A stretch of DNA of 64,000 bases, from contig JAVZLK010000003.1 in the NCBI GenBank assembly GCA_038883795.1, positions 32,001 to 96,000 on the forward strand, in the 5' to 3' direction. Position 1 is the first letter of the stretch, and every line of letters begins with the position of its first letter. The translations under genes were made by a program, and so were the position numbers. Below the pieces are notes generated by a model, which saw only the letters and a list, made by a program, of their open reading frames with translations, searched no databases and was not told the origin of the DNA. This document shows positions 1 to 64,000 of this stretch, one piece after another. The stretch comes from Candidatus Bathyarchaeia archaeon (lineage in GTDB: Archaea; Thermoproteota; Bathyarchaeia; Bathyarchaeales; Bathycorpusculaceae).

Positions 1-350
1 ACAGAGATCTAATAGTATGGAAAACATTGACAAAAACTCCCGACGAATACGAGGTTAAGGCTTCCCATGTAGAGGCTGCCAAAATGTTGATGGAGAAGGG
101 CTGGAAACTTTCCGTAGGCGACAAAATTGGCTATGTGGTTGTTGTTGGCTCCGGACGCTTGTATGAGCGTGTTAAGCCCTACATGTTTGCTTCTTATGAT
201 GAGGTGGATATGGAATATTACGTGTCAAAGCAGATTGTCCCCGCAGCAGCCAGAGTACTCGAAAGCTTCGGCATAACAGAAGAAGAACTGCTAAGCTCAA
301 AAATGGAAGAAAAAGAAAATAGAAAGCTAACAGACTTCTTCGGAGCTTAA
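1..350 (+). CDS. polB: Family B DNA polymerase, C-terminal fragment (gene begins before the window)
   Basis: Open frame from the window edge; PolB thumb motifs (GDKIGYVVV, YDEVDMEYYVSKQIVPAAARVL) and a C-terminal PCNA-binding PIP-like motif NRKLTDFF. Confidence 0.9.
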   Translation, partial: RDLIVWKTLTKTPDEYEVKASHVEAAKMLMEKGWKLSVGDKIGYVVVVGSGRLYERVKPYMFASYDEVDMEYYVSKQIVPAAARVLESFGITEEELLSSKMEEKENRKLTDFFGA

Positions 351-357
351 CTTGCCT

Positions 358-1524
358 TTATTCCTTTGGTGTTTCGATGTCTGAAAATGTTAGTAGTTGA
401 ACGTTTAACGGAGGCTTAACAGCGTCTGATATGCGTGAGGCAATGATGTTTTTTATGTTTTTCTCGCTTGCCACGTCAACAATTCTTTGGGTTATAATTC
501 CATCGAATATGACCGTGTTTACGCCTTCTGTTTGCTGAAGTTTTTCGGCGAGTTGGCTTACTGGCAATCGCTCTATCTGCTCCAACTTCTCATTTAACAA
601 GATAGCCTCTAATGTTCCCTCCAAGCCCTTCGCTAATTGGGCGATTTCCTTCGGAACCTCAATTTTGTGTTTCTCTCTTCTTGGTAGTTTTAGCGCTTCT
701 TCTATTGGAACCTTTGCTTCTAAAGCCTCAAAAATTTCCTTACAGTTTAACTCTTCAACCTCTTTTCCCCTTGGGGCTCTGGCAACATACTTGACGTTTG
801 TTACTTGCATTAGCTCTTTAAGGATTAGGTCTCCGCCTCTATCACCGTCAAGAAGAGCAGTTGCCTCCTTCTCTTTTGAGAGTCTCTTTATTGTTTCTGG
901 AACCTTTGCTCCTTCAAGGGCTATTACGTTGAGCATTCCGCAGCGCATGAGGTTTATTACGTCTGCCCTTCCCTCAACAATAATTATCTCCTTAGAACTG
1001 TCAACTTCTGGTCCAGCGGACAACTCTTCCGGCCCATATTTTTCAACCTTCACAGCTTTCAGAGTTTCTGCAACTTCTTTGAAGACTTCGTCCACTGATG
1101 GCATGGTTTCGATGGTCCATTTGTGGAGAATCTCCTTTGCTCTGTCGATTATCACTTTTCTTCTGGCTTCTCTTACGTCTTCAATTTTTTCTAGGGTTAC
1201 TTTTGAGGCGCAGGGTCCAACGCGGTTTATGCTTTCTATGCTTGCTGCAATTAGGGCTGTGGAAACCCTATCTAGGCTTGTGGGTATGGTTATTGTGCCA
1301 GTAGTCCTATCATTTTTAGAATGAAGTTCAATTTCTATTCTTCCGATTCTGCCGGATTTTTGCAGTTCTCTTAAGTCGAGTTCTGGTCCGAATAAGCCTT
1401 CTGTTTGTCCGAAAACTGCTCCTATAACGTCTGGTTTTTCAACTACGCCTTCTATTTCGAATTTTGCGTGGATGACATACTTTATGGTAAACGTTTGTGA
1501 TGAACCCGTAAGCGTCACCTCCAA
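358..1524 (-). CDS. dnaG: Archaeal DnaG (TOPRIM; exosome-associated primase-like protein); true start uncertain (see findings)
   Basis: GVVEKPDVIGAVFGQTEGL, ELQKSGRIGRI, IIVEGRADV and LDGDRGG motifs. Confidence 0.95.
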   Translation of the reverse strand: MEVTLTGSSQTFTIKYVIHAKFEIEGVVEKPDVIGAVFGQTEGLFGPELDLRELQKSGRIGRIEIELHSKNDRTTGTITIPTSLDRVSTALIAASIESINRVGPCASKVTLEKIEDVREARRKVIIDRAKEILHKWTIETMPSVDEVFKEVAETLKAVKVEKYGPEELSAGPEVDSSKEIIIVEGRADVINLMRCGMLNVIALEGAKVPETIKRLSKEKEATALLDGDRGGDLILKELMQVTNVKYVARAPRGKEVEELNCKEIFEALEAKVPIEEALKLPRREKHKIEVPKEIAQLAKGLEGTLEAILLNEKLEQIERLPVSQLAEKLQQTEGVNTVIFDGIITQRIVDVASEKNIKNIIASRISDAVKPPLNVQLLTFSDIETPKE

Positions 1525-1546
1525 CTGATTTGTAAAGGGTTAGTTT

Positions 1547-1590
1547 AATCACGTGATGAGAGTGATTTTCGCTCTCAATTTCACATGATT
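1547..1590 (-). promoter_or_regulatory. Long imperfect inverted repeat/hairpin in the dnaG 5' region
   Basis: Minus strand AATCATGTGA-aat-TGAGAG...CTCTCA-TCACGTGATT: 10-bp plus 6-bp stems with a 3-nt bulge. Confidence 0.5.
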
Positions 1591-1614
1591 GTTAACTTGG
1601 GCTCTTTATTACTT

Positions 1615-2031
1615 TTATGAATTATTAATCTTCTTCTTTAAGGTTTCTATGTATGTGGCTAAACCTTCAACATCCTTCAACTCTTTGCCCGCAAGCCCCA
1701 AAAGTTCACTCCAAAACCGTAGATTAACCTCTACTCCCATTTTTTCTATATGTTTTACTAGATTTTTTGTTAGTTCTTTTCCTCTCCTGTCAAAATCCAA
1801 CAATAAGATGACTTTTTGCGTTTTAGTTTTTTCTAATTCTGAAATGATGTCTAAAAGGCGTTTGCCGCCTGTTTTTGCTGATATTATCTTGCCTTCCACA
1901 TTAAGCGCTTTTAGGGCTTCTATGTCCTTTTTTCCTTCCACGATTATTGGTGTTCCTTTTTGGTTTTCTTGGGCTAATTGTTCCAGAATTTGCAGAATTT
2001 TCTCCTCTTTTTCTTTAAGATGGGCTAACAA
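1615..2031 (-). CDS. Small stand-alone TOPRIM-domain protein
   Basis: IIVEGKKD and LLLDFDRRG TOPRIM motifs in 138 aa. Confidence 0.85.
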   Translation of the reverse strand: MLAHLKEKEEKILQILEQLAQENQKGTPIIVEGKKDIEALKALNVEGKIISAKTGGKRLLDIISELEKTKTQKVILLLDFDRRGKELTKNLVKHIEKMGVEVNLRFWSELLGLAGKELKDVEGLATYIETLKKKINNS

Positions 2032-2036
2032 AATTT

Positions 2037-3113
2037 TTACCTTGTCACTTCAGCCTTTTTCACGATTTCTAGGCATTCTTTTGCTTCTTTGTCTGTTTCA
2101 AAGTATTTTCTGATTGGTTCTAGGAGTTTTGCTATTTCCTTTGCCACCGCATTTTTAAGGTCTTGGGGGTGCACTTCGCCATTTCTGTAAGCCCTTTCTA
2201 ACGCTTCGTAGCTTTCGAATTGGGTTGTTCCTCCGAATTTTGCTGGTCTTTCTATTTGGAAGGCTTCTTTTTCGTGGAATATTATGTATTTCACTATTTC
2301 CAGAATCGGGTTTGCCTCAATTTGTTTTTCTGGGCACCATGCCTTCTGCAGTTTCGCTCTTATCTGTTCTTCTGTGTCGTGGATGAATATGGCTGTCCAA
2401 GGTTTTGACTTGCTCATTTTGCTTGCTATAACCTGTTCCAGTTTGTCCTTTGACTTTAGTTCCACTGGTTTTGCAATTCCCATTAGGAGGTGGTGGTGGA
2501 CCGCCACGGGTTTTTTCCATCCCATTTTTGGGAAAATTTCTCTCGCTAAGACGTGGGCTTTTCTTTGGTCCATTCCGCCGTGGGGTATGTCTGCGCCTAT
2601 TTCTTTTATGTCTACGGCTTGCATGGGCGGATAAAAGTATTGCGAGAGGTCAAGTTTTTCGTGTTCGCTTCTTCCCATTATCGTCATACATCTTAGGCTT
2701 CTTGCAATTGTCATGTGCTTAGAGAATTTGATGACGTTTCTCCAATACTCAAGATTTTTGCTATATAATTCTGAACCTAAAACAGTCTTTACTCCTGGAC
2801 AGAAAAATTTGAACGCTTTCTCATAATATTTTGCTGCTTTCAGAATCTTATCCCAGTCTCCGCCGAACTTGTCGTTGATGAAGCTGTGCCAATCCGCAAG
2901 ATAGGCTTGGCATTTTATTCCAGCTTTTATGAAATCGTTTATTTTGAAACCAGAAATGACAAGGTTTCCCAGATGGAGTAAGCCTGAAATTTCAAAGCCT
3001 ATGTAATGTCCGGGATGCTCGTTTGTTTCTAAAAGTTCCCTTAACTCTTCTTCTACGAGGATTTCTTCTGTGGGTGGCTTTTTGATTAGGTCAATTTTTG
3101 TTTCTATATCCAA
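2037..3113 (-). CDS. tyrS: Tyrosine--tRNA ligase
   Basis: YIGFEISGLLHLG (HIGH), YPPMQAVD, GGMDQRKAH, KMSKS. Confidence 0.96.
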   Translation of the reverse strand: MDIETKIDLIKKPPTEEILVEEELRELLETNEHPGHYIGFEISGLLHLGNLVISGFKINDFIKAGIKCQAYLADWHSFINDKFGGDWDKILKAAKYYEKAFKFFCPGVKTVLGSELYSKNLEYWRNVIKFSKHMTIARSLRCMTIMGRSEHEKLDLSQYFYPPMQAVDIKEIGADIPHGGMDQRKAHVLAREIFPKMGWKKPVAVHHHLLMGIAKPVELKSKDKLEQVIASKMSKSKPWTAIFIHDTEEQIRAKLQKAWCPEKQIEANPILEIVKYIIFHEKEAFQIERPAKFGGTTQFESYEALERAYRNGEVHPQDLKNAVAKEIAKLLEPIRKYFETDKEAKECLEIVKKAEVTR

Positions 3114-3164
3114 GTCTTACCAAGCCTTCTACATTTTATGCAAAGTGAAACTTAAAAGTTGTTT

Positions 3165-3380
3165 CGCGGGCGTTTGTTTCCCACCTAACCTATCACTTAA
3201 CTTCACCGTGGAGCCTTGCGCTCCTCTTGGTTAAGCTCTCTCCAGTGTGGGATTTTTGCGCCCGCGCCCACCGTGTCTCATGCTTGGGTAAACCCGCCTT
3301 CAATGGCTTTTCGCCTTTGTTGGGTCCGTCTGCATGAATTTTCCGGTGGGATTGCATTAGGCTCGTTAAGGGTCATCGCC
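3165..3380 (-). ncRNA. Unassigned ~216-nt structured RNA with two nested long hairpin domains
   Basis: GC-rich intergenic island. Minus-strand pairings CCCACCG/CGGTGGG, TTCATGC/GCATGAG, CGCGGGCG/CGCCCGCG, TCCCAC/GTGGGA, CTTAAC/GTTAAG, GGAGC/GCTCC; A-rich linkers. Confidence 0.7.
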
Positions 3381-3454
3381 AAAAGTATACAAGTTGTAGG
3401 CGAAAGAAAAGTTTTTCCTTCATTTTCCATATTTAATTGTAGGCTGTTTCCAGC

Positions 3455-4555
3455 ATGAATGAAAACATCAAATTATTAAATTTTCTCCGTCTTTTGCCTA
3501 AGATTGAGTTGCACCGTCATCTCATTGGGTCTATTAAGGTGGAGACACTTTTTGATATCGCAATTAAAAAAGGCATTCCGCTGCCAACTAATGATTTTCA
3601 AAAATTGAAAAATTCAATAGAAATGAGCAAGCCCTGTTCAAATCTACGACAATTTTTGAACCCGTTAAAAATACTCGGACTTTGCTTTTTTGATAAAGAA
3701 ACTGTTGCACGAGTTGCTTGTGAGGTTGTAGAAGACGCTGCAAAAGATAACATAAGATACTTGGAACTTGCAACTGGTCCTGCTTTCGAAGCCTCCTTCC
3801 ATCGTTTATCACTTGAAGAGGTTCTTGAGGGCGTTATAGAAGGGGTGATGAGGGCTGAGGGAAAATATGATATTAAGGTGAATCTGATTGTTGGTCCAAC
3901 CTTTAAGTGGATGGAACGAAAAGCTCATTCACCAGAAGAAGTGTTAGAAGCAGCTTTGAAATATCGGAATAAAGTTGTTGGTTTTGGCTTAGTAGCTGAA
4001 ACTAAGGAAGGCTTACCTTTCTCAAAGTGGGGACAAAAATTACGAAAGAGATACATTGAATTGGCTGGTAAAGCCAAAGATGGCGGTTTAGCCATGGCGG
4101 TTCATGCTGGAGAGGTAGGCGATGCTCAGAGCGTCATGGACGCTGTTAAGCATTTGAAAGCGGACAGGATTGGTCATGGAATAAAGCTTGTTGAGAACTT
4201 GGCTATCTTAGAAAATATTGTTAAGATGAAAATGCCTCTTGAGATTTGTGTATCCAGTAACATCAAAAGTGGAGTTGTTAAAAGTCTTAGGCAACATCCA
4301 GTCAGACGGCTTTGGGAACATGGGGCGCTCATTACGGTTAACACAGACGACCCAACATTATGTAGGACCACATTAACCAAAGAATACAACATTATAATCA
4401 AGAATCTAGGGTTTTCTTACTTCGAACTTAAATTAATTTTTAATGCAATAAACTCTGCATTTTTAATGGAGGATGAAAAAGCCCAACTATGTGAAACGTT
4501 TAAAAGAAGTTTTGCAAAGCTCGAGGAATGCGTCAATTACCAAAGGATATTTTAG
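3455..4555 (+). CDS. add: Adenosine/adenine deaminase family amidohydrolase
   Basis: LPKIELHRHLIGS, VHAGE, RIGHG, EICVSSN and NTDDP metal-binding motifs. Confidence 0.88.
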   Translation: MNENIKLLNFLRLLPKIELHRHLIGSIKVETLFDIAIKKGIPLPTNDFQKLKNSIEMSKPCSNLRQFLNPLKILGLCFFDKETVARVACEVVEDAAKDNIRYLELATGPAFEASFHRLSLEEVLEGVIEGVMRAEGKYDIKVNLIVGPTFKWMERKAHSPEEVLEAALKYRNKVVGFGLVAETKEGLPFSKWGQKLRKRYIELAGKAKDGGLAMAVHAGEVGDAQSVMDAVKHLKADRIGHGIKLVENLAILENIVKMKMPLEICVSSNIKSGVVKSLRQHPVRRLWEHGALITVNTDDPTLCRTTLTKEYNIIIKNLGFSYFELKLIFNAINSAFLMEDEKAQLCETFKRSFAKLEECVNYQRIF

Positions 4556-4649
4556 CTTCTAGCTATTTTTCTGTTCAATGTCTAAAAATCGAGAATTGGA
4601 TTTTCCATGAATTTTTGGTTTATTTTCACGCCAATAGGGACCCTATCCT

Positions 4650-6338
4650 CTAGGTTTTTGCAAAAATTAGGGTTTCCATGTTTATTTCGAAGGCTGCCAC
4701 TGGATTTTCAAGTTTCCACGCTTCCAAAACTTTTGGGTGAATTTCGCCTAAGACGCCAACATTTTTGCCATTCACTATTGCAGCACCCACTCGCCCTTCA
4801 ATGAAGCTTGGATGTTTAGTTTCCCTTATTTGCCATTCAAAACCAAAATTCATGAGAAAAGCATCCAAAACTGATTTTATTTCGCTGAAACTAGCATTTG
4901 CGTGAGAAATAGCCGCTGCAAGCCTTTCTTCATCCCTTGTTTTTGTTTCCCTTTTCTCGTCCAAAAGTGTAACAGTGCCTAACTCGAAGATTTTTTGTGG
5001 ATATTCCACGTGGAGGTTGTTGCTTAGGAATTCCATGAGGCTTGGGAGTAGCCAGTTTCTTAGGCAGGTGAAGGTTTGAACCTTTGGGTTTGCAACTTCA
5101 ACTATCCGAGTTTTCTTGCAGTTCATCCTTGTGAATAGGTTTTCTGGATTCGTCATAGTGTAGGTTAGGACTTCTTGGAATCCTAAGCCAATCATCAACT
5201 CTCTTGCAATATTTAGTAAGCCTTGTTTTGGGTTTGCGCCGCCTGTTGTTGGGAGTTTGCGCCATAGAGGCTTGATTTTATTATAACCGTAGGCTATTGC
5301 TATGTCTTCGACCAAATCTATTGGATGCATCACATCAATTCTGTAACATGGAATTTGCACGATCACCTTACGACTTTCAATCTTTTCTATGCCGAATCGT
5401 GCTTTTGAAAGAAGCTGGGCGATTTGTTTAGCCTTTAACTGTAAACCCAAAACCTTGTTTACATAATCAATATTCAATTCCATAAGCCATGTGTCAAGGT
5501 TAGGCGTAACAACTTTCATGTTTTCATGTGGATAGTGGATAGTGGTTGAGTAGGCTTCTCCTCCACGGTCAATAAGGGATAACGTAACAATTTTCAAAGT
5601 GTTAAGAACAGTTTCATGCATCGTCCCCGTCACTTCGACAAGCACATGCCGTGTTCGCTCCGTTACTCTTCCCAAATCGTTTGAGTTTATTATTGGCGGG
5701 AAGGATAACACGTTCTTTTTTGAGTCTTGGAGTATGGGATAAACTGAATGCTTTTTCACTATATGCCCATATTCTATGCCCTTCGGATGCCGCTCCAAAA
5801 TCTCCTCCAAATTCATCGTTTCTTCAAACCCGAGGGGGACAAAGCTAACCTCAGTTGGTTTGGCAACTCCATAATGAAGCGGCGGCGTTATGAGGCTGAA
5901 GTCGTATAATCCAATGGATGTTCGTTGCCTATTCCTTCCATAAGTCTGGTCCAGTTTGTCTTGCAAATGCATTAATCCACGGATTATTGTGTCTGTTAGT
6001 TTGACGCCTTTAACTATTGAGCAGCCTATGAATGGCCTAATATCCTTCAGCCTTGGATCTACATAAACCTCAATTATTGACTTGTCCACAGCATACGCTT
6101 TTAATCCCTCTTCCAATCCCAGAAAGCCTCGCAAGGTGCGGGTTAAGCCCTCAATGTTCCATATGTCTGGACGGTTCGTATCCTTAATTTCAATGCTCAT
6201 TACGCCTTCTTTTTCGTCGAAAAGTTTCACTTCGCCCTTCACGTAGGCTAGGATTTCATTAAGCCTTTCCATGTCTTTATGGAGTTCTATGCCGAGCATT
6301 CTTTCAAAATCTGCATAATCAATGTCTATTGTTGGCAT
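4650..6338 (-). CDS. pheT: Phenylalanine--tRNA ligase beta subunit
   Basis: NRPD, LSFPPIINS, YRIDVMHPIDLVEDIAIAYGYN, GEIHP; follows pheS. Confidence 0.96.
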   Translation of the reverse strand: MPTIDIDYADFERMLGIELHKDMERLNEILAYVKGEVKLFDEKEGVMSIEIKDTNRPDIWNIEGLTRTLRGFLGLEEGLKAYAVDKSIIEVYVDPRLKDIRPFIGCSIVKGVKLTDTIIRGLMHLQDKLDQTYGRNRQRTSIGLYDFSLITPPLHYGVAKPTEVSFVPLGFEETMNLEEILERHPKGIEYGHIVKKHSVYPILQDSKKNVLSFPPIINSNDLGRVTERTRHVLVEVTGTMHETVLNTLKIVTLSLIDRGGEAYSTTIHYPHENMKVVTPNLDTWLMELNIDYVNKVLGLQLKAKQIAQLLSKARFGIEKIESRKVIVQIPCYRIDVMHPIDLVEDIAIAYGYNKIKPLWRKLPTTGGANPKQGLLNIARELMIGLGFQEVLTYTMTNPENLFTRMNCKKTRIVEVANPKVQTFTCLRNWLLPSLMEFLSNNLHVEYPQKIFELGTVTLLDEKRETKTRDEERLAAAISHANASFSEIKSVLDAFLMNFGFEWQIRETKHPSFIEGRVGAAIVNGKNVGVLGEIHPKVLEAWKLENPVAAFEINMETLIFAKT

Positions 6339-6339
6339 C

Positions 6340-7851
6340 CTAAACCACCTTTTTCCTCCTTATCCAGTCCAAATCGTAAGTGAAAATTTGGCGGATGTCA
6401 TCTATCCCCGCCTTCATCATGAATAAGCGGTCAATGCCTAAACCCCAAGCGATGACTGGCACATCAACACCTAATGGCAAAGTAACCTCTGGTCTAAAAA
6501 TGCCAGAACCCCCAAACTCAATCCACCCATAACCCTTCTTGTAGGCGCTCAATTCAACACTTGGCTCTGTGAAGGGGAAATAGTCAGGTCTAAATTTGAC
6601 CTCATCAGCCCCAGCAATTTCAATGGCAAATTTTTCTAAAACGCCCAAGAGGTCTCTAAGGGTTAAATCCTTATCCACAACTATGCCCTCCACTTGGTTG
6701 AATTCTGTAAGATGCGTCTTATCCACAACCTCTGGTCTATAACAGCGCACAATCGAGAAATAGCGCCCCGGAATCTCCAAATCCTTGCTTAAGAGAGTTC
6801 TGGCGCTTAGGCATGTTCCATGACCCCGAAGGATTAGGCGCCTAGCCTCCTTCAAAGAGTAGCGGTATCCCCATCCCTTGGAACCAGTTTTCCAACCGTT
6901 TTCATGGGTTTCCTTAACATTTTTTAAAACATGCCTACTGGCGTTTATGCTGCCATATTTTGGCGATTTCACAAAGTATATGCCGAAAATTTCTCGGGCT
7001 GGATGGTCTTGCGGCGTATACAAGGCGTCGAAATTGAAGAAGGACGTTTCCACCGTTGGGCCTGTCATCTCCTTAAATCCCAAAGTGACAAGCTTTTCTT
7101 TCACTTCGTCCAAAAATTGCAGATAAGGATGCTTCTTGCCAGGCCAAGTTTTTGCCACCGGAGCTTCTATATTGTATTTTTGAAGCTTTATTTTTCGCCA
7201 TTTTCCGCTGATGATAAGCTCTGGCGTTAGTTGGGTTATTTCCGCAGCAACTTTCACCCCTTTCTTTACTGCTTTCCATCCAGCTTCCTCCAAAACTATA
7301 ATTCTTTTCGCCTTTTCTTCTGTTTCGAGAAGCTTTCGCCTTTTCAGAATTTGAATAGTTTTTTGAAGTTCTGGACTTAAATTCTCGATCACTTCTTGTC
7401 CTTTTCTATCCAAAATTTTCAAAAGTCTTTCGTCATCCCCTTCTTTTGGTTTTTCCAGCATCTGTAAAGTATTCGCCTTTGTATCTAGCACCGCCCAATG
7501 TTTTTTCTGAATCCAGCCTAAGGCTATAGGTATGAAATGCCTTTCTAAATTGGCTTTTTCAACAACTTTTTCTATAGGAGCTTTCTTGCCAAGCTCTTCT
7601 AAAGCATTTGTTAAGCGTCTTTCTGGCAAGCCCTTTTTCGCGTGAAATTTTCCTTCTTCATTAAGCTTGACTATTGTTTGTTTTTCTTCGTGAATTTTCA
7701 AAAGTTTCCTTTCTTGCAATGCCAAAGCCGCCCGCATAACAGCCGCATCTGAAAGCCCACTCTTAGCCATTATTTGTTCTATTGAAGCTTTTCCATCAAG
7801 CTTTTTTAGGCTTAAAAGCAGTTTATACTCTTGTTCTCTAAGCTTAACCAT
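6340..7851 (-). CDS. pheS: Phenylalanine--tRNA ligase alpha subunit
   Basis: FNFDALYTPQDHPARE, HLTEFNQVEG, YFPFTEPS, GSGIFRPE, WGLGIDRL. Confidence 0.97.
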   Translation of the reverse strand: MVKLREQEYKLLLSLKKLDGKASIEQIMAKSGLSDAAVMRAALALQERKLLKIHEEKQTIVKLNEEGKFHAKKGLPERRLTNALEELGKKAPIEKVVEKANLERHFIPIALGWIQKKHWAVLDTKANTLQMLEKPKEGDDERLLKILDRKGQEVIENLSPELQKTIQILKRRKLLETEEKAKRIIVLEEAGWKAVKKGVKVAAEITQLTPELIISGKWRKIKLQKYNIEAPVAKTWPGKKHPYLQFLDEVKEKLVTLGFKEMTGPTVETSFFNFDALYTPQDHPAREIFGIYFVKSPKYGSINASRHVLKNVKETHENGWKTGSKGWGYRYSLKEARRLILRGHGTCLSARTLLSKDLEIPGRYFSIVRCYRPEVVDKTHLTEFNQVEGIVVDKDLTLRDLLGVLEKFAIEIAGADEVKFRPDYFPFTEPSVELSAYKKGYGWIEFGGSGIFRPEVTLPLGVDVPVIAWGLGIDRLFMMKAGIDDIRQIFTYDLDWIRRKKVV

Positions 7852-8125
7852 GATTTTTCCCCTCGTGAGTTTGAGCGGTTATGCTTCGTATTGTAGTTGT
7901 TTCAGTTTTAATAAAACTATGCATGAGCCACGCTATATTATCCACAGAAAAAGCATGGTGCCTTAAGTAAATTGGCGAGGCATCCCTTCACCAACAGCAC
8001 AATAACCAAACGAAGAAATCATATTTATAGCTTATTCCCCGACAGCATTTTAACTGCAGAATCACACAAAACTTAATACGTTTTTCATGAATTTTATAAA
8101 GAGCTAAAACGCAGGCGGCATCGAA

Positions 8126-9256
8126 TTGGCTGAAAAAAACAAGAATGAAATGATTGTTACTCCCTGGGAAGTTAGAGGCAAAGTGGACTATGAACGTTTA
8201 ATAAGGGACTTCGGCACCCAACCCCTAACAGAAGAACTGCTCCAAAGACTACAAAAACACACCGGCGAACTTCACCTCCAGTTGCGAAGAGGTCTATTCT
8301 TTTCCCATAGGGATTTAGATGTTGTTTTAGACTTGTATGAGAAGGGAACAAAATTTATCTTATATACGGGCAGGGGCCCTTCTGGTCCAGTTCATATTGG
8401 GCATCTTATTCCATGGATTTTTACGAAATACTTGCAGGACAAGTTTAAGACTAGGCTTTATTTTCAGATGACTGATGACGAAAAATTCTTGGTAGAAGAT
8501 GAATTGAAGCTTAAGGATACTAGAAATTTTGCTTACGAAAACGCTCTAGATTTAATTGCTTTAGGCTTTGAACCAGAAGATACGTATATAATCTTTGATG
8601 TTGAAGACATCGGCTTACTTTATGATATTGCCTTAGAAGTGGCGAAACGCATAACCTACTCCACAGCCAGAGCCACCTTCGGATTCCAAGAAAGCACAAA
8701 CATTGGTTGGATATTCTGGCCAGCCATCCAGGCGGTTCCATGCTTCATACATGTAAAGTTGACTGGCGAAAATGTTCCAGCCTTAATTCCAGCAGCCATA
8801 GACCAAGACCCATATTGGAGGGTAACCCGAGACATAGCCCAAAAACTTGGCTACTACAAACCAGCTCAAATTCACTGTCGCTTTTTGCCCGGGTTAGGTG
8901 TTGGCGGAAAAATGAGCGCTTCAGAACCCGAAACATCCATATTCGTTGTAGACCCGCCAGATGTTGTGAAAAGGAAAATTTGGAATGCCTTCACTGGTGG
9001 TAAAGCAACGGTTGAAGAACAGCGAAAGCTTGGCGGCGAACCAGAAATCTGCACCGTTTTCCAATACTTCACCTTCCTATTTGAGGAAAATGACAAAAAA
9101 TTGGCTGAAAGAAGGGAGAAATGCAAGAAAGGCGAAATTTTGTGTGGCGAATGCAAAACAGAATTGACGGAAAGGGTTAACAAATTCTTAATTGAGCACA
9201 GAAAGAAAAGGGAGAAAGCAAGAAATATTATAGATAAATTTCATCTTAAACGCTAA
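8126..9256 (+). CDS. trpS: Tryptophan--tRNA ligase
   Basis: VTPW, YTGRGPS...HIGH, QMTDDEK, AIDQDPY, KMSAS. Confidence 0.97.
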   Translation: MAEKNKNEMIVTPWEVRGKVDYERLIRDFGTQPLTEELLQRLQKHTGELHLQLRRGLFFSHRDLDVVLDLYEKGTKFILYTGRGPSGPVHIGHLIPWIFTKYLQDKFKTRLYFQMTDDEKFLVEDELKLKDTRNFAYENALDLIALGFEPEDTYIIFDVEDIGLLYDIALEVAKRITYSTARATFGFQESTNIGWIFWPAIQAVPCFIHVKLTGENVPALIPAAIDQDPYWRVTRDIAQKLGYYKPAQIHCRFLPGLGVGGKMSASEPETSIFVVDPPDVVKRKIWNAFTGGKATVEEQRKLGGEPEICTVFQYFTFLFEENDKKLAERREKCKKGEILCGECKTELTERVNKFLIEHRKKREKARNIIDKFHLKR

Positions 9257-9269
9257 AAGGGTGTTGTAA

Positions 9270-9833
9270 ATGGCTGAAAAAGAAAAAGTTAACGTTAACC
9301 TTTCACACGCTTCAAAGCTTCTCCACCCCATGCACACAGTGCTCGTCTCTTGCGTCGGCAAGGCTGGAAAACCAAACATAATAACTTTGGCGTGGGCTAT
9401 GCCAACATCCATAAACCCGCCGCTGGTTGCCATAAGCATTGCTCCACGAAGATATTCGCATGCGCTCATCGAAGAGACAGAAGAGTTTGTAATCAACATT
9501 CCGACAATGGAAATATTGAGGGAAACCCTGTTTTGCGGAAGAAGAAGCGGTAGAAACCTTGACAAGTTTAAGGAAACTGGCTTAACGCCAGCACCAGCCA
9601 GAAAAGTGAAGCCTCCAATAATAAAGGAGTGCATAGCCCATCTAGAATGTAAACTTCACAGTCAATTTACGACCGGAGATCACACGATTTTTGTTGGTGA
9701 AATAGTTGAGGCGTATGCGGAAAAAGAAGTTTTCAAAGAATTATACAATTTAGAAAAAGCAAGGATGATATTTCATCTTGGCGGAGACGAATTCGCAACC
9801 CTCGAACCCAAAGTTTTCAAGCCAACAATTTAA
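9270..9833 (+). CDS. Flavin reductase (flavoredoxin) family protein
   Basis: EFVINIP, CGRRSGR..DKF, LECK, GDHTIFVGEIV. Confidence 0.88.
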   Translation: MAEKEKVNVNLSHASKLLHPMHTVLVSCVGKAGKPNIITLAWAMPTSINPPLVAISIAPRRYSHALIEETEEFVINIPTMEILRETLFCGRRSGRNLDKFKETGLTPAPARKVKPPIIKECIAHLECKLHSQFTTGDHTIFVGEIVEAYAEKEVFKELYNLEKARMIFHLGGDEFATLEPKVFKPTI

Positions 9834-10501
9834 AACTGATAGCTTTCGCCAGGCTTCAGTACAACAACTTTTACTCTCTGCACTTTTTCTTTGGCAATTT
9901 TCACAAATTCGTCTGCTGACTGCGCCAGAACCGGGAAGGTTTTGTAATGCATTGGGATGACCACTTTTGGCTTAAGCAGTTTAACGGCTTCAACAGCCTC
10001 CTTCGCATTCATTGTGTAGTAGCCTCCGATTGGAATCAAAGCTAAATCTGGCTTGTGAAAATCGCCTATAAACTGCATGTCTCCGAAAAAGGCTGTGTCT
10101 CCAGCATGATAAACGGTTTTGCCTTCTCCTTGAATTATCACACCTGTTGGTGCGCCTCTGGAGCATGTGTGAACTGCTGGAACAATGGAAAGCTTTACTC
10201 CTTTGATTTCTATTGTTCCGCCAAAATTCAATCCAACAGCATTTTTCACGTTGTTTTCTTTTGCATGGTTGGCAAGTTCCACCACGCCAGCAAAAGTTGC
10301 ATCCGTCCTTTTGCAAATGGCGAAGGCTTCCCCTAAATGGTCTCCATGGTCATGGGTAACGAAAACTATGTCCGCCTTGCTTATTTCCGAAGCCTTCACT
10401 GGCGAGGTTGGGTTTCCATCAAGCCAAGGGTCGACCAAAACAATTTTGTCTGCAATTTCAATTTTGAAGGCTGCATGTCCAAACCATGTTATCTTAGCCA
10501 A
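9830..10501 (-). CDS. UPF0173 metal-dependent hydrolase (metallo-beta-lactamase fold)
   Basis: WFGHAAF, THDHGDH, YHAGDT, PIGG, IPMHY. Confidence 0.88.
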   Translation of the reverse strand: MAKITWFGHAAFKIEIADKIVLVDPWLDGNPTSPVKASEISKADIVFVTHDHGDHLGEAFAICKRTDATFAGVVELANHAKENNVKNAVGLNFGGTIEIKGVKLSIVPAVHTCSRGAPTGVIIQGEGKTVYHAGDTAFFGDMQFIGDFHKPDLALIPIGGYYTMNAKEAVEAVKLLKPKVVIPMHYKTFPVLAQSADEFVKIAKEKVQRVKVVVLKPGESYQF

Positions 10502-10571
10502 ATACACCACCCTTTAAATTAAACTTTTAAACTATAACATGGTTAGCATTAATAAAAATAGTGTGAAATCA

Positions 10572-11477
10572 ATGAGTGTTTATGACAAAGAAGCCCTAAA
10601 AAAACTTCGGTTGTCTGGAAAAATCCTCCGTGAAACAAGGGAGGAAATAAAAAATTTCGTGCAAGAAGACATGCCAATAATCCAAATATGCGAAAAAGCA
10701 GAAAACCTCATACGCAAGAAAGGCGGAAAACCAGCCTTCCCATGTAACGTTTCAATAAACGAAATAGCAGCACATTACACGTCACCTCCAAATGATGAAC
10801 GTAAAATTCCAAAAAACTCCCTTGTCAAAGTGGACATAGGCGTCCACGTAGACGGTTATGTAACAGACACGGCAGTTACATTATGTTTTAACCCAGAATA
10901 CGAAAGCCTCGTGGAAACGGCTGAACAAGCATTAAAAACAGCCATAGAAAACATCCGCCCAGAAATTTCCACATCAAAATTAGGCGCTATTATAGAGAAA
11001 ACCATAAAATCCCGCGGTTTCAAACCAATTTCAAACTTAACTGGGCATCAAGTTGGCAGATATCTTGTGCATGCTGGCACATCAATCCCAAACGTTTCCC
11101 AATTGTCATTCTCAAAAATTAAATTGGGCGAAGTTTACGCCATTGAACCCTTCGTAACTCTTTCAGAGGCTGCTGGTCGAGTAAAAGACGGCGAAGAAGT
11201 CACAATTTTCCGTTTTCTCAAATCAAGGTCGCTAAAAAATCCATATTCCAAAAAGCTTCTAAAGCATATCGAGAAAAACTTTAGAACATTGCCCTTTGCA
11301 GAACGCTGGTTAAAAAACGTGGTTCCACAAACCCATTATCCAGAAGCCTTCAAAGAATTAATAGTTTCCAAATCCATAATGGGCTATCCAGTATTCATCG
11401 AAGCCAGCAGAAAACCCGTGGCACAAGCCGAACACACAGTTTTGATAGTTGAAGACGGTTGTGTTGTCCTCACCTAA
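10572..11477 (+). CDS. map: Type II methionine aminopeptidase
   Basis: AFPCNVSINEIAAHY, KVDIGVHVDGYVTDTA, NLTGH, AIEPF, AQAEHT. Confidence 0.96.
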   Translation: MSVYDKEALKKLRLSGKILRETREEIKNFVQEDMPIIQICEKAENLIRKKGGKPAFPCNVSINEIAAHYTSPPNDERKIPKNSLVKVDIGVHVDGYVTDTAVTLCFNPEYESLVETAEQALKTAIENIRPEISTSKLGAIIEKTIKSRGFKPISNLTGHQVGRYLVHAGTSIPNVSQLSFSKIKLGEVYAIEPFVTLSEAAGRVKDGEEVTIFRFLKSRSLKNPYSKKLLKHIEKNFRTLPFAERWLKNVVPQTHYPEAFKELIVSKSIMGYPVFIEASRKPVAQAEHTVLIVEDGCVVLT

Positions 11478-11896
11478 AAGGGAAAGCGCTCCCTTTCCTT
11501 CTCTTTAACTTCTCTGTAAATTGCCGTTATCAGCATTTTTTCATTACATTTTTGGCATGGCTCAACTTCCTTGAATATGTAATCGCCCCGCTGAAACTCT
11601 CTGACGCTTTTGAAGCCGCATTTTCTACACTCAATCGTAGTCGTTATCTGGGGAAGTTCAATCCTCAAACTCAATATTCGCCTTCTTGTTTGAAACAGCA
11701 GGTATGTGGAAAAGGCTACGCCCAAGAAGCCTATCAATAAGAGGTATCCAGCAAAAACTTCTTGTTCAGCAATAAAGGCGTTTATTGCCACTATAAGAAC
11801 CGTTAAAGACAATGCTAAAGTTACAAAAATTATCATCAATATGAATGAAGAGATTCTTGCTGGTGCAGACGCTGAAGCCTTACTCATTTCAATCAT
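11474..11896 (-). CDS. Membrane protein with two TM helices and a C-terminal zinc ribbon
   Basis: Two hydrophobic stretches, then CRKC...CQKC with REFQRGDYIFK. Confidence 0.75.
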   Translation of the reverse strand: MIEMSKASASAPARISSFILMIIFVTLALSLTVLIVAINAFIAEQEVFAGYLLLIGFLGVAFSTYLLFQTRRRILSLRIELPQITTTIECRKCGFKSVREFQRGDYIFKEVEPCQKCNEKMLITAIYREVKEKERERFPF

Positions 11897-11898
11897 CT

Positions 11899-13023
11899 CT
11901 ACTGTCCAATACCGATAGTATTGCCAGCCCCAGCAATTATCACCTTGTCCCCTTCCTTAGTCCTTTCCAAAATAACATGCTTTATCCTCTCAATAGCATT
12001 ATCAACCGCGTCAAAAATCTCTTTACGCATTGGTGAAACTGCATCACCAATATCCTCTTTTATTATCACAGCGTTTATTGGAATACGATATTTGAGAATT
12101 GATTCTTCAATCTTGAATTGGTCAACTCCAGGTCCGCCTATGGCTGTTCCAACACCCTCAGCAACTTCGCCGACCTCTTCGCCTTCAAGCTTCAAGGCAG
12201 CATCCACCATAATTATCGTAGCAATTTTTCCCTCATTTTCCTCTATTATTGTTTTAATGGCGTCCCCAATTTTGCCAACATTTCCTCCGGGTCCCTCTGC
12301 TTTTATAACGTAGGCTGTGCGTCCCTCTATTGGAACTGTTGCAACAACACAGTCTTTAGGTAGTTTTCTTATTTCGTGCCCGTGCATAAGTTTTGCTGCC
12401 ACCATGGCGCCTGCCCCGTCACCTATTGGTTGACCGTAGGCGAAGGCTTTTAATGCGCTGGCGTAGGCTTCTGCTTCCCGCATAACCAGAGGCAATATCA
12501 TTTGCAATTGCATTATGACGTAGAGGCTTAATGTTTTCTTTCCAAGCAAATAATAATGCCTAATCACCTTGTAAATGTAGTTTAACGCCATAGCAGCTTC
12601 CAGAGTGTTCTCCAAATTGTTGGCTTGCGTTTCATCCGCCGCTGGAGCCATAAGCTTCACTTCATCCTTGAAGCGAGCATCCCTAACGTCAAGAATATGC
12701 TCAAGCTTCCAAACAACACCTGCGGGGTCAAGACTTTGCGGCGCAATTGTAAAGTATTCTAGAAATCTGTCAACTCTGCTGGCGGGTTCCGTCTGCGGTT
12801 TTCCAATTTCTTTAATGGTTTCTATGGCGATTTTTCTTCCTTCATCCTTTATATATTTGAGTTTGTAAAGGGAGCTTTCCACCTCTCTCAGCGTCACTTG
12901 CAGTTGGATTCTCTGTCCATAAAATATGAAAAATACGAAGAAGAGAATGTAGAGAATGCTTATAATCTGTGATAAATCAATCTGCAGCAACACTATTCCC
13001 AAGAGCATCATTAATTCAAACAC
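11899..13023 (-). CDS. DUF1512 family protein
   Basis: N-terminal TM; PIGDGAG, KAEGPG, MVDAALKLEGE, GAGNTIGIGQ C-terminus. Confidence 0.82.
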   Translation of the reverse strand: MFELMMLLGIVLLQIDLSQIISILYILFFVFFIFYGQRIQLQVTLREVESSLYKLKYIKDEGRKIAIETIKEIGKPQTEPASRVDRFLEYFTIAPQSLDPAGVVWKLEHILDVRDARFKDEVKLMAPAADETQANNLENTLEAAMALNYIYKVIRHYYLLGKKTLSLYVIMQLQMILPLVMREAEAYASALKAFAYGQPIGDGAGAMVAAKLMHGHEIRKLPKDCVVATVPIEGRTAYVIKAEGPGGNVGKIGDAIKTIIEENEGKIATIIMVDAALKLEGEEVGEVAEGVGTAIGGPGVDQFKIEESILKYRIPINAVIIKEDIGDAVSPMRKEIFDAVDNAIERIKHVILERTKEGDKVIIAGAGNTIGIGQ

Positions 13024-13108
13024 TATTACCAGCTCACCTTTCGAAAAACTATCAAACGCTTAGTTATAAATTTTAGGTAATTTTCCTCCAAATTTAAACA
13101 CTATAAGT

Positions 13109-13234
13109 GGGGCTGCCAGCTTTCCCGGCTTCGCGTGGCCGAAGACCACACTACAACCGGGAACGGAGCACGGTTTAACTTCTGAGTTCGGAATGGGATC
13201 AGGTGGGTCCCGTGCCCTATGGCCGGCAAACCCC
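13109..13234 (-). rRNA. rrf: 5S ribosomal RNA, stand-alone (mature ends approximate)
   Basis: GGCCATAG...CACCTGATCCCATTCCGAACTCAGAAGTTAAAC core; complementary ends; BRE/TATA-like CGAAAAGTTAAT about 30 nt upstream. Confidence 0.96.
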
Positions 13235-13273
13235 AAAATACACGTTAAGCCTTTGCTCATTAACTTTTCGCTT

Positions 13274-14203
13274 TTAGCCTTTTTCTTTAATGATGGCTTC
13301 CCATATTCCGAAGCCGCCTACAGTTTCTGGGCGTTCTACCGGGTTATACCATCTTTTCTTTGTCCCAATTTTCGCCCGCATCTTCCACCCAAAAGATTTC
13401 GGCTCCTTCTCTATAATCTCTAATAAATTGTCTATTTTTTGGATTATCTCTTCTCGGTCTTCCTTTTTGATTTGTTTTGGGTCTATGTTGGCTTCGGAAC
13501 CAAATTTTTCGATTTCTGAAAGGAATATTTTGATTTTCTTGAGGTTTGATGTAGCTGTATACCAGAGTCCCCAGTCTTGAGCTAAAAGTTTTGCAATATA
13601 TAATGCGTCTATGCTTTCCTTTTCGCCTTTTTCTTTTATAGCGTGCGCTTTTAGCAGAAGTAAACAGTCTTTTAGGTCTTTTACGCTGAAGGCTTCCCAA
13701 ATCTGCAACTTCTCCAATAGCATGTCCGTCACGGTTATTGTGGGATAATCGAGTTCCAGTCTTCCCCTAAAATCAATGGGATGATTTGCCACCAACAACT
13801 TGTCAAAGAAAACATCCACGTAAAACCAGCCCTTCGGATGATAATATATCTGCCTTCCAGACGCCGCCGTGGAAAGCGTTATTTTCCTTTTAACATAGCC
13901 AATTTTGTCAAAGAAATCTTTCATTTTATCCCTATAACTGCCATAAGAGACAAAATCAATATCGCTATATTCTTGCCCCTCAATAACTCCGGTGCCAATC
14001 CTACCCAATTTCTGCGCAAAATCCCTATATTCTTGACAGTGAACTGCTATGCCCAACCCACCCAAAATCCTCAAAATTAACCCCTCCTGTCGGGTTTTCT
14101 CAACGATCTCTTGGGATTCACGCAAGAAAACCTCTGTGGGAACAATCCCCCTCCATTCTTCTGGCAGTTCCCGCTTAATTTCCTTTTTCAAAAGCCAAGC
14201 CAT
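13274..14203 (-). CDS. Putative nucleotidyltransferase-fold protein
   Basis: RILGGLGIAVH...YSDIDFV...VDVFFD resembles the hG[GS]..DhD..hD NTase motif; LLEKLQI...KDLKD. Confidence 0.6.
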   Translation of the reverse strand: MAWLLKKEIKRELPEEWRGIVPTEVFLRESQEIVEKTRQEGLILRILGGLGIAVHCQEYRDFAQKLGRIGTGVIEGQEYSDIDFVSYGSYRDKMKDFFDKIGYVKRKITLSTAASGRQIYYHPKGWFYVDVFFDKLLVANHPIDFRGRLELDYPTITVTDMLLEKLQIWEAFSVKDLKDCLLLLKAHAIKEKGEKESIDALYIAKLLAQDWGLWYTATSNLKKIKIFLSEIEKFGSEANIDPKQIKKEDREEIIQKIDNLLEIIEKEPKSFGWKMRAKIGTKKRWYNPVERPETVGGFGIWEAIIKEKG

Positions 14204-14289
14204 TCCCTAATCCTCACCATTCCTATAAAAATAAGAATAACGCATATATTTTATCCTTCCAGTAAATCTAATGCCACAAAACAAAACAG

Positions 14290-14460
14290 GGGGCCGTAGT
14301 CTAGGAAGGTATGACGACGGGCTCCAGAATAGCCTAAAACGGGTTTGCGGACTGCACCATGCGGAATGAAGAAATTCTGGAGCGGTCATAGAGAAACCCG
14401 TAGGAACAGTCAAGCGCTGTTTCCGGGGAAAGGTCGTCGGTTCAAATCCGGCCGGCCCCA
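14290..14460 (+). tRNA. tRNA-Trp(CCA) with two introns (14328-14395 at 37/38; 14402-14430 at about 43/44)
   Basis: Acceptor GGGGCCG/CGGCCCC; anticodon stem ACGGG/CCCGT with loop CTCCAGA; T arm GTCGG-TTCAAAT-CCGGC; a canonical cloverleaf forms only after both inserts are removed. Confidence 0.93.
14328..14395 (+). ncRNA. C/D-box-like guide RNA nested in tRNA-Trp intron 1
   Basis: ACGGGTTT is complementary to AAACCCGT and is followed by D'-like CGGA; C'-like ATGAAGA; TTCTGGAGC is complementary to GCTCCAGAA. Confidence 0.75.
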
Positions 14461-14590
14461 CATTTTTAAGCAATTTCAAAGCAACGTTTAAGCGGCGGCT
14501 TCGCAAAAACAGAGCAAAAAACTTGCCTTTTTAGATTAACTACTTAGCATTAGAAATTAGATAACAGGTTAGCCGTTTAAATTTTACAAA
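14446..14590 (+). repeat. att core (tRNA 3' end) plus left arm, copy 1
   Basis: Ungapped direct repeat of 15886-16030 at offset 1440; first ~87 bp differ at only 2 positions. Confidence 0.92.
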
Positions 14591-14617
14591 CAGCCCCCAT
14601 TTGTTAGCTGGCTACTA

Positions 14618-15016
14618 TCACCAAATACGTTTGACGCCCATCTTATCAAAAGCTGAATCAGTTGATATCACATCTGCATTGTACATTTTCGCAGCTGCGG
14701 CTATTAAAACATCAAATAGTCCTCCATGTGCCCTTCTATTTGCTGCCATATGCTCCGCTTCCGCTATAATAGAAGCTTCTGTGGGTATCAGCTTCTGTTT
14801 AGGAATTATTAACGCGATATTTCTAAAAATTCTCTCCCTCTGGGATGGTGGAAATTTACGTTTTCTTAGGACCAGATTGCATTCGTGCAGAGTTAAACAT
14901 AAGACAAAAATGTCATTAGCAGTACGGACCGAATAAAGATGTTGAACCGCTTTATTAAATAATGGATGCATTGGGTCAAGGGATGCTATTAAAACAACAG
15001 TATCAAGAATCTTCAA
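14618..15016 (-). CDS. vapC: PIN-domain ribonuclease (VapC-like toxin)
   Basis: ILDTVVLIA, TLHEC, FDVLIAAAA, VISTDSAFD: acidic PIN tetrad. Confidence 0.9.
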   Translation of the reverse strand: MKILDTVVLIASLDPMHPLFNKAVQHLYSVRTANDIFVLCLTLHECNLVLRKRKFPPSQRERIFRNIALIIPKQKLIPTEASIIAEAEHMAANRRAHGGLFDVLIAAAAKMYNADVISTDSAFDKMGVKRIW

Positions 15017-15287
15017 GATTATCTTCCTTGCCGAATATTAAAGATAAGTATTCCTCAGCTTCATGATCTTCTTCTTTCCAATCCTTTAGCCGACCTTTCA
15101 CAATGGAATGCGTGTCAAGAATCGCCAATAAGAATAATTTATCGGGTAACCTTGAAAGAAGTTTTATCATTGCCTTGTTAATCGATGCGTAGGATTCAGC
15201 AGTGCTTTTCACACTGATTTCTAGCAGAGAATTTTCTAAGCCGCGAACGCGTTCAAAGGGAGCTGGAAGTTTTTCAACGATCCACAT
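15003..15287 (-). CDS. Small protein overlapping the vapC start; putative VapB-like antitoxin
   Basis: Position directly upstream of the PIN gene; acidic tail WKEEDHEAEEYL resembles archaeal VapB C-termini. Confidence 0.55.
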   Translation of the reverse strand: MWIVEKLPAPFERVRGLENSLLEISVKSTAESYASINKAMIKLLSRLPDKLFLLAILDTHSIVKGRLKDWKEEDHEAEEYLSLIFGKEDNLEDS

Positions 15288-15693
15288 CGCCCTTTCTTTC
15301 TCCTTTTTGCTCTGTCATTTCCTGCATTTTCTTAAGGTCCTCTGCAAGAGATTTTAAGTTTTCGCCTAACTCTATTTTTTCCTCCGCAGAAATATCCATA
15401 ATCTTGTTAATTTTGGGTAAATAAGTATTCAATTTCATTAGTACCTGAATGAAGAAACCTAAAATCTCCGGAGGAGTTTCTTGCGAAATTTTGCCTAAAA
15501 GTTCCATAGAGTATTTCATAGCCTTTGTGGACGTTAAAAAATCATAGGCGGCTCGCTGATCCCTTTGAATCTCACCTATCTTTCTTGCAAAATCTCCATA
15601 AGCTTCCAATAAGTTAGTTATCACTTGGAAGATGCTACGGAAATCAATTTGTGAGAGTAATTTTTCTAATTCCTCCCTTTCACTTTCAGTCAT
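15274..15693 (-). CDS. Hypothetical alpha-helical protein (cassette 1 cargo)
   Basis: ORF with GGAGG SD before ATG (MTESER); overlaps the next gene. Confidence 0.65.
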   Translation of the reverse strand: MTESEREELEKLLSQIDFRSIFQVITNLLEAYGDFARKIGEIQRDQRAAYDFLTSTKAMKYSMELLGKISQETPPEILGFFIQVLMKLNTYLPKINKIMDISAEEKIELGENLKSLAEDLKKMQEMTEQKGERKGDVDR

Positions 15694-15856
15694 GATAATT
15701 TCCTCCAAACTAAATTTGTTAAAACACCTTTTTTATGTTTTGTATTCTAAATTCATTTTGTAAAACCCCGCAACTATATTAAGTATTTGCCTTTCTAAAA
15801 GTATTGTTAGTTTAATAAAATCGAGGTTTTAATTGATTTTGGCATAAATTCAACAG

Positions 15857-16030
15857 TTGTAAATTTTAAACGTAGGTTTTCATCTATCCGGCCGGCCCCA
15901 CATTTTTAAGCAATTTCAAAACAACGTTTAAGCAGCGGCTTCGCAAAAACAGAGCAAAAAACTTGCCTTTTTCAAGTTGGCATCCAATAGGCGAAACTAA
16001 GAAATAGTTTGGTCGTTTGAATTTTACAAA
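15857..16030 (+). repeat. Cassette junction: right arm, att core and left arm copy 2 (attP-like)
   Basis: TTGTAAATTTTAAACGTAGGTTTTCATCT + ATCCGGCCGGCCCCA + repeat of 14461-14590. Confidence 0.9.
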
Positions 16031-16034
16031 AAGG

Positions 16035-16598
16035 TTAGGCTGGATATCTCTTTTCTTCAATGATGTTTCCTGCGACAGTTATCAAGATGTTGTTTCCGTT
16101 TATGGATACTACGCTATGTTTTCTTTCCATGTTGTAGAATCGCCAAAACTTTTCTGGAATTTTCAGTAATATTTTGTTCTCAGCTTTTTGTATTGGAATT
16201 TTTTCCAGAAAACAAGAGATTTCCTTCCATTCTGGCATTTCGCTGCCAGAAATTCCTATCGTTGAACTGTCTAATGCGTAAACGTAAGCGTATTCATTCC
16301 AAGCAGGGTTGGCTGCTTCTAGTAGTTCGGCTGATACTTCTATTACGTCTTTAGGTTTTTTTTCCTCCTTTGGATAGACAAGGTTTACTCGTCGGCCGTT
16401 CCTTTCGAGAACTTTAATTACAATTTTCCCTTCGTTCAAAAGCCTCCTTATTGAACCATCAACGCGGCCAGTCTTCCACTTCAGCTTTTTCCCCAACTCG
16501 TATTGAGAAAGCCCTGGAAACTGCTTTATAGTTTTCAGTAGGATTTCGTCTGATTCTTCGCCTCTTCGGTTCTTTTTCATCTCCGTTATTTCAATCAT
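16035..16598 (-). CDS. Winged-helix DNA-binding protein with a possible C-terminal AbrB-like domain
   Basis: ILLKTIKQFPGLSQYELGKKLKWKTGRVDGSIRRLLNEGKI (wHTH); LLKIPEKFWRFYNM (AbrB-like). Confidence 0.75.
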   Translation of the reverse strand: MIEITEMKKNRRGEESDEILLKTIKQFPGLSQYELGKKLKWKTGRVDGSIRRLLNEGKIVIKVLERNGRRVNLVYPKEEKKPKDVIEVSAELLEAANPAWNEYAYVYALDSSTIGISGSEMPEWKEISCFLEKIPIQKAENKILLKIPEKFWRFYNMERKHSVVSINGNNILITVAGNIIEEKRYPA

Positions 16599-16792
16599 AA
16601 TTTACTCACAGTCTCTTTCTGTCTCTCACTCTTTATGTTGTTGTTGGGATATTTAAATTTTTGGAATATTCCAAAAAGCTATACCATTAAGCACAAATAT
16701 CATAAGCCTTGCTAAATAGTATCTATGTTCCGATTCCAGCCACGAAAACGATGCTACCTCGGTCCAATAAAGCTTGATTCCCAACCAATCAG

Positions 16793-17008
16793 ATGGATAA
16801 GGATCATAGAAGCTTCGCAAGCAGAGAATGGATTGAAGGCCAAGTAAGATATGGCGAATGGATAAGCGACCACGGCAAGCCAAACCACTTCCAGATATAC
16901 ACAATAGTTTATGAAGGGACAAAGCCTATAACAGTCTTAATTAAGATAAAATTGCAACCCCAACAAGTTCTTGTTTATCATGCGCATGTTGTGCGAAAGA
17001 GAAAATAG
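16793..17008 (+). CDS. Small basic hypothetical protein, possibly the 3' part of a frameshifted gene starting at 16725
   Basis: 71-aa ORF that fills the cassette and stops just before the right arm; beta-rich C-terminus VLVYHAH. Confidence 0.5.
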   Translation: MDKDHRSFASREWIEGQVRYGEWISDHGKPNHFQIYTIVYEGTKPITVLIKIKLQPQQVLVYHAHVVRKRK

Positions 17009-17020
17009 GTTATCTTAAGA

Positions 17021-17063
17021 TTGTAAGATTTAAACGTAAGTTTTCATCTATCCGGCCCCACCA
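17021..17063 (+). repeat. Right arm copy 2 plus distal att core (displaced tRNA 3' end with CCA)
   Basis: TTGTAAGATTTAAACGTAAGTTTTCATCTATCCGG-CCCCA-CCA matches 15857-15900 with 3 substitutions and a CCGG deletion. Confidence 0.88.
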
Positions 17064-17094
17064 AGGCATAAACAGTCCAAAAATTTAAAATTCT

Positions 17095-18303
17095 TTATTG
17101 GCTTTTGTTACGTAACAAAATTTTGATGGTTTCTAGTTCATATTTAGCTATGATCTCCCAACTGCGGTGTCTCGCAAGCTCTATACTTTCTCTGCTTAAT
17201 CTTTCTTGAATAAGCGTATTTTCCAATATTGTTAATATAGTTGTTGCGAGTTCTTTAATGTCTCCTTTTCTAACGTATATCATTTTTTCTCCGTAGTTTT
17301 CCTTGTAATATGGCAAGTCGTAAACAACTACTGGAAGCCCGCAAGCCATGGCTTCACATAACACTAGAGGGTTTCCTTCCAAGTAGCTTGGAAAAACGAA
17401 AACTCGACTTTGTGCTAAAAGTTTGTATTTTTCTTCTTCTGATACAAAGCCTGTAAAAACAATGTTTTTAAGCAAATTCATTTTCTTTGCGAGTTCCTTA
17501 ACCTTTCCTAAATATGGGCCCTTTCCACCTCCTATAATGATAACTCTCGCATTAGGCTTTTTCCTATTAACGATTTTCCATGCTTTAATTAAGTCAATTA
17601 CACCCTTTCGCGGTATGATGCTTCCAAGGAAGCATGCGTCAAATTTTTTGTCGTCCTTAAATTTTTGTGCAACAGCCTGTATGAAAGAGAAGTTTACACC
17701 TATATGAACTGGGTATATCCTTCTTTTTTCGATTCCCATTTTTATTAGAAGATCTTTAATGTAATGTGAAACTGAAAAAATGATGTCCATTTTTTTAACT
17801 AAAAAGTTTCTTACATGCTTTTTAAAGCAAAAAATGAGTCTTTCATGCACGGTTGTGAAGTACTTTATTCCTCTTCTTGCCTCCGAGTAGACAAGTGCTT
17901 GCCTAATTGATGTTAAAATGCTTGTATCTTCTGGATTTAGAAGGTTTACACTTCCTACTAGAGGAATTCTTAATCTATGTTTTGCCATGACGGAAGCGAG
18001 AACATATGGAAATGGTTCACCTGGGCAGTAAATAAAGTCGAATTTTTCTTTTGGAATGGTATCAACCATTCTTTTTACAGTTAAAAAATCTTCAAGCCCA
18101 GCAAGATTAATGCGCGCTAAATTAAAAATATGAAACTTGGCCTTTAACCCAAATTTTTCACAAAGTAATTTAGCTTTATTGTTAGCAACTAAGTGAATCT
18201 CATTTCCCATGTTTTTCCATATCTTAGATATTTCAATAAACTGCCTTTCCCCTCCGGAGTAAGACTCTCCATCGCCAACAGGGAAAAAACACAATATTTT
18301 CAT
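17095..18303 (-). CDS. GT4 family glycosyltransferase
   Basis: SGGE, FLGSIIPRKG, FVFPSYLEGNPLVLCEAMACGLPVV. Confidence 0.92.
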   Translation of the reverse strand: MKILCFFPVGDGESYSGGERQFIEISKIWKNMGNEIHLVANNKAKLLCEKFGLKAKFHIFNLARINLAGLEDFLTVKRMVDTIPKEKFDFIYCPGEPFPYVLASVMAKHRLRIPLVGSVNLLNPEDTSILTSIRQALVYSEARRGIKYFTTVHERLIFCFKKHVRNFLVKKMDIIFSVSHYIKDLLIKMGIEKRRIYPVHIGVNFSFIQAVAQKFKDDKKFDACFLGSIIPRKGVIDLIKAWKIVNRKKPNARVIIIGGGKGPYLGKVKELAKKMNLLKNIVFTGFVSEEEKYKLLAQSRVFVFPSYLEGNPLVLCEAMACGLPVVVYDLPYYKENYGEKMIYVRKGDIKELATTILTILENTLIQERLSRESIELARHRSWEIIAKYELETIKILLRNKSQ

Positions 18304-18514
18304 GGCAGCGTTCTAACCCCCTCAAACGCAGAGAATTATCTGAAATCTTCTCCAACTACAAAAATAACTTCCTTCAATGGATTCAATTTTTCACATTTCA
18401 ATGAATTAATTAAGTAGGATGTCATATGAATCAACCGATTCAATAACTATATAAGAATAGCCCCCACATTTATTAATTTGTAGATAATAGTAAAAGAAAA
18501 GTGGAGAAGCAATT

Positions 18515-18709
18515 ATGCCGTCGGAAATCTTTGATGCTGAAAAGTTCGTCGAAATTAGTGGACGGGCAGACTACTGCCTTGTGAAAAGGTTGAGGGATGT
18601 TGTAAAGTTGAAGCTTCGCACTTCGAAGAGGCTTTACACGTTAAAGGTTGAGCCTGGGAAGGCCGAGGAGATTATTAAGAAGCTTCAATGTGAAATTCGA
18701 GAAATCTAA
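18515..18709 (+). CDS. rpl38e: 50S ribosomal protein eL38 (L38e)
   Basis: MP.EI...EKF, VKLKLRTSKRLYTLKV...AEEIIKKL pattern; 64 aa. Confidence 0.85.
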   Translation: MPSEIFDAEKFVEISGRADYCLVKRLRDVVKLKLRTSKRLYTLKVEPGKAEEIIKKLQCEIREI

Positions 18710-18765
18710 TCGCAAGAGTATTCTGTTGTTTTATAGGAAAGAAAAGATGTAGTGATTAAAGTCTG

Positions 18766-19491
18766 TTAGCTTCTGAACTTTTGGAGTTTTGTTAAAAGTT
18801 CTTTGTCGCCCTCATAGTCTCCAGCGCATGTCGCAATTACGCCATCAACCAAGCCTTCAAGTTTGCCTGCAACTTCTTCGACGCGGTCCATGGATGCTGT
18901 GACTGGCCACCCTATCATTTTTACCATCTCAGCGTTTTTTGGTGTTCCTACGAGGAAGTATGTGTATATGGGTTTGTTTAGGCGTTTGCATTCTTTTGCC
19001 AATTGCTCCAGTGTTGGGAAGGTTTTGTCTTCGAGGCGCATGAAGAAGACGAAGTCCCATGGTTCTTTTGCGCGGGCGATGGTTTCTTCGAGGGTTCGGC
19101 GTGCTGTGAGCAAGCATCCTAGTTTAACGTTTTTTAGGCGTATTGTAGTGCGTAGAAAGTCTCTGGCTTCTTCGGAGGATTTTAACATTTTTATGGGCTC
19201 TCCGTATTTGGGGATGTCACCCATTGTGAGCACAAGTCCGTCGAGAGCCACGGCATCTGCGGCTAAAGCCAAGCCTCCAACTTCGACGGGTCCCTTGTAA
19301 TGGAGTATGAATATTGGTATCACTATTTTCTCTGGGTATTTGGTTTTGAGAACGCAGCCGACGGCTGTGCCGCTTGGCGCGGGCATTCCAGCAGCGCTGT
19401 CAGTTATGTTCCATCCATCAACCAAATCCTTAACTTCTTCAGCAAGTTTTAGAAATTTGCGTGTTGGAACAAACTCATGCAGTATTTTCAT
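18766..19491 (-). CDS. Short methylenetetrahydrofolate reductase-like (FAD-linked TIM-barrel) protein
   Basis: HEFVP, NITDSAAGMP, LVLTMGD motifs of the MetF fold; divergent from methionine synthase genes. Confidence 0.65.
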   Translation of the reverse strand: MKILHEFVPTRKFLKLAEEVKDLVDGWNITDSAAGMPAPSGTAVGCVLKTKYPEKIVIPIFILHYKGPVEVGGLALAADAVALDGLVLTMGDIPKYGEPIKMLKSSEEARDFLRTTIRLKNVKLGCLLTARRTLEETIARAKEPWDFVFFMRLEDKTFPTLEQLAKECKRLNKPIYTYFLVGTPKNAEMVKMIGWPVTASMDRVEEVAGKLEGLVDGVIATCAGDYEGDKELLTKLQKFRS

Positions 19492-19627
19492 TTAGACATC
19501 ATCTACCCTTAACTTAAGAGAAAACTGTAATAACATAATTAAATTTTTGCATATCACCGCAGAAACTGTAAGGTTTAATACCCTTATTCCAGATTTTATT
19601 TTTTCACTGTGCGAAGTTGGTTATAAA

Positions 19628-20611
19628 ATGTTAGGCTGCTATGTTACTGGAATCCTTCCAAGACCAAAAGAGTTTATTGAAACAACCAGAGCCTACGACA
19701 GAAAAAGGATCGGTAAAGAAGAGCTGGAAAAAGTCTTCAAAGAAGCCACAATCAAAGTCGTAGAGGCTCAAACCGCTGCTGGGCTCACTTTCGTCACTGA
19801 TGGCATGCTCAAGTGGCAAGACCTTTTAAGACCTTTCGCTGAAAACTTGGAGGGCGTGAAAGTTGGAGCTCTTGCAAGGTGGTTTAACAACAACACATTC
19901 TATAGAAAACCAATAGTTTATGGGGAGATACTGCGCAAAAAAGACATTGCCTTAGAAATGGCGAACATGGAGTGTTTGCCAAGGAATGTTCCATGGAAAG
20001 CAGTTTTGCCAGCACCATATACGCTTACAAAGTTGTCTGAAAACAACTTTTACAAAAGCGAGACGGAATTATTGTTTAGATATGCTGAAGTTCTAAGAGA
20101 AGAAATTAGAAGTTTGACGGAAAAAGGTTTTAACTATGTTCAGTTAAGCGATCCGGTGCTTGTCTATAATCCCTTCAAAGACTCAATTTCGAAGGACATG
20201 CTGGCTGACGTTAAAAATGCATTAGAAACAGCCATAAAAGGCGTAGGGGTGAGGGTTTGTTTACAAACTTTTTTCGGAGATTTCTCTCAAATCCTCCCCG
20301 AAGCCTTGGATTTTCCGGTGGATGATCTTGGCATAGACCTCTACGAGACAAGTTTGGAAAAACTAAAAGAGTACCCTTTCAATAAAGGCGTGGCTTTGGG
20401 GCTTATTGACGCCCGCAGTTCCTTGTTAGAAGACGAAAAAGAGCTTACGGCGGTTGCTAAAGAGCTGATAGAATGCATCTATCCATCAAAAGCATGCGAC
20501 GTTTTCATTTGTCCAAACTGCGACTTAGAGTTCCTGCCTTGGGAAAGAGCAAAAGAGAAAATTAAGATAGTAGCCAAAGTGACGAAAAACCTCCAGAACG
20601 AGTTGAGCTGA
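19628..20611 (+). CDS. Split cobalamin-independent methionine synthase, non-catalytic (N-terminal-like) half
   Basis: GILPRP, TDGMLKWQD, RWFNNNTFYRKP, PAPYTL; QTFFGD replaces the HxC zinc site. Confidence 0.8.
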   Translation: MLGCYVTGILPRPKEFIETTRAYDRKRIGKEELEKVFKEATIKVVEAQTAAGLTFVTDGMLKWQDLLRPFAENLEGVKVGALARWFNNNTFYRKPIVYGEILRKKDIALEMANMECLPRNVPWKAVLPAPYTLTKLSENNFYKSETELLFRYAEVLREEIRSLTEKGFNYVQLSDPVLVYNPFKDSISKDMLADVKNALETAIKGVGVRVCLQTFFGDFSQILPEALDFPVDDLGIDLYETSLEKLKEYPFNKGVALGLIDARSSLLEDEKELTAVAKELIECIYPSKACDVFICPNCDLEFLPWERAKEKIKIVAKVTKNLQNELS

Positions 20612-20612
20612 T

Positions 20613-21767
20613 ATGGATAAGCTTTTTCCAACACAAGAAATAGGAAGTCTCGCCAAACCAGTATGGAGGGTTAAAGGCTATAGGGGAGAAGCACTCTCAG
20701 AAGAGGAAATTGTAGAAGCGATAAATTGGGGGAAAAAGTTAGGCATAGAAAATTTAGAGGCACTTGTTAAAATTTTGAGGAGAAAGGAGCGGACCTCTGA
20801 AGATAAACGCGCTTTGCTTGAATGGTCGGCTAAGTTTGTCATCCGTTTTTTTGAGGTTGCCGGGCTGGATGTAGTTTTTGATGGGGAGCAGTGGCGTTCT
20901 GAAATGTATGAGCATGTCATGAGAAACGTTGAGGGCTTCGAGTTTATGGGTTATGTAAAATCCTTCGATTATAGATACTTTAACAAGGCTGCATGCATAG
21001 ACAAGCCAAAATATACAAAATCTTTCTATGTTGAAGAGTTCACTTTCACAAGAGAGAACACCAAGAAAATTGTAAAAGTGCCCTTCACAGGACCTTACAC
21101 GCTTGTAGATTGGACATTCAACGAATATTATGAACGAAAGGCTGGAAGCAAAATAAAAGACTTTAAGCAGAGGAAAACTGCAGCGAAAAGGGATTTCCTC
21201 TTCGACTTAATAAAGGAGGTTGTTAGACCAGAAATAAACCGTTTAATAGAGGCTGGAGCCGAGTGGATTCAGATAGACGAACCGGCAGCTACAACAAACC
21301 CTTCCGCCGAAGAAATGAAATTATTCGTTGAGGCTTTTAACGAAACTGTTAAGGGATTTAACTGCACCTTCAGTCTCCACAACTGCTACAGCAACTATAA
21401 GGTATTGGCGAAATATGCTAGTCAACTGCGAAACTGCAGCCAATTAGCCCTTGAATTCGCCAACAGAGACAGCAGACAAGCGGGAATAGGCGAAACGAGG
21501 GTAGGTTATAAAGAACTAAAATTTTTTGAGGATTATGGCTTTCGTGGGAAGTATGGGTTAGGTGTGGTAGATGTTCATACAGATTTTGTTGAACCGCCAG
21601 AACTGATACGAGATAGGATACTTCACGCCGTAGGCATTGTAAAAGACCCAAGCAGAATATTTGTGAGTACAGACTGTGGCTTGAGAACCCGAACGTGGGA
21701 AATAAGCTTTGCAAAACTTAAAAACATGGTTTTGGGAGCTGAACTGGCAAGAAAAGATTTGTCATAG
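20613..21767 (+). CDS. metE: Split cobalamin-independent methionine synthase, catalytic half
   Basis: TQEIGS, DGEQWR, TGPYT, IQIDEPA, HNC and DCGLRTR zinc ligands. Confidence 0.88.
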   Translation: MDKLFPTQEIGSLAKPVWRVKGYRGEALSEEEIVEAINWGKKLGIENLEALVKILRRKERTSEDKRALLEWSAKFVIRFFEVAGLDVVFDGEQWRSEMYEHVMRNVEGFEFMGYVKSFDYRYFNKAACIDKPKYTKSFYVEEFTFTRENTKKIVKVPFTGPYTLVDWTFNEYYERKAGSKIKDFKQRKTAAKRDFLFDLIKEVVRPEINRLIEAGAEWIQIDEPAATTNPSAEEMKLFVEAFNETVKGFNCTFSLHNCYSNYKVLAKYASQLRNCSQLALEFANRDSRQAGIGETRVGYKELKFFEDYGFRGKYGLGVVDVHTDFVEPPELIRDRILHAVGIVKDPSRIFVSTDCGLRTRTWEISFAKLKNMVLGAELARKDLS

Positions 21768-21837
21768 GGATAATCTGCTAAATTGCAAAAGCAATTGAAG
21801 TTATAAGGTTGAGGAATAAAGACTTATTCCATAAACC

Positions 21838-23007
21838 TTGGATGCGCATCCTTTGCGAACTGAAAGAATTTACTATCTAGTTTCAATCCTAAACGAGTTT
21901 GCCTTAGAAGTTCCTTATCTAGCCTACTACATATTTCAAACTCTAGGGTTAGGATATGCATACCTTTACATGGCAATCTCCGCATTAGTATTCGGTCTTC
22001 TCGACTATCCAACTGGAGGAATCGCTGACAGAATTGGAAGGAAAAGCACATTCGCATTTGGAATATTTCTTGTAGGAATCAACTTTTTACTTTCAGCCTT
22101 CTTTGTTCACCCACTCACAATAGTTTTAGCGGCCCTATTCTTTGGGTTAGGAAGCGCCTTACAAAGCGGTTCCTTTGAGGCTTGGATAGCGGATGAAATG
22201 AAAAGGGCGGATAGGTTTGAGGAATTTGACAGAGTTTTTGGAAGAGCAGTTTCCCTAGGCCTCATAGCTGATGTTACGGCTGGAATTTTAGGAAGTCTAA
22301 TCACTTTTTTGGGTGGTTATTGGTGGACTATTCCTTTTGGAGGAACAGTTGCGCTAACAGCTGCAGTTTTAGCCATAACCGTAATGAGGGAAAATGTTGG
22401 AGAAGAAGAAAGACAGCCTTACAGTGAACTTTTGAAAAAGGGAGCGAAAATTCTTCTGGGAAAGAAGGCGCTGATGTTTTTGACTTTAAGTCAAACGTTA
22501 TTTATTGCTGGGGCCTATGCTTATTGGGAAACACTAACTCCAGTTTACAGTGAAAGAGGCATACCAGAAGAAATGTTTGGAATATTGGGCGCTGCAATGC
22601 ATTTGCCAGCAGTCTTTACAACCGCCTACGCCCATAAGCTTGGAAGAAAAGTGGGTGTTAAAAAATCTGTAATTGTTCTCTCTTTTGGTTGGGCTTTTTT
22701 CTGCTCTTTAATGATGTTTTTAGTTCATCCAAGCTTGACAATAATGCTCGTAATGATTTTAGAAAGCACTCTTGCCACACGCCATCCAATAATGGAATTT
22801 TGGCAAAACACCCTAATTCCAAGCGACGTTAGAGCGACGGTTTTAAGCGGAATAAGCACAATGACCCATGTGGGACAAAGCCTTGTCCTCTTCTTCTTAT
22901 CCCCTTTTGTCGAGGTTTATGGCATAATTTTCGGTTTGGCATCAGCTGCACTATTATCTGGAGTTTCTGTGATAACCTTGCTTTTGATTAGCCAAAACAA
23001 AAGTTAG
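21838..23007 (+). CDS. MFS transporter
   Basis: Multiple TM segments; DYPTGGIADRIGRK motif A. Confidence 0.9.
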   Translation: MDAHPLRTERIYYLVSILNEFALEVPYLAYYIFQTLGLGYAYLYMAISALVFGLLDYPTGGIADRIGRKSTFAFGIFLVGINFLLSAFFVHPLTIVLAALFFGLGSALQSGSFEAWIADEMKRADRFEEFDRVFGRAVSLGLIADVTAGILGSLITFLGGYWWTIPFGGTVALTAAVLAITVMRENVGEEERQPYSELLKKGAKILLGKKALMFLTLSQTLFIAGAYAYWETLTPVYSERGIPEEMFGILGAAMHLPAVFTTAYAHKLGRKVGVKKSVIVLSFGWAFFCSLMMFLVHPSLTIMLVMILESTLATRHPIMEFWQNTLIPSDVRATVLSGISTMTHVGQSLVLFFLSPFVEVYGIIFGLASAALLSGVSVITLLLISQNKS

Positions 23008-23061
23008 ATTTTTGAGGAAATGTAAATAAGCTTGCAAAATTTAACCAAAGCGGGGAAAAGT

Positions 23062-23850
23062 GTGAAGGTTGCTGTTTCCGGCAAGGGCGGCGTTGGAAAA
23101 ACCCTAATCGCTGGCGGTCTTGCCTGTGCATTTTCTAAAAAAGGATTGAAGACTATAGCTATTGATGCCGACCCTTCGCCGAATCTTGCTTTAACTTTAG
23201 GCTTATCAGCGGAACAAGCAAGCAAAATATTGCCAATTTCAGAGAATAAAGCGTTAATTGAGTCTAAAACGGATACGGGATTTTCAGGTGTTTATCGGCT
23301 TTCCTTCACGGTGGATGATATTGTTCGGGATTTTTCTGTTAAAACTCCTTTTGGCGTTAACTTGATTGTTATGGGAACCGTAAAGTCTATGGGTTCGGGA
23401 TGCACTTGTCCAGCCAATGCTGTTGTGCGTAATTTGTTGCGCCATCTAATTTTGGAGCGGGATGAAGTTGTCATTTTGGATATGGAGGCTGGCGTTGAGC
23501 ACATGGGGAGAGCAACAGCAAAGCATGTGGATATTATGCTGGTCGTTGTGGATGCAAACATGAAGGCGCTTGAAACCGCTAAACGCATTCACGAATTAGC
23601 CTTTAACGCGGGAATGAAAAGGGTTTTTGTTGTTGGAAACAAAATTGCCGACAAGAGGCAAATGGAAGTTATAGAAAAATTTGCTAAGGGGAATGGTTTA
23701 GAAATTTTGGATTTTGTTCCTTTTGATTTGAGGGTTGTAAAGGCTGAGATGCGGGGAGAAACTCCGCTTAAATATTGGAAAGAGGCTAAGGCTATTGTTG
23801 CCATAGAAAAATTGAGCGAAAAATTATGGAAAAATGAGGTGCAAGCGTGA
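23062..23850 (+). CDS. cooC: CooC/AcsF nickel-insertion ATPase
   Basis: GKGGVGKT, DADP, GCTCP, DMEAGVEH. Confidence 0.92.
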   Translation: MKVAVSGKGGVGKTLIAGGLACAFSKKGLKTIAIDADPSPNLALTLGLSAEQASKILPISENKALIESKTDTGFSGVYRLSFTVDDIVRDFSVKTPFGVNLIVMGTVKSMGSGCTCPANAVVRNLLRHLILERDEVVILDMEAGVEHMGRATAKHVDIMLVVVDANMKALETAKRIHELAFNAGMKRVFVVGNKIADKRQMEVIEKFAKGNGLEILDFVPFDLRVVKAEMRGETPLKYWKEAKAIVAIEKLSEKLWKNEVQA

Positions 23851-24620
23851 TGAAGATAATTGTTACGATGGGTCGGGGTGGAACGGGAAAAACAAGTTTT
23901 GTGGCTTTAATGACAAAATACTTCATAGAAAACGGAGAAAAACCATTATTGTTGGTGGACGCCGACCCAGACCAAAACCTCGGCGAAATGCTGGGCGTAG
24001 ACTTAAAAGAAGAAGGCAAAAAAACAATTTCAGAACTCCTCGTAGAAACTTTTCTCGAGCAGGGCGGGACAACAGTAGGCGTTCCGCCAACAGAAAGGAT
24101 TGAAAGCAGGATTTGGGCTTACGGCATACATGAAGGCGAATTCTTTGATTTTATCGCCCTTGGAACAAAATGGGTTGAAGGGTGCTACTGTCTTCCAAAC
24201 GCAGCATTAAAAGGCGCTTTAGAGGCTTTAACAAAAAATTACAAATACATTCTTATAGATTCGCCTGCTGGTTTGGAGCATTTGAATCGGAGAATAACCT
24301 CACGCGTGGATGACATTTTCGATATTATTGATCCTTCCAAAAAATCCTTCGACCATGTGGAACGAGCCTATCGCATTGCCCAAGAAGTTAAAATTGAATT
24401 CAAAAATTTCTATATCGTTGGCGGTTTTAGATTTCCAGAAGAGCTGGGAAAGCAAGCTCAAGACAGTTTAAGGCTTAAATTTTTGGGCAAAATCGCCCGT
24501 GACGAACTGGTTGAAGAGTATGTTCTGGCTGGAAAATCTTTGTTGAATCTTCCTTCAGAGTCTTCGGCTTATGTTTCTGTTAAGAAGATAATGAGTGAAG
24601 CTGGTTATAGTAAACGGTGA
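23847..24620 (+). CDS. cooC: Second CooC/AcsF-type nickel-insertion ATPase
   Basis: GRGGTGKT, DADPDQNL, GCYC, DSPAGLEHLNR. Confidence 0.9.
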   Translation: MMKIIVTMGRGGTGKTSFVALMTKYFIENGEKPLLLVDADPDQNLGEMLGVDLKEEGKKTISELLVETFLEQGGTTVGVPPTERIESRIWAYGIHEGEFFDFIALGTKWVEGCYCLPNAALKGALEALTKNYKYILIDSPAGLEHLNRRITSRVDDIFDIIDPSKKSFDHVERAYRIAQEVKIEFKNFYIVGGFRFPEELGKQAQDSLRLKFLGKIARDELVEEYVLAGKSLLNLPSESSAYVSVKKIMSEAGYSKR

Positions 24621-24730
24621 TTTGGTTATCTGCCAATTTTGGTTCATGTTTAATGGAAGATAATTTCAGAAAAACTTAAAATAACACGTTAATAACCTTA
24701 CATCTTCAAAACCTTTCGGTTGTGTTATGG

Positions 24731-27079
24731 TTGAGTCGAAAAGGTTTACGTGTAAAGATAGACGAAATGAAAACCGATGTGGGCTTAATCAAAAACCTTG
24801 AACTTTCCATTGGCAAAATAATCGAAGAAGCATGGACCGAAACCATGGGACCAACACCGTTTCCATCACTAACAGCCCTAAGAGAATGGGACATGAGGCT
24901 TCTTCAACGTTATAAGCCATTTTACATGCCCTTCTGCGACGTTTGTTGTTTATGCACTTTTGGAAAATGCGACTTGACTGGAAACAAGCGTGGCGCCTGT
25001 GGAATAAACATGTCAGCCCAGCAGTCGCGAATTGTTCTTTTGGCTTGTTGTATAGGAGCAGCAACCCACATTGGGCATGCCCGCCACTTGGTTGAGCATT
25101 TAATTGAAAAGTATGGCAGCAACTATCCCTTAGACGTGGGCGGATTAAATGTTGAGGTTGAAGCCCCAGTAACCCGCCTTGTTTGTGGAATAAAACCCCA
25201 AACCCTCGGCGACCTAGAAGAAGTTTTAGACTACCTTGAAACGCAAGTTACCCATCTCTTGTCAGTAACGCACACGGGACAGGAAGGAAGCAACATTGAC
25301 TTTGAATCAAAAGTTTTTCACGCTGGAATGGTTGACCAAGTTGGAATGGAAGTTGCAGACATCGCCCAAATAGCAGTTTACGGCTTTCCAAAGGCAGACC
25401 CAAACGCTCCTCTTGTGGATTTGGGGTTTGGCACAGTAAACGTGCAGAAACCCGTAATCCTATGTATTGGACACAATGTTGTTCCCTCTGTTGGAATAAT
25501 TGATTATATGAAAGAGAGTGGGCTTGACGGCGAAATTGAGGTTTGCGGACTTTGCTGCACAGCCCACGACATAACAAGATATTATAAGCGTGGAAAAATT
25601 ATAGGCCCTATATCGTGGCAGCTGCGTTTTATAAGAAGCGGCGTTTCAGATGTTGTGGTTTTAGATGAGCAGTGTATTAGGGCTGATGCTCTTTACGAGT
25701 CTGAAAAGGTTAAAGCGCCAGTAATAGTTGCTTCAGAAAAGAATTGTATGGGTCTGCCAAACCGCACCAACGACCCAGCCGACGCTATAGTCGAAGACTT
25801 AGTTAGCGGAAAAACTCCAGGCGTACTAATCCTCGACCCAGAAAAGGTTGGGGAAGTTGCCGTTAAAGTGGCGTTAAAGGTTGCTCCATTAAGGAAGAAG
25901 TTTAAGGCAATCCCAGAAGCTGACGAAGTTATTCAAAGGGCGAAGGAATGCAGACAATGCAACGACTGCAGAAGAGCTTGTCCCCAAGACTTACACATTC
26001 CAGAAGCCATGAAAGCAGCTGCAGAAGGAAACCTAACACTTTTTGCGGATTTATATGAGTTTTGTGTTGGTTGTGGACGCTGCGAAGAAGCATGCCCAGT
26101 CGGATTACCAATTCACAGCTTTATCGTAAAGGCTGGAGAGAAAAAACTGAAAGAAGAAACCTACAAAATAAGGGCTGGCAGAGGCGCCATCCAAGACGTT
26201 GAAATAAGGAATGTTGGTAGCCCAATTGTCCTCGGCGAAATCCCAGGTGTTGTCGCCGTTGTGGGATGCGCCAACTATCCTAAAGGCGGTTTGGAAGTGG
26301 CTGAAATATGCCGTGAATTTGCCAACAGACGCTACATAGTTGTAACTTCTGGATGCGCTGCCATGTCAGCTGGCATGTATAAGGATGAGGAAGGAAAAAC
26401 ACCCTATGAGGCGTTTACTGGCGAATTTGCCGCTGGCGGAATCGTCAACGTAGGCTCTTGTGTTGCAAACTCGCATATTGCAGGAGCTGCAATAAAGATT
26501 GCAAATATATTCGCAAAACGCAATTTAAGAGCAAACTATGAAGAAATAGCCGACTACATACTTAACCGTGTGGGCGCCGTAGGCGTTGCTTGGGGAGCCT
26601 ACTCTCAAAAGGCAGCGTCAATCGCAAGCGGATGCTGGCGTTTAGGAATTCCAGTAATTGTTGGTCCTCACGGAACAAAATACAGGCGAATGCTTTTAGG
26701 AAGGGCAGACCGCGAAGAAGATTGGTATGTTTATGATGCCCGTTCTGGCGAACGAGTGTATGTTGGTCCAGCGCCAGAGCACCTTTTCTACGCTGCTGAA
26801 ACTAAGGAGGAAGCCATGGTTATGATTGCTAAGCTTTGTATGCGTCCCAATGACACTACTAAGGGAAGAGCAATAAAATTGACCCATTACATTGATCTGC
26901 ATAAAAGGTTGTTTGGAACCATGCCTAAGGACATACACTTGTTTGTTCGCAATTTAGGCGACATACCAATAACAATGAAGGATGAAATAATAAAGATTCT
27001 TGAGGAAAAGGGTTGGAAAGAAACCGTAATTCCAGACCCAACTCTACTGCCGAGACTAATTAGGAAGAGGAAGGAGTGA
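24731..27079 (+). CDS. cdhA: ACDS complex alpha subunit (CO dehydrogenase)
   Basis: CDVCCLCTFGKC, HTGQE, GHN, GLCCT, two 4Fe-4S motifs, GSCVANSH. Confidence 0.97.
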   Translation: MSRKGLRVKIDEMKTDVGLIKNLELSIGKIIEEAWTETMGPTPFPSLTALREWDMRLLQRYKPFYMPFCDVCCLCTFGKCDLTGNKRGACGINMSAQQSRIVLLACCIGAATHIGHARHLVEHLIEKYGSNYPLDVGGLNVEVEAPVTRLVCGIKPQTLGDLEEVLDYLETQVTHLLSVTHTGQEGSNIDFESKVFHAGMVDQVGMEVADIAQIAVYGFPKADPNAPLVDLGFGTVNVQKPVILCIGHNVVPSVGIIDYMKESGLDGEIEVCGLCCTAHDITRYYKRGKIIGPISWQLRFIRSGVSDVVVLDEQCIRADALYESEKVKAPVIVASEKNCMGLPNRTNDPADAIVEDLVSGKTPGVLILDPEKVGEVAVKVALKVAPLRKKFKAIPEADEVIQRAKECRQCNDCRRACPQDLHIPEAMKAAAEGNLTLFADLYEFCVGCGRCEEACPVGLPIHSFIVKAGEKKLKEETYKIRAGRGAIQDVEIRNVGSPIVLGEIPGVVAVVGCANYPKGGLEVAEICREFANRRYIVVTSGCAAMSAGMYKDEEGKTPYEAFTGEFAAGGIVNVGSCVANSHIAGAAIKIANIFAKRNLRANYEEIADYILNRVGAVGVAWGAYSQKAASIASGCWRLGIPVIVGPHGTKYRRMLLGRADREEDWYVYDARSGERVYVGPAPEHLFYAAETKEEAMVMIAKLCMRPNDTTKGRAIKLTHYIDLHKRLFGTMPKDIHLFVRNLGDIPITMKDEIIKILEEKGWKETVIPDPTLLPRLIRKRKE

Positions 27080-27086
27080 AAAGCCT

Positions 27087-27629
27087 ATGGCGACAGCTGA
27101 ACCTTGGCAAACAGCAGAAATTCCAGGACCAAAAAAGGCTCTGGTAATCCCAAAAGCTGAGGTGGTGGCAGCAATGATAAAAAGGGCAAAACGCCCCATA
27201 CTAATTGTTGGACATAAGGCTGCAGAAATAGCCTTTGAAGACAAAAAACTCATAGATTATATGATTGAGATGGCAAAAAAGGCAAAAATTCCAGTAGTAG
27301 CCACAGCCCACATGGTAAACGAATTTTTAAAGAGGGGTTATCAACCAGCGGATTGGATGCCCGCCGTGGACATTGGAAATAGGTTAGCTGATGCCGCCTG
27401 GACCGGTCTTGATGGTAATGGACGGTATGATTTAGCCTTGTTTGTTGGGCTTCCATATTATATGGAGTGGACAATCCTTTCTGGACTGAAACATTTTGCT
27501 CCAAACCTAAAAACTATAACTTTAGATAATTATTATCAGCCTCATGCAAGCTGGTCATTCCCAAACATGTCAATTAAGGATTGGATGGAAAATCTTAAGG
27601 TAATAATTGAAAAGGTTGGAGGAGAATAA
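27087..27629 (+). CDS. cdhB: ACDS complex epsilon subunit
   Basis: AKRPILIVG, WTGLDGNGRYDL, YQPHASWSFPN; operon position. Confidence 0.95.
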   Translation: MATAEPWQTAEIPGPKKALVIPKAEVVAAMIKRAKRPILIVGHKAAEIAFEDKKLIDYMIEMAKKAKIPVVATAHMVNEFLKRGYQPADWMPAVDIGNRLADAAWTGLDGNGRYDLALFVGLPYYMEWTILSGLKHFAPNLKTITLDNYYQPHASWSFPNMSIKDWMENLKVIIEKVGGE

Positions 27630-27630
27630 A

Positions 27631-29040
27631 ATGTCAATGTTTAAGGACATACCAGTCGACGTAGGCGTTATCTATGAAGGCGAAAGAATCCGCAAAGAAG
27701 ATATGTACGTGGAACTCGGCGGACCAAAAGTTAAAGAAAAATTTGAACTTGCAAGGGTTAAAAAACCAGAAGAAGTTGAGGACGAAAAAGTAGTCATTCT
27801 CGGACCAGACTTGAAAGACATGGAGGAGGGAAAAACCTACCCCTTTGGCATCCTCATAGAAGTTGCTGGTCCCACCCTTGAGCCAGAATTGGAAGGTGTA
27901 ATAGAAAGGCGCATCCACGCATACTGCAACTACATTGAGGGCTTCATGCACCTAAACCAGCGCTATGATATTTGGCTTAGGCTTAACAAGAAATCCTTCC
28001 AGAAAGGCTTAAACTCCTTCCAATACATTGGAAAAGTTTTGCATAGGCTTTTCAAAAGCGAACTACCCATAATCGAGAAGATTCAAGTAACTTTCATAAC
28101 GGACCCAGAAAAAGTGAAAGAACTCTACAACGAAGCCATAAAAATTTACGAAGCGAGAGACGCCAGAGCTAGGGGGTTAAAAGACGAGGAGGTTGACAAA
28201 TTTTATGGATGCATTTTATGCCAGTCCTTCGCTCCAACCCATGTCTGCGTAATAACACCACAACGCTATTCAAACTGCGGAGCCATAAGCTGGTTTGACG
28301 GCAGGGCAGCAGCCAACATAGACCCTAAAGGACCAGTTTTCACCATTGAAAAGGGCGAACTGCAAGACCCGGTTAAGGGAGAGTTTTCAGGCGTTAACGA
28401 TGCCGTGAAAAAGAAGTCTTTGGGAGAAATCACGCGGGTTTGGCTTTACACAGCCTTCGGCTATCCGCATACATCTTGCGGTTGCTTTGAGGCTGTAGCC
28501 TTCTACATTCCAGAAGTCGACGGTTTCGGAATAATCCACAGAGGTTACAGAGACATAGCTGTGAATGGTTTAGGCTTTTCAACGCTGGCTGATTCAACGG
28601 CTGGGGGACGCCAAGTTGACGGATTCCATGGAATATCCATAGAATATATGCGCTCTCCAAAGTTTCTACAGGCTGACGGAGGATGGAACCGTGTGGTTTG
28701 GCTGCCAAAAGAAGTCAAGGAAAGGGTGAAAGACTTCATCCCCGCAGAACTTCTCGACAAGGTTGCCACAGAGGAAGAGGCAAAAACAATTGATGAGCTC
28801 AAAACTTTTCTTAAAGAGCATAATCACCCAGTTGTGGAAAGGTGGAAAGAAGAAATTGTAGCCGTTGAAGAAGCTGTCCCAGCTGAAGCCAAGGAAGAAG
28901 CTGCTCCAATGCCAGTTGTTACGGCATCCACTTTGCCAATAACTGCTGGAGGCTTCAAAATAATATTGAAAGATGCGAAAATCTACGCCAAAAAAGTCAT
29001 TGTTCGTTCCATGAAAAGTGAAAAAGCAGAGAAAAGGTGA
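27631..29040 (+). CDS. cdhC: ACDS complex beta subunit (acetyl-CoA synthase)
   Basis: YEGERIR, EGFMHLNQR, FYGCILCQSFAP, HTSCGCFE A-cluster ligands. Confidence 0.97.
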   Translation: MSMFKDIPVDVGVIYEGERIRKEDMYVELGGPKVKEKFELARVKKPEEVEDEKVVILGPDLKDMEEGKTYPFGILIEVAGPTLEPELEGVIERRIHAYCNYIEGFMHLNQRYDIWLRLNKKSFQKGLNSFQYIGKVLHRLFKSELPIIEKIQVTFITDPEKVKELYNEAIKIYEARDARARGLKDEEVDKFYGCILCQSFAPTHVCVITPQRYSNCGAISWFDGRAAANIDPKGPVFTIEKGELQDPVKGEFSGVNDAVKKKSLGEITRVWLYTAFGYPHTSCGCFEAVAFYIPEVDGFGIIHRGYRDIAVNGLGFSTLADSTAGGRQVDGFHGISIEYMRSPKFLQADGGWNRVVWLPKEVKERVKDFIPAELLDKVATEEEAKTIDELKTFLKEHNHPVVERWKEEIVAVEEAVPAEAKEEAAPMPVVTASTLPITAGGFKIILKDAKIYAKKVIVRSMKSEKAEKR

Positions 29041-29045
29041 AAACC

Positions 29046-30263
29046 TTGGCGAAAAAAGAGAAAGAAGAAGTCTTAGGAATAAAACTGAGCCCACGCTTAA
29101 TAGAGCTTCTTGCAAAACTTCAAGAAATTGAGCTTGAAGATTTTGAAATGAGCGTTGGCGACTTAGAAATTTGGATACAACCAGGCGCTGTGGCAGCCCC
29201 AGCCATCACAGTGCCAAAAATTGTTCCACCAGCCAAAGCCAAGCCAACAGCCATAATCGAAACGGAGTTCATACCACCAGTTGAAACTTATCCGGGCAGG
29301 GTTGTTGAAGTTAAACTTGGAGCCACAAAAAGCGAAGGCGGCACCCGTGGAAAATCAATAATTATTGGCGGCGAAACAACCCCAGCCTTCTACACTTTTG
29401 AAAGGGCAATGCCGCATCCGCCGGTCATAGCCGTGGACGTTTTCGACATGAAGGTTCCATTGCCAAAGGCTGTGAAAATGCATGTGAAAGATGTTATGGA
29501 AGACCCAGCGGCTTGGGCTAAACTGGCTGTTGAAAAGTTTGCGGCAGACCTCTTAACTGTGCATTTGATAAGCGTAGACCCCCTCATTAAAGATGCCCCA
29601 CCAAAAGAGGCTGTGAAAACCATAGAAGAGGTTGCTCAAGCCGTGGATGTGCCCCTCATAATTGGCGGTTGCGGAGACCCGGTTAAGGATGCAGATGTTT
29701 TTGAGGCTGTGGCTGAAACTTTTGCTGGAGAAAGATTCCTAATAAGCTCTATAACAAGGGACATGGATGTGGAGAGATGCGCAAAGTTCGTGAAAAAATA
29801 TGGGCATGTGGCACTATCCTTTACGCCAATGGATTTGAACCTTGCAAGAGAACTCAACCGCCGCCTTTACGATTTTCTGCCAAAAGAGGACATAGTTATG
29901 GATTTGACAACAGCAGCCCTTGGCTATGGTCTGGATTATGCATTTACCAATATGGAGAGGGCTAGGCTTGCAGCTTTAATGGGAGACCCAGAATTAGCCC
30001 ACCCCATGTCTTCTGGAACCACAAACGCTTGGGCAGCAAGAGAGGCGTGGTTGGAAATGGCTCCGCAATGGGAACCAAGAGAGTTGAGAGGTCCCTTATG
30101 GGAGGTTATTACGGCTTTGACGTTATTGCTTACTGGTGTTGACTTATTTATGATGATGCATCCAGCCGCCGTCAAAACCATAAAAGACGTAATTAACCAG
30201 TTGCTGGGAAGTGGTTCTGGTAATGCTGAACGGCTTATGGAATGGGTTTCCATGAAAATTTAA
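29046..30263 (+). CDS. cdhD: ACDS complex delta subunit (corrinoid Fe-S protein, small subunit)
   Basis: EVKLGAT..EGGTRG, TTAALGYGLDY, NAWAAREAW, MMHP. Confidence 0.96.
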   Translation: MAKKEKEEVLGIKLSPRLIELLAKLQEIELEDFEMSVGDLEIWIQPGAVAAPAITVPKIVPPAKAKPTAIIETEFIPPVETYPGRVVEVKLGATKSEGGTRGKSIIIGGETTPAFYTFERAMPHPPVIAVDVFDMKVPLPKAVKMHVKDVMEDPAAWAKLAVEKFAADLLTVHLISVDPLIKDAPPKEAVKTIEEVAQAVDVPLIIGGCGDPVKDADVFEAVAETFAGERFLISSITRDMDVERCAKFVKKYGHVALSFTPMDLNLARELNRRLYDFLPKEDIVMDLTTAALGYGLDYAFTNMERARLAALMGDPELAHPMSSGTTNAWAAREAWLEMAPQWEPRELRGPLWEVITALTLLLTGVDLFMMMHPAAVKTIKDVINQLLGSGSGNAERLMEWVSMKI

Positions 30264-30281
30264 ACTGGAGCGTATAAGCAT

Positions 30282-31715
30282 ATGAGCGAAAGGGAAGTTA
30301 AGGGGAAGGTTGGCGTAAAAGAGTTAAGTCCAATAGACGTTTACAAGCTTCTTCCAAAAACCAACTGCAAAGAATGCGGCGAAGAAAACTGCATGGCTTT
30401 CGCCACAAAGGTTGTCAACCGTGAAATAACCATCGAAAAGTGCCCGCCACTTTTAACAAAGGATTATGAAAAGGCTTACCGACAGCTGAAGGAGATGCTG
30501 AAGCCAGCCATAAAAGAAGTTGTCATAGGCGCCGGAGACAAAGCCGTAAAAATCGGCGGAAAACTTGTCATGTACCGCCACGAATTTACCTATTTTAACC
30601 CAACAGCCATAGCCATAGACGTAACCGACGAAATGCCCGAAGAAGAAATTTTGGACAGAATAAAGAAGACTGAGGATTTTAGCTTCGAATACATTGGACA
30701 AACATTAAAACTTGACATGATAGCCATACGCTCCACATCAAACAACCCAGAAAAATTTAAGGCAACTGTCAAGAAGGTGGCTGAAAACACACGCCTACCA
30801 CTAATATTATGCTCATTAAACCCAAAAGTTCTCGAAGCGGGATTGGCGGCTATGCCAAAATCGAAACCGCTCTTGTATGCCGCCACAAAAGAGAACTGGA
30901 AGGATATGGCTGAAATAGCACTTACATACCAATGTCCGCTAACAGTTTTTGCGCCTGGCGATTTGAAAATGCTCAAATCATTAACAAAAACCCTGCTTGA
31001 GTATGGAGTTGAAGACTTGGTTTTGGATCCCGGAACTTTTCAAGGCGAGGGCTTAGCGGACACGCTTAACAATTTTGTTATGATTCGGAGGGCGGCATGC
31101 AAGAGGGGCGATGAGCTTTTGGGTTTTCCGTTGATGGGTGTTCCTATGGTTGCTTGGATGGAGAAGGGCGAGGCTCCAGAGGAAATTGCCAAGTGGAGAG
31201 AAGCCTATTTGGCGGCTATGCTCATTGTCCGATTTGCAGATGTTCTCATAATGCATAATGTGGATGGTTGGGCGCTTCTTCCGCCAGTCATACTGCGCCA
31301 AAACATTTACACAGACCCAAGAAAACCGGTGGCTGTCGAGCCAGGCTTAAAAGTTTTTGGAACCCCAGACGAAAACTCGCCAGTGATGTTCACAACAAAC
31401 TTCGCCCTAACATACTACACAGTAGCCTCAGACATTGAAAATGCAAAAATAAACACTTATTTGCTGGTGGTGGACACGGAGGGAATAGCCGTAGACAGCG
31501 CCGTAGCCGGAAGAAAACTAACAGCAGAGAAAGTCGCCGAAGCCATAAAAACGTCAGGAATAGAAGGCAAGGTTAAACATAGAAAACTAATAATTCCAGG
31601 AAAGGCAGCTCGCCTAAGCGGAGAAATCGAAGAACTAAGCGGATGGCAAGTGCTTGTTGGACCCCGCGACTCATCAGACATACCAAAATTCCTCCAAGAA
31701 AAATGGCAAACCTAG
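30282..31715 (+). CDS. cdhE: ACDS complex gamma subunit (corrinoid Fe-S protein, large subunit)
   Basis: LPKTNCKECGEENCMAFA, RQNIYTDPRKP, TTNFALTY, VGPRDSS. Confidence 0.97.
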   Translation: MSEREVKGKVGVKELSPIDVYKLLPKTNCKECGEENCMAFATKVVNREITIEKCPPLLTKDYEKAYRQLKEMLKPAIKEVVIGAGDKAVKIGGKLVMYRHEFTYFNPTAIAIDVTDEMPEEEILDRIKKTEDFSFEYIGQTLKLDMIAIRSTSNNPEKFKATVKKVAENTRLPLILCSLNPKVLEAGLAAMPKSKPLLYAATKENWKDMAEIALTYQCPLTVFAPGDLKMLKSLTKTLLEYGVEDLVLDPGTFQGEGLADTLNNFVMIRRAACKRGDELLGFPLMGVPMVAWMEKGEAPEEIAKWREAYLAAMLIVRFADVLIMHNVDGWALLPPVILRQNIYTDPRKPVAVEPGLKVFGTPDENSPVMFTTNFALTYYTVASDIENAKINTYLLVVDTEGIAVDSAVAGRKLTAEKVAEAIKTSGIEGKVKHRKLIIPGKAARLSGEIEELSGWQVLVGPRDSSDIPKFLQEKWQT

Positions 31716-31736
31716 CAATATTTTGCTTCTTATATT

Positions 31737-32663
31737 TTAGAGGATTAGTTGAGTTATTATTAGAGCTGCGATGAGTATTGGCAGTATTTTGAGTGCTTTC
31801 TTGTTGAATTTTTGGGCTTCTTCTGTTTTCTTTGCATCTACGAGTTTCATGATGTAAACAGACGCTGAGAGGTTGTAGAGGAAAATCGCGTATATGGCGA
31901 GCATCATTCTGTCAGCTAAAGTAAGATAGCCTACTGGAGGTATACCGCTGAGTAATGCCAAATGAAAAGCTGTAGCAGACATGAGGGTTGTGACGCCTAA
32001 GCCTATTCTTTGAGCAAAGTTTTGAGGCGATATGGCAAAAGCAAGCAAGGATATCATGGTTATAACAGCAACGGGTAAAACACTTTTAATGAATGAAGAA
32101 ATTGCAGGACGCTTTAATGTGATACTAAACACAAATCTAGAATATGCCTCATCGATATATGAATGCTCCATTACATTTGCCTCGAAATCTCCAATCTCCC
32201 ACCCTGCCACATTTACAGCTTCGTCGACTGTTGACGTTGGGTCTGTTTCAAAGACTAAGAAAGAGGCGTTAAGATTCTTGTGTTCTATTTCTATTGTAAG
32301 CTTGTGGGTTTCATATGGATATCGGGAGAAATCGAAGGTTTTTATAAAATCTCCCCTAACACGATATTCCAAATATCCCAGCGTCTCGTTTACTTTAACT
32401 TCATATTTTGTGGGAAATCCGTTAACAAACTCAAACTCCCTTACTTCGTCCAAGCTTATTTCAGAAGAATTGAACCAGAACCATAGATAGAAGTCTAATC
32501 GATAACTGCTCGCAGCCAAATCCACTTTTTCCACATTTACAACCAACACTCCAATCATAACATTTGCAGGGTTACCAGACGAATTTACGGTTCTTACATT
32601 ATACATTAAAATTGAAAATAGAGCTAACGTTACCAACCATAGGAATATTCGCCAACTTTTCAT
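31737..32663 (-). CDS. Pentameric ligand-gated ion channel (GLIC/ELIC-like Pro-loop receptor)
   Basis: Signal peptide; beta-rich ectodomain (LDFYLWF, YPYE Pro-loop, AGWEI); four TMs with M1 proline, M2 RIGLGVTTLMS and M2-M3 IPPVGYLTLAD. Confidence 0.85.
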   Translation of the reverse strand: MKSWRIFLWLVTLALFSILMYNVRTVNSSGNPANVMIGVLVVNVEKVDLAASSYRLDFYLWFWFNSSEISLDEVREFEFVNGFPTKYEVKVNETLGYLEYRVRGDFIKTFDFSRYPYETHKLTIEIEHKNLNASFLVFETDPTSTVDEAVNVAGWEIGDFEANVMEHSYIDEAYSRFVFSITLKRPAISSFIKSVLPVAVITMISLLAFAISPQNFAQRIGLGVTTLMSATAFHLALLSGIPPVGYLTLADRMMLAIYAIFLYNLSASVYIMKLVDAKKTEEAQKFNKKALKILPILIAALIITQLIL

Positions 32664-32894
32664 GAATTCCACCTGCAAAGCAGCAAGGCTGTTCTGCCTC
32701 ATAAACCAGTTTATTATATAAAAATTTCGAGTATTCTGTGATCCTACAATACATCTACGGTTGGGGGACTCTGCAAAATCAAGAACTTTTGACAATAATA
32801 ATCCTTGGGCAGTCGCTGTTTAGGAGTACTATGTTCTGATTTTTCTGGAAAATCTAGAGGGGGAGGTCACTATTGGCTGTTTTCACAACCAAAA

Positions 32895-33377
32895 TTATGG
32901 AGAAACCATTTGCGGTCTGTAAAGTATCAAATATTTCTCGGTTGTTGGGAGTATTGCTTTAACTCTTTCGTGGCGTTTTTTGTTGTTTATGCTATGCTCC
33001 AGCATTGTAAAGCTTCTGGGTGTACTGAAACTTTCTATTTCGCCATTCTCTCTTTTCCGTGTTACCTTTATACAATCATCCACTATGCAGCTTAAGACGC
33101 AGGCGCCACAATATATGCAAAGCTCCTCTATAAGCCCAACCTCCCCAGCCTTCCAGTATAAAGCGTTTGTCGGACAAGCTTTTATGCAAAGTTTGCATTC
33201 GACTCCTTCGCAAATTCTTTTGTTAATGGTTATTTTTCCTTCAACAAAAAACTCTTTTACGCCTAGGGGTGCCAAAAGCGCTTCTCTGCGCTTCTTCTTT
33301 TCTTTTTCAGCAGTTTCCGTCAAAATTTGGAATATGTCAACAGTTGAAGGTTTTTGGGTTTTGGATTTTTTGGGCAT
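32895..33377 (-). CDS. 4Fe-4S dicluster ferredoxin-domain protein
   Basis: CEGVECKLCIKACP and CIYCGACVLSC. Confidence 0.85.
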   Translation of the reverse strand: MPKKSKTQKPSTVDIFQILTETAEKEKKKRREALLAPLGVKEFFVEGKITINKRICEGVECKLCIKACPTNALYWKAGEVGLIEELCIYCGACVLSCIVDDCIKVTRKRENGEIESFSTPRSFTMLEHSINNKKRHERVKAILPTTEKYLILYRPQMVSP

Positions 33378-33525
33378 GGGCTTCCTCTTTATTTAACCAA
33401 TTATGGATTTAACTGGTATAATGCTCATGGATTATAATTACTTATCCCAAATATGAATTAAAAATGCTTCAAAACTCCAAATTTATAACTAACCTTTATC
33501 TTACTAGTTTCTGGTTGAAACTGAA

Positions 33526-33711
33526 ATGTGTGAGTTTAACGTAATCCTCGACGGAAAAACAGTCTACAAAGACGTAATTTACGCTAAAACCGAAAGCAAT
33601 AATGTGATAGTCAAAGATGTTCTTGGAAAATCTAAAGAGTTTAGAAACTGTAGAATCGTAGAGGTTGATGTGAACACAACCCGCCTAGTCCTATCAACCA
33701 TAAAGGGTTAA
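33526..33711 (+). CDS. cooT: CooT-family small nickel-binding protein
   Basis: MCE N-terminus, KDVI, VKDVLG, IVEVD; 61 aa; close to the cdh operon. Confidence 0.75.
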   Translation: MCEFNVILDGKTVYKDVIYAKTESNNVIVKDVLGKSKEFRNCRIVEVDVNTTRLVLSTIKG

Positions 33712-34532
33712 GCTCTAAACAGTGAAACAATAAAGCCCGCCGTCAAACCAAACAATATCGGGAAGGGCAGTCCAGGAAACATACCCCTCTTTTCTAACAT
33801 TTTAAAAGCTAAAAGGCATCCGGCTAAAATGCCAATCAAAGAGGCTAAACATGGAAGGAAGCCAAAATAGAGGAGCATATGTCCACAAAGCATAGAATAA
33901 AATGTTAAATCGCCAAGCCCCATTTGGATATCCTTAAAAGAGAAGCTTAAACCTCTAAGCTGCTCAAGCCCGCTATGGGCTATTTTTCCAACAGGTCCAT
34001 GATAAACGGCAAAGGCATCATAAACCGCCAAGAAAACTAGAATCAAAAAAGCGCTTAAAGTTGGAACCGTGAACCCTAAGAAGGCACCCAAGCCCCCTCC
34101 TAAACAAAGGATTATCACATTGCAGAGTTTGCTGTTTGTTCTGAAAATTATTAGGTCAGCCACCGCTGTTACTGTTATGGATAAAGTTAAAATCAAAACT
34201 TCTGTGTATGGGATAACAAAAATTGAGAATGCAGCGCTTAAATAGATTATTGAAAGCAGAAAAACAGCCGTCGTCAAGGCAAAACCAATAATCAAATTTA
34301 TTAATCTTCGATTTCTCTTTCTCAAAAGCAAGTATAATAATGAGGCTCCCAAACCAACGAGAATGACGAAATACAGAGCATTGCCAACTGATCCAACTCC
34401 CTCTGAAAACGGGGTTATCTCATAAGCTTCCATGGAGGATGCTGAAATTAAAAAGGCGCAAAAAACTCCGAATGACAAGCTTGCCAAGATAGGCGTTAAA
34501 CGGATAATTCCCAAATCAAGTTTATCCTTCAA
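33708..34532 (-). CDS. Presenilin-family intramembrane aspartyl protease
   Basis: Multi-TM; YD, GLGD and PGLP (PAL-like) motifs. Confidence 0.9.
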   Translation of the reverse strand: MKDKLDLGIIRLTPILASLSFGVFCAFLISASSMEAYEITPFSEGVGSVGNALYFVILVGLGASLLYLLLRKRNRRLINLIIGFALTTAVFLLSIIYLSAAFSIFVIPYTEVLILTLSITVTAVADLIIFRTNSKLCNVIILCLGGGLGAFLGFTVPTLSAFLILVFLAVYDAFAVYHGPVGKIAHSGLEQLRGLSFSFKDIQMGLGDLTFYSMLCGHMLLYFGFLPCLASLIGILAGCLLAFKMLEKRGMFPGLPFPILFGLTAGFIVSLFRA

Positions 34533-34537
34533 GGCTC

Positions 34538-35089
34538 CTACCCTAATTTTTTAATGGTTATTTCAACTTTCAAGTAGCATTTATTACAGAATAAACTTTG
34601 CTTCCTATCCGTGTCGAATATGGAATTGGAGAAAAACATAACACAAAATGGATTAGAACAATGTCCCAAACCCAAGGTGTGTCCAAGCTCATGCACCGCT
34701 TCCTTTGTGGTTCTCTCCAGAAAAAGCTCCATGTTCGGACGCTCACCATAAAATTCCGGCTTAAGCCTCCACAAAGAAATCAAAGCCACTTTTCCTGGGC
34801 ATTCCGCCTCTCCAAAAACAAAGTTTAACCCTGGAACAAAAATGTCAACATCCACAATTCCCAAAACCCTATTTAAGGCTTCTTCTTTTTCTGCATATTC
34901 TCGAATTTTGCTCAATATGACACTGGAAAAATACTGATTCCGCTTTTTGTCGAAGGTTTCTTCCGGGATTGGCAAATTTTTAGAGATAATGGTGCATGTG
35001 GTTTTTGGAAAAATCATTCTTAAGTTTTCCTGAATTCTTTGGATTAGGTTGGAATTTATTTGTCCGATTTGCAATATTCCAATTTTCAT
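34538..35089 (-). CDS. amzA: Archaemetzincin zinc metalloprotease
   Basis: LNFVFGEA, KEAVHELGHTLGLGHC...CVM.FSNS...D.K...FC..C. Confidence 0.93.
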   Translation of the reverse strand: MKIGILQIGQINSNLIQRIQENLRMIFPKTTCTIISKNLPIPEETFDKKRNQYFSSVILSKIREYAEKEEALNRVLGIVDVDIFVPGLNFVFGEAECPGKVALISLWRLKPEFYGERPNMELFLERTTKEAVHELGHTLGLGHCSNPFCVMFFSNSIFDTDRKQSLFCNKCYLKVEITIKKLG

Positions 35090-35098
35090 GGTTTCACT

Positions 35099-36364
35099 TT
35101 AAACTTCAAATACATCGCCAGCCCTCGGGGCGAAAGCCTCTAACCCCAATTCATTCCTAACCCATTTTGCAAACAATTCGCAGTTTCCTTCTGCTCCATG
35201 AACCACATAAACCTTAGGCTTTCCACCGAGATTCCTAACCGCATCTTTAAGTTGACTTGCACCACAATGGGACGAAAAATCAAAATGCTCAACCCGAGCC
35301 TTAACCTTCCTAATTTTTCCATCAATAAGACAAACGCCCTTTTCCAACAATTCTCTTCCAGGCGTTCCAGGAATCTGATAACTGACCAAGAATATGGCGT
35401 TATGCGCTTTTTTTCCAATTTTTGAGGTGTAAAAAACTGCTGGACCGCCCTTTAGCATTCCAGCCGGCGAAATTATCACGCCGGGCGTTTTGATGGCTTT
35501 TCTTCGATCCCTCCAACCTTCAACCCAGTCGACGGAGTGCATGGCGTCCATGAAAAGTTTTGGGTCTTTGAGGAAATCCCTATAGTTCATGAGTATTCTG
35601 CTTGCTTCCCGTGCCATCCCATCCATGGTGATGGGATATTCAAAATGATGAGCAGCTAAAACGCAGGCGATTTCTTGGGACCTTCCAACACCAAAGGCTG
35701 GAACTAGAACAGAACCGCCTCTCTCCACAACATCTGTCACTTCGTCCACGAAGCGTTTCTCTAGTTCTAAGCGTTCTGTATGGTCTTCGTCTGCATAGGT
35801 GCTTTCAATTATCACAGCATCTAAATCGCCATACTCCATTTTTGCCCCTTCCAAGAGCCTCGTGTCAACGGTGTTGAAGTCGCCGGTGTAAAGAATCCGT
35901 TTTCCCTCAGCCTCAATCAACACTTGAGCGCTTCCTGGAATATGTCCAGCGCTGAAAAGCTGAAACTTCATATCTCCAATTTTCTCTTCAGCGCCAAAAT
36001 CCACATCCTTGTTGCTTCTCATCATGGATTTCAGTTCAAGATATTCGTAAGGCAAATAGTAACTGGAAAGGTGGATAAAATCAGAAATTAATATTTGTGT
36101 CAGCTCCAAATTCAATCTAGTCGTATATAAGGGCTTTTTTCCGTGAATATAAAAAATCGGGACAGCTCCAGAATGGTCAAGATGGCTATGAGTTAGGATT
36201 AGGGCATCCACATCTTTTGGCGGTACATGTATTGGAAAGCCTGGCTCATGATTTAACATGACGCCATAATCCAATAAAACTTGCGTTTTTTCGGTTTTCA
36301 CTGAAATGGCTATTCTGCCCACTTCTTGGGTTCCGCCTAGAAAGCCAATTTTTAATGAACTCAT
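35099..36364 (-). CDS. Beta-CASP metallo-beta-lactamase ribonuclease (aCPSF2-like)
   Basis: FLGGTQEVGR, THSHLDH, AGHIPG, YTGD, ESTY, FGVGRSQE, FSSH, VHG. Confidence 0.9.
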   Translation of the reverse strand: MSSLKIGFLGGTQEVGRIAISVKTEKTQVLLDYGVMLNHEPGFPIHVPPKDVDALILTHSHLDHSGAVPIFYIHGKKPLYTTRLNLELTQILISDFIHLSSYYLPYEYLELKSMMRSNKDVDFGAEEKIGDMKFQLFSAGHIPGSAQVLIEAEGKRILYTGDFNTVDTRLLEGAKMEYGDLDAVIIESTYADEDHTERLELEKRFVDEVTDVVERGGSVLVPAFGVGRSQEIACVLAAHHFEYPITMDGMAREASRILMNYRDFLKDPKLFMDAMHSVDWVEGWRDRRKAIKTPGVIISPAGMLKGGPAVFYTSKIGKKAHNAIFLVSYQIPGTPGRELLEKGVCLIDGKIRKVKARVEHFDFSSHCGASQLKDAVRNLGGKPKVYVVHGAEGNCELFAKWVRNELGLEAFAPRAGDVFEV

Positions 36365-36404
36365 GTTTTCAACCGCTAACGCAGTAATCATGTTCTCTGC
36401 TATT

Positions 36405-37010
36405 TTAAAAATGTATTGACTTCTCGCTTGGAAAAACCCTAACAAGTCCCTTTTTTATGGCTTTCAAAATTTCATCCACGTCAAATGAAGCCTCAACTTG
36501 TGTGTAAACACTCCACAATTCATTAACATTATGAGCGTCGCTGCCAGCAACCCCTGGCAAACCCATTTCTTTGGCTAGGTTTTCAGCCCTTCTATTAAGT
36601 TGGGTTGGTAAGGCACCGTTTAAAATTTCTATGGCGTCAACATCGTAGTTTTTAGCTGAATCTCCAAGCCCATAAGCCCTGTAAGGATGGGCAACTATGG
36701 CTAGGCTTTGGCTTTCCTTTGCAAAGTCTATCACATTCTCAACGGTCCATGGTTGTGGTGGCAACTCCTCAGCTCCTAAAAGGATTAGGTCGCCTTCAAA
36801 TGTGGCTATTTCAACCCCTGGAATTATGAGAATGTCTGGATAAGCAGAAGCCAATTGCTTTACTCTATGATAGCCTTCAACTCTGTTGTGGTCGGTGATT
36901 GCCACGGCTTTTATGAATGGATGCGCATAAAGCTGTTCAACAATGGTTTTTGGCTGGGTTGAAGAGTCGAAAGAATAGTTTGTGTGCACGTGCAAATCAA
37001 CATTAATCAT
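36405..37010 (-). CDS. PHP-domain phosphoesterase
   Basis: DLHVHT..S.DS, AITDHN, PGVE, AHP, GSDAH. Confidence 0.9.
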   Translation of the reverse strand: MINVDLHVHTNYSFDSSTQPKTIVEQLYAHPFIKAVAITDHNRVEGYHRVKQLASAYPDILIIPGVEIATFEGDLILLGAEELPPQPWTVENVIDFAKESQSLAIVAHPYRAYGLGDSAKNYDVDAIEILNGALPTQLNRRAENLAKEMGLPGVAGSDAHNVNELWSVYTQVEASFDVDEILKAIKKGLVRVFPSEKSIHF

Positions 37011-38635
37011 GGCTTCTCACTTTTGTCCTTCAAAGTTTTCTCCAACTCTATTAAAACTTCTTTCTTCCATTCCTTTTTGATGTCAAAATGCTTAAAATCA
37101 ACATTCTTTTTCGAACAAGCCTTCCTACAACTTTTGAGAACATTTTTATTCCAATTTTCTCGGTCGTTAAGCAGAAAAACCATACTATAATTCCTACGGG
37201 TAACGTATTCAGCCACCTGATTTGCTACATACTCCACGGTCTCTTTGTCGAGGGGGCGAGCTATCTCATGCTGGGAAAGGGGATAAACCTCATCCAACTC
37301 TATTGGAATAACACCAAAGGGAGCTGCATAAAAACACACATGAACCATGTTTAAATGTTCTTTTGGCATATGTCTTAACAATTTTTCAAACTCCTTAAAT
37401 TCTTGGGATTTGTGGAACGGTTTTGTTCGAGTTTGGGGAAAAAGGAAAAGGATTTCTGATTTTTCGGGTGGAGAACATCTTTCCACCATTTTTTTCCTAT
37501 GTCGAACAATTTCCGGGCGCATAAGCCCAACAGAATTGAAAAAGAAGATTCCACTTTTCTTAATTGAGGGACTGTGTTTTTCAATGAAATCCTCATATTT
37601 TTTAAGCCTTTTGAGAGCTTGAAGCAACGCTGGATGCCCATGCGCCCTCAATTCCATATGCTCCCATAATCTGCCATCCCTTATAGCTTGTTTTATGCGT
37701 TTCAACTCTGCAAGGCAAACGTAAAGATTATGCTCTGCAAGAAAAACTTGCCTTTCCTTCTGAGGCATTTCTATGACTTCTTTTGGCGAAGTTTTGGAAC
37801 ATTTTGGGCATATGCACGGAAAATATTCAAGCTCATTAAGCCTAACCGTGCCACATTCTGTCATGTAACGGTTTTCTCTGGCGTATATGGCGTAGGCTGC
37901 AGAATCGAAAAGGTCGCATCCAAGAGCCACAGCCAAAGCGAAAATTAGCGGGTGTCCTGCACCGAAAAGGTGGAGGGGTTTTTCAATTGGCAGATTAGCC
38001 TTAGCAGTCAGTATCATATCCACTAAAACGTCAAAATGATAGGATTCCATAACTTCTGTGGGGCTTCCTAAAGCGTATATTTGAAAGGACAATTTTCCCA
38101 TATCAACGGCTGACTTGGCTATTAAGTCTAAAAATTTGCCGCCTTGAACTGGACCAACCCAAAGAATGTCATCGCGAGATTTAATTTTGAAAAGTTCCCT
38201 TGCCCTCTTTAAAGTTTCATTAACGGTTTGCTCTGCGTGTGTCCTCGAAACTTTCCATCCCGTGGGCCAGTCCAAAATTGTTGCTATGTCAGTGTTTATG
38301 CTTTCTTGATAATGCACAATTTCTGTGGGGGTTATTTCTATATCGCCATAAATGAGGATTTGATACGCACCCGAATCCGTCATTATTACTTTGTCATAAT
38401 CCAAAAATTTGTGTAAACCCTCTTTTACTGGCTGATTTTTGAAACGTTTCTTTAAAATGTAAGCATTTGTTATCAAGGCTTCGCAATCAAAATCCTCTTG
38501 AAGTTTTCTTGGCGGAATAGGCTGGATAACTGGATTTATGACTGGAAAAAGTAGGGGAGTTTCCACGGCGCCGCTTTTTGTTTTAAGCTTGCCGATTCTT
38601 GCAAGCAAATCCTTTTCTTTGACCTCAAAACTCAT
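37007..38635 (-). CDS. tgtA: tRNA-guanine(15) transglycosylase (archaeosine pathway)
   Basis: MTDSGAYQ, ILD.P, PVQGG, HLFGAGHP, DLFDSAAY, CICPKC zinc site. Confidence 0.95.
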   Translation of the reverse strand: MSFEVKEKDLLARIGKLKTKSGAVETPLLFPVINPVIQPIPPRKLQEDFDCEALITNAYILKKRFKNQPVKEGLHKFLDYDKVIMTDSGAYQILIYGDIEITPTEIVHYQESINTDIATILDWPTGWKVSRTHAEQTVNETLKRARELFKIKSRDDILWVGPVQGGKFLDLIAKSAVDMGKLSFQIYALGSPTEVMESYHFDVLVDMILTAKANLPIEKPLHLFGAGHPLIFALAVALGCDLFDSAAYAIYARENRYMTECGTVRLNELEYFPCICPKCSKTSPKEVIEMPQKERQVFLAEHNLYVCLAELKRIKQAIRDGRLWEHMELRAHGHPALLQALKRLKKYEDFIEKHSPSIKKSGIFFFNSVGLMRPEIVRHRKKMVERCSPPEKSEILFLFPQTRTKPFHKSQEFKEFEKLLRHMPKEHLNMVHVCFYAAPFGVIPIELDEVYPLSQHEIARPLDKETVEYVANQVAEYVTRRNYSMVFLLNDRENWNKNVLKSCRKACSKKNVDFKHFDIKKEWKKEVLIELEKTLKDKSEKP

Positions 38636-38655
38636 TATTCAAACCTAAACAAAGA

Positions 38656-39921
38656 TTATGAAAGGGGCTTATAAAAAAGTCTATTTTGCTTATTTCTTGT
38701 TTCTTCTAAAAGAAGCGGCAATATAGCAGAAACTCCGATAGCCATAGCAGAAGCATAAAATGGAACCAACTCACCCCACCCTTCCCATAAGATGCCGCTT
38801 AGGGCGTTTCCAATCATTAAGCCAGCCCAGAAAGTTGTCGCTGAAATCCCATTTACGAGACCCCATTTTGAAGACGGTGTGGCTTCCATCATAAGTGTCT
38901 GAAAGGCTGGCCATGATGCGTTTAATATAGCGTTAGAAAGGAACATGAAAATAATCAATTCTATCGTGCTTTGTGAGTAGGCAAATAATAAAAAGAATGG
39001 AGAAGAAGCTACAAAAGTTACAAACATAACTTTTCTTCTATCAAAAAAGTCGCTGAGTTTGCCTCCTGGAACTTGCACAATTATTGAAGCAGCTCCAAAA
39101 CCTATAGCGTACAATATGCCTATAAACGTGTAATCGACAGGAAAGTGGGATTCGACAAAAACGGGAATCACTGGGCTGGTTACGCCTATGCCAATCCCCT
39201 GAACTATGTTAATCAAAGAGAAAATAAGCACCGCAAAGATGTATCCATTGATATTGGCAACCTTTTCATTTTTCTCATCAGAAGCTAAAGCCGTTGCCAG
39301 TGGTTTTCTTCGGGTCTCTTGCATTATAAGTGTTAAAGGAAAAATTGCAAAAATTAGTGCTGAACAGACAAAGAAGGGAAAGCGAATGTCGAAATAGTCA
39401 GCTAAAACTCCGCCTAAGAAAGGCGCCACCGTAGAGCCTACCAACCAAGAAATGTTTGTCCAGCTGTAAGCCGAAGCCATGGTTTCGGTGGAGGAAGCAT
39501 CTGCAACAATAGCCCATCGAATTGGCAGGTACAAACCCATAGCAAAACCAGAAAGCATAACCCAAGGCACCAAATCCACCCAATTTCTGGCTAAAGCATA
39601 CATCAACGGTGGAAAAGCAGCCATCAAAGTGCCCAACGCATGTAAGCCTTTTCTTCCATATCTGTCGGAAAGGAAACCGCTGAGTATTTGCATGACTGCA
39701 GCAATGGCATTTGATATGGAGAATACAAACCCAAGCTCGGTCATGGAAGCATTAAGATAATCTTTTATGTATATGGGCCATATGGGGCTAAAAAGGTTGG
39801 TGGCGAAGGAGCTCGCTAAGAAAACGATGGAAAGGATCAGTATGTTTCTCCCGTAAGCCATAAAGGGTTTCAATTCCTTTGCCCCTCGCCAAACTAACCA
39901 GCCACCACTCGAAAATGGCAA
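38656..39921 (-). CDS. MFS transporter (start probably some codons downstream)
   Basis: About 12 TM segments; SGFLSDRYGRK and GGKLSDFFDRR motifs. Confidence 0.9.
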   Translation of the reverse strand: MPFSSGGWLVWRGAKELKPFMAYGRNILILSIVFLASSFATNLFSPIWPIYIKDYLNASMTELGFVFSISNAIAAVMQILSGFLSDRYGRKGLHALGTLMAAFPPLMYALARNWVDLVPWVMLSGFAMGLYLPIRWAIVADASSTETMASAYSWTNISWLVGSTVAPFLGGVLADYFDIRFPFFVCSALIFAIFPLTLIMQETRRKPLATALASDEKNEKVANINGYIFAVLIFSLINIVQGIGIGVTSPVIPVFVESHFPVDYTFIGILYAIGFGAASIIVQVPGGKLSDFFDRRKVMFVTFVASSPFFLLFAYSQSTIELIIFMFLSNAILNASWPAFQTLMMEATPSSKWGLVNGISATTFWAGLMIGNALSGILWEGWGELVPFYASAMAIGVSAILPLLLEETRNKQNRLFYKPLS

Positions 39922-40020
39922 CCGTCTATTTAAGAATTATGAGCGAGACATAATTTTCGTTTTAGCTAAACACACATATATTACATTTTTCTTTAGGTCT
40001 ATGCCGCGAAGGAGCCAAAA

Positions 40021-40773
40021 ATGGTTTGCGCCATACAAATCTATGAAAAACCAAAACTTAACAACCCCATATTAATCGAAGGTTTGCCAGGAATAGGATT
40101 CATAGCCAACATTGCAGCCCTACACTTAATCCACGAATTAAATGCTAAACTTTTCGCGGAAATTTTCTCCGACTCCTTCCAAGACTTGGCGGTCACCACA
40201 GAAACTGGAGGCGCACGTTCTCCGATAAACGAGTTATACTATTACAGAGCCTCAGATAACAAGCGAGACTTAATCATATGGTATGGCAACACCCAAGCCC
40301 TAACAACCTTCGGACAGTATGAGCTTTGTGGGTATGTGTTGGATGTAGCCAAAGAATTGGGTTGCCAATATGTTATAACGCTTGGCGGCTTCAAAAAAGA
40401 TGAGGTAAAAACGCCGCCTGAAATATATTGTGCGGCCTCAGACCCAGAAACATTAAACGAAGCCTTAAGCTTAGGTGCAAAAATGATGGTTGGGCAAATA
40501 TTCGGCGTTGCTGGTCTGTTAATAGGGCTTGGCAAACTTAGAGGATTTAGAGGCTTTTCTCTTTTGGTGGAAACCTTAGGCACTTATCCGGATGCAAATG
40601 CCACAAAATACGCTTTGCAAGCTTTAAACAAGTTTTTGGGTATGAATGTGGACTTGTCAAGGTTAAATGCTGCTGCAGAGAAGACCGAGAAAATATTGGA
40701 ATCCTTCGGTTTGATTAGAACTGTTGAAGAGGAAAAGAAGAAGGAAGAACAAAAGTTCCGCTGGTTCGTTTAG
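40021..40773 (+). CDS. PAC2-family proteasome assembly chaperone-like protein
   Basis: LIEGLPGIG, ITLGG, IFGVAGLL, LVETLG.YPD. Confidence 0.88.
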   Translation: MVCAIQIYEKPKLNNPILIEGLPGIGFIANIAALHLIHELNAKLFAEIFSDSFQDLAVTTETGGARSPINELYYYRASDNKRDLIIWYGNTQALTTFGQYELCGYVLDVAKELGCQYVITLGGFKKDEVKTPPEIYCAASDPETLNEALSLGAKMMVGQIFGVAGLLIGLGKLRGFRGFSLLVETLGTYPDANATKYALQALNKFLGMNVDLSRLNAAAEKTEKILESFGLIRTVEEEKKKEEQKFRWFV

Positions 40774-42878
40774 CCTCCGCATGTGTTATAGAAATTTTCA
40801 ATTCTGCCGAGGATTTTCTCTATCCTCCAGTGGGTTTTCATTTCATGTTTCCATTCCCTTGGAAGTTTATGCTTGAATTTTCCAGCGGCACGTCCATCCA
40901 TGATAATGATTACGCCCTTGTCCTCTGGACTGCGCAAGAGTCTACCAGCAGACTGCGCCAGCGCATTCAAGCATGGAATATCATTTGCATATTCCATTGC
41001 TTTCGCTCCAAACTTTTCCTTGAAATATTCATAAACCGCAGCTTGAAGCTCGGTCTTTTTTGGATACGGCAAGCCAACAACAACCACAGCTGACAGCATG
41101 CTCCTTCCTCCAGCGGACATGTCAACCCCCTCGCTTATTTTGCCTCTAGCAACTCCAAAAACCACACAATGTTTATGGTCTTTCAAGAATTGAAGCACGT
41201 CCAAGATTCCAGTGCCCCTTTGCTCCATGATAAAGGGCAAATCAAACTTTACAATGTTTGCTATTTCCTGCATAACCTCGTAGGAGGGGAAGTAAACGGC
41301 TATTCTCCCATCAATTTTGTTGATTATTTGTTTAAGGTGTTCGGCAATTCTTCTCCATTGGATTTGGTTGCGTTTTTCAAATTTTGTTGTCACTGCCTTA
41401 TCCACTATGATAAGTCTATTTTCTGGTGGGAAGGGGCTTGGAAGTTCCATGGTTTCGCAGCGTTTCCTTTCAATTCCCAAGACGTCCATGTAATAGTTCA
41501 TGTGCCAAAGGGTTCCAGACATGAGGATGGCGGAACGAAGCTTATTAATTATGCTCGCGGCTAAAGCTGGGTCCAAGCAACGAATTCCAATTCTAACGCT
41601 TTTCCTTCCATCCCTATCGATTCCAACGTTCACGTATCGAACATAACTTGAACCAGTTAGGCTAATCCAATCTGAAAGAAAGCTTGCGCATCTTGACAGG
41701 TATGAGATTGGACTTTTGCCAACTTCTGCTCTCTTATGCCTAACAATTTCGCCTTTGTCTGAGAAGTCGGAAATCAGCTCTATTAACTTATCAGCGTCAA
41801 ACTTTAGCTCTTTTAATATTGCATCAACTATAACGTTTTTTCCAATAATATGCTCAGAATCTGCGCCATATTTTTTGTAAACTTTCTTCCCAATTTTAAC
41901 CATCACATTGTATAAAGCATCCAAAAAACCATAATCATCCAAACCAAAAGTTTCAATTTCCTTCAAAGCCCTTCTTACGGAAGTTGCTGAGAGTTCATCT
42001 GAAAATATGCCAGCGGCATAGTAGGGTAGGCTGTGGGCTTCGTCGAAAACGCAGTTAACATCTTTTATGCGCCATCCAGCCTTTCCTAAAATCGACCCTC
42101 GAACAGAATCCACGAGAAGGTAATTGTAATTGCCTATTATGATGTCAGCGTACTTCGCAAGAATTTTTGTAGCCTCATAGGGACAAACTTCTTTATCTCG
42201 GCAAATCGCATAAACCTCCTCTGGCAATAGGGGACCAATTTCTCTAATCTTGTTAATAACAGCGTAAGCATGCCAGCTTGGCTTCCATCCGCTGTAAGTT
42301 CGCTCATAATATTTGCATGTTTTTCCAAAAGTTCCTTCCTTCAAGCCCTTGCAATAATAAAGGAAGTCTCTGTAGCTAATATCCTTCAGTTTTGTGTCTT
42401 CAAAAGCGTAGGGACACATTTCTTTCTTACTCTTAAAAACAGAAGCAACAAAACTAACGTTGCAGTGTTCTTTTATGCTTTGGAGCTCTCTACAATAGAT
42501 TTCAAGCTGATTTTTGGTTCTGGTTAAGGCAAGAAGTCTACCCACAGAATTGTTCCATTCCTTAGCCATGAAGAAAGCTGTTAATACGGAAATGGACTTT
42601 CCAGTGCCACAAGGCGAAGAAAGCAAACCTACCTTTCCATTTCTGATAATGTCAAAGTTAAATTTTATAGCGTCAAGCTGGAAGGGACGAAAGTTTGGGT
42701 AGGGAAAGAATTCTTTAACCAACTTCTTAAAATCAGCTTTTCTCTCCACTTTTGCCTCTGACATTTGAGTAAGCAAAGTTCCACACTTTTCACAAAAATG
42801 GCTTTTCACATAATCTTTCATGGAGTAAGTTTCGCCGCATCGACGGCAAACAAACACCCCTTGAGATTTTTCAGTCAT
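40770..42878 (-). CDS. XPD/Rad3-family Fe-S SF2 DNA helicase with N-terminal zinc ribbon
   Basis: FRPFQ, SPCGTGKS, four Fe-S Cys, DEAH, MSGTL, FPSY, SEGVD, QSAGRLLR. Confidence 0.92.
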   Translation of the reverse strand: MTEKSQGVFVCRRCGETYSMKDYVKSHFCEKCGTLLTQMSEAKVERKADFKKLVKEFFPYPNFRPFQLDAIKFNFDIIRNGKVGLLSSPCGTGKSISVLTAFFMAKEWNNSVGRLLALTRTKNQLEIYCRELQSIKEHCNVSFVASVFKSKKEMCPYAFEDTKLKDISYRDFLYYCKGLKEGTFGKTCKYYERTYSGWKPSWHAYAVINKIREIGPLLPEEVYAICRDKEVCPYEATKILAKYADIIIGNYNYLLVDSVRGSILGKAGWRIKDVNCVFDEAHSLPYYAAGIFSDELSATSVRRALKEIETFGLDDYGFLDALYNVMVKIGKKVYKKYGADSEHIIGKNVIVDAILKELKFDADKLIELISDFSDKGEIVRHKRAEVGKSPISYLSRCASFLSDWISLTGSSYVRYVNVGIDRDGRKSVRIGIRCLDPALAASIINKLRSAILMSGTLWHMNYYMDVLGIERKRCETMELPSPFPPENRLIIVDKAVTTKFEKRNQIQWRRIAEHLKQIINKIDGRIAVYFPSYEVMQEIANIVKFDLPFIMEQRGTGILDVLQFLKDHKHCVVFGVARGKISEGVDMSAGGRSMLSAVVVVGLPYPKKTELQAAVYEYFKEKFGAKAMEYANDIPCLNALAQSAGRLLRSPEDKGVIIIMDGRAAGKFKHKLPREWKHEMKTHWRIEKILGRIENFYNTCGG

Positions 42879-42880
42879 AA

Positions 42881-43609
42881 CTATCCTTTAGCCTCTTTTA
42901 AGATGCTTAGCATTTTTTGCGAATTTGCTAGCATGGCATGATTGTTGTTGAAGAAGACATAAGCTCTTTTAGGCTTAACCGTCCAGATTTTTTCCGCCAC
43001 TTTCCTTAACTCTTCGTCAGTGTAGAAGTGGGCATACCACTCTGTTCTTCCATGCATTCGCTCATAGACCAAACCATTTGTGTTAAAGACTTCTGTGGGA
43101 AAATCTGGGGAATCAACGCTTACCCAAGTTATTCCAAGACGTGAAGACCAATCCACCCATTCTTTATCAAACCATTTTAGATTTCGAACTTCAAGGGCAA
43201 ACCTTTCCTTGAGTTTAGTTTTCTCGAAGAAGTTTTCTATTAATGGAGCAGATTTTGGAGTCATGGATGGCGGAAGCTGAAACAAGAAGAAGTCTATGCT
43301 CTGTTCCATTGGCGCGAAAAGGCTTCTAAACCTATTCCACAACTGAAAAGCCCTATCGTTAAACTTGAAAGTGTGGGTTATCAAACGGTTAACCTTAACG
43401 GACCATCTAAGCCCTTTACCCTTTAAAGCCCAAGACCTAACCATATTCGGAAAAGGAAAACGATAAAAACTTGCATTCAACTCCACAGCATTCAAGCCAG
43501 AGTTCCTCACGTACCAATCGAAATTTCCGTCCTCATTCCAAGAATACGCCCACCCCGAAGTTCCAACGTAAAATTCCAAACCCTTTTCACTAAAGGAATA
43601 CTTTCGCAT
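42881..43609 (-). CDS. DUF72 (YecE) TIM-barrel protein
   Basis: YVGTSGW, VELNASFYRFP, FQLPPS, ALEVR, RMHGR, FFNN. Confidence 0.92.
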   Translation of the reverse strand: MRKYSFSEKGLEFYVGTSGWAYSWNEDGNFDWYVRNSGLNAVELNASFYRFPFPNMVRSWALKGKGLRWSVKVNRLITHTFKFNDRAFQLWNRFRSLFAPMEQSIDFFLFQLPPSMTPKSAPLIENFFEKTKLKERFALEVRNLKWFDKEWVDWSSRLGITWVSVDSPDFPTEVFNTNGLVYERMHGRTEWYAHFYTDEELRKVAEKIWTVKPKRAYVFFNNNHAMLANSQKMLSILKEAKG

Positions 43610-43684
43610 AGTAATAAAAGAATTTATTCCTTCTCATCTTTAGATTTAAGTGCAGCCTATCCTTTTTCATTTTAGGGCGAAAAT

Positions 43685-44338
43685 ATGTCTAGAAGTTTTA
43701 AACCCACAGTTTTTGCAGACGCTCGTGAAAGCTTAGACGTTAAAGACCATTTAATAGAGCTTGGCTCTGAAGTTGTGGAAAAGGTTTTGGCGCCTGCAGA
43801 TTACGTGGTTTCAGAGGATTATGCGGTTGAGAGGAAGCAGCTTCACGATTTTTTCCGCTCGATATTTGATGGAAGACTTTTTGAGCAAGCTGAGAGGTTG
43901 GCTGAGGCTTATGAAAATTCTTGTTTGCTTGTAGAGGGCGATGTAATAAAAGCTGTGAAAGCTCTCCGCAATCCTTTGGTCTTTTGGGGCGCTATAGCAA
44001 AAATCATGGCAGATCACCACATTTCCTTAGTATTCACACCAGATGAGCAGCACACAGCCATGTTCCTCCATAGCCTCGCCAAGAAACTCCAAGAAGAAAA
44101 GCGTAGAAAAATATTGGTTAAGCACAAGCCTAAAGCTTACACTCTGAAGCAGATGCAAATTTCAGCCGTTCAAAGCCTACCCCTAATAGGTCCAGAAAGA
44201 GCTGAACTTTTGCTCAAAAAATTTGGAAGCGTAAGACGAGTTTTCCAGGCATCGAAGTGGGAGCTGCTTTCTGTAAAGGGATTGGGCGAAAAAACTGTTA
44301 GGAAAATTTTGGATTTTCTTGATGCCAAATATCAATAA
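43685..44338 (+). CDS. xpf: Short XPF/ERCC4 structure-specific endonuclease with (HhH)2
   Basis: DARE, ADYVV, VERK...DF..SIFDGRLFEQ, LPLIGP, VKGLGEK. Confidence 0.92.
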   Translation: MSRSFKPTVFADARESLDVKDHLIELGSEVVEKVLAPADYVVSEDYAVERKQLHDFFRSIFDGRLFEQAERLAEAYENSCLLVEGDVIKAVKALRNPLVFWGAIAKIMADHHISLVFTPDEQHTAMFLHSLAKKLQEEKRRKILVKHKPKAYTLKQMQISAVQSLPLIGPERAELLLKKFGSVRRVFQASKWELLSVKGLGEKTVRKILDFLDAKYQ

Positions 44339-44355
44339 AAAGAAGGAAAACATGT

Positions 44356-44778
44356 TTAGCCTTTAACTTCGCTGATAAACTGCTCGTAAACCTTCTGCAC
44401 CCGCTCAGCAGCCGGACCAGAACCTTCTACAACGCCTTTCTCTGTCACTTTAACCTTGTCCATGACCCAAATGAAACCCTTATCCTCATAAAGCTTAACC
44501 ATTGTTGGAAAAACCTTTTCAAGACGGTCTGCCAAAGCCTTAAGGTCAAAGGGTTTCTCCACGCTCAATATTTGCGCTACAACATTGCCATTGAGGAAAA
44601 CTCTGTGCAAAATTTTTCCCTCTTCATCCTTTGCTTCGGCGAGGCATAGGCTTAAAGTGTCAGGGTTAATGCCGACTAAAGTTCCGCTAAAAGTTTTCCC
44701 AGTGGTTGTTGAAACAATCACGCTTTTATCCACTAACGTTGCCACTTCGGTGAAAAACTTCCTCTGCGCCACTGACAA
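44356..44778 (-). CDS. Lsm-family RNA-binding protein (SmAP3-type, with C-terminal extension)
   Basis: Sm fold (GKTFSGTLVGI, VFLNG) plus FDLKALADRLEKVFP.MVK extension. Confidence 0.85.
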   Translation of the reverse strand: MSVAQRKFFTEVATLVDKSVIVSTTTGKTFSGTLVGINPDTLSLCLAEAKDEEGKILHRVFLNGNVVAQILSVEKPFDLKALADRLEKVFPTMVKLYEDKGFIWVMDKVKVTEKGVVEGSGPAAERVQKVYEQFISEVKG

Positions 44779-44823
44779 TTATTTAACCTCCTTTCTACGG
44801 TTAAGAGTTAGGAAAACATGTAT

Positions 44824-46128
44824 TTAGGATTTTAACAAGCCAGACCGAACAGTTATCTTATTTTCTCTTTTCACGTAGCATTTCTTATCCAAAAAAATCA
44901 CTTTATTAGGTTCGAGGTCTTCTTGCAAGCAGACACCAGCCCCAACAATGCTGTTCGGTCCGATTTTCACGCCTGGCAAAAGTGAAGCATTAATGCCCAC
45001 TTTGCAGAAATCACCCACTATGGCGCCAAGTTTGTTAGTGCCAGAATCCACTTTTTCGCCTTCCACCATAACCTTAACGTTTTTCTCGTCGAATCGGAAG
45101 TTTGCGGTTACCGCTCCGGCGCCGAAGAGGCAGTTGTCTGAAATTATGGAGTCACCTATGTAATTCTTGTGGAACCAACAATTGTCGCCTATCAAAGAAT
45201 GCTTAATCTCGCTCGAAAAACCCACAACGCAGTTATCACCAACAGAAGAGTAATCTCGAACCAAAGCATTATCGCCAATAAGGCTGTTTGAACCAATATA
45301 GCAAGGTCCTTTTATAGAGGCTCCGCCAAGAATTTTAGTTCCACGCCTAATCCAAACCTTCCCCTCAACATTCGCCCCTTCAGAAATTTCCACATCATCT
45401 TCGATTATTTTTTCCTTTATTTGCTCATCCATTAAATGCGCATTTATGGTGAAGAGGTCCCAAGGATACTTGTAGCTGGCAAAGAATCCTTCATAGCGGG
45501 CGGCTATAACCATATTTTTGTCTTCGATGAACTTTTGAATGGCATCCTCATATTGGTGGTCTGAAACTGGAATTTTCTTGAAATAGCTGAAAATTCTTTT
45601 AGTCATTAGGTAAACGCCAATAACTGCTAAATTGCTTGGTTCAGTTCCCTTGGGCGGCTTTTCAACTAATTTTGTTACTTTGTTGTTTTTGATCTGGATT
45701 ATGCCAAACTTCCACGTTTCCTTGACGGGTTTACATGAAAGAACTATCTCTGCATTGCCCTTTCTAAATTTTTTAAGCATTTCTTTTATCAGAGAACTCT
45801 CAAAAACATCATCGGCATTGACAACAAAAAAGTTGTCTTCAACCAAATTTTTCGCAGATTCGAGGGCATTCGCCATTCCAAGGGGCTTTTTCTGAGGCGC
45901 ATATTCAATTTTAACCCCAAATTTTTTACCATCACCCAAGTAATCTTTAATCAACTTTCCATTTTCGCCTATCACGACTATGAAGTCTTCTAAGCCAGCC
46001 TCTTTCAAAATTTCAATTACATGCTGGATTAGGGGTTTTCCCAAGATTTTAAACATGGGCTTTGGCTTAACAGCAGCTAATGGGAAAACCCTTCTTCCGC
46101 TTCCACCGGCAAGAATAACTGTTTGCAT
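44824..46128 (-). CDS. glmU: Bifunctional sugar-1-phosphate nucleotidylyltransferase/acetyltransferase (GlmU-like)
   Basis: ILAGGSGRR.FPL...PKP, VEKP, hexapeptide repeats, ANFRFD. Confidence 0.88.
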   Translation of the reverse strand: MQTVILAGGSGRRVFPLAAVKPKPMFKILGKPLIQHVIEILKEAGLEDFIVVIGENGKLIKDYLGDGKKFGVKIEYAPQKKPLGMANALESAKNLVEDNFFVVNADDVFESSLIKEMLKKFRKGNAEIVLSCKPVKETWKFGIIQIKNNKVTKLVEKPPKGTEPSNLAVIGVYLMTKRIFSYFKKIPVSDHQYEDAIQKFIEDKNMVIAARYEGFFASYKYPWDLFTINAHLMDEQIKEKIIEDDVEISEGANVEGKVWIRRGTKILGGASIKGPCYIGSNSLIGDNALVRDYSSVGDNCVVGFSSEIKHSLIGDNCWFHKNYIGDSIISDNCLFGAGAVTANFRFDEKNVKVMVEGEKVDSGTNKLGAIVGDFCKVGINASLLPGVKIGPNSIVGAGVCLQEDLEPNKVIFLDKKCYVKRENKITVRSGLLKS

Positions 46129-47501
46129 TAAAACTCCTCCATAACCTTTTTTAATTCCTTCACAGCAAACTGGTAAAGCCCTTCAAGTTTTTCTTCAGTT
46201 TTTGCTTCAGCGGAAACTCTTATGAGGGGTTCAGTGTTTGAGGGTCTTAAAAGAACCCAACCATCCTTGTCCAACAATTTTATTCCATCCACATCTAAAA
46301 ATTTCAAACCATAATCCCTAAACTTGGCTCCCAATTTTTCGATAACTGCAAATTTTAGTTGGTCGGGACATTCAAAATTCTTCTCGTGAATGGATGGATA
46401 TTTGGGCAAAGAATCCACAATTTCAGAAAGCCTTTCACTCCTTTTAGACAATATTTCAGCCATTTTCAAACTGGCAAAAATTGCATCATCCATTCCATTG
46501 CATTCCAAAAAATAGAAGTGGCTGCTGGTTTCACCGCCCACCAAAGCCTTTTCGCTAATCATTTTATCCATAATAAAAACATGTCCAATTCTTTCAACAA
46601 TGGGAATCCCACCATGCTTTCTTACAAATTCTTCAACAGCCATGGAACAACTTAATTCATAAACTATTTTTCCACCGCTCTCCCTTTTCAGTGCATCCTC
46701 AGCAAAAACCATTAGGGCTAAATCGCCTGGAATTATTCTCCCTTTATCGTCAACGAAAACTGCTCGGTCCCCATCCCCATCATATCCTACGCCAAAATCT
46801 GCCTTAGCCTTAACCACTTTTTGCTTTAATTCACCTAAGGTTTCTTCTTTAGGCTCTGGTAAGTGCGCTGGAAACCTTCCATTAGGCTTCTCGTTTAACG
46901 TTATAATGCTGCAGCCTAACCGCCTAAAGAGGGATGGAACAAGCATGCCACAAACACCGTTGGCAGTATCGGCAACCACGCTTACATTCCTATCAATTCT
47001 AATTTTGTCTAAGACAAAGTCCGTATAATCCTCAAAAACTCTTTCATACTTCATCACTTTTCTTTTTCTTCCCCCAAATTTTTTGAAATCAATGATCTTG
47101 ACAAGTTCTTTTATTTTAGCCATTTCACCGCCGTACACGCACCCGTTCCGCTTAAACAGTTTAAAGCCATTCCATCCTGGAGGATTATGAGAAGCAGTAA
47201 TCATAACCCCAGCATCTTTTTCCAGGTGATTAATTGCGAAATAAACCAAAGGCGTCGGAACAACGCCTACATCAACAACATTACAATTGAAAGACAATCC
47301 AGACACAAGAGCATTTCTAAGAGTTTCACCACTCAATCTAATATCTCTACCAACAACAACCTCCTTACTTTTCCCCCAAAAAACACCCATCGCAGCCCCA
47401 AGAACTGTGGCGATATCCTCTGTTAACTGTTTTCCAAAGATTCCTCTAATATCGTATGCCCTAAAAATGCTTTCAAAATCTGGTCGCTCACTAGCAGCCA
47501 A
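46128..47501 (-). CDS. Phosphomannomutase/phosphoglucomutase
   Basis: FRAYDIRG, TASHNP, DGDGDR, LRPSNTEP. Confidence 0.93.
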   Translation of the reverse strand: MAASERPDFESIFRAYDIRGIFGKQLTEDIATVLGAAMGVFWGKSKEVVVGRDIRLSGETLRNALVSGLSFNCNVVDVGVVPTPLVYFAINHLEKDAGVMITASHNPPGWNGFKLFKRNGCVYGGEMAKIKELVKIIDFKKFGGRKRKVMKYERVFEDYTDFVLDKIRIDRNVSVVADTANGVCGMLVPSLFRRLGCSIITLNEKPNGRFPAHLPEPKEETLGELKQKVVKAKADFGVGYDGDGDRAVFVDDKGRIIPGDLALMVFAEDALKRESGGKIVYELSCSMAVEEFVRKHGGIPIVERIGHVFIMDKMISEKALVGGETSSHFYFLECNGMDDAIFASLKMAEILSKRSERLSEIVDSLPKYPSIHEKNFECPDQLKFAVIEKLGAKFRDYGLKFLDVDGIKLLDKDGWVLLRPSNTEPLIRVSAEAKTEEKLEGLYQFAVKELKKVMEEF

Positions 47502-47592
47502 AGTGATATCTCCATTAAATTCTTATTTTATCATTAGTAAATGCTTTGTTAAAAGCATTCAGCAACATACTATTAATTACTTTTGCGTTCCT

Positions 47593-48681
47593 TTAGGGCT
47601 TCATTTTTAATTTATCAAAGAATTTTATCAACTGCTTTCGTGTGGGATGCATTTTGTTAGGATTTGATATGTAATATGCTGCAACAGCATTAGCTAACGC
47701 AAGTCTACAACCATCCGAAAGTCCGTGGGCATCGCCTAAAATATTTCCAGCGTTCCAAGCATCACCCGCTCCAGTCACCCTTCTAACTGGAACTTTGAAG
47801 GCGGGAACGATTGTTTCCCCCTTCTTTGTAAACGTCGCCGAAAAATCTGTTGTGTGCAAATCAACCCTCGCAGACAAATGAGCCGCTAAAATTCTTGCAG
47901 ACTCCTTTGCCAATTCTTCAAAGGATAAACGTTTCGCCAAAGCTTTCATTTCATCACTCCTCAGATAAGATGCATAGCAGACAGCTTCATTCTCATTCAC
48001 ACTCAACACGTCGATTCTTTTGCTCTGCAAAACTTCCTTAATTAACTGGGGAATCTTGCGTTTGTTAGGCGTTGGGTCTGCTGAATCGTAATATGTTTTA
48101 CCTTTACCCCTCGTCTTTACATGAGTGAAAACCGTTTTCGCCAATTCCGTTCCAAAACGCCTTGTCCCCGCCCAATTAAAAACGCAAACATAATCCGCAT
48201 CTTCCATAACACTAAAATCATCCCTATTCAAGTAATGCGGTCCAAAACTTGCGAGGGCACCCACATCCCTAAGCATAACATTAACTTTTTCGCCCTTGAT
48301 TTCGAATTCCATGGCGGTTGTTATGGACAATTTTTTAAAGATTTTCACATGCGAAAAATCAACCTTTTCCGATTTAAGATAAAACTTCAACAAATGCAAT
48401 CCAAGCTCATCGGTGCAAACTATTGGAGTCACTTTCACATTCAAAGCCGCAAGCGCAGAGGCAGTATTAACGGCGTTTCCTCCTCTAAAATCCGCTTGTG
48501 CTATTCCGTCTATACAGCCACCCTTCCTCTGAATTACCTTCCAGAGGTTTTCTGAAAAAGTTTTAATGTTCCATTTTAGGCTAATAAAGCGGTCGAGGAA
48601 AAAATCTGGCATAACAACAACATTAAATTCCTCAATTCGCGCCCTTAAGAACTCTTTCAGTTCCTTGAGAATCTCAAGCAA
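47593..48681 (-). CDS. PfkB-family carbohydrate kinase
   Basis: GGNAVNTA, NENEA, TGAGDAWNAG. Confidence 0.9.
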   Translation of the reverse strand: MLEILKELKEFLRARIEEFNVVVMPDFFLDRFISLKWNIKTFSENLWKVIQRKGGCIDGIAQADFRGGNAVNTASALAALNVKVTPIVCTDELGLHLLKFYLKSEKVDFSHVKIFKKLSITTAMEFEIKGEKVNVMLRDVGALASFGPHYLNRDDFSVMEDADYVCVFNWAGTRRFGTELAKTVFTHVKTRGKGKTYYDSADPTPNKRKIPQLIKEVLQSKRIDVLSVNENEAVCYASYLRSDEMKALAKRLSFEELAKESARILAAHLSARVDLHTTDFSATFTKKGETIVPAFKVPVRRVTGAGDAWNAGNILGDAHGLSDGCRLALANAVAAYYISNPNKMHPTRKQLIKFFDKLKMKP

Positions 48682-48826
48682 AACTCTTCACCAAACAATA
48701 AATTGTTGTTAAATGTTGATAACGCTTTTTCATAAAAGTATTTAAAGGTTGGACATTTGAGTTAAACGGGGATGGATAAATTGAAACATAAACTCTATCT
48801 TCGCTTTTTATAGATATTTTTTGGTT

Positions 48827-49642
48827 TTATCCAAGCAGGAAACGAACAAAAATCCACACAATGTCGCCGAAAAATAAGGCAATAATTAAGCCTGCAGTTA
48901 TGAAGATGAGCATGGGCAAGCCCGGAGTCGCCCAAACCATATCTTGAATTTTTCCATCTTCTACTGCTTTAGCTAACCTTTCCACAATAGCGTTTCTTTC
49001 TTCATCTTTCGGTATGAGAACAAGCTTTCTTTTAAATCCATCTTCGGAATCTTCCAAGTCTTCTAATGGGTAGAGGTGCCATTTTTCCTTCAATTTGCCA
49101 ATAGAAACCTTATAACCTGTCATCAAAACCAAAAGTTTTCTCCAAAAAGATTCCTTTTCATGCTCTTCAAAGAGTTTTTTGCCAGTTTTTTTGTGCCAGA
49201 AAATGTTGTGAAAGAGCATGTAGATGGCTGTTGCTGCAGCCATTAAAATGGAGTTGCTGAAAACTGTTATTGGAAAAAATTTTTGGGCTATGGGCGAAAT
49301 TTCAGTTGAAAGAGGCGTAAGCAGATCATTTGGGTGGAAGGGTAGTGCGAGGGCTAAGCACATTAGGGCTTTGGCGTCTGCTCCTCCAAAACCTCCAGAA
49401 TAAAAGAGTATGATGGCGAAGGCTGATGTTAAGCCAAAGCAGATTCCATAAGAAAGCAGTTGTGAAGACTCGTAGACGTATAGTTCCATGAAGGTTAATG
49501 CGAAGGCTGGTGGGGCGAAAAGGATCCATAGGCTGTTGCTTACTTCACGGGTTTTGTAGTCGCTCCATGAAGCGTAGAATAGGAAGGATAATGTTATAGT
49601 TGTTCTTGCTAGTGCAGTCCATGTTTGCAATGGAAACATCAT
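48827..49642 (-). CDS. Prepilin/pre-archaellin peptidase (A24, PibD/FlaK-like)
   Basis: ASWSDYKTREV, FGGADAK, VWATPGLPM; adjoins pilin genes. Confidence 0.92.
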   Translation of the reverse strand: MMFPLQTWTALARTTITLSFLFYASWSDYKTREVSNSLWILFAPPAFALTFMELYVYESSQLLSYGICFGLTSAFAIILFYSGGFGGADAKALMCLALALPFHPNDLLTPLSTEISPIAQKFFPITVFSNSILMAAATAIYMLFHNIFWHKKTGKKLFEEHEKESFWRKLLVLMTGYKVSIGKLKEKWHLYPLEDLEDSEDGFKRKLVLIPKDEERNAIVERLAKAVEDGKIQDMVWATPGLPMLIFITAGLIIALFFGDIVWIFVRFLLG

Positions 49643-49734
49643 TCAGCCCAAAGGAAACTGTTTCAGATTTTCCTATTTAAATGGTTTAGATAATATTTTG
49701 GTTTTAAAAAGAGCGATTAAAGGAGAAGATTGTT

Positions 49735-50184
49735 CTAGCTTGTTGGTGCTTGTTCTGGGAATGGACCTAAAGGCTGTTGTCCGGCTAAGGGTATAATCTT
49801 GAAGTAATACGTAGTTCCCGCAGTCCAGTTATACTCCACGGTGAGCCTAACGATTTGGCCTGCTGCAAGTGAAACCGGAAGTGAGGGAGTTGTTGTTTGG
49901 TTTTGTAATGTTGTGGATGAAGTTCCAATGTAAACTTGAATTATTTGGGTGTCTGAAGTTCCAGAGTTACCCACGTCGATGTCTATTTTCTTTGTTACGC
50001 CTTCTGTGTAGAATCTTACGTTTGCTTTGTATAGGATTACACCTGCGTGTGTCCCTGCGCTGCTCATGTATGTCATTATCCAAGCGTATGTGACGACTAT
50101 GGCGGCTACGGCTATAACTATTAGTAAGAGTGTGGCGAGAATTGGAGATATAGCCTTTTTAGTTTTTAACAGACTTTTAGCCAT
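49735..50184 (-). CDS. Probable major type IV pilin
   Basis: Class III signal KKA|ISPILATLLLIVIAVAA; 149 aa; separate upstream intergenic region. Confidence 0.88.
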   Translation of the reverse strand: MAKSLLKTKKAISPILATLLLIVIAVAAIVVTYAWIMTYMSSAGTHAGVILYKANVRFYTEGVTKKIDIDVGNSGTSDTQIIQVYIGTSSTTLQNQTTTPSLPVSLAAGQIVRLTVEYNWTAGTTYYFKIIPLAGQQPLGPFPEQAPTS

Positions 50185-50291
50185 ACGGTTTTCACCCTTC
50201 TTGTTGTTTAGGAAATCTGAAGATTACTTATTTAACTTGTATGAACTTTGAATATGCATTTTAGATAAGTGTGCGCAATAGCGAACAGGGT

Positions 50292-52244
50292 TTAGTTTTC
50301 TGTGGTTACCGTTATTGTCGGCGGATACTCAACAAGAATCCATAAGCCAGAGGCGTTGGTGTCTCCACCTCTATAGATTGGCGTGTAACCTGTCCCAAAA
50401 GTTACGACCGCGCCGTACCAGCAAATATCTAGCGCGCTGGTAAAGCCCGTTACAGACGCTAGTGAACTTACTGGAAGAAGTTCGATTGCCCTTTGGGTAG
50501 GATAACTAGAACTTATTGTTCTTAGAGCGCCTGTCGGATTTCCGGTTGTGGTTTTATCATCAAAGTAGTACAACATTTTGTTGGATTCGTCTGAGAACAT
50601 TATTCCAAACCCTGCTGATGAAGAGTTTAGTTGTGCCCAGTGATGCTGCCAAACACCAGACCTGTTATAGAATAAATCATAAGCTGTAGAAACTTTTGGG
50701 TAGCCGTTTGGCAATGTACCATTTTCTGTTAACGAAGAAAAGCTACTTTGTGTGCTGACTCTTAATAGGCGTATTTCTGTTATGCTTCTTGGTTTGTCTG
50801 TTGAGTTAAGGAATATGAGGCGCAGTTGATAGGTGTAGTATGTGGCGTTCGCAGGAAGTGTTATAACAACATGAGCATAAAAGTTATAACATTGCGGATC
50901 GTCAACACCACCTGAAAATTCCGGTTCACCATGCACGATGCTTCTAACCGTACCGTTATATATGGTATACGCCCACTCAGGATCCGTATTGTCAGATTCA
51001 TCATTTATTTGCATAAGGTTTGTCGCGCTTGAAGTGCCTCCGACGGTTGCCGTCACCGTGAAACCAGTACTCGAAAGTGTAATGCTAAGTTTGCCGTTGC
51101 TGAGTGTTCTAGTAGAGGGACTATCTTTGAAGTAACGGTTGACATACGCCCATGGTGTTTGGATTGCGGTATCGCTTCCGTTCCACCATATGGTGACTTT
51201 TGTAACGTTTGGATTTATAAGGAAAACTATCATGTGTCTATTGCCGAAAACGCTTGCGTTGCTCGCTAAACCTAAAGGAATTTTGTAGTCTGAAGCCCAA
51301 TCTTCTATCTGGAATGGTACCTCTTGGTTTATGCCGTTTATGGTCTGATTAATGTGTATTGCTTTTACTGGTATTGGCGGTATTGGTTTTGCTTGTGTTG
51401 TCAATTGCAGGTTTTGTCCAAGCCATCGCATTGTGCCATTCTGCAGCAACTCAACAACTATTGTTGCGTCAGTTGCGCTTTTTAATGTTGAGTAAAACGT
51501 GTCGTTCCATGTTAACGTGCATATGTATCGGCTGAATGATGAAGCCACCACTATTAAGCCTCTTTGGTCTTCCACTTGGATGATGTATGAAGAGGGGTCT
51601 ACTCCGGATGGAATGTCAATGGTGTATGTGCCGTTTGCGTCCACATTCAATGTGCTTGGATTAATTGGTATCCATGTTGAGTTTTCGTAAACATAACGGT
51701 AAAACTTGAAGTTTTGCCTTCCTAAACTTAACAATGGTTCACCTTCATCTTTAGTTATTACTAGCACTGTTTGATTAGTCGGGGTTGTTTCCTTTATTTG
51801 GACTGTTAATTTGCATGAAGTTTCATAGGTCATTCCATACAATCCAAGACCAGTTAAGCTATAATTTACAGCCAGCTTTCCCCTACTCCAACTATTGTTT
51901 GTATACCAGTATGTGCTTAGGTCTACACTGCTTAAATTGAGTGAAGCTCCCAATTCTGGATGCATTCTGGCTATGTTCTCTAATCCGCTACGAGTAAAGT
52001 TTATGGCAAGTTCCCTTGCATATGAAGTGTTTCCAGTAACCTGCAACGCTGAACCATAATAGCCAACTGTAAAGCCTAAAATTTCTTTTAGGGCCATGTT
52101 TGTTTCGTCTATTGCGCTTAATATTTGAGGCTGAACCTGTATTGGACTGGTGCGTATTGTAGAGTAGGTTATTATGACTGTGGCTATGAGGATAACTGCG
52201 ACAAGCAAAGCCGCAATAATAGAATATTGACCCTTACAATTCAT
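50292..52244 (-). CDS. Large minor pilin/adhesin-like protein
   Basis: KG|QYSIIAALLVAVIL class III-like N-terminus; N/S/T-rich with many NxS/T sequons. Confidence 0.75.
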   Translation of the reverse strand: MNCKGQYSIIAALLVAVILIATVIITYSTIRTSPIQVQPQILSAIDETNMALKEILGFTVGYYGSALQVTGNTSYARELAINFTRSGLENIARMHPELGASLNLSSVDLSTYWYTNNSWSRGKLAVNYSLTGLGLYGMTYETSCKLTVQIKETTPTNQTVLVITKDEGEPLLSLGRQNFKFYRYVYENSTWIPINPSTLNVDANGTYTIDIPSGVDPSSYIIQVEDQRGLIVVASSFSRYICTLTWNDTFYSTLKSATDATIVVELLQNGTMRWLGQNLQLTTQAKPIPPIPVKAIHINQTINGINQEVPFQIEDWASDYKIPLGLASNASVFGNRHMIVFLINPNVTKVTIWWNGSDTAIQTPWAYVNRYFKDSPSTRTLSNGKLSITLSSTGFTVTATVGGTSSATNLMQINDESDNTDPEWAYTIYNGTVRSIVHGEPEFSGGVDDPQCYNFYAHVVITLPANATYYTYQLRLIFLNSTDKPRSITEIRLLRVSTQSSFSSLTENGTLPNGYPKVSTAYDLFYNRSGVWQHHWAQLNSSSAGFGIMFSDESNKMLYYFDDKTTTGNPTGALRTISSSYPTQRAIELLPVSSLASVTGFTSALDICWYGAVVTFGTGYTPIYRGGDTNASGLWILVEYPPTITVTTEN

Positions 52245-52247
52245 TCA

Positions 52248-53555
52248 TTACACGCCTCCTACCTGTCCCAACTGCAAAACAACAAGCCTCGTGGCGTTAC
52301 TAGCCGTATACTCAGAACGATAAAGCCTGGGCTTATAATCACATAAAAGTCCCAGCGCAGTAAGCCGGATATCTGGTGTTCTGGTTAAACCCAACGCCAA
52401 AAAAGCGCCGGAAACAGTATGCCTAAAAACTGCTCCAGCAATCCAACCACTTACATTATTAAAAATGTATGTGGTTATTTTCAAGTTATATGTGCCTGTT
52501 ATCCATGAAGGTAACGCTCTAGTGGCGGTATGATAAGTGAATGGGTAAATACCGTAGTAATTGCAATAATACTTTGCTTCTGATGAAAGAGACACACTTG
52601 CCAAACTAGGATTATCGCCAGAATCACCAGTAATCCAACTGTCATCATGCGCGTAATTTTGATTATTCAGTCCCCTTAGAAAAGCGTTCAACCCAGCAGG
52701 TCCAGTTTGGTTCATTCCATAAATGCCCCAACCATTGTGACCATTTGCCAAGTTTACCGTATTCGTCACATAATAGAATGGATAGCCGACGATGCTAGTC
52801 CAAGTCCAATTGTAACGGCGTGTCATGTTCCCCAAAAAGTGACAGTAACGAGCATAATCATTAGAATATGGGGTTGTACAATACATCGACGGTATTGGTA
52901 CGGCTTCCCCGAATGTGTTTATGACTACAGCATTTCGAACAACCTCGCCTTGTAAACTTTGGTTGTTTAGTATTTGCGCTAGTTGTGCCGTGTTTTGCAC
53001 CATTACTGTTGTTTTGAAGTATGGCGATAACAGATTGTACAGGTCTTGAGCCAGGCTGTGCGCCGTATAGCCTGTAATCCACCATCCACGAGCATCACTG
53101 CAATTTAATATGTAAAGGGTTCCGCCGACTCCGCTTTCGCCAATCTTCTCGGGAATAACCTTAAAAGTCACGTTAGAAGAAGCAACAAGATAAGAGGCTG
53201 CATCTGAGCCTATTCCCAAACTTTCAGCATTAGAAATAGAAGTGATGAAACGATAAAGCTGTAAGCTGCTTCCGCCCTGTACTTCATAAACTGTTAAGTT
53301 GTAAATTATGTTGGGCGGCAAACAAGCGGAAAGCGCAACTTGAAGCTCACCCCAAGCCGAATCGCCGGGCGACTTGAACACCATCTCACTTAAACTATAA
53401 TTCACATTCAAAACTTCAAGCGTTGATAACGCCAATCTTCTAAGATTTAAAGGTGAAACCTCTCGTGGCGATGGCAAAACAGCGAAGAAAGCAGCAATTA
53501 GAAAAGCTCCTAAAATTATAACTATTACCAGCAAAACTTCAATTGTCCGCATCAT
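52248..53555 (-). CDS. Minor pilin-like secreted protein
   Basis: MMRTIEVLLVIVIIL hydrophobic N-terminus; within the pilus operon. Confidence 0.7.
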   Translation of the reverse strand: MMRTIEVLLVIVIILGAFLIAAFFAVLPSPREVSPLNLRRLALSTLEVLNVNYSLSEMVFKSPGDSAWGELQVALSACLPPNIIYNLTVYEVQGGSSLQLYRFITSISNAESLGIGSDAASYLVASSNVTFKVIPEKIGESGVGGTLYILNCSDARGWWITGYTAHSLAQDLYNLLSPYFKTTVMVQNTAQLAQILNNQSLQGEVVRNAVVINTFGEAVPIPSMYCTTPYSNDYARYCHFLGNMTRRYNWTWTSIVGYPFYYVTNTVNLANGHNGWGIYGMNQTGPAGLNAFLRGLNNQNYAHDDSWITGDSGDNPSLASVSLSSEAKYYCNYYGIYPFTYHTATRALPSWITGTYNLKITTYIFNNVSGWIAGAVFRHTVSGAFLALGLTRTPDIRLTALGLLCDYKPRLYRSEYTASNATRLVVLQLGQVGGV

Positions 53556-53556
53556 T

Positions 53557-54783
53557 TTAGCCCACCACCTCGTAACCTTCTAAACTCCACAACGAAAGCT
53601 TAGCTTGATAGGCAATATTGTTAACAACAACTTGGCGCATATCAGTAGCAACCCACTCTTGACCGGTAGGGTCATTGCCAAAAACCACTGGAAAAGCCAT
53701 GGAGCTTATACCCCAAGGCATCAAAACAACACCAGTTTCTTGTGCGCTTTTTCTATAAGTGATGACCAGAATGCCGGGATTGTTTCTTATGTTTTGTGGG
53801 ATTGTGACATAAGCGTAAGGAAATCCTCCTACGCCATAATTAAGTAATCCCGTGGAATTTTCTATTGGTATCTGTCGAAGAGTAAAGTCGTCAGCTAATA
53901 TAACAAAAGTTGCGTTGAACGTGACTGCTGCAGTATCACCCATCTCATGTACATCATAACTGTGGGCAATCAGTATCCTTCCCTCTGCAAAATCATCGAT
54001 AAATGGGATTATATAGTTCGACGTGTATGTTACATGTTCATGATAACCCATACCCATAAGACCACCAAGGTAAGCATACACAATGAAAACGTAAGAGACT
54101 TCTTTTTTAACATTTGTAAATCTTAAAAGAACTGAACCTTGCGCATCAGTGAAATTGTCGCCATATTCTAATGCGTAAGAGGGGTATGGACCGCTACCTC
54201 CTTCAGAGACTGTGAGAAGACAATAGCTTATATGGGCATTTGCAAGCGGGAAGCCTACTCCAGTAACTGTAACACTTAGAATTAAGGGGTCTTTTAGCTG
54301 TACTTCTTCTATCGAAATCGTTACAATCGGAGTCATAGTTAATTGAAATCCATATGTTCCATTTATTCCAAGCAACTTCGCCACAGCTGAGTAGTTAATT
54401 ACCTCAGTATATGGCACTAGTAAGAAATTACCAAATCCCATGGTTATGTTACTATAAGTCAATCCCATCCTTGGGTAATAAACTGGTTCTCCAACTGAAG
54501 ACCGCAATCGCATAAGTGAAAACGGACTAAGTCTGTATTGTGTGAATTCTGGGTCTTGCAATCCAAAACCATAAGGAGTGCAATTGCTTTTACCCCAATC
54601 TGGTGGAATGCCTGGATTTAGGAGCATGTTGTCGAGGAGGTCGCTGCATTTTGTTGCAAGATATCTGTGACGCTGATATAGAATGGCTGTTTGGATTATC
54701 TGATTGAAAAGGCTTATGAAAAGTAATATGGCTCCCAAAAAAATTGTGACGGAAACCAAATGATCTATTGTTGAGCCAGCCAT
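53557..54783 (-). CDS. Minor pilin-like secreted protein
   Basis: MAG|STIDHLVSVTIFL N-terminus; PGIPPDWG motif; within the pilus operon. Confidence 0.7.
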   Translation of the reverse strand: MAGSTIDHLVSVTIFLGAILLFISLFNQIIQTAILYQRHRYLATKCSDLLDNMLLNPGIPPDWGKSNCTPYGFGLQDPEFTQYRLSPFSLMRLRSSVGEPVYYPRMGLTYSNITMGFGNFLLVPYTEVINYSAVAKLLGINGTYGFQLTMTPIVTISIEEVQLKDPLILSVTVTGVGFPLANAHISYCLLTVSEGGSGPYPSYALEYGDNFTDAQGSVLLRFTNVKKEVSYVFIVYAYLGGLMGMGYHEHVTYTSNYIIPFIDDFAEGRILIAHSYDVHEMGDTAAVTFNATFVILADDFTLRQIPIENSTGLLNYGVGGFPYAYVTIPQNIRNNPGILVITYRKSAQETGVVLMPWGISSMAFPVVFGNDPTGQEWVATDMRQVVVNNIAYQAKLSLWSLEGYEVVG

Positions 54784-54789
54784 TCTTGC

Positions 54790-55293
54790 TTAACCTCCAA
54801 AAGAGAGGCATATGGTTCCATTTGCGAACTTTTCAGCCCATATGCATGCGTTTGTAGAATTGCTAATGAAAACGGATTCACGCCAAGTAACATTTTGACC
54901 CAAAATAACCGAAGTCGTTACCGCAGTTCCAACAGTTCTCAGCTTAAGCGTTATCTCCAACACCTTACTTGAATTCAAAGCAGGATCCAAAACGGTCTTT
55001 AATGTTGCATTTCCGGTGTATGGATAATTCTCTATGAATGGTGGGACATCCACTTTTTGCGTAACGGTTCCAGCTGATATAGAATCATGGTTTAAGGCGA
55101 AATACACTTGCTGTATACTGCTTCCTAAATGACTTGCAGCCTCCTGAAGTGCAAGAGTTCTACGCGAATCCACCCAGATATTCATGAGCCAACTTGCCGT
55201 CAACGGAAAGAGGAAAATCTGCAAAATCAAAACTGGAACCATAATCACATACTCGATAGTTACATGCGGCATCCATAACCCCCTCCTATGCAT
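54790..55293 (-). CDS. Minor pilin-like protein (start probably at MPHVTIEY)
   Basis: TIEYVIMVPVLIL TadE-like N-terminal helix. Confidence 0.7.
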   Translation of the reverse strand: MHRRGLWMPHVTIEYVIMVPVLILQIFLFPLTASWLMNIWVDSRRTLALQEAASHLGSSIQQVYFALNHDSISAGTVTQKVDVPPFIENYPYTGNATLKTVLDPALNSSKVLEITLKLRTVGTAVTTSVILGQNVTWRESVFISNSTNACIWAEKFANGTICLSFGG

Positions 55294-56116
55294 GCAAGCC
55301 TAAAGAAACAACCACCTCACTAGTGTAAAATTCAATGATGGAGCCGCTTGGAACATTTAATGTCTCTTCCATCTCATCAAAATTGAAGAAGCTTTCACCA
55401 AGACCCAAACTACTTTTTGGAAAAGAAACACTTATTTTAACCGAATTAACACTACTATTAGTTTTAACTGAAACATTCCTTCCTGTAAGCGTTACAGACT
55501 GAGAAAGACGAGGATGCGTGCCAGTGGAAAGGATAGGCAAATAAAACTTGAAATAGTTCTTCACCTCTCCACCAGCAGAAATGGTCGAATTCAAAACCCT
55601 AATTATTGGAGCAACAACAACCCTTATGTAATTGCCATCAGCCATAGGTAACTTTTCAATAACATAAACATAGCTTACAGGCGCTGAAGGCCCAACTTGA
55701 AGGAAGGATCTATTGGATGGAAAGATGCTTTCATAATAGTTATTTCCAACCGAATATTTGCTTATAGGCATATTAAACAAAAGAATACCCGTAGTATAAT
55801 TTGCAAAGTAAACAGTTCCATTCACATAAACAGTATAATTCAAAGCTGCACTTTCAAAATTAACCTCTCCATACTTACTTGCGTAACGAACCGTCTGCGT
55901 ACGCCCAACAATCCAAGCCACATCATCAATTTGAAGCCCAATCGTCTGCATAAACTGTTTTACAGCGCTAAACTCGTTCTCAGCCATTCTCGCAGTCAAA
56001 AAGTTGTTGGCAAAAACAACAGCCACAAGAAGAAGCACAACCACAGCGCTTGTTAATATGACAGTAGAAATTGCTGGACTAACCCCTCGCCTATCTTTTC
56101 TAAACTTGAACTTCAC
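55286..56116 (-). CDS. Minor type IV pilin-like protein
   Basis: RKDRRG|VSPAISTVIL class III signal. Confidence 0.8.
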   Translation of the reverse strand: MKFKFRKDRRGVSPAISTVILTSAVVVLLLVAVVFANNFLTARMAENEFSAVKQFMQTIGLQIDDVAWIVGRTQTVRYASKYGEVNFESAALNYTVYVNGTVYFANYTTGILLFNMPISKYSVGNNYYESIFPSNRSFLQVGPSAPVSYVYVIEKLPMADGNYIRVVVAPIIRVLNSTISAGGEVKNYFKFYLPILSTGTHPRLSQSVTLTGRNVSVKTNSSVNSVKISVSFPKSSLGLGESFFNFDEMEETLNVPSGSIIEFYTSEVVVSLGLHA

Positions 56117-56140
56117 AGTTCTCCTAATCGTTTTTCCCTC

Positions 56141-57841
56141 CTAACCAAAACTTATGAACATGGGCACCAACTTCGCTGCCAAAACAGCAATTATCACCAG
56201 AACAGCCGCATGCTTAAAGCCAGCAGCAACAGATTCCTCGCTGATTTTGCCAGCCACAATACCAATTAAATAGCTGTGGAAGATACATGAGGTAGTAAAC
56301 GTCATTATCAGTGGTGTTAAGTCTTTTTTCTGTCCAGTTTCAGCCACGCCAAGAGTGCCCGATGTGAAGCCTATCATCATTGTTGTTGTTGCCACAAGGA
56401 GAATAGCCGCGAAATAGGGCATCAGAATATATGGGCGAACAGCCATCTTCTTTTCTTTTTCAACCTCCTGCGTTAAATTGTTAAATCTTGCCAATGATTC
56501 TATCATGGCGATTGTTCCGCCGCCCACATCTATTGTTTCGACAAGTAGAAACATGACAATTTGTGCCATCCAGCTTCGCATTCGCTTGACAAAATCCATT
56601 ATAACCTTTCTTACCGGGACTCCCCAACTGATTTCAGAGCTTATTTTTCGCAGTTCTTTGCTGAATTCGCCATAATCTCGGTTGGCAAGACTTTCAATAC
56701 ATTTTTCTGGAGATAAGCCTGTCTTTCTGACCTCTGTTAAGTCTCTAAGGAAGCTGTTTATGCCTTGTTCTATGCTTGCCTTCTTTTTTGAGAGTCTGCT
56801 ATTAACAACTGCTGCTGGCGCTGTGGCAACGAAGAGGGATATGGCGATGGCAACTGGCATATCGATAATGTTTTGGAAGTTGCTGAAGAATGGCACCTCA
56901 ATGAAACCCATAAAGTTTGTCAAAAGCATAAACAATATTACGGCTATGATGCCGCAGATTCCAAAAACCTTGTATGGACGCATTTCCACAACTGGAGTTT
57001 TTGGTTGCATACTATGAGCCAAATAGATGAACATGAAAGAGAGCATGGGTGTGAACAAATAGGTGTACAAGATTATTCCAGAATACATGGATATACCAAC
57101 GCTGTAAATGGATTCTACGCTGAATAGTATGTAGAAGCAAAGGGACATCAAAACCATCACAATAATGAAAGTCTCTAGTAGCATTCCAAGTCTTTCAGCT
57201 GCAGCCTTAACACGCAGGGCTCTCGTTTTGAAAATGTCTTCAGCTTTTCTTTCGAGAAAATGTCCGATGTCACCGCCTATGATTACTGTTGAGGCGTAAC
57301 CAGAGAGGAAATCTTTGAATATGTCAAGGGGATTCTTCTTTGCGGCGTTCTCTATAGCTGAAAGGGGGTCTATGCCAAAAATCTCTACATCTTTTATTAT
57401 TTCCCTTGCCTCACTTCTCATGGCTGGCATTAGTTCGACTTCTGCAAGGCGCTTAAAACTTGTGTATGGTGCTATGCCACCTGAAGCCATGACGCTGATG
57501 TAAGCAGCCGCAAAGGGCATTTCCCTTTCAAGGTTGCTTGCCCTTTCACCAGCCCTTGAGATTGGTATAAGAAGGAAGCCTATCATCACATAAAATGGAA
57601 GGGGCACGAGGAAAATTATTGGGATGAAGCCGTAAAGGTAGAGGATAATTATTGATATTATTGAAATGGGAAGCGTTAAAGCTGCGATGAAAAACATTAG
57701 GGAAACGTAGGTTTGTGGGTAAATTTTGATTTTCGCCCTTTCAAGATAGTCCTTAAACTCGATGACATTTTTTAGAAAGGAAGGCGCAACCTTACCGAAG
57801 ATGCGAAAGGACCAAGCTTCAAGGGTTTCTAGAAACGGCAA
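56141..57841 (-). CDS. Type IV pilus membrane platform protein (TadC/FlaJ-like)
   Basis: Two T2SSF repeats (EREMPFA; FLRDLTE..KTG) and multiple TMs; follows the ATPase. Confidence 0.92.
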   Translation of the reverse strand: MPFLETLEAWSFRIFGKVAPSFLKNVIEFKDYLERAKIKIYPQTYVSLMFFIAALTLPISIISIIILYLYGFIPIIFLVPLPFYVMIGFLLIPISRAGERASNLEREMPFAAAYISVMASGGIAPYTSFKRLAEVELMPAMRSEAREIIKDVEIFGIDPLSAIENAAKKNPLDIFKDFLSGYASTVIIGGDIGHFLERKAEDIFKTRALRVKAAAERLGMLLETFIIVMVLMSLCFYILFSVESIYSVGISMYSGIILYTYLFTPMLSFMFIYLAHSMQPKTPVVEMRPYKVFGICGIIAVILFMLLTNFMGFIEVPFFSNFQNIIDMPVAIAISLFVATAPAAVVNSRLSKKKASIEQGINSFLRDLTEVRKTGLSPEKCIESLANRDYGEFSKELRKISSEISWGVPVRKVIMDFVKRMRSWMAQIVMFLLVETIDVGGGTIAMIESLARFNNLTQEVEKEKKMAVRPYILMPYFAAILLVATTTMMIGFTSGTLGVAETGQKKDLTPLIMTFTTSCIFHSYLIGIVAGKISEESVAAGFKHAAVLVIIAVLAAKLVPMFISFG

Positions 57842-59447
57842 TTGCTTTTACCTCCTCCCCAGCAACAACTTTTTCATAAATCTGTTTTGGTCTGGCGTAA
57901 TATTCTGCAATGATTGCAGCCACATCTTTGTAACTTCTTATGTTACGTTCACGCATCCAGTGGAGAATTTCTTTGCGCCTCTCTATCTCCTCAATTAACT
58001 CCTTTTTGGTTGCGCCTATGCGCTCAGAAATTTGCGACAACATCAAACTTTTGTCGAAGGCGGGTATGTGAGCGTCTTTTGTTGGGTGCCACTTGAAAGC
58101 ACATCTATAATCTTCGTAATCTGCGATTTCGTTGACATTAATTACACGTCTATACGCTTTCCTTTCGGCACCTTTTACCAAGTGAACCCTTTGAATGGAT
58201 AACACGATGTTCATCAATGGGATATAGGCTGGCGAAATGTCCATGGGCTTTGATGTTAACCGCTTAACTGCCGAATCTAAGTTTTCAGCGTGCATTGTGC
58301 ACATGCCACCGTGTCCTGTGGCTAAAGCTTGGAAGAGCACATAGGCTTCTTGCCCCCTCACCTCACCCACAATCAATATGTCTGGTCTATGTCTCATTGA
58401 AGTCTTTACTAAGTCAAAGAGGGTTACTTCGCCTACGCTGCTTCCGCCTAAGCCATAGCTTTGTCTGGCAATGAGCGAAACCCAGTTTTCATGGGGTAGG
58501 TTAAGCTCTGCCGTTTCTTCTATTGTTACTATTTTGCTTCCAGGCTTAATTAGGCAAGCTAAAGCGTTTAGGGCTGTGGTTTTCCCAGCAGCCGTTCCAC
58601 CCAAAACCATAATTGAAGCCCTATTTTCGAGGCAAAGCCAGAAATAGGCTGCCATCTCCTCTGAGAAGGTGCCCAAATTTATTAAGTCAATTATTGAATA
58701 GGGATCTTCTCTAAATTTCCTAATAGTGAAGGCTGTTCCAAAAGGCGTAACCTCACGTCTATAACATACTGCAAGTCTATGCTTGCCCGGCAGTGAAGCG
58801 TCCACTATGGGAAAGGCTGAACTTACATGTTTTCCAGCCATGTGCACAAGCTTTACAACCATGTTGTCGAGTTCTTCATCATTCTCAAATTCCAAATTTG
58901 TTTCAATACTCTCGTAGTTTCGGTGCCAAACATAAACTGGCTTGTTAACTCCATCACATGAAATATCCTCAATATTTGGATCCCGCATTAACGGGTCGAT
59001 TTTGCCAAAACCTACAAGGTCCCTTTCAGCATGATAGAGAATCTTATACCATGAAACGTCAGGGAGCCATCCCAAGCTTATGCGGTATTTGTCAACGATT
59101 TTTTTGGCTTCTTCTGCGAAGAATTTTCTGGGGTCAAGGATTTCCTCTTTTGGTGACTCTATTTCTGCCAATAAAATTTCTAATATGCGGTTGTAAACGC
59201 TTCTTTCAAGGGGGTCAAGCTGCAACTCATCTAAGATGTATTTGTACTCGCCAGTTTTTGGGTACTGAACTATTGCGACATGAGCAAATGGTTCATAGAG
59301 TGGGTACTTCTCAACAACTTTATATCCTCTCGGTATGGGTTTTGGTGGCGGTGGGGGAATAACTACTTTAGGCTTTCGTTTAATGTTAAATTTGACTCTC
59401 ACTCTTTTAAGTTTAGTTAACGTCTCTTTGAGCTTCAGTCGTGCCAT
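57819..59447 (-). CDS. Type IV pilus assembly ATPase (VirB11/FlaI-like)
   Basis: DPNIEDISCDG, TIRKF, GGTAAGKTT, RHRPD.LIVGEVRG.EA, TGH. Confidence 0.95.
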   Translation of the reverse strand: MARLKLKETLTKLKRVRVKFNIKRKPKVVIPPPPPKPIPRGYKVVEKYPLYEPFAHVAIVQYPKTGEYKYILDELQLDPLERSVYNRILEILLAEIESPKEEILDPRKFFAEEAKKIVDKYRISLGWLPDVSWYKILYHAERDLVGFGKIDPLMRDPNIEDISCDGVNKPVYVWHRNYESIETNLEFENDEELDNMVVKLVHMAGKHVSSAFPIVDASLPGKHRLAVCYRREVTPFGTAFTIRKFREDPYSIIDLINLGTFSEEMAAYFWLCLENRASIMVLGGTAAGKTTALNALACLIKPGSKIVTIEETAELNLPHENWVSLIARQSYGLGGSSVGEVTLFDLVKTSMRHRPDILIVGEVRGQEAYVLFQALATGHGGMCTMHAENLDSAVKRLTSKPMDISPAYIPLMNIVLSIQRVHLVKGAERKAYRRVINVNEIADYEDYRCAFKWHPTKDAHIPAFDKSLMLSQISERIGATKKELIEEIERRKEILHWMRERNIRSYKDVAAIIAEYYARPKQIYEKVVAGEEVKAIAVSRNP

Positions 59448-59512
59448 TGCGTTTTCTCCTAATCAATTATTATGATATGTACGGTCTATTAAATATTACG
59501 TCTCACGAAACT

Positions 59513-62179
59513 TTACTCCGACCCCTCTTCTTCACCCGCAGAAATTTCAATAATCTTCAACTTAACGAGCACGATGATCACGACGGCGATGATCAATGGA
59601 ATAAGAATTATTAGAAGCATAGTCATCCAAGGCAAACCTTCACTAGGCTTTGCTTCTGGGCTGACGGTTATTGAAATTTGCTCTTCTTCGCTTAAATATC
59701 CGTACTTTGTAGCGTTGGCAGTAATGTTGACAGTGAGCGATGTTGTTGTTTGAGGAGCAATGTAAACGAAGGTGCAATAGCCATCAGCATCCGTCCAATT
59801 TGTCGTGATAGGAATGCTTCCATCAGTGCATGAGAGAGTAACTGCTGCATTGAAAACTGGAGTTTGGTTGCAAGTGACATGCACACTTACTAAGGTAGAT
59901 TCCTCTGGAGCAATTGCTGACTTGACTATTATTTCGACATTGATTATTCCTGGATTGACGGCTATGTTAAGCCAATTTTCTCCATCAACGTATCCCTCTT
60001 TAGTTGCTTTCGCCAAAAGTGTTATGTTACATGCTTCATCCACTGGGGGCGCCGTGAAAGTGAATGTTGCAGTACCTGCCTCATCACTTAAGACAAAAGC
60101 TGGAATGAAATTTCCTCCACTTTCAGACGTCAATGTTATATTCGCTTCTGCAATTGGGTTTCCTTCGTATGACACCTGAACCGTCACAGCCATTTTTCCC
60201 TCTGAAGTGATGATAGCGGGATCTGCTGTGACTTCAACAAAAAGCACTTTTGGTTCTATAGGTATCGTGCATAAACCTTGTCCCTTTCCATAACCAGTTT
60301 TTGTGGCAATAACCAGAATAGTACTGTTTATTTGAGTTAAGGTTTGAGAGGCTGTAAAACTGAAAATTGCCATACCATTGGCGTCTGTAACGCCTGTTGT
60401 TGCCGAAAGGTCACCATTTTCAGCGGATAGCGTAAGCGAAACATCGGAAACGGGTATTTCAAAACTATCCAACACTTGAACTGTGATTGTTGCTGTTTCT
60501 TCAGATTTAAGCGTAGGTGGGTCAGCGCTCATTTGAACAGTAAGGGGTGGAATAACTTTCAAATAATCGTGGGCTGAACCATCAGTGTAAGAAAGTTTTG
60601 AAGCCCTCGCAATGATTCTAACATCCGTCACTTCAGTGACATTTGGCGCTTTAAACACAGCAGTAAAATAACCTGAGGAATTTGTTAACCCAGAAAATGG
60701 CGTGAAAATTCCACCTTTTACAGAGAAAAATGTTACATTCGCATTTTCTACAGCACTTGTCCCGTAAGAGACATAAGCAGTAACAAAAACCTCATCATTA
60801 TATTCCACCTTATAATTACTAAGAGTAATAGATACCTTTAAAGATGGTAGGTTCATAACGTTTATTTGTGCAGAAACAATATTGCTTGTAACGTTGAAAT
60901 CGTCCCTAACTTTTAATCTCACAGAATAGGTACCTACGGAAGAATAGTTATAGGTGAAGAGGGATAGGGTTGTCCAGTCGCTGCTTTTTCCATCACCGAA
61001 ATCGTAGAAGTAATAGTTAATTCGTCCGTCATCATGGGAGTCAGCACCTACGAAGGTGACTGGTTGATTTGGCGCAACTAAAACCTTATCTGTCCAGAGA
61101 ATTGCCGTTGGAGGAGCATTACTGTAATCTATGGGATGCGTTAAGAAGAAGATGAAGTCAAGATTAATCCCATCACCGCCAACCGGATTTCCTTTTCCAT
61201 GCGGGTTTAATGTTGGATGGTAAGGTCCACTTTCGTTGCCCCAATAATTGTATGTTGCATCCACAGTGGCTCCAGAGGAAACGTCCATGCCTAACTCGTT
61301 GCCAGTTATGTCGTTGAAATGGGCTATATGGCCTGTTCCGCTTTCATACATGATTCCAACATGATTGTTCAAAATGTAATTTCTTGTAATGTTGGTAACA
61401 GCATCGCTTGAAACGCAAAAACCATAATTGTTTTGTGAAACTGTGTTATTCACGATAACAGTGTTGCCATAAGTTTCAGCCTCGCAGAGTATTCCGCTGT
61501 GCTGGTTAAAGGATATTTCGTTTTGAGTTATGCTTACTGATGTTAAAACTCCGTTTAATATTATGCCGTCTCCATTACCGCTTACGAAGTTATTCAACAC
61601 ATAGACTTGGCTGCCACCACTTACGAAAATTCCACCTACACTGTTGTTTAACACCTCACAATCTTCAACATGCACATAGCCACCAAAAATTGCAACTCCA
61701 TTTTCAGAATTGTATCTAACAGTGCTTTCTTGAATATTCACATAACCATTTTCTACGGTTATCCCATTCAAGCCATATTCTATAATACAATTTGAGAGTA
61801 AAGATTCTTGTGCAGAATTAAACCAAAGCGTTCCCCATCCGCCAGCTTTAGGTTCAAGCTCGTTTGAAGTAAACCTTATCGTTTTATCCTCTGTGCCTTC
61901 TGCAATAAGTTTGCCTTCTATGGTTATGTTAAAAAATCCTCCAAAGCGCACTTCAACCCCTGGCTCAATGGTTAAAGTTGCATTGGAACAAACTATAGTT
62001 TCGTTTGAAATTATGAAGGGACTTTCCACAAGAGTCCATGTAGTATCTAATGTAATGTATCCTTCAACATAAGTTGCTCTTACAGGAAGAAATAACATTA
62101 TGTTTGCAAAACTAAAAATGCTAAAAATCAAAGTTAACAGAATAAAGTATGCCCTAAATTGCTTCTTCATGTTTTCCAT
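59513..62179 (-). CDS. Membrane-anchored surface protein: beta-helix, PKD and tandem Ig-like (Big_1-like) domains
   Basis: Signal peptide; parallel beta-helix repeats; YDFGDG PKD motif; repeated G.TD..G...F.F.AP units; C-terminal TM. Confidence 0.85.
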   Translation of the reverse strand: MENMKKQFRAYFILLTLIFSIFSFANIMLFLPVRATYVEGYITLDTTWTLVESPFIISNETIVCSNATLTIEPGVEVRFGGFFNITIEGKLIAEGTEDKTIRFTSNELEPKAGGWGTLWFNSAQESLLSNCIIEYGLNGITVENGYVNIQESTVRYNSENGVAIFGGYVHVEDCEVLNNSVGGIFVSGGSQVYVLNNFVSGNGDGIILNGVLTSVSITQNEISFNQHSGILCEAETYGNTVIVNNTVSQNNYGFCVSSDAVTNITRNYILNNHVGIMYESGTGHIAHFNDITGNELGMDVSSGATVDATYNYWGNESGPYHPTLNPHGKGNPVGGDGINLDFIFFLTHPIDYSNAPPTAILWTDKVLVAPNQPVTFVGADSHDDGRINYYFYDFGDGKSSDWTTLSLFTYNYSSVGTYSVRLKVRDDFNVTSNIVSAQINVMNLPSLKVSITLSNYKVEYNDEVFVTAYVSYGTSAVENANVTFFSVKGGIFTPFSGLTNSSGYFTAVFKAPNVTEVTDVRIIARASKLSYTDGSAHDYLKVIPPLTVQMSADPPTLKSEETATITVQVLDSFEIPVSDVSLTLSAENGDLSATTGVTDANGMAIFSFTASQTLTQINSTILVIATKTGYGKGQGLCTIPIEPKVLFVEVTADPAIITSEGKMAVTVQVSYEGNPIAEANITLTSESGGNFIPAFVLSDEAGTATFTFTAPPVDEACNITLLAKATKEGYVDGENWLNIAVNPGIINVEIIVKSAIAPEESTLVSVHVTCNQTPVFNAAVTLSCTDGSIPITTNWTDADGYCTFVYIAPQTTTSLTVNITANATKYGYLSEEEQISITVSPEAKPSEGLPWMTMLLIILIPLIIAVVIIVLVKLKIIEISAGEEEGSE

Positions 62180-62318
62180 CTCTCAGTTATCAAGTATCGC
62201 TATGCCACTAACAGTTTAAGCATTATGAATTCTGAATAAAACTTCAAAATCTGTAATAAGCGTCTTAGCAAGAGATTTAATGCCGTAAGATAACAACCAT
62301 AACAAGAGGAGGAAAAAT

Positions 62319-63092
62319 TTGAAAAGTTTCATAGCCTTCGCTCTAAACGATTTTCCTCTAATAAAACCAGGGGATAACGTAGCAAAGATAATTGTGGAAA
62401 CCGCCGGAAAGAATGGCTTGAAGATTGAGGACGGCGACATAATAGCTGTTGCTCAAAAAATTTTCTCTAAAGCCGAAAAGAGAGTTGTGAAATTGAGGGA
62501 TGTCATCCCTTCAGAGAAAGCCAAAGAAATTGCAAAAATAACAGGTAAAGGACCGAAATTTGTTGAGCTTGTTCTTAAAGAAACAAAGAGAATAGTGAAG
62601 GCTTCCCGTGAGATTTTATTAGTGGAGGACAAACGCGGTTTGGTGTGCATAAACGCTGGGATAGATAAATCAAACGTGGAGGGAATGGAAAACTATGCAT
62701 TACTTCCACAAAATCCCGATGAATCAGCACAAAAATGCCGCAGAGAAATTAAAAGACTAACAGGCAAAAATGTTGCCGTAATAATATGCGACACCTACAG
62801 TCGCCCCTTCAAAAGGGGACAAGTAAACTTCGCCATTGGTTTGGCTGGCATAAAACCCTTCAAAGACTACCGTGGAAAAAGGGACCTTTTCGGACAAATC
62901 TTAAAAGTTAAAAACGTTGCAATTGCCGATGAGATTGCTGCAGCAGCAGAACTTCTCATGGGACAAGCGGATGAGGCAACACCAGTGGTCATTTTCAAAG
63001 GCCTAAACAACATCGTGCAATTTTGTGAAAACTGCAGTGCCAATGAGCTTCAGATTTCAAGGGAAGAGGATCTCTTTAAAGAAGCATTATAA
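62319..63092 (+). CDS. cofE: Coenzyme F420-0:L-glutamate ligase
   Basis: PLIKPGD, QKIFSKAE, NAGIDKSN, DTYSRPFKRG, ADEIAAAAELLMGQ. Confidence 0.94.
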   Translation: MKSFIAFALNDFPLIKPGDNVAKIIVETAGKNGLKIEDGDIIAVAQKIFSKAEKRVVKLRDVIPSEKAKEIAKITGKGPKFVELVLKETKRIVKASREILLVEDKRGLVCINAGIDKSNVEGMENYALLPQNPDESAQKCRREIKRLTGKNVAVIICDTYSRPFKRGQVNFAIGLAGIKPFKDYRGKRDLFGQILKVKNVAIADEIAAAAELLMGQADEATPVVIFKGLNNIVQFCENCSANELQISREEDLFKEAL

Positions 63093-63722
63093 ATCTTGCA
63101 AAAAAGGATTGTTAAGCTTCTCTTCACCAATGGTTGTTATAGGTCCATGTCCAGGATAAACAATATAATGGTCAGGCAAAGCTGCCAATTTCTTTAGAGA
63201 CTTCATCATATCTTGCTCAGAGCTTTCCGGAAAATCGGTTCTTCCAATAGAACCCCAAAACAACGTGTCGCCAGTAAAAACTTCCTTATCACCAATAAAC
63301 GCTACCCCTCCACGGCTATGACCAGGCATATGCATAACCTTTAGAGTTATTTTTCCAAATTTGACTAAATCTTCGTCGTGAAGCATTATGTCGGGTTCTG
63401 GCGAGAAACTCCTAAAAACAAAAAAATTAGCAATTGTTTTACCTTTCTTGCCAAGCATAGTGGAGTCGAACTCGTGAATTAGGATGGGCACGTTAAATTT
63501 TTCCTTAACAATTCCGTTTCCACAAGTATGATCGGGATGCCCATGAGTGTTCAAAATAAACTTCAATATTAAAGATTTATCATTAATGTAACTGAAAATT
63601 TTTTCCGCTTCATGGCTGTCGTCAAAACCCGGATCTATTATTACTGCTTCCCTTGTTTGCTCACAGTTTACAACATAACAATTTGTCATCAACTGGCCAA
63701 CAGTAAACAACTGCACTATCAT
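63087..63722 (-). CDS. Glyoxalase II-like metallo-beta-lactamase-fold hydrolase
   Basis: TNCY, IDPG, THGHPDH, PGHS.G, FTGDTLF.GSIGRTD, YPGHG. Confidence 0.92.
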   Translation of the reverse strand: MIVQLFTVGQLMTNCYVVNCEQTREAVIIDPGFDDSHEAEKIFSYINDKSLILKFILNTHGHPDHTCGNGIVKEKFNVPILIHEFDSTMLGKKGKTIANFFVFRSFSPEPDIMLHDEDLVKFGKITLKVMHMPGHSRGGVAFIGDKEVFTGDTLFWGSIGRTDFPESSEQDMMKSLKKLAALPDHYIVYPGHGPITTIGEEKLNNPFLQDL

Positions 63723-63837
63723 TAACGTTCACTAATGAAGCCTAATTAATAGCTCTTCTGATTTTGCTGCACAATAAACCTTACCGAAAGCATTAAGTTT
63801 TTAGAAAAAACAATAACTATTGGAGATTGGAGAATCT

Positions 63838-64000
63838 TTGAAGCTTCAAGAGATTGAAGAAGCATTTAGCCACTTTAAAATATGCCCCAAATGCAAGTCT
63901 ACAAAGGGTTTTTGGCTTGGGATAAAACGTGACATTGGCTATGTTCAATGCAAAGATTGCGGAGCAAAATTTGAACTTCATGAAGTTTACACCTTTGGCG
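63838..64000 (+). CDS. Small zinc-ribbon protein, truncated by the window end (not in the ORF track)
   Basis: GGAG SD then TTG; MKLQEIEEAFSHFKICPKCKSTKGFWLG...VQCKDCGAKFEL. Confidence 0.75.
   Translation, partial: MKLQEIEEAFSHFKICPKCKSTKGFWLGIKRDIGYVQCKDCGAKFELHEVYTFG

What the first reader, a model, noticed from the sequence alone, without database searches (positions are those of the whole stretch)
3165..3380. Unassigned ~216-nt, highly structured ncRNA upstream of tyrS
Seen (minus strand): a ~30-nt leader starting GGCGATGA. Domain 1 is closed by CCCACCG/CGGTGGG and TTCATGC/GCATGAG and encloses two small hairpins. Domain 2 follows with no spacer and has four nested helices: CGCGGGCG/CGCCCGCG, TCCCAC/GTGGGA, CTTAAC/GTTAAG, GGAGC/GCTCC. 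A U-G wobble and purine-rich loops favour the minus strand. A weak BRE/TATA-like GAAAAACTTTTC lies ~31 nt upstream, similar to the spacing at the 5S gene. tyrS appears to have its own TATA-like element downstream. I see no RNase P, SRP, tRNA, T-box or group I/II intron signature. Inference: a novel independent archaeal RNA or a tyrS leader.
Basis: partly seen in the sequence, partly recalled or inferred. Interest (0 to 1): 0.8.

Follow-up and report, generated by a model that had tools for sequence, protein, structure and literature searches.

The report
Circular two-hairpin H/ACA guide RNA
The structured RNA upstream of tyrS is most likely a two-hairpin H/ACA guide RNA, a known class that directs pseudouridine formation in ribosomal RNA, here apparently matured into a small RNA circle, so it is a new version of a familiar RNA rather than a new kind.

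Summary
30 of 51 pairs show compensatory changes across 103 homologues.

It is not a tyrS leader. It is an independent gene found in 131 of 151 Bathyarchaeia genomes and in other Thermoproteota classes.

Each of its two domains has H/ACA guide anatomy:
- a lower stem
- a conserved internal loop
- a 6-bp upper stem
- a K-turn
- an invariant ACA

Relatives give sub-threshold Rfam hits to HgcG/Pab40, whose third hairpin guides the conserved pseudouridine in 23S helix 69. Domain 2 shares that hairpin's loop motifs and is complementary to both flanks of the helix-69 loop. Domain 1 best matches helix 71, but weakly.

In one metatranscriptome, contigs 90-99% alike cover only 3166-3349. One of them closes on itself, which implies a 184-nt circle lacking the 5' K-turn leader.

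The linkage to tyrS is old synteny (pheS-pheT-RNA-tyrS). In two genomes an integrase element splits the gene and carries a spare copy.

Verdict: a new variant of a known kind, of moderate interest. No pseudouridine, protein binding or transcript end has been measured.

The parts
3406..3417 (-). BRE/TATA-like promoter element (GAAAAACTTTTC), about 26-37 nt upstream of the predicted first base at 3380
   Evidence: Read. Relatives carry a better conserved AACAGTAACATTTAACTT at the same alignment position. The transcription start is inferred, not measured.
3350..3380 (-). 5' leader (RNA nt 1-31). It holds K-turn 1: stem G1-C21, G2-C20, C3-G19; bulge G4 A5 U6; G7 A8 facing G17 A18. Conserved AAU lies just before the circle.
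   Evidence: G2 and A5 are invariant; C3, U6, G7, A8, G19, C20, A28, A29 and U30 are at least 90% conserved in 103 sequences. X3 contigs give no depth at 3358-3700. The element-borne copy B lacks this leader.
3166..3349 (-). Inferred mature circular RNA, 184 nt (RNA nt 32-215, or 31-214 given 1 ambiguous letter)
   Evidence: X3 contig record 17 (214 nt, depth 74.8) lies on 3322->3166 and then 3349->3293. The joint is 3166|3349, 'goes back 184'. 214 is what 184 + 30 gives for a closed cycle if the assembler used 31-mers, which is my assumption. The circular MFE keeps both arms and the central duplex.
3344..3350 (-). Clamp helix of domain 1, 5' strand CCCACCG (nt 31-37), pairing with 3267-3273
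   Evidence: 100% of cells paired. A-U/G-C/G-U and C-G/U-A covariation at 2 of 7 pairs (helix 2). Fully compensated in L160.
3274..3338 (-). Domain 1 H/ACA unit (nt 43-107):
- lower stem 43-49/98-104
- loop strands AGACGGA (3325-3331) and UUUACCCAA (3284-3292)
- upper stem 57-59/86-88 plus C62-G83
- K-turn 2 (A64 A65 / U79 G80 A81)
- apical stem 66-68/74-76
- ACA at 3274-3276
   Evidence: 6 of 7 lower-stem pairs covary (helix 3). G51 A52 C53 G54 G55, U91 A92 C93 C94 C95 A96 and A105 C106 A107 are invariant in 103 of 103 sequences. The same loops occur in other classes.
3267..3273 (-). Clamp helix of domain 1, 3' strand CGGUGGG (nt 108-114)
3259..3266 (-). Clamp helix of domain 2, 5' strand CGCGGGCG (nt 115-122), pairing with 3165-3172
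   Evidence: helix 7: 3 of 8 pairs with changes on both sides, 95.7% of cells paired.
3175..3252 (-). Domain 2 H/ACA unit (nt 129-206):
- lower stem 129-135/196-202
- loop strands ..GGAGAGAG (3236-3245) and UGAUAGGUUA (3186-3195)
- upper stem CUUAAC/GUUAAG (146-151/180-185)
- K-turn 3 (A154, G155-C173, U176 G177 A178)
- apical stem 157-161/167-171
- ACA at 3175-3177
   Evidence: helices 8-11. G139, A154, G155, C173, U176, G177, A178, G185, G187, U189, G192, A204 and C205 are invariant. It shares UGUUA and ..AG|C with the HgcG motif 3 consensus.
3165..3172 (-). Clamp helix of domain 2, 3' strand CGCCCGCG (nt 209-216)
3150..3160 (-). AACTTTTAAGT: the TATA-like element of tyrS and/or the oligo-T stop for the RNA gene
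   Evidence: Conserved in many loci. In L017 it lies about 60 nt further from the RNA and stays with tyrS. Its function is inferred.
2037..3113 (-). tyrS (tyrosyl-tRNA synthetase): the downstream neighbour, not part of the RNA
   Evidence: Pfam tRNA-synt_1b, E = 2e-41.

Best explanation
The element is the gene of a two-hairpin box H/ACA guide sRNA, an L7Ae/Cbf5/Nop10/Gar1-type RNP RNA.

Anatomy. It is transcribed from its own promoter with a 5' leader that carries a C/D-like K-turn. Each domain is an H/ACA unit made of:
- a lower stem
- a conserved internal loop (the pseudouridylation pocket)
- a 6-bp upper stem
- a K-turn for L7Ae
- an apical stem
- an ACA directly 3' of the lower stem, for the Cbf5 PUA domain

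Domain 2 is the Thermoproteota counterpart of hairpin 3 of HgcG/Pab40/Pf7. It is predicted to place the loop of 23S rRNA helix 69 (E. coli U1915/U1917 equivalents) in its pocket. It does so by pairing GUUA with UAAC (1911-1914) and GAGAGAG with CUCUCUC (1920-1926).

Domain 1 is predicted, less surely, to pair with helix 71 (GGGUAAG-U-UCCG) and to target the U1955 equivalent.

Maturation. The leader and trailer are removed and the ends are joined into a 184-nt circle. In the circle the two outer 'clamp' helices form one nearly continuous duplex, with one H/ACA arm at each end.

Shown:
- the structure and its covariation
- conservation of the loops, the ACA and the K-turns
- distribution across genomes
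- RNA-level presence and a circular junction in one metatranscriptome
- distant similarity to HgcG

Inferred:
- protein partners
- target uridines
- the processing enzymes
- the transcription start
For: 1. Structure. 51 pairs, 93.5% of cells paired against 37-46% when slid. 30 pairs change on both sides, and 0 of 500 shuffles reach any measure.

2. H/ACA anatomy, judged against the rules quoted in review PMC7991803 (passages).
- The ACA is invariant after the lower stem of domain 1 (103 of 103). A204 and C205 are invariant in domain 2.
- Both K-turns sit 6 positions above the loop.
- The loop-to-ACA distance is 15-16 nt in domain 1.

3. Helices drift while loops, ACA and K-turns stay.
- L160, from another order, has every helix compensated but keeps ACGGA/ACCCA, GAGAGAG/UGUUAGUUA, both ACAs and the K-turns.
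- The same holds for the element-borne copy B.

4. The hairpins behave as modules.
- Domain 2 occurs alone in G042 and in several families.
- D1 and D2 are separate or oppositely oriented in G440 and G473.
- D1 is fused to a different second hairpin in family f21.

5. Link to a curated H/ACA family.
- 4 of 16 fetched relatives hit RF00064 HgcG (Pab40) at 25.3-30.3 bits, E from 3.4e-6 to 1.2e-4.
- 7 of 151 Bathyarchaeia genomes hit it at E <= 0.01, and all 7 hits lie on R1 hits.
- The HgcG motif 3 consensus has ...AG|C and UGUUA where domain 2 has GAGAGAG|C and UG(U/A)UA.
- Pab40 motif 3 guides 23S psi2016, one of the two highly conserved psi of stem-loop 69 (PMC2377435, passages).

6. Target complementarity.
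- The G040 domain 2 loops pair with its own 23S as uaacu[CUGA]cucucuuaag. This is the top site in 16S plus 23S, with p about 0.01 from 200 shuffles.
- The domain 1 top site in both G012 and G040 is ggguaag[U]uccg in helix 71.

7. Machinery. A Cbf5-type TruB_N and a Nop10 are encoded in the genome.

8. Expression and circle.
- X3 contig depth is up to 1208 within 3172-3295 and zero over tyrS and upstream.
- A closed 214-nt contig carries the joint 3166|3349.
- The joint is not seen in the two probably-DNA runs X1 and X2.

9. Precedents in print.
- A circular H/ACA sR109 in S. solfataricus (PMC3326292, passages).
- The single two-hairpin H/ACA sRNA of N. equitans lies next to its tyrosyl-tRNA synthetase gene (PMC3491384, passages).
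Against: 1. The window's own copy gives no RF00064 hit (at E <= 10). No relative reaches the family's gathering score of 77 bits. The control rang in 0 of 14 reference genomes, so that search is insensitive.

2. Pairing to helix 69 is non-canonical. It leaves 4-5 unpaired target bases instead of the usual two.
- In the A188 variant, which the window and G012 carry, the GUUA/UAAC helix has an A.A mismatch.
- My contiguous-pair scan then finds nothing there: top scores are 7.5-8.5, with p 0.2-0.8.
- Strict two-base-gap scans found nothing of 9 bp or more.

3. The domain 1 helix 71 site is not significant alone (p 0.09 and 0.155). The guide base facing A1952 varies among lineages.

4. The domain 2 loop-to-ACA distance is 16-18 nt, at or beyond the 14-16 rule.

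5. Both ACAs lie in internal loops above a further helix rather than in a free tail. I found no description of that arrangement for H/ACA RNAs in the passages I read.

6. The circle rests on one assembled contig from one run. That contig comes from relatives 90-99% identical, not from this organism. The raw-read run X4 gave 1 read.

7. No 23S rRNA is assembled for this genome.
Confidence: 0.78

Rival explanations
1. It is an H/ACA-like RNP RNA that does not guide pseudouridylation. Its invariant loops would instead pair with the helix 69-71 region of pre-23S rRNA, or bind a protein, so that it acts as an assembly chaperone or scaffold. Eukaryotic snR30/U17 would be the analogy; that comparison is recalled, not tested here.
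For: - The pairings found do not fit the two-unpaired-base geometry.
- The loops are invariant across the class and in the paralogue.
- The two best sites lie about 30 nt apart in domain IV of 23S.
Against: - Homology with Pab40 motif 3, which is active as a guide in vitro.
- The domain 1 helix 71 site does fit the canonical rules if U1956 is left unpaired: 7 + 3 bp, with the ruler at 15-16.
- Pab19 is reported active with an extra unpaired base (PMC2377435, passage).
Confidence: 0.12
2. It is a cis-acting leader or riboswitch-like regulator of tyrS, an archaeal analogue of a T-box.
For: - It sits directly upstream of tyrS on the same strand in 66 of 102 loci that have enough downstream sequence, and within 3.5 kb in 18 more.
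- The same holds in G048 and G095 of other classes.
- The adjacency is also reported for N. equitans.
Against: - There is no T-box or other riboswitch hit.
- X3 depth stops before tyrS.
- A TATA-like element lies between them and travels with tyrS.
- The RNA is on the opposite strand in G042.
- The genes are unlinked in G033, G034, G060, G131 and G182.
- The neighbourhood is a longer conserved block, pheS-pheT-RNA-tyrS-x-toprim. Adjacency alone therefore needs no functional link.
Confidence: 0.03
3. It is an L7Ae-binding RNA of a new RNP class unrelated to Cbf5. The ACA and the likeness to HgcG would then be convergent or chance.
For: - The RF00064 scores are far below threshold.
- The clamp helices below the ACA and the circular form are atypical.
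Against: - Seven of seven class-level RF00064 hits coincide with R1 hits.
- The ACA is invariant at the expected place in both units and in all distant homologues examined.
- The K-turn spacing matches the H/ACA rule.
Confidence: 0.07

Closest known systems
HgcG / Pab40 / Pf7 / Afu4 (Rfam RF00064), the three-hairpin H/ACA sRNA of Euryarchaeota, specifically its motif 3, the helix 69 psi guide
   Same: - Each is a hairpin with lower stem, pocket, upper stem, K-turn and ACA.
- The 3' pocket strand starts UGUUA, and the 5' strand ends ..AG before the upper stem.
- The target region is the helix 69 loop.
   Different: - It has two hairpins, not three.
- Domain 1 has no detected counterpart in RF00064.
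- The 5' guide is GAGAGAG, pairing 1920-1926 by my reading. The HgcG consensus has GGGUUAG, which would pair 3 nt further 5'.
- An extra clamp helix lies below each ACA.
- It carries a leader K-turn and appears to be circular.
- The window copy is not detected by the Rfam model.
The single 159-nt two-hairpin H/ACA sRNA of Nanoarchaeum equitans (PMC3491384, passages read)
   Same: - It has two extended hairpins, each with a K-turn, and two ACA motifs.
- Its gene lies next to the tyrosyl-tRNA synthetase gene.
   Different: - In that RNA the hairpins are separated only by ACA.
- No circular form of it is reported in the passages I read.
Circular H/ACA sRNA sR109 of Saccharolobus (Sulfolobus) solfataricus (PMC3326292, passages read)
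   Same: It is an H/ACA sRNA detected as a circle in circRNA-seq.
   Different: - It is a 70-nt single hairpin.
- Circles were a minor form of sRNAs in that organism.
- Here the circle joins two units through a shared duplex.
Pab21 H/ACA plus C/D composite transcript of Pyrococcus (PMC2377435 and PMC4652768, passages)
   Same: An H/ACA unit and a C/D-type K-turn motif share one primary transcript, and forms with and without the C/D part exist.
   Different: In Pab21 the C/D motif lies 3' of the H/ACA unit. Here the K-turn hairpin is a 5' leader absent from the inferred mature circle.

Membership tests
Archaeal box H/ACA guide sRNA | Hairpin with lower stem, internal loop (pocket) and upper stem | tested here: met
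   Both domains. Covariation in lower and upper stems (helices 3, 4, 8, 9). Loops are conserved.
Archaeal box H/ACA guide sRNA | ACA (ANA) trinucleotide directly 3' of the lower stem | tested here: met
   - D1: A105 C106 A107 are invariant in 103 of 103 sequences.
- D2: A204 and C205 are invariant, and A206 is at least 90% conserved, 1-2 nt after the stem.
- The ACA is kept in L160, L163, copy B and other classes.
- Difference: each ACA lies in an internal loop above a clamp helix.
Archaeal box H/ACA guide sRNA | K-turn or K-loop 5-6 nt above the pocket (rule quoted in PMC7991803) | tested here: met
   - D2: 6-bp upper stem, then A154 / G155-C173 / U176 G177 A178, all invariant.
- D1: six positions (57-62/83-88), then G64 A65 / U79 G80 A81.
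- K-turn assignments are read by eye from the sequence, not structurally tested.
Archaeal box H/ACA guide sRNA | Distance from target site to ACA of 14-16 nt | tested here: inconclusive
   - D1: 15-16 nt (nt 89/90-104).
- D2: 16 nt if G187 is the first pairing base, 17-18 nt if counted from the upper stem.
Archaeal box H/ACA guide sRNA | Bipartite complementarity (at least 3 bp each side) to a stable RNA around an unpaired U-N | tested here: inconclusive
   - D1: helix 71, 7 + 3(4) bp, top-ranked in G012 and G040, but p is 0.09 and 0.155.
- D2: helix 69, 5 + 10 bp in G040 with 4 unpaired bases (p about 0.01). The A188 variant (G012, window) fails the contiguous test.
- The strict U-N register gave nothing of 9 bp or more.
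Archaeal box H/ACA guide sRNA | Match to a curated H/ACA family model (RF00064 and others) | tested here: not met
   - Window copy: no hit.
- Relatives: sub-threshold hits only, 17.7-30.3 bits against a gathering score of 77, though all lie at the homologous place.
- I therefore file it as H/ACA by anatomy and transitive similarity, not as a member of RF00064.
Archaeal box H/ACA guide sRNA | Partner proteins encoded (Cbf5, Nop10) | tested here: met
   TruB_N at G000:C7:69470-69763 (44.6 bits). Nop10p at C1:240954-241109 (87.2 bits). Gar1 and L7Ae were not searched.
Archaeal box H/ACA guide sRNA | Binds L7Ae/Cbf5 and directs U-to-psi conversion | not testable with these tools
   Needs reconstitution or psi mapping.
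T-box leader / riboswitch | Match to the family model; read-through into the regulated gene | tested here: not met
   No Rfam hit at E <= 10. X3 depth is zero over tyrS. The RNA is on the opposite strand or unlinked in several genomes.
RNase P RNA / SRP RNA | Match to RF00373 / RF01857 | tested here: not met
   Both are found elsewhere in the genome at 191.3 and 182.7 bits. Nothing at the element.

The most novel reading that the evidence does not exclude
The mature RNA is an obligately circular, two-armed H/ACA RNP of a new architecture.
- The two clamp helices fuse into one duplex that fixes two Cbf5 modules back to back.
- Both ACA boxes sit in internal loops.
- The enlarged domain 2 pocket takes in the whole helix 69 loop, so one pocket may serve both universally conserved uridines.
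- The leader K-turn recruits L7Ae to direct end trimming and ligation.
- The linkage of this gene to tyrS, seen here in three Thermoproteota classes and reported for Nanoarchaeum, is functionally maintained rather than inherited by chance.
Probability: 0.25. Interest if true: 0.6.

Novelty: new variant of a known kind. Interest (0 to 1): 0.42.

Why it matters
- It assigns a class-wide, highly expressed Bathyarchaeia RNA that current Rfam models miss. The model R1 built here recovers it in 131 of 151 genomes of the class, which is useful for annotating uncultivated archaea.
- It indicates that the helix 69 pseudouridine guide known from Euryarchaeota has a counterpart across Thermoproteota.
- It offers a natural case of an H/ACA RNA whose two units seem to be tied into a circle by a shared duplex. 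That is testable and bears on how archaeal sRNPs are stabilised and assembled.
- The gene behaves like a tRNA gene in two respects. It keeps an old neighbourhood, and it is used as an integration site by an element that brings its own copy. That argues that the RNA is important to the cell.

Tried and rejected
- RNase P RNA or SRP RNA: both are found elsewhere in the genome.
- tRNA-Tyr in disguise: a canonical tRNA-Tyr(GUA) with a 58-nt intron exists at C7:5069-5203.
- tRNA-Tyr acceptor mimic (C-G closing pair plus A after domain 2). Dropped because L160 starts that helix with G-C and continues CCUCC, and L163 has GGGG/CCCC.
- Guide for psi35 of pre-tRNA-Tyr: neither pocket is complementary to the anticodon region. 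This was checked by eye against the sequence.
- rRNA, RNase P RNA or SRP RNA mimic: only 8-12-nt chance words by blastn-short.
- Whole-genome scan of G000 for pocket targets: a broad background and no stable-RNA site.
- Pre-rRNA spacer pairing: the sites are not shared between G012 and G040.
- Canonical bulge-helix-bulge motif at the circle ends. By eye I found none, because the 4 nt after each cut are not complementary. No program was run.
- Leader-trailer pairing AUGCAA/UUGCAU in the window: not conserved in L004 (by eye).
- Raw-read run X4: 1 read laid, so it is uninformative.
- RtcB (PF01139): not found in G000, which is 87% complete. A PF09414 RNA_ligase-family hit (31.1 bits, 569-aa frame) may be a DNA ligase. 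Neither settles how the circle is closed.
- Earlier findings of this scan were not open.
- Paper searches found nothing describing this Bathyarchaeia RNA. Supplementary files were not seen. The supplements of PMC2377435 and PMC4652768 hold the guide-target drawings and could refine the comparison.

Full report
**1. The observation**

RNA numbering below takes nt 1 as window 3380, so nt n is window 3381 - n.

- The 241-nt stretch around it folds to -83.9 kcal/mol (z = -5.46, 0 of 200 shuffles as good). The plus strand is weaker (z = -3.80).
- It is a GC island, 0.485-0.525 against 0.35-0.40 in the flanks.
- Rfam finds only a 5S rRNA and a tRNA elsewhere in the window at gathering score. It finds nothing at the element at E <= 10.
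- The genome's RNase P RNA and SRP RNA are elsewhere.
- A canonical intron-bearing tRNA-Tyr exists.

**2. Conservation and structure**

BLAST found the element in 31 of 41 related genomes. An exact pattern scan of named genomes gave at least 119 records, and every title shown reads Bathyarchaeota or Bathyarchaeia.

From 149 loci I took 103 distinct full-length copies.
- RNAalifold predicts 39 pairs, 21 with compensatory change.
- A 51-pair structure that I wrote from the window copy has 93.5% of cells paired, against 37-46% when slid.
- 30 pairs change on both sides, across 241 cells. 0 of 500 shuffles reach any measure.

The alignment was not fitted to this structure. The structure was, however, derived from one of its rows, which favours it in the slide control.

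**3. Anatomy (invariants, read by eye)**

The 5' end is a K-turn hairpin: stem GGC/GCC, bulge G-A-U, and G-A facing G-A. Two domains follow, built alike:
- an outer 'clamp' helix
- a lower stem of 7 bp
- an internal loop with nearly invariant strands: D1 AGACGGA / UUUACCCA(A), D2 GAGAGAG / UG(A/U)UAGGUUA
- six upper-stem positions
- a K-turn: D1 G64 A65 / U79 G80 A81; D2 A154, G155-C173, U176 G177 A178
- a variable apical stem
- an ACA directly after the lower stem's 3' strand. It is invariant in D1. In D2, A204 and C205 are invariant.

These match the features that a review gives for archaeal H/ACA sRNAs: a K-turn 5-6 nt above the pocket, and the ACA 14-16 nt from the target site (PMC7991803, passages). 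D1 measures 15-16 nt. D2 measures 16-18 nt.

**4. Not a tyrS leader**

tyrS follows on the same strand within 300 nt in 66 of 102 distinct loci that have at least 1300 nt downstream. It follows within 3.5 kb in 18 more, and is not found in 18.

The neighbourhood is a longer block, pheS-pheT-RNA-tyrS-x-toprim. pheT ends within 400 nt upstream in 41 of 60 loci. In this window an adenosine deaminase gene is inserted between pheT and the RNA.

Several observations argue against a leader:
- A TATA-like AACTTTTAAGT lies between the RNA and tyrS, and stays with tyrS where the spacing grows (L017).
- In G042 a domain-2-only gene lies beside tyrS on the other strand.
- In G033, G034, G060, G131 and G182 the genes are unlinked.

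The adjacency does recur in other classes: G048 has a 17-nt gap and G095 about 370 nt. It is also reported for the only H/ACA sRNA of N. equitans (PMC3491384, passages). The linkage is therefore old, but it is not needed for function.

**5. Distribution and link to a known family**

A covariance model of the whole RNA (R1) hits 131 of 151 genomes sampled from the class, and 83 of 94 high-quality ones. Families f20 (0/5) and f68 (0/1) have none.

It hits 59 of 151 genomes sampled from the phylum, including families outside the class: f27 14/15, f28 8/8, f39 3/3, f33 3/4, f43 2/2 and f21 5/19. Thirteen-genome families f25 and f30 have none. R1 E-values are rough.

In some lineages the two units are separate hits, oppositely oriented, or only one is found. 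In f21, D1 is fused to a different second hairpin.

Sixteen distant loci were fetched.
- Four of them give sub-threshold hits to RF00064 HgcG (Pab40), an H/ACA-box family, on its third hairpin (25.3-30.3 bits).
- In the class sample, 7 of 151 genomes hit RF00064 at E <= 0.01, and all 7 are at the R1 places.
- None reaches the 77-bit gathering score, and the window copy gives no hit.
- The built-in control rang in 0 of 14 genomes, so this is weak but consistent evidence.

The HgcG motif 3 consensus printed shares ..AG|C and UGUUA with domain 2. Muller et al. assign Pab40 motif 3 to 23S psi2016. They call it one of the two highly conserved psi of stem-loop 69, and report it strongly active in vitro (PMC2377435, passages).

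**6. Targets**

The genome has no 23S rRNA assembled, so I used the 16S and 23S of G012 and G040.

Strict scans with two unpaired bases found nothing of 9 bp or more. Earlier looser scans gave only weak sites. A whole-genome scan gave background only.

I then allowed 1-5 unpaired bases and used 200 window-shuffles as a null.
- Domain 2 of G040 has its best site in the helix 69 loop, uaacu[CUGA]cucucuuaag (5 + 10 bp, p about 0.01).
- In G012, as in the window, the A188 variant breaks the short helix and the scan fails there (p 0.2-0.8). GAGAGAG is still exactly complementary to CUCUCUC, the 3' strand of helix 69.
- Domain 1's best site in both genomes is ggguaag[U]uccg in helix 71. On its own this is not significant (p 0.09 and 0.155).

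E. coli position numbers are from my recall of that sequence. The helix 69 assignment is backed. The helix 71 assignment is my reading.

**7. Expression and circular form**

One true RNA-Seq metatranscriptome (X3, contigs 90-99% alike) covers only 3141-3357. Binned depth reaches 1208. It is zero over tyrS (2800-3140) and zero at 3358-3700.

One contig of 214 nt lies on 3322->3166 and then 3349->3293. That is a joint 3166|3349 going back 184 nt, with one ambiguous letter. 214 equals 184 + 30, the length a closed cycle gives if the assembler used 31-mers (my assumption). The joint is absent from the two probably-DNA runs.

I read this as a 184-nt circular RNA, nt 32-215, without the K-turn leader.
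- In the circle the two clamp helices abut into one duplex, with two bases bulged opposite the junction.
- The evidence is one contig, one run and related organisms. Contigs cannot show level or ends.
- A circular H/ACA sRNA has been reported in S. solfataricus (PMC3326292, passages).
- How the ends are cut and joined is open. I saw no bulge-helix-bulge motif. RtcB was not found in this 87%-complete genome. A PF09414 hit is ambiguous.

**8. An integration site with a spare copy**

In G013 (L040) and G021 (L053) the gene is split inside domain 1 by about 4.8 kb and about 6 kb respectively.
- L040 shows an exact 17-nt direct repeat at both junctions.
- The insert encodes a tyrosine recombinase. 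In L040 the Pfam Phage_integrase hit has E = 1.2e-14. In L053 the hit is weak, E = 0.0016.
- The insert also carries a complete, diverged copy of the RNA. That copy has its own promoter-like element and no K-turn leader. Its helices are compensated, and its loops and ACAs are kept.

This fits a gene whose loss the element must make good. It also shows that the loop sequences are constant, not variable guides.

**9. Verdict**

This is a box H/ACA guide sRNA with two units. Domain 2 is the counterpart of the Pab40/HgcG helix 69 guide. The domain 1 target is probably helix 71.

The unusual points are:
- the clamp helices
- the ACAs placed in internal loops
- the leader K-turn
- the apparent circular mature form
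- the old tyrS neighbourhood
- its use as an attachment site

No protein binding, pseudouridine or transcript end was measured here.

Noticed in passing
L040:377-5177 (G013) and L053:2654-7794 (G021): An integrative element splits the RNA gene inside domain 1.
- It is about 4.8 kb in L040 and about 6 kb in G021.
- L040 has a 17-nt exact direct repeat at both junctions.
- It encodes a tyrosine recombinase whose frame runs out of the RNA's 5' fragment (L040:4264-5280).
- It carries a complete diverged copy of the RNA next to the integrase.
   Followed up: partly
window 3455-4555 (+): An adenosine deaminase gene sits between pheT and the RNA gene in this genome only. Among the loci L003-L032 it was found only in L003, the window's own locus. 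In most relatives pheT ends just upstream of the RNA.
   Followed up: partly
window 14290-14460 (+) and 13111-13230 (-): A tRNA match spans 171 nt, which implies an intron of about 100 nt. A 5S rRNA gene is also present (Rfam gathering hits).
   Followed up: no
G000:C7:5069-5203 (-): tRNA-Tyr(GUA) has a 58-nt intron that contains a CCACCC/GGUGGG hairpin. ARAGORN places the intron at 36/37. A 37/38 placement with G37 is equally readable.
   Followed up: no
L196, L197, L198, L202, L209 (family f21, another class): Domain 1, with the same AGACGGA / UUCACCCAG loops, is fused to a different second H/ACA-like hairpin with loops UCAGAA / CGAGUCAGA. This implies a different second target.
   Followed up: no
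L194, L195 (family f27): Domain-2-only genes are closed by a 12-bp terminal helix, GGCAGACUGCUG/CAGCAGUCUGCC, directly below the ACA. The clamp below the ACA is therefore an old feature and not a by-product of fusing two units.
   Followed up: no
window 3111-3113 (-) and aligned loci: tyrS appears to start with TTG (TTGGATATAGAAAC...). The same start context is conserved in many relatives.
   Followed up: no
G000 whole genome: No 23S rRNA is assembled, and only a partial 16S at a contig end. No RtcB was found (genome 87% complete).
   Followed up: no
control: The RF00064 search rang in none of the 14 reference genomes. These include Methanocaldococcus jannaschii, where I recall HgcG being first described. 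The first-look filter seems to miss this family.
   Followed up: no

Follow-up and report, generated by a model that had tools for sequence, protein, structure and literature searches.

Behind a tRNA-Trp gene in the window (the whole stretch of DNA that was analysed, 64,000 nucleotides from the genome of a hot-spring member of the Bathyarchaeia), two small units lie head to tail that we consider to be, more probably than not, non-autonomous, att-flanked cassettes that recombine through a 10-nt core and are moved in trans by a tyrosine recombinase. The preliminary description of this DNA had reported a tRNA 3' end repeated three times, with shared arms around unrelated cargo; the sequence confirmed that arrangement, and the repetition is far above chance. 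The features of the locus are the following.

14290 to 14460, plus strand: tRNA-Trp(CCA) gene, integration target and attL side (Rfam RF00005, 39 bits, E 1e-5).
14452 to 14461, plus strand: core copy 1 (CCGGCCCCAC), tRNA 3' end and attL crossover region.
14461 to 14589, plus strand: left arm of unit 1 (nhmmer profile positions 1–128, E 2e-33).
14618 to 15016, minus strand: PIN-domain protein of unit 1, 132 aa, putative toxin (PF01850, E 3.4e-10, 41 bits).
15003 to 15287, minus strand: 94-aa ORF of unit 1 overlapping the start of the PIN gene, without a family match.
15274 to 15708, minus strand: 144-aa ORF of unit 1, no match above cut-off.
15857 to 15885, plus strand: right arm of unit 1 (TTGTAAATTTTAAACGTAGGTTTTCATCT), which opens with the inverted copy of a 16-nt repeat.
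15886 to 15901, plus strand: junction core between units 1 and 2, atypical, 4 nt longer and the same as the tRNA end.
15901 to 16029, plus strand: left arm of unit 2 (nhmmer positions 1–128, E 8e-36).
16035 to 16598, minus strand: 187-aa winged-helix (wHTH) protein of unit 2 (weak Pfam HTH_24/MarR match).
16725 to 17008, plus strand: small ORF of unit 2, 94 aa in relatives and split in the window.
17021 to 17049, plus strand: right arm of unit 2.
17050 to 17063, plus strand: attR, canonical element-type core (AT + CCGGCCCCAC), continuing into CCA.

The 3' end of the tRNA is found as ATCCGGCCGGCCCCA at 14446 and 15886, and as ATCCGGCCCCA at 17050. The 10-mer CCGGCCCCAC within it has three copies in the window against 0.06 expected, and three or more copies arose in none of 100 shuffles. 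The third copy had been described as having lost CCGG. When the tRNA end (...ATCCGG-CCGGCCCCAC) and the element end (...ATCTAT-CCGGCCCCAC) are aligned in register, however, they share a common core of 10 nt, and therefore no deletion need be assumed. Among the 27 right-arm ends examined, the exact core follows at short spacing in 14, carries one or two mismatches in 7 and is unrecognisable in 4, and the 4-nt longer form occurs only at the end of unit 1 of the window. The short core is the normal element-borne form, and the middle copy of the window is the odd one. The CCA that follows the attR core is the native, encoded CCA of the tRNA gene, and is itself followed by the downstream flank.

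The target gene carries a 72-nt insertion inside its anticodon loop and a second insertion ~30 nt ahead of the T arm; the anticodon loop itself has the sequence CUCCAGA. ARAGORN at its default settings called no tRNA in the window. With introns allowed it misparsed the window's own gene as Pro(AGG); across 27 oriented loci, it identified the homologue as tRNA-Trp(CCA) in 11.

The two units measure 1440 bp, as given before, and 1164 bp (rather than 1160), and in both, unrelated cargo is enclosed between a left arm of 128 nt and a right arm of 29 nt. The left arms of the two units are 98% identical over 87 nt and 81% over ~148 nt, and the right arms are 92% identical over 37 nt. The left arm of unit 1 contains the motif CATTTTT, two AAGCAA repeats 11 bp apart, a hairpin plus T-run near position 72, a variable middle, and a closing 16-nt inverted repeat, CGTTTAAATTTTACAA (14574–14589). 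This repeat, absent from the preliminary description, has four copies in the window against 0.2 expected. Across the family, similarity between units ends exactly at the inverted repeats. Joined together, right arm, core and left arm form a module of ~170 bp with the 16-nt inverted repeats as its borders; these repeats and the AAGCAA repeats could serve as protein-binding sites. The possibility that the left arm is a structured RNA was rejected, as RNAalifold returned no consensus structure (−1.05) and the only Rfam families matched in the window were tRNA and 5S. No further copy of arms or core was found in the 2.18-Mb assembly (87% complete).

The cargo was annotated with Pfam. In unit 1, the 94-aa ORF is a putative antitoxin to judge from gene order. 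The Pfam winged-helix match of the 187-aa protein in unit 2 is weak (E 0.009), and the predicted fold supports the call: the AF2 model (pLDDT 81) places a winged helix at the N-terminus, followed by a conserved, beta-rich C-terminal part. We considered whether this protein might be a hidden recombinase and rejected the idea, since solved structures in the PDB match its wHTH part only. Its relatives form 287 protein clusters, and homologues at 41–72% identity adjoin neither tRNAs nor arms. The small ORF of unit 2 is broken in the window by a 1-nt frameshift near 16800 into pieces of 40 and 71 aa; contigs from relatives have an extra G after 16800.

Of 332 genomes of the family, 26 have arms of this type, and these represent 14 of its 70 genera. 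A profile search confirmed 29 left arms across 26 loci, and 25 units with both arms, 0.13–2.4 kb in size, were mapped in 22 genomes. The arms do surround other genes: at least eight cargo types were found, mostly genes of toxin-antitoxin or defence type, and one further unit is empty. Beyond the two types in the window, these are MazE+PIN, PBECR2-like+DUF2283, HicAB+PLD, wHTH-PLD, a HepT-like protein and a 549-aa REase-like protein, with one to four genes per unit on either strand. PIN, MazE, DUF2283 and HicA, families of Type II toxin-antitoxin systems, score over their cut-offs, while PBECR2 (26.6 versus 27.1) and the HicB-like protein (19.3 versus 27) fall below theirs. Relatives within the window's genus do not carry the same two units: one genome (G003) has an empty site, G004 has a MazE+PIN unit, G002 has the wHTH unit only and G001 has something else. 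The earlier idea of cassettes with interchangeable cargo is thus partly supported, in that neither the unit content of relatives nor the variety of the cargo spoke against it. In viral contigs the right-arm pattern had no matches and the left-arm pattern a single chance match, and a search of metagenome contigs returned two short DUF2283-type units only.

Cargo has been reassorted among the units, as one cargo may be paired with several subtypes of the left-arm middle, and one subtype with several cargos. These differing combinations could reflect two levels of recombination, with the 170-bp module a resident platform in which cargo is swapped at a palindrome, CGTTTAAACG, that is split into both inverted repeats. 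Filled units read CG-TTTAAA-TTTTACAA...cargo...TTGTAAAA-TTTAAA-CG, a pattern that resembles 8-nt terminal inverted repeats flanked by a 6-bp duplication, and in the empty unit, in G292, left and right arms are fused exactly at CGTTTAAACG. In function, such a system would come closer to an integron cassette or to a TTTAAA-duplicating transposon. We regard it as quite improbable: the empty unit is a single case that a 6-bp microhomology deletion explains equally well, homologous exchange within the conserved arms can yield the reassortment, and no transposase is associated with the units. Moreover, the module is wholly missing from empty tRNA sites such as that of G003, and the inserting entity is therefore the whole arm-cargo-arm unit.

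The empty site in G003 reads ...GGCCCCACCATTTG. It shares its downstream flank with the filled site of G004, in which the insertion starts exactly at the tRNA end. The preliminary description had anchored the array on tRNA-Trp, which is indeed used; tRNA-Tyr, tRNA-Met (CAT, in G281) and a Pro-like tRNA are used as well. The wHTH unit was found at Trp and, in one locus (L101), at the Pro-like tRNA, and the DUF2283 unit at both Trp and Tyr. At sites with unlike target and element cores, the base of the target is kept in attL and that of the element in attR; G281 shows this, and in G276 and G288 a core of the Met type is found at a Trp site. This places the crossover in or to the right of ...CCCAC. 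The wHTH cargo is 87–96% identical between genomes whose flanking genes are 74–78% identical; the window's copy shares 96, 92 and 90% identity with those of G354, G306 and G235, against 74, 76 and 78% for the flanking genes. Cargo identity so far above that of the flanks points to horizontal spread of the cassette cargo between genera, as judged from these sequences.

Tandem arrays, which had been claimed for the window, recur in three other genomes (G307, G309 and G291), recognised by their right arm-core-left arm junctions. For the window itself, we considered that the tandem could be an assembly artefact in which two single-unit strains were joined via their shared 87-nt repeat, which exceeds typical k-mers. 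The junction core, with its 4 extra nt, is the only one of its form and matches the tRNA end exactly, as would be left by an assembler switching paths; the extra nucleotides, at 15888, are missing from contigs of two sequencing runs (X1 and X2), and the depth in X2 is 15.2 on unit 1 versus ~4 on the downstream flank. A 1403-nt contig from X2, however, leads from the cargo of unit 1 across the right arm and the core, and continues as a left arm instead of the chromosomal CCA flank. Unit 1 must therefore either be followed by another unit or be closed on itself, and the contig is compatible equally with a tandem array and with a circle. In view of this contig and of the tandem junctions that arise independently in the three other genomes, we judge an artefact to be very unlikely, and the cassette family stands even if the tandem of the window is false. 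The metagenome contigs also show loose ends at 16030 and 17021, where further, unseen cargo ends abut arms, and joints (16029 to 17020 and 15104 to 17021) that enclose unknown letters and so may hold other cargo. A circle and an empty site had been proposed as things to look for; the empty site is present within the genus, in G003, whereas for this strain neither was seen in the Logan contigs, which drop rare variants. No RNA datasets are listed among the sequencing runs that match the locus.

The units had been said to encode no recombinase, and this held for every unit of the family; the 139-kb contig of the window likewise gave no match to tyrosine recombinases (PF00589, PF16795), serine recombinases or IS110 transposases. 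Tblastn with the 30 integrases of the genome found none within ~6 kb of the arms in 26 oriented loci, the sole trace being a 28-aa integrase C-terminal remnant inside a G307 array. At other loci, the matches were the genome's own integrase on contig C33 and one beside a left-arm-like remnant in G023; that last case aside, a tyrosine integrase next to the arms, as the preliminary description had envisaged, was not found. IS110-type genes lie on contigs C32 and C8 of the genome, which has no arm-like sequence elsewhere. For IntI, TIGR02249 gave 24 matches in the genome, none over the cut-off (best 61.5 bits versus 265). No integrase ortholog group common to five arm-bearing genomes was seen among 30 of the 38 matching loci.

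A family of tRNA-adjacent 'FRKRK-tail' integrases was considered as a helper and rejected, as its link to the arms is limited to the 28-aa remnant in G307. It has about ten copies in the window's genome and is found in 192 of the 332 genomes, including a genus in which 0 of 120 genomes have arms; no full-length member was found linked to arms. A partitioned integrase gene spanning the arms (SSV-type) was also rejected, since only the frame starting at the core edge is open, and it is closed in some variants.

Decay is evident in the family: G002 and G004 have lost the attR core, and G036 and G029 carry truncated toxin genes. Together with the frameshifted small ORF of the window, this suggests that many copies may be fossils. 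The units could in that case be immobile relics, left by the decay of larger elements that carried an integrase (strict-sense CIMEs), their arms reflecting common descent and their variety internal deletion and homologous exchange between arrays. Chimeric or fused units (G276 and G288 have the left of one type and the right of another, and unit 1 of G307 is composite), the degenerate attR cores, the truncated or frameshifted genes, the integrase remnant within one array and the fact that no partner integrase was found would all fit such an origin. We nevertheless consider it unlikely. At least eight unrelated cargo types end at exactly the same 16-nt repeats, unlike the outcome of random decay; a single unit type occurs at different tRNAs; unit identity reaches 96% against 74% for the flanks; and the attR core is exact in those 14 of 27 cases. 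Nor did the 332 genomes searched yield a large parent element bearing these arms. Neither a parent nor a partner was seen in those genomes, in the viral contigs or in the two metagenome matches; mobile elements are often absent from MAGs.

In Streptococcus, CIMEs are said to arise when an ICE or IME decays, and each is tied to a known parent (PMC5704250). Like them, the units here are flanked by attL and attR (a core at both unit ends), have no integrase or transfer genes, lie in tandem at a tRNA 3' end and are presumed to depend on the recombinase of another element (PMC5704250). They differ in being a whole family of units, 0.7–2.4 kb long, in which one sharply delimited attP-like module of ~170 bp accompanies at least eight cargo sets that are unrelated to each other, in using at least four tRNAs, and in being archaeal, with no parent element or integrase found.

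We return to mobile cassettes as the reading we favor. Each unit consists of the 128-nt left arm, cargo, the 29-nt right arm and the 10-nt core, and in a circular intermediate right arm, core and left arm would be joined into one attP-like module of ~170 bp. Entry would take place at the tRNA 3' end by site-specific recombination within the final few nucleotides of the core (...CCCAC), leaving the tRNA intact, providing it with a new T-run and displacing its native CCA and downstream flank behind the unit. Successive insertions would build head-to-tail arrays, and later deletions would fuse or truncate units. The recombinase would most likely act in trans and most likely be of the tyrosine class, encoded either by the host or by an unsampled element, and the toxin-antitoxin and defence cargo would also stabilise the array.

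SSV-type elements target archaeal tRNA 3' ends through a core of tens of nt, and partition their integrase gene on integration ('gene capture'). The units here resemble them in the tRNA-end direct repeats at both junctions and the intact tRNA, and differ in their 10-nt core, in the lack of integrase fragments at their ends and, as compared with SSV-type and pNOB8-type elements alike, in having no integrase of their own, whole or partitioned; no long frame crosses the att module, where a start codon at the core edge is followed by stops in some right-arm variants. IMEX elements are likewise integrase-less, site-specific and found in tandem arrays, and borrow the host XerCD at dif, whereas the units here enter a tRNA end. 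The core-side ends (CATTTTTAAGC... and ...GTTTTCATCTAT) are not inverted copies of one another, as they would be in a MITE, DNA transposon or casposon, and the inverted repeats are internal, 113 nt from the left end and 13 nt from the right, whereas those of MITEs or transposons would be terminal.

In integrons, attC sites have the core motifs RYYYAAC and GTTRRRY and lie between single promoterless ORFs in one orientation. The repeats of the module here (~170 bp, bounded by TTGTAAAATTTAAACG and CGTTTAAATTTTACAA) are unlike these motifs when compared by eye. The array is anchored on a tRNA end rather than attI, there is no IntI, and the cargo comprises one to four genes in both orientations. 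The earlier term 'integron-style' therefore holds as an analogy only. The analogy extends to head-to-tail arrays of small, recombinase-less units, to repeats that separate the units and have terminal inverted repeats, and to cargo rich in toxin-antitoxin or defence genes (PMC9668308); toxin-antitoxin systems make up 10.5% of the annotated archaeal cassette proteins in that study, the main text of which contains neither 'Bathyarchae' nor 'tRNA' (PMC9668308). Tycheposons of Prochlorococcus also place cargo at tRNA 3' ends with partial tRNA copies between, and tandem insertions and degenerate remnants build islands in both cases (bioRxiv 10.1101/2020.12.28.424599). They were detected via their integrases, 910 of 937 having a tyrosine recombinase, range from kilobases to >10 kb and commonly carry replication genes, whereas the units here have neither integrase nor replication genes (bioRxiv 10.1101/2020.12.28.424599).

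A bolder and rather doubtful possibility is that these cassettes are an archaeal counterpart of the integron built from different parts, in which a portable module of ~170 bp files small sets of genes behind tRNAs. The recombinase would be encoded elsewhere, possibly as a host enzyme, and the choice of tRNA (Trp, Tyr, Met or Pro-like) would be reset by the core acquired at the last site. If so, the hot-spring community would share a pool of toxin-antitoxin and defence cassettes.

Gene exchange in the Bathyarchaeia is, to our knowledge, little understood. The two arms and the 10-nt core define a vehicle that can be recognised from sequence and that moves toxin-antitoxin and defence genes between genera, with tRNA 3' ends as filing sites. 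For the annotation of MAGs, the cassette loci break assemblies and sit behind intron-bearing tRNAs that standard tools miss. The 170-bp module provides a substrate with which in-trans mobilisation of integrase-less archaeal cassettes becomes testable and, if the recombinase is found, the system may offer archaea that at present lack genetic tools a compact module for site-specific insertion.

The window's tRNA-Trp gene is followed by two cassettes (units 1 and 2), each consisting of a 128-nt left arm, cargo and a 29-nt right arm. The tRNA end, ATCCGGCCGGCCCCA, occurs again at 15886, and ATCCGGCCCCA at 17050; the 10-mer core CCGGCCCCAC has three copies in the window versus 0.06 expected. The left arms that follow the first and second core copies are 98% identical over 87 nt and 81% identical over ~148 nt, and the right arms that precede the second and third are 92% identical over 37 nt. 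Unit-specific SNPs distinguish the two left arms, such as G at 14481 versus A at 15921. These tRNA-end repeats and shared arms around unrelated cargo, as claimed in a preliminary description, were therefore confirmed with one correction, which concerns a core said to be deleted. A 16-nt inverted repeat unmentioned in that description, CGTTTAAATTTTACAA, closes the left arm and opens the right arm as its inverted copy (four copies in the window versus 0.2 expected).

Features of the tRNA-Trp region
13274-14203, minus strand: 309-aa ORF between the 5S rRNA and tRNA-Trp
14290-14460: tRNA-Trp (Rfam, 39 bits)
Unit 1, 1440 bp: PIN protein (E 3.4e-10), 94-aa ORF overlapping the PIN start, and 144-aa ORF
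Unit 2, 1164 bp: 187-aa winged-helix (wHTH) protein and small ORF (16725-17008)

The small ORF of unit 2 encodes 94 aa in relatives and is present in the window as 40- and 71-aa pieces, with a G missing near 16800; the additional G after 16800 is present in most metagenome contigs, and the split reflects either pseudogenization or an error in the assembly. No further arm or core copies were found in the 2.18-Mb assembly (87% complete).

The tRNA gene has the anticodon loop CUCCAGA and contains two insertions, one of 72 nt in that loop and one of ~30 nt preceding the T arm, because of which ARAGORN returned no call at 14290-14460 with default settings. With introns allowed, the program mis-parsed the window's own copy as Pro(AGG) and identified the homologous gene as tRNA-Trp(CCA) in 11 of 27 oriented loci scanned. 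The CCA after the last core is the encoded CCA native to the tRNA gene; the empty site in genome G003 reads ...GGCCCCACCATTTG. The neighboring 309-aa ORF has no Pfam match, is kept in relatives at 71-85% DNA identity, and looks nucleotidyltransferase-like when judged by eye only.

The correction concerns the core at 17050, which had been described as carrying a CCGG deletion. When aligned in register, the tRNA (...ATCCGG-CCGGCCCCAC-CA) and the element junction (...ATCTAT-CCGGCCCCAC-AT) have a 10-nt core in common, and a deletion therefore need not be assumed. Short spacing is instead the rule: among 27 mapped right-arm ends from the window and its relatives, 14 have the exact core at short spacing, 7 have cores with 1-2 mismatches, 1 has a Tyr-type core and 4 have lost the core, and the 4-nt-longer form is found only at the end of the window's unit 1. 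Those 4 nt, at 15888, are absent from the contigs of two public sequencing runs, X1 (depth 6.2/6.2) and X2 (50.2/50.2), so that three origins come into question for the window's middle core: variation between strains, conversion templated by the tRNA copy, or a switch of path during assembly. Conversion would fit the 98% identity that the two units show over their first 87 nt.

Among 61 relatives searched, five other genomes have the left arm after tRNA-Trp, and G029 has an arm-bearing copy at a second tRNA. With the natural junction (15840-16040) as query, a search of the whole family (332 genomes from 70 genera) identified arms in 26 genomes and 14 genera; the largest genus yielded none in its 120 genomes. 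In 24 genomes belonging to other families of this order, no match reached past the tRNA itself. Roughly 6 kb was then fetched on either side of each arm locus, and a profile search yielded 29 left arms across 26 loci. The both-arm units mapped number 25, in 22 genomes, and are 0.13 to 2.4 kb long. Units that differ in cargo cease to be similar precisely at the 16-nt repeats; the left arm also has a variable middle, with subtypes that reassort with cargo. The cassette interpretation in the preliminary description depended on the arms flanking other genes as well, and many other cargo types are indeed found in relatives.

Cargo types of the arm-flanked units
wHTH-186 and 94-aa ORF: 8 family genomes and the contig L101
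PBECR2-like toxin (26.6 bits, cut-off 27.1) and DUF2283 (51.8 bits): 9 genomes (2 truncated) and 2 metagenome contigs
MazE and PIN
HicA/HicB, PLD-like protein and 152-aa ORF
wHTH-PLD protein
HepT-like 378-aa protein and 147-aa ORF
549-aa protein with a weak REase-like start
The window's PIN set: absent from all other loci compared
Two chimeras: G276 and G288
Empty unit, arms fused at CGTTTAAACG: G292

Several individual loci deserve description. In the G292 MAG, tRNA-Trp is present twice, followed by a wHTH unit on contig C45 (L075) and by an empty arm-only unit on C13 (L080), and the MAG may be a strain mixture; the C45 unit, together with its flank, is nearly identical to its counterpart in G235, which is of a different genus. 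At L019 (in G001) another insert, of ~770 bp and with a single gene, lies between tRNA-Trp and the conserved downstream gene; it opens with CATTTTT as the left arm does, has otherwise no arm similarity, and may be a diverged unit. At L106 a wHTH homolog (76% identical) is located ~190 nt behind tRNA-Pro(CGG), oriented as it is in the units but with unrelated flanks, an arrangement that may represent a second arm family. L101 is a 3.8-kb contig with four tRNA genes and a complete wHTH unit including both arms; its record names an Actinomycetota MAG, and it is probably mis-binned.

Several observations indicate that the units move. The tRNA-Trp site differs even inside the window's genus, being bare in G003, occupied by one wHTH unit in G002, by two units in the window and by something else in G001; the same two units are thus not fixed in all relatives. 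The MazE and PIN unit of G004 starts exactly at the tRNA end, and its downstream flank is the same as that of G003. Units also occupy more than one target. The DUF2283 unit is found at Trp and, in G029, at Tyr (ARAGORN), and the HicAB unit of G249 lies behind the same Tyr-type tRNA 3' end, in a locus where ARAGORN reports no tRNA. The wHTH unit is found at Trp and, in L101, at a Pro-like tRNA (Ala(GGC) with an intron according to ARAGORN; we read its loop, CTTGGGC, as UGG). The G281 unit is behind tRNA-Met(CAT), and G023 has a left-arm-like remnant behind a Pro(GGG)-like tRNA.

Where the cores of target and element differ, the target base is found at the tRNA-side junction (attL) and the element base at the far junction (attR), from which the exchange is located within ...CCCAC or immediately to its right; the pattern also shows that the previous core travels along with the unit. 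The cores of G281 are CCGGGCCCAC at attL and CCGGCCCCAC at attR; in G276 and G288 the site is tRNA-Trp, the attR core is Met-type, and the adjoining cargo is related to that of G281. Between the window and G354, G306 and G235, the wHTH cargo shows 96, 92 and 90% identity, whereas neighboring chromosomal genes are 74, 76 and 78% identical; the corresponding values for same-genus G002 are 91% and 85-88%. G307, which has three left arms, as well as G309 and G291 contain tandem junctions of the form right arm-core-left arm.

Thirteen public runs from six studies contain part of the window; the top ones are labelled hot-springs metagenomes, and none is RNA on record. We compared contigs of four of these runs, from which rare variants are dropped, with the window. 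Unit 1 has about the depth of its upstream flank (15.2 versus 13.9 in X2). The summed depth of the wHTH unit, and of the tRNA with the proximal left arm, is far higher, and these segments are therefore carried by many community members. A 1403-nt X2 contig extends from 14503 through unit 1, the right arm and a short core into 24 nt of left arm; thus left arm, and not chromosomal flank, comes after unit 1. This contig, which ends short of the distinguishing SNP, fits either a tandem array or a circle. Contigs of the four runs, lacking rare variants as they do, included no empty site, and at 16030 and 17021 loose ends reveal additional cargo unseen in genomes.

The absence of a recombinase from the units and the window, noted previously, extends to the entire 139-kb contig, which has no match to tyrosine recombinases, serine recombinases or IS110. 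The window's genome has 26 PF00589 and 5 PF16795 matches, many adjoining tRNAs and none at tRNA-Trp. A tyrosine integrase beside the arms had been suggested as a check; when 30 of the genome's integrases were compared by tblastn with the 26 oriented arm loci, the sole match was a C-terminal remnant of 28 aa inside a G307 array, and in other loci the matches were the genome's own integrase on C33 and an integrase adjoining the G023 remnant. The remnant in G307 comes from a family of tRNA-adjacent integrases ending ...GFEYV...FRKRK, with ~10 copies in the window's genome. The remnant and its downstream sequence, used as a family-wide query, matched 192 of 332 genomes, and every match was the integrase tail alone. 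Given this spread, which reaches 74 of 120 genomes of the arm-free genus, the family has no specific tie to the arms and was set aside as their helper. No common integrase group was obvious in five arm-bearing genomes (30 of 38 matches examined, arm-bearing genomes only), and G036 has four integrase matches only. In viral contigs the right-arm pattern had no matches and the left-arm pattern one chance match. The unit-borne wHTH protein is widespread (287 clusters); we rejected it as a recombinase, since solved-structure matches to its model (pLDDT 81) are confined to the wHTH and its more distant homologs have no adjoining tRNA. It is cargo.

Recombinases with the FRKRK tail are located on contigs C63, C41, C35, C59, C4, C19, C5 and C45 of the window's genome, most of them 20-100 nt from a tRNA gene (Pro, Asn, Leu/Thr, Ser, Cys), and on C63 two converge from both sides on one tRNA-Pro. 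The C41 and C63 integrases have 99-100% protein identity to those of other-genus genomes G285 (L157, L162) and G310 (L154), which would reflect a very recent transfer unless the contigs were binned into more than one MAG. Three near-identical loci, at the starts of C38 and C23 and the end of C31, have an SSV-type integrase (PF16795) immediately after tRNA-Glu; either assembly seems to be interrupted where elements are integrated, or several strains coexist.

We infer a mechanism in which attP would comprise the right arm, core and left arm (~170 bp), and a tyrosine recombinase acting in trans would swap strands within the final core bases. The outer 16-nt inverted repeats would be likely protein-binding sites, as would two AAGCAA repeats that lie immediately to the right of the core, at a distance of 11 bp from each other, and are kept in most left arms aligned. 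The left arm has CATTTTT at its start and a hairpin with a T-run near position 72, and would probably provide a new tRNA terminator and insulation from cargo transcribed towards the tRNA; RNAalifold gave no conserved RNA structure in it (-1.05). At a guess, the 16-nt repeat might also be read as a BRE/TATA-like element facing outward from the cargo.

The units do not have the anatomy required of a transposon, MITE or casposon. They behave in cassette fashion, as in integrons, but do not show the defining integron features: no IntI was found in the window's genome, and, compared by eye, the repeats do not resemble the attC core motifs. Tycheposons have a tRNA-anchored tandem logic in common with the units but encode integrases, which the units do not. 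Literature searches listed no description of such units in Bathyarchaeia. The closest known system by anatomy is that of CIMEs, defined in PMC5704250 as att-flanked, without integration genes and in tandem at a tRNA 3' end, all of which apply to the Bathyarchaeia units. Beyond that published description, the units constitute a uniform, minimal, precisely bounded module with many cargo sets, several targets and no parent found. Their mobilization would follow the mechanism proposed here, and as an account of anatomy and evolutionary behavior the cassette interpretation largely stands.
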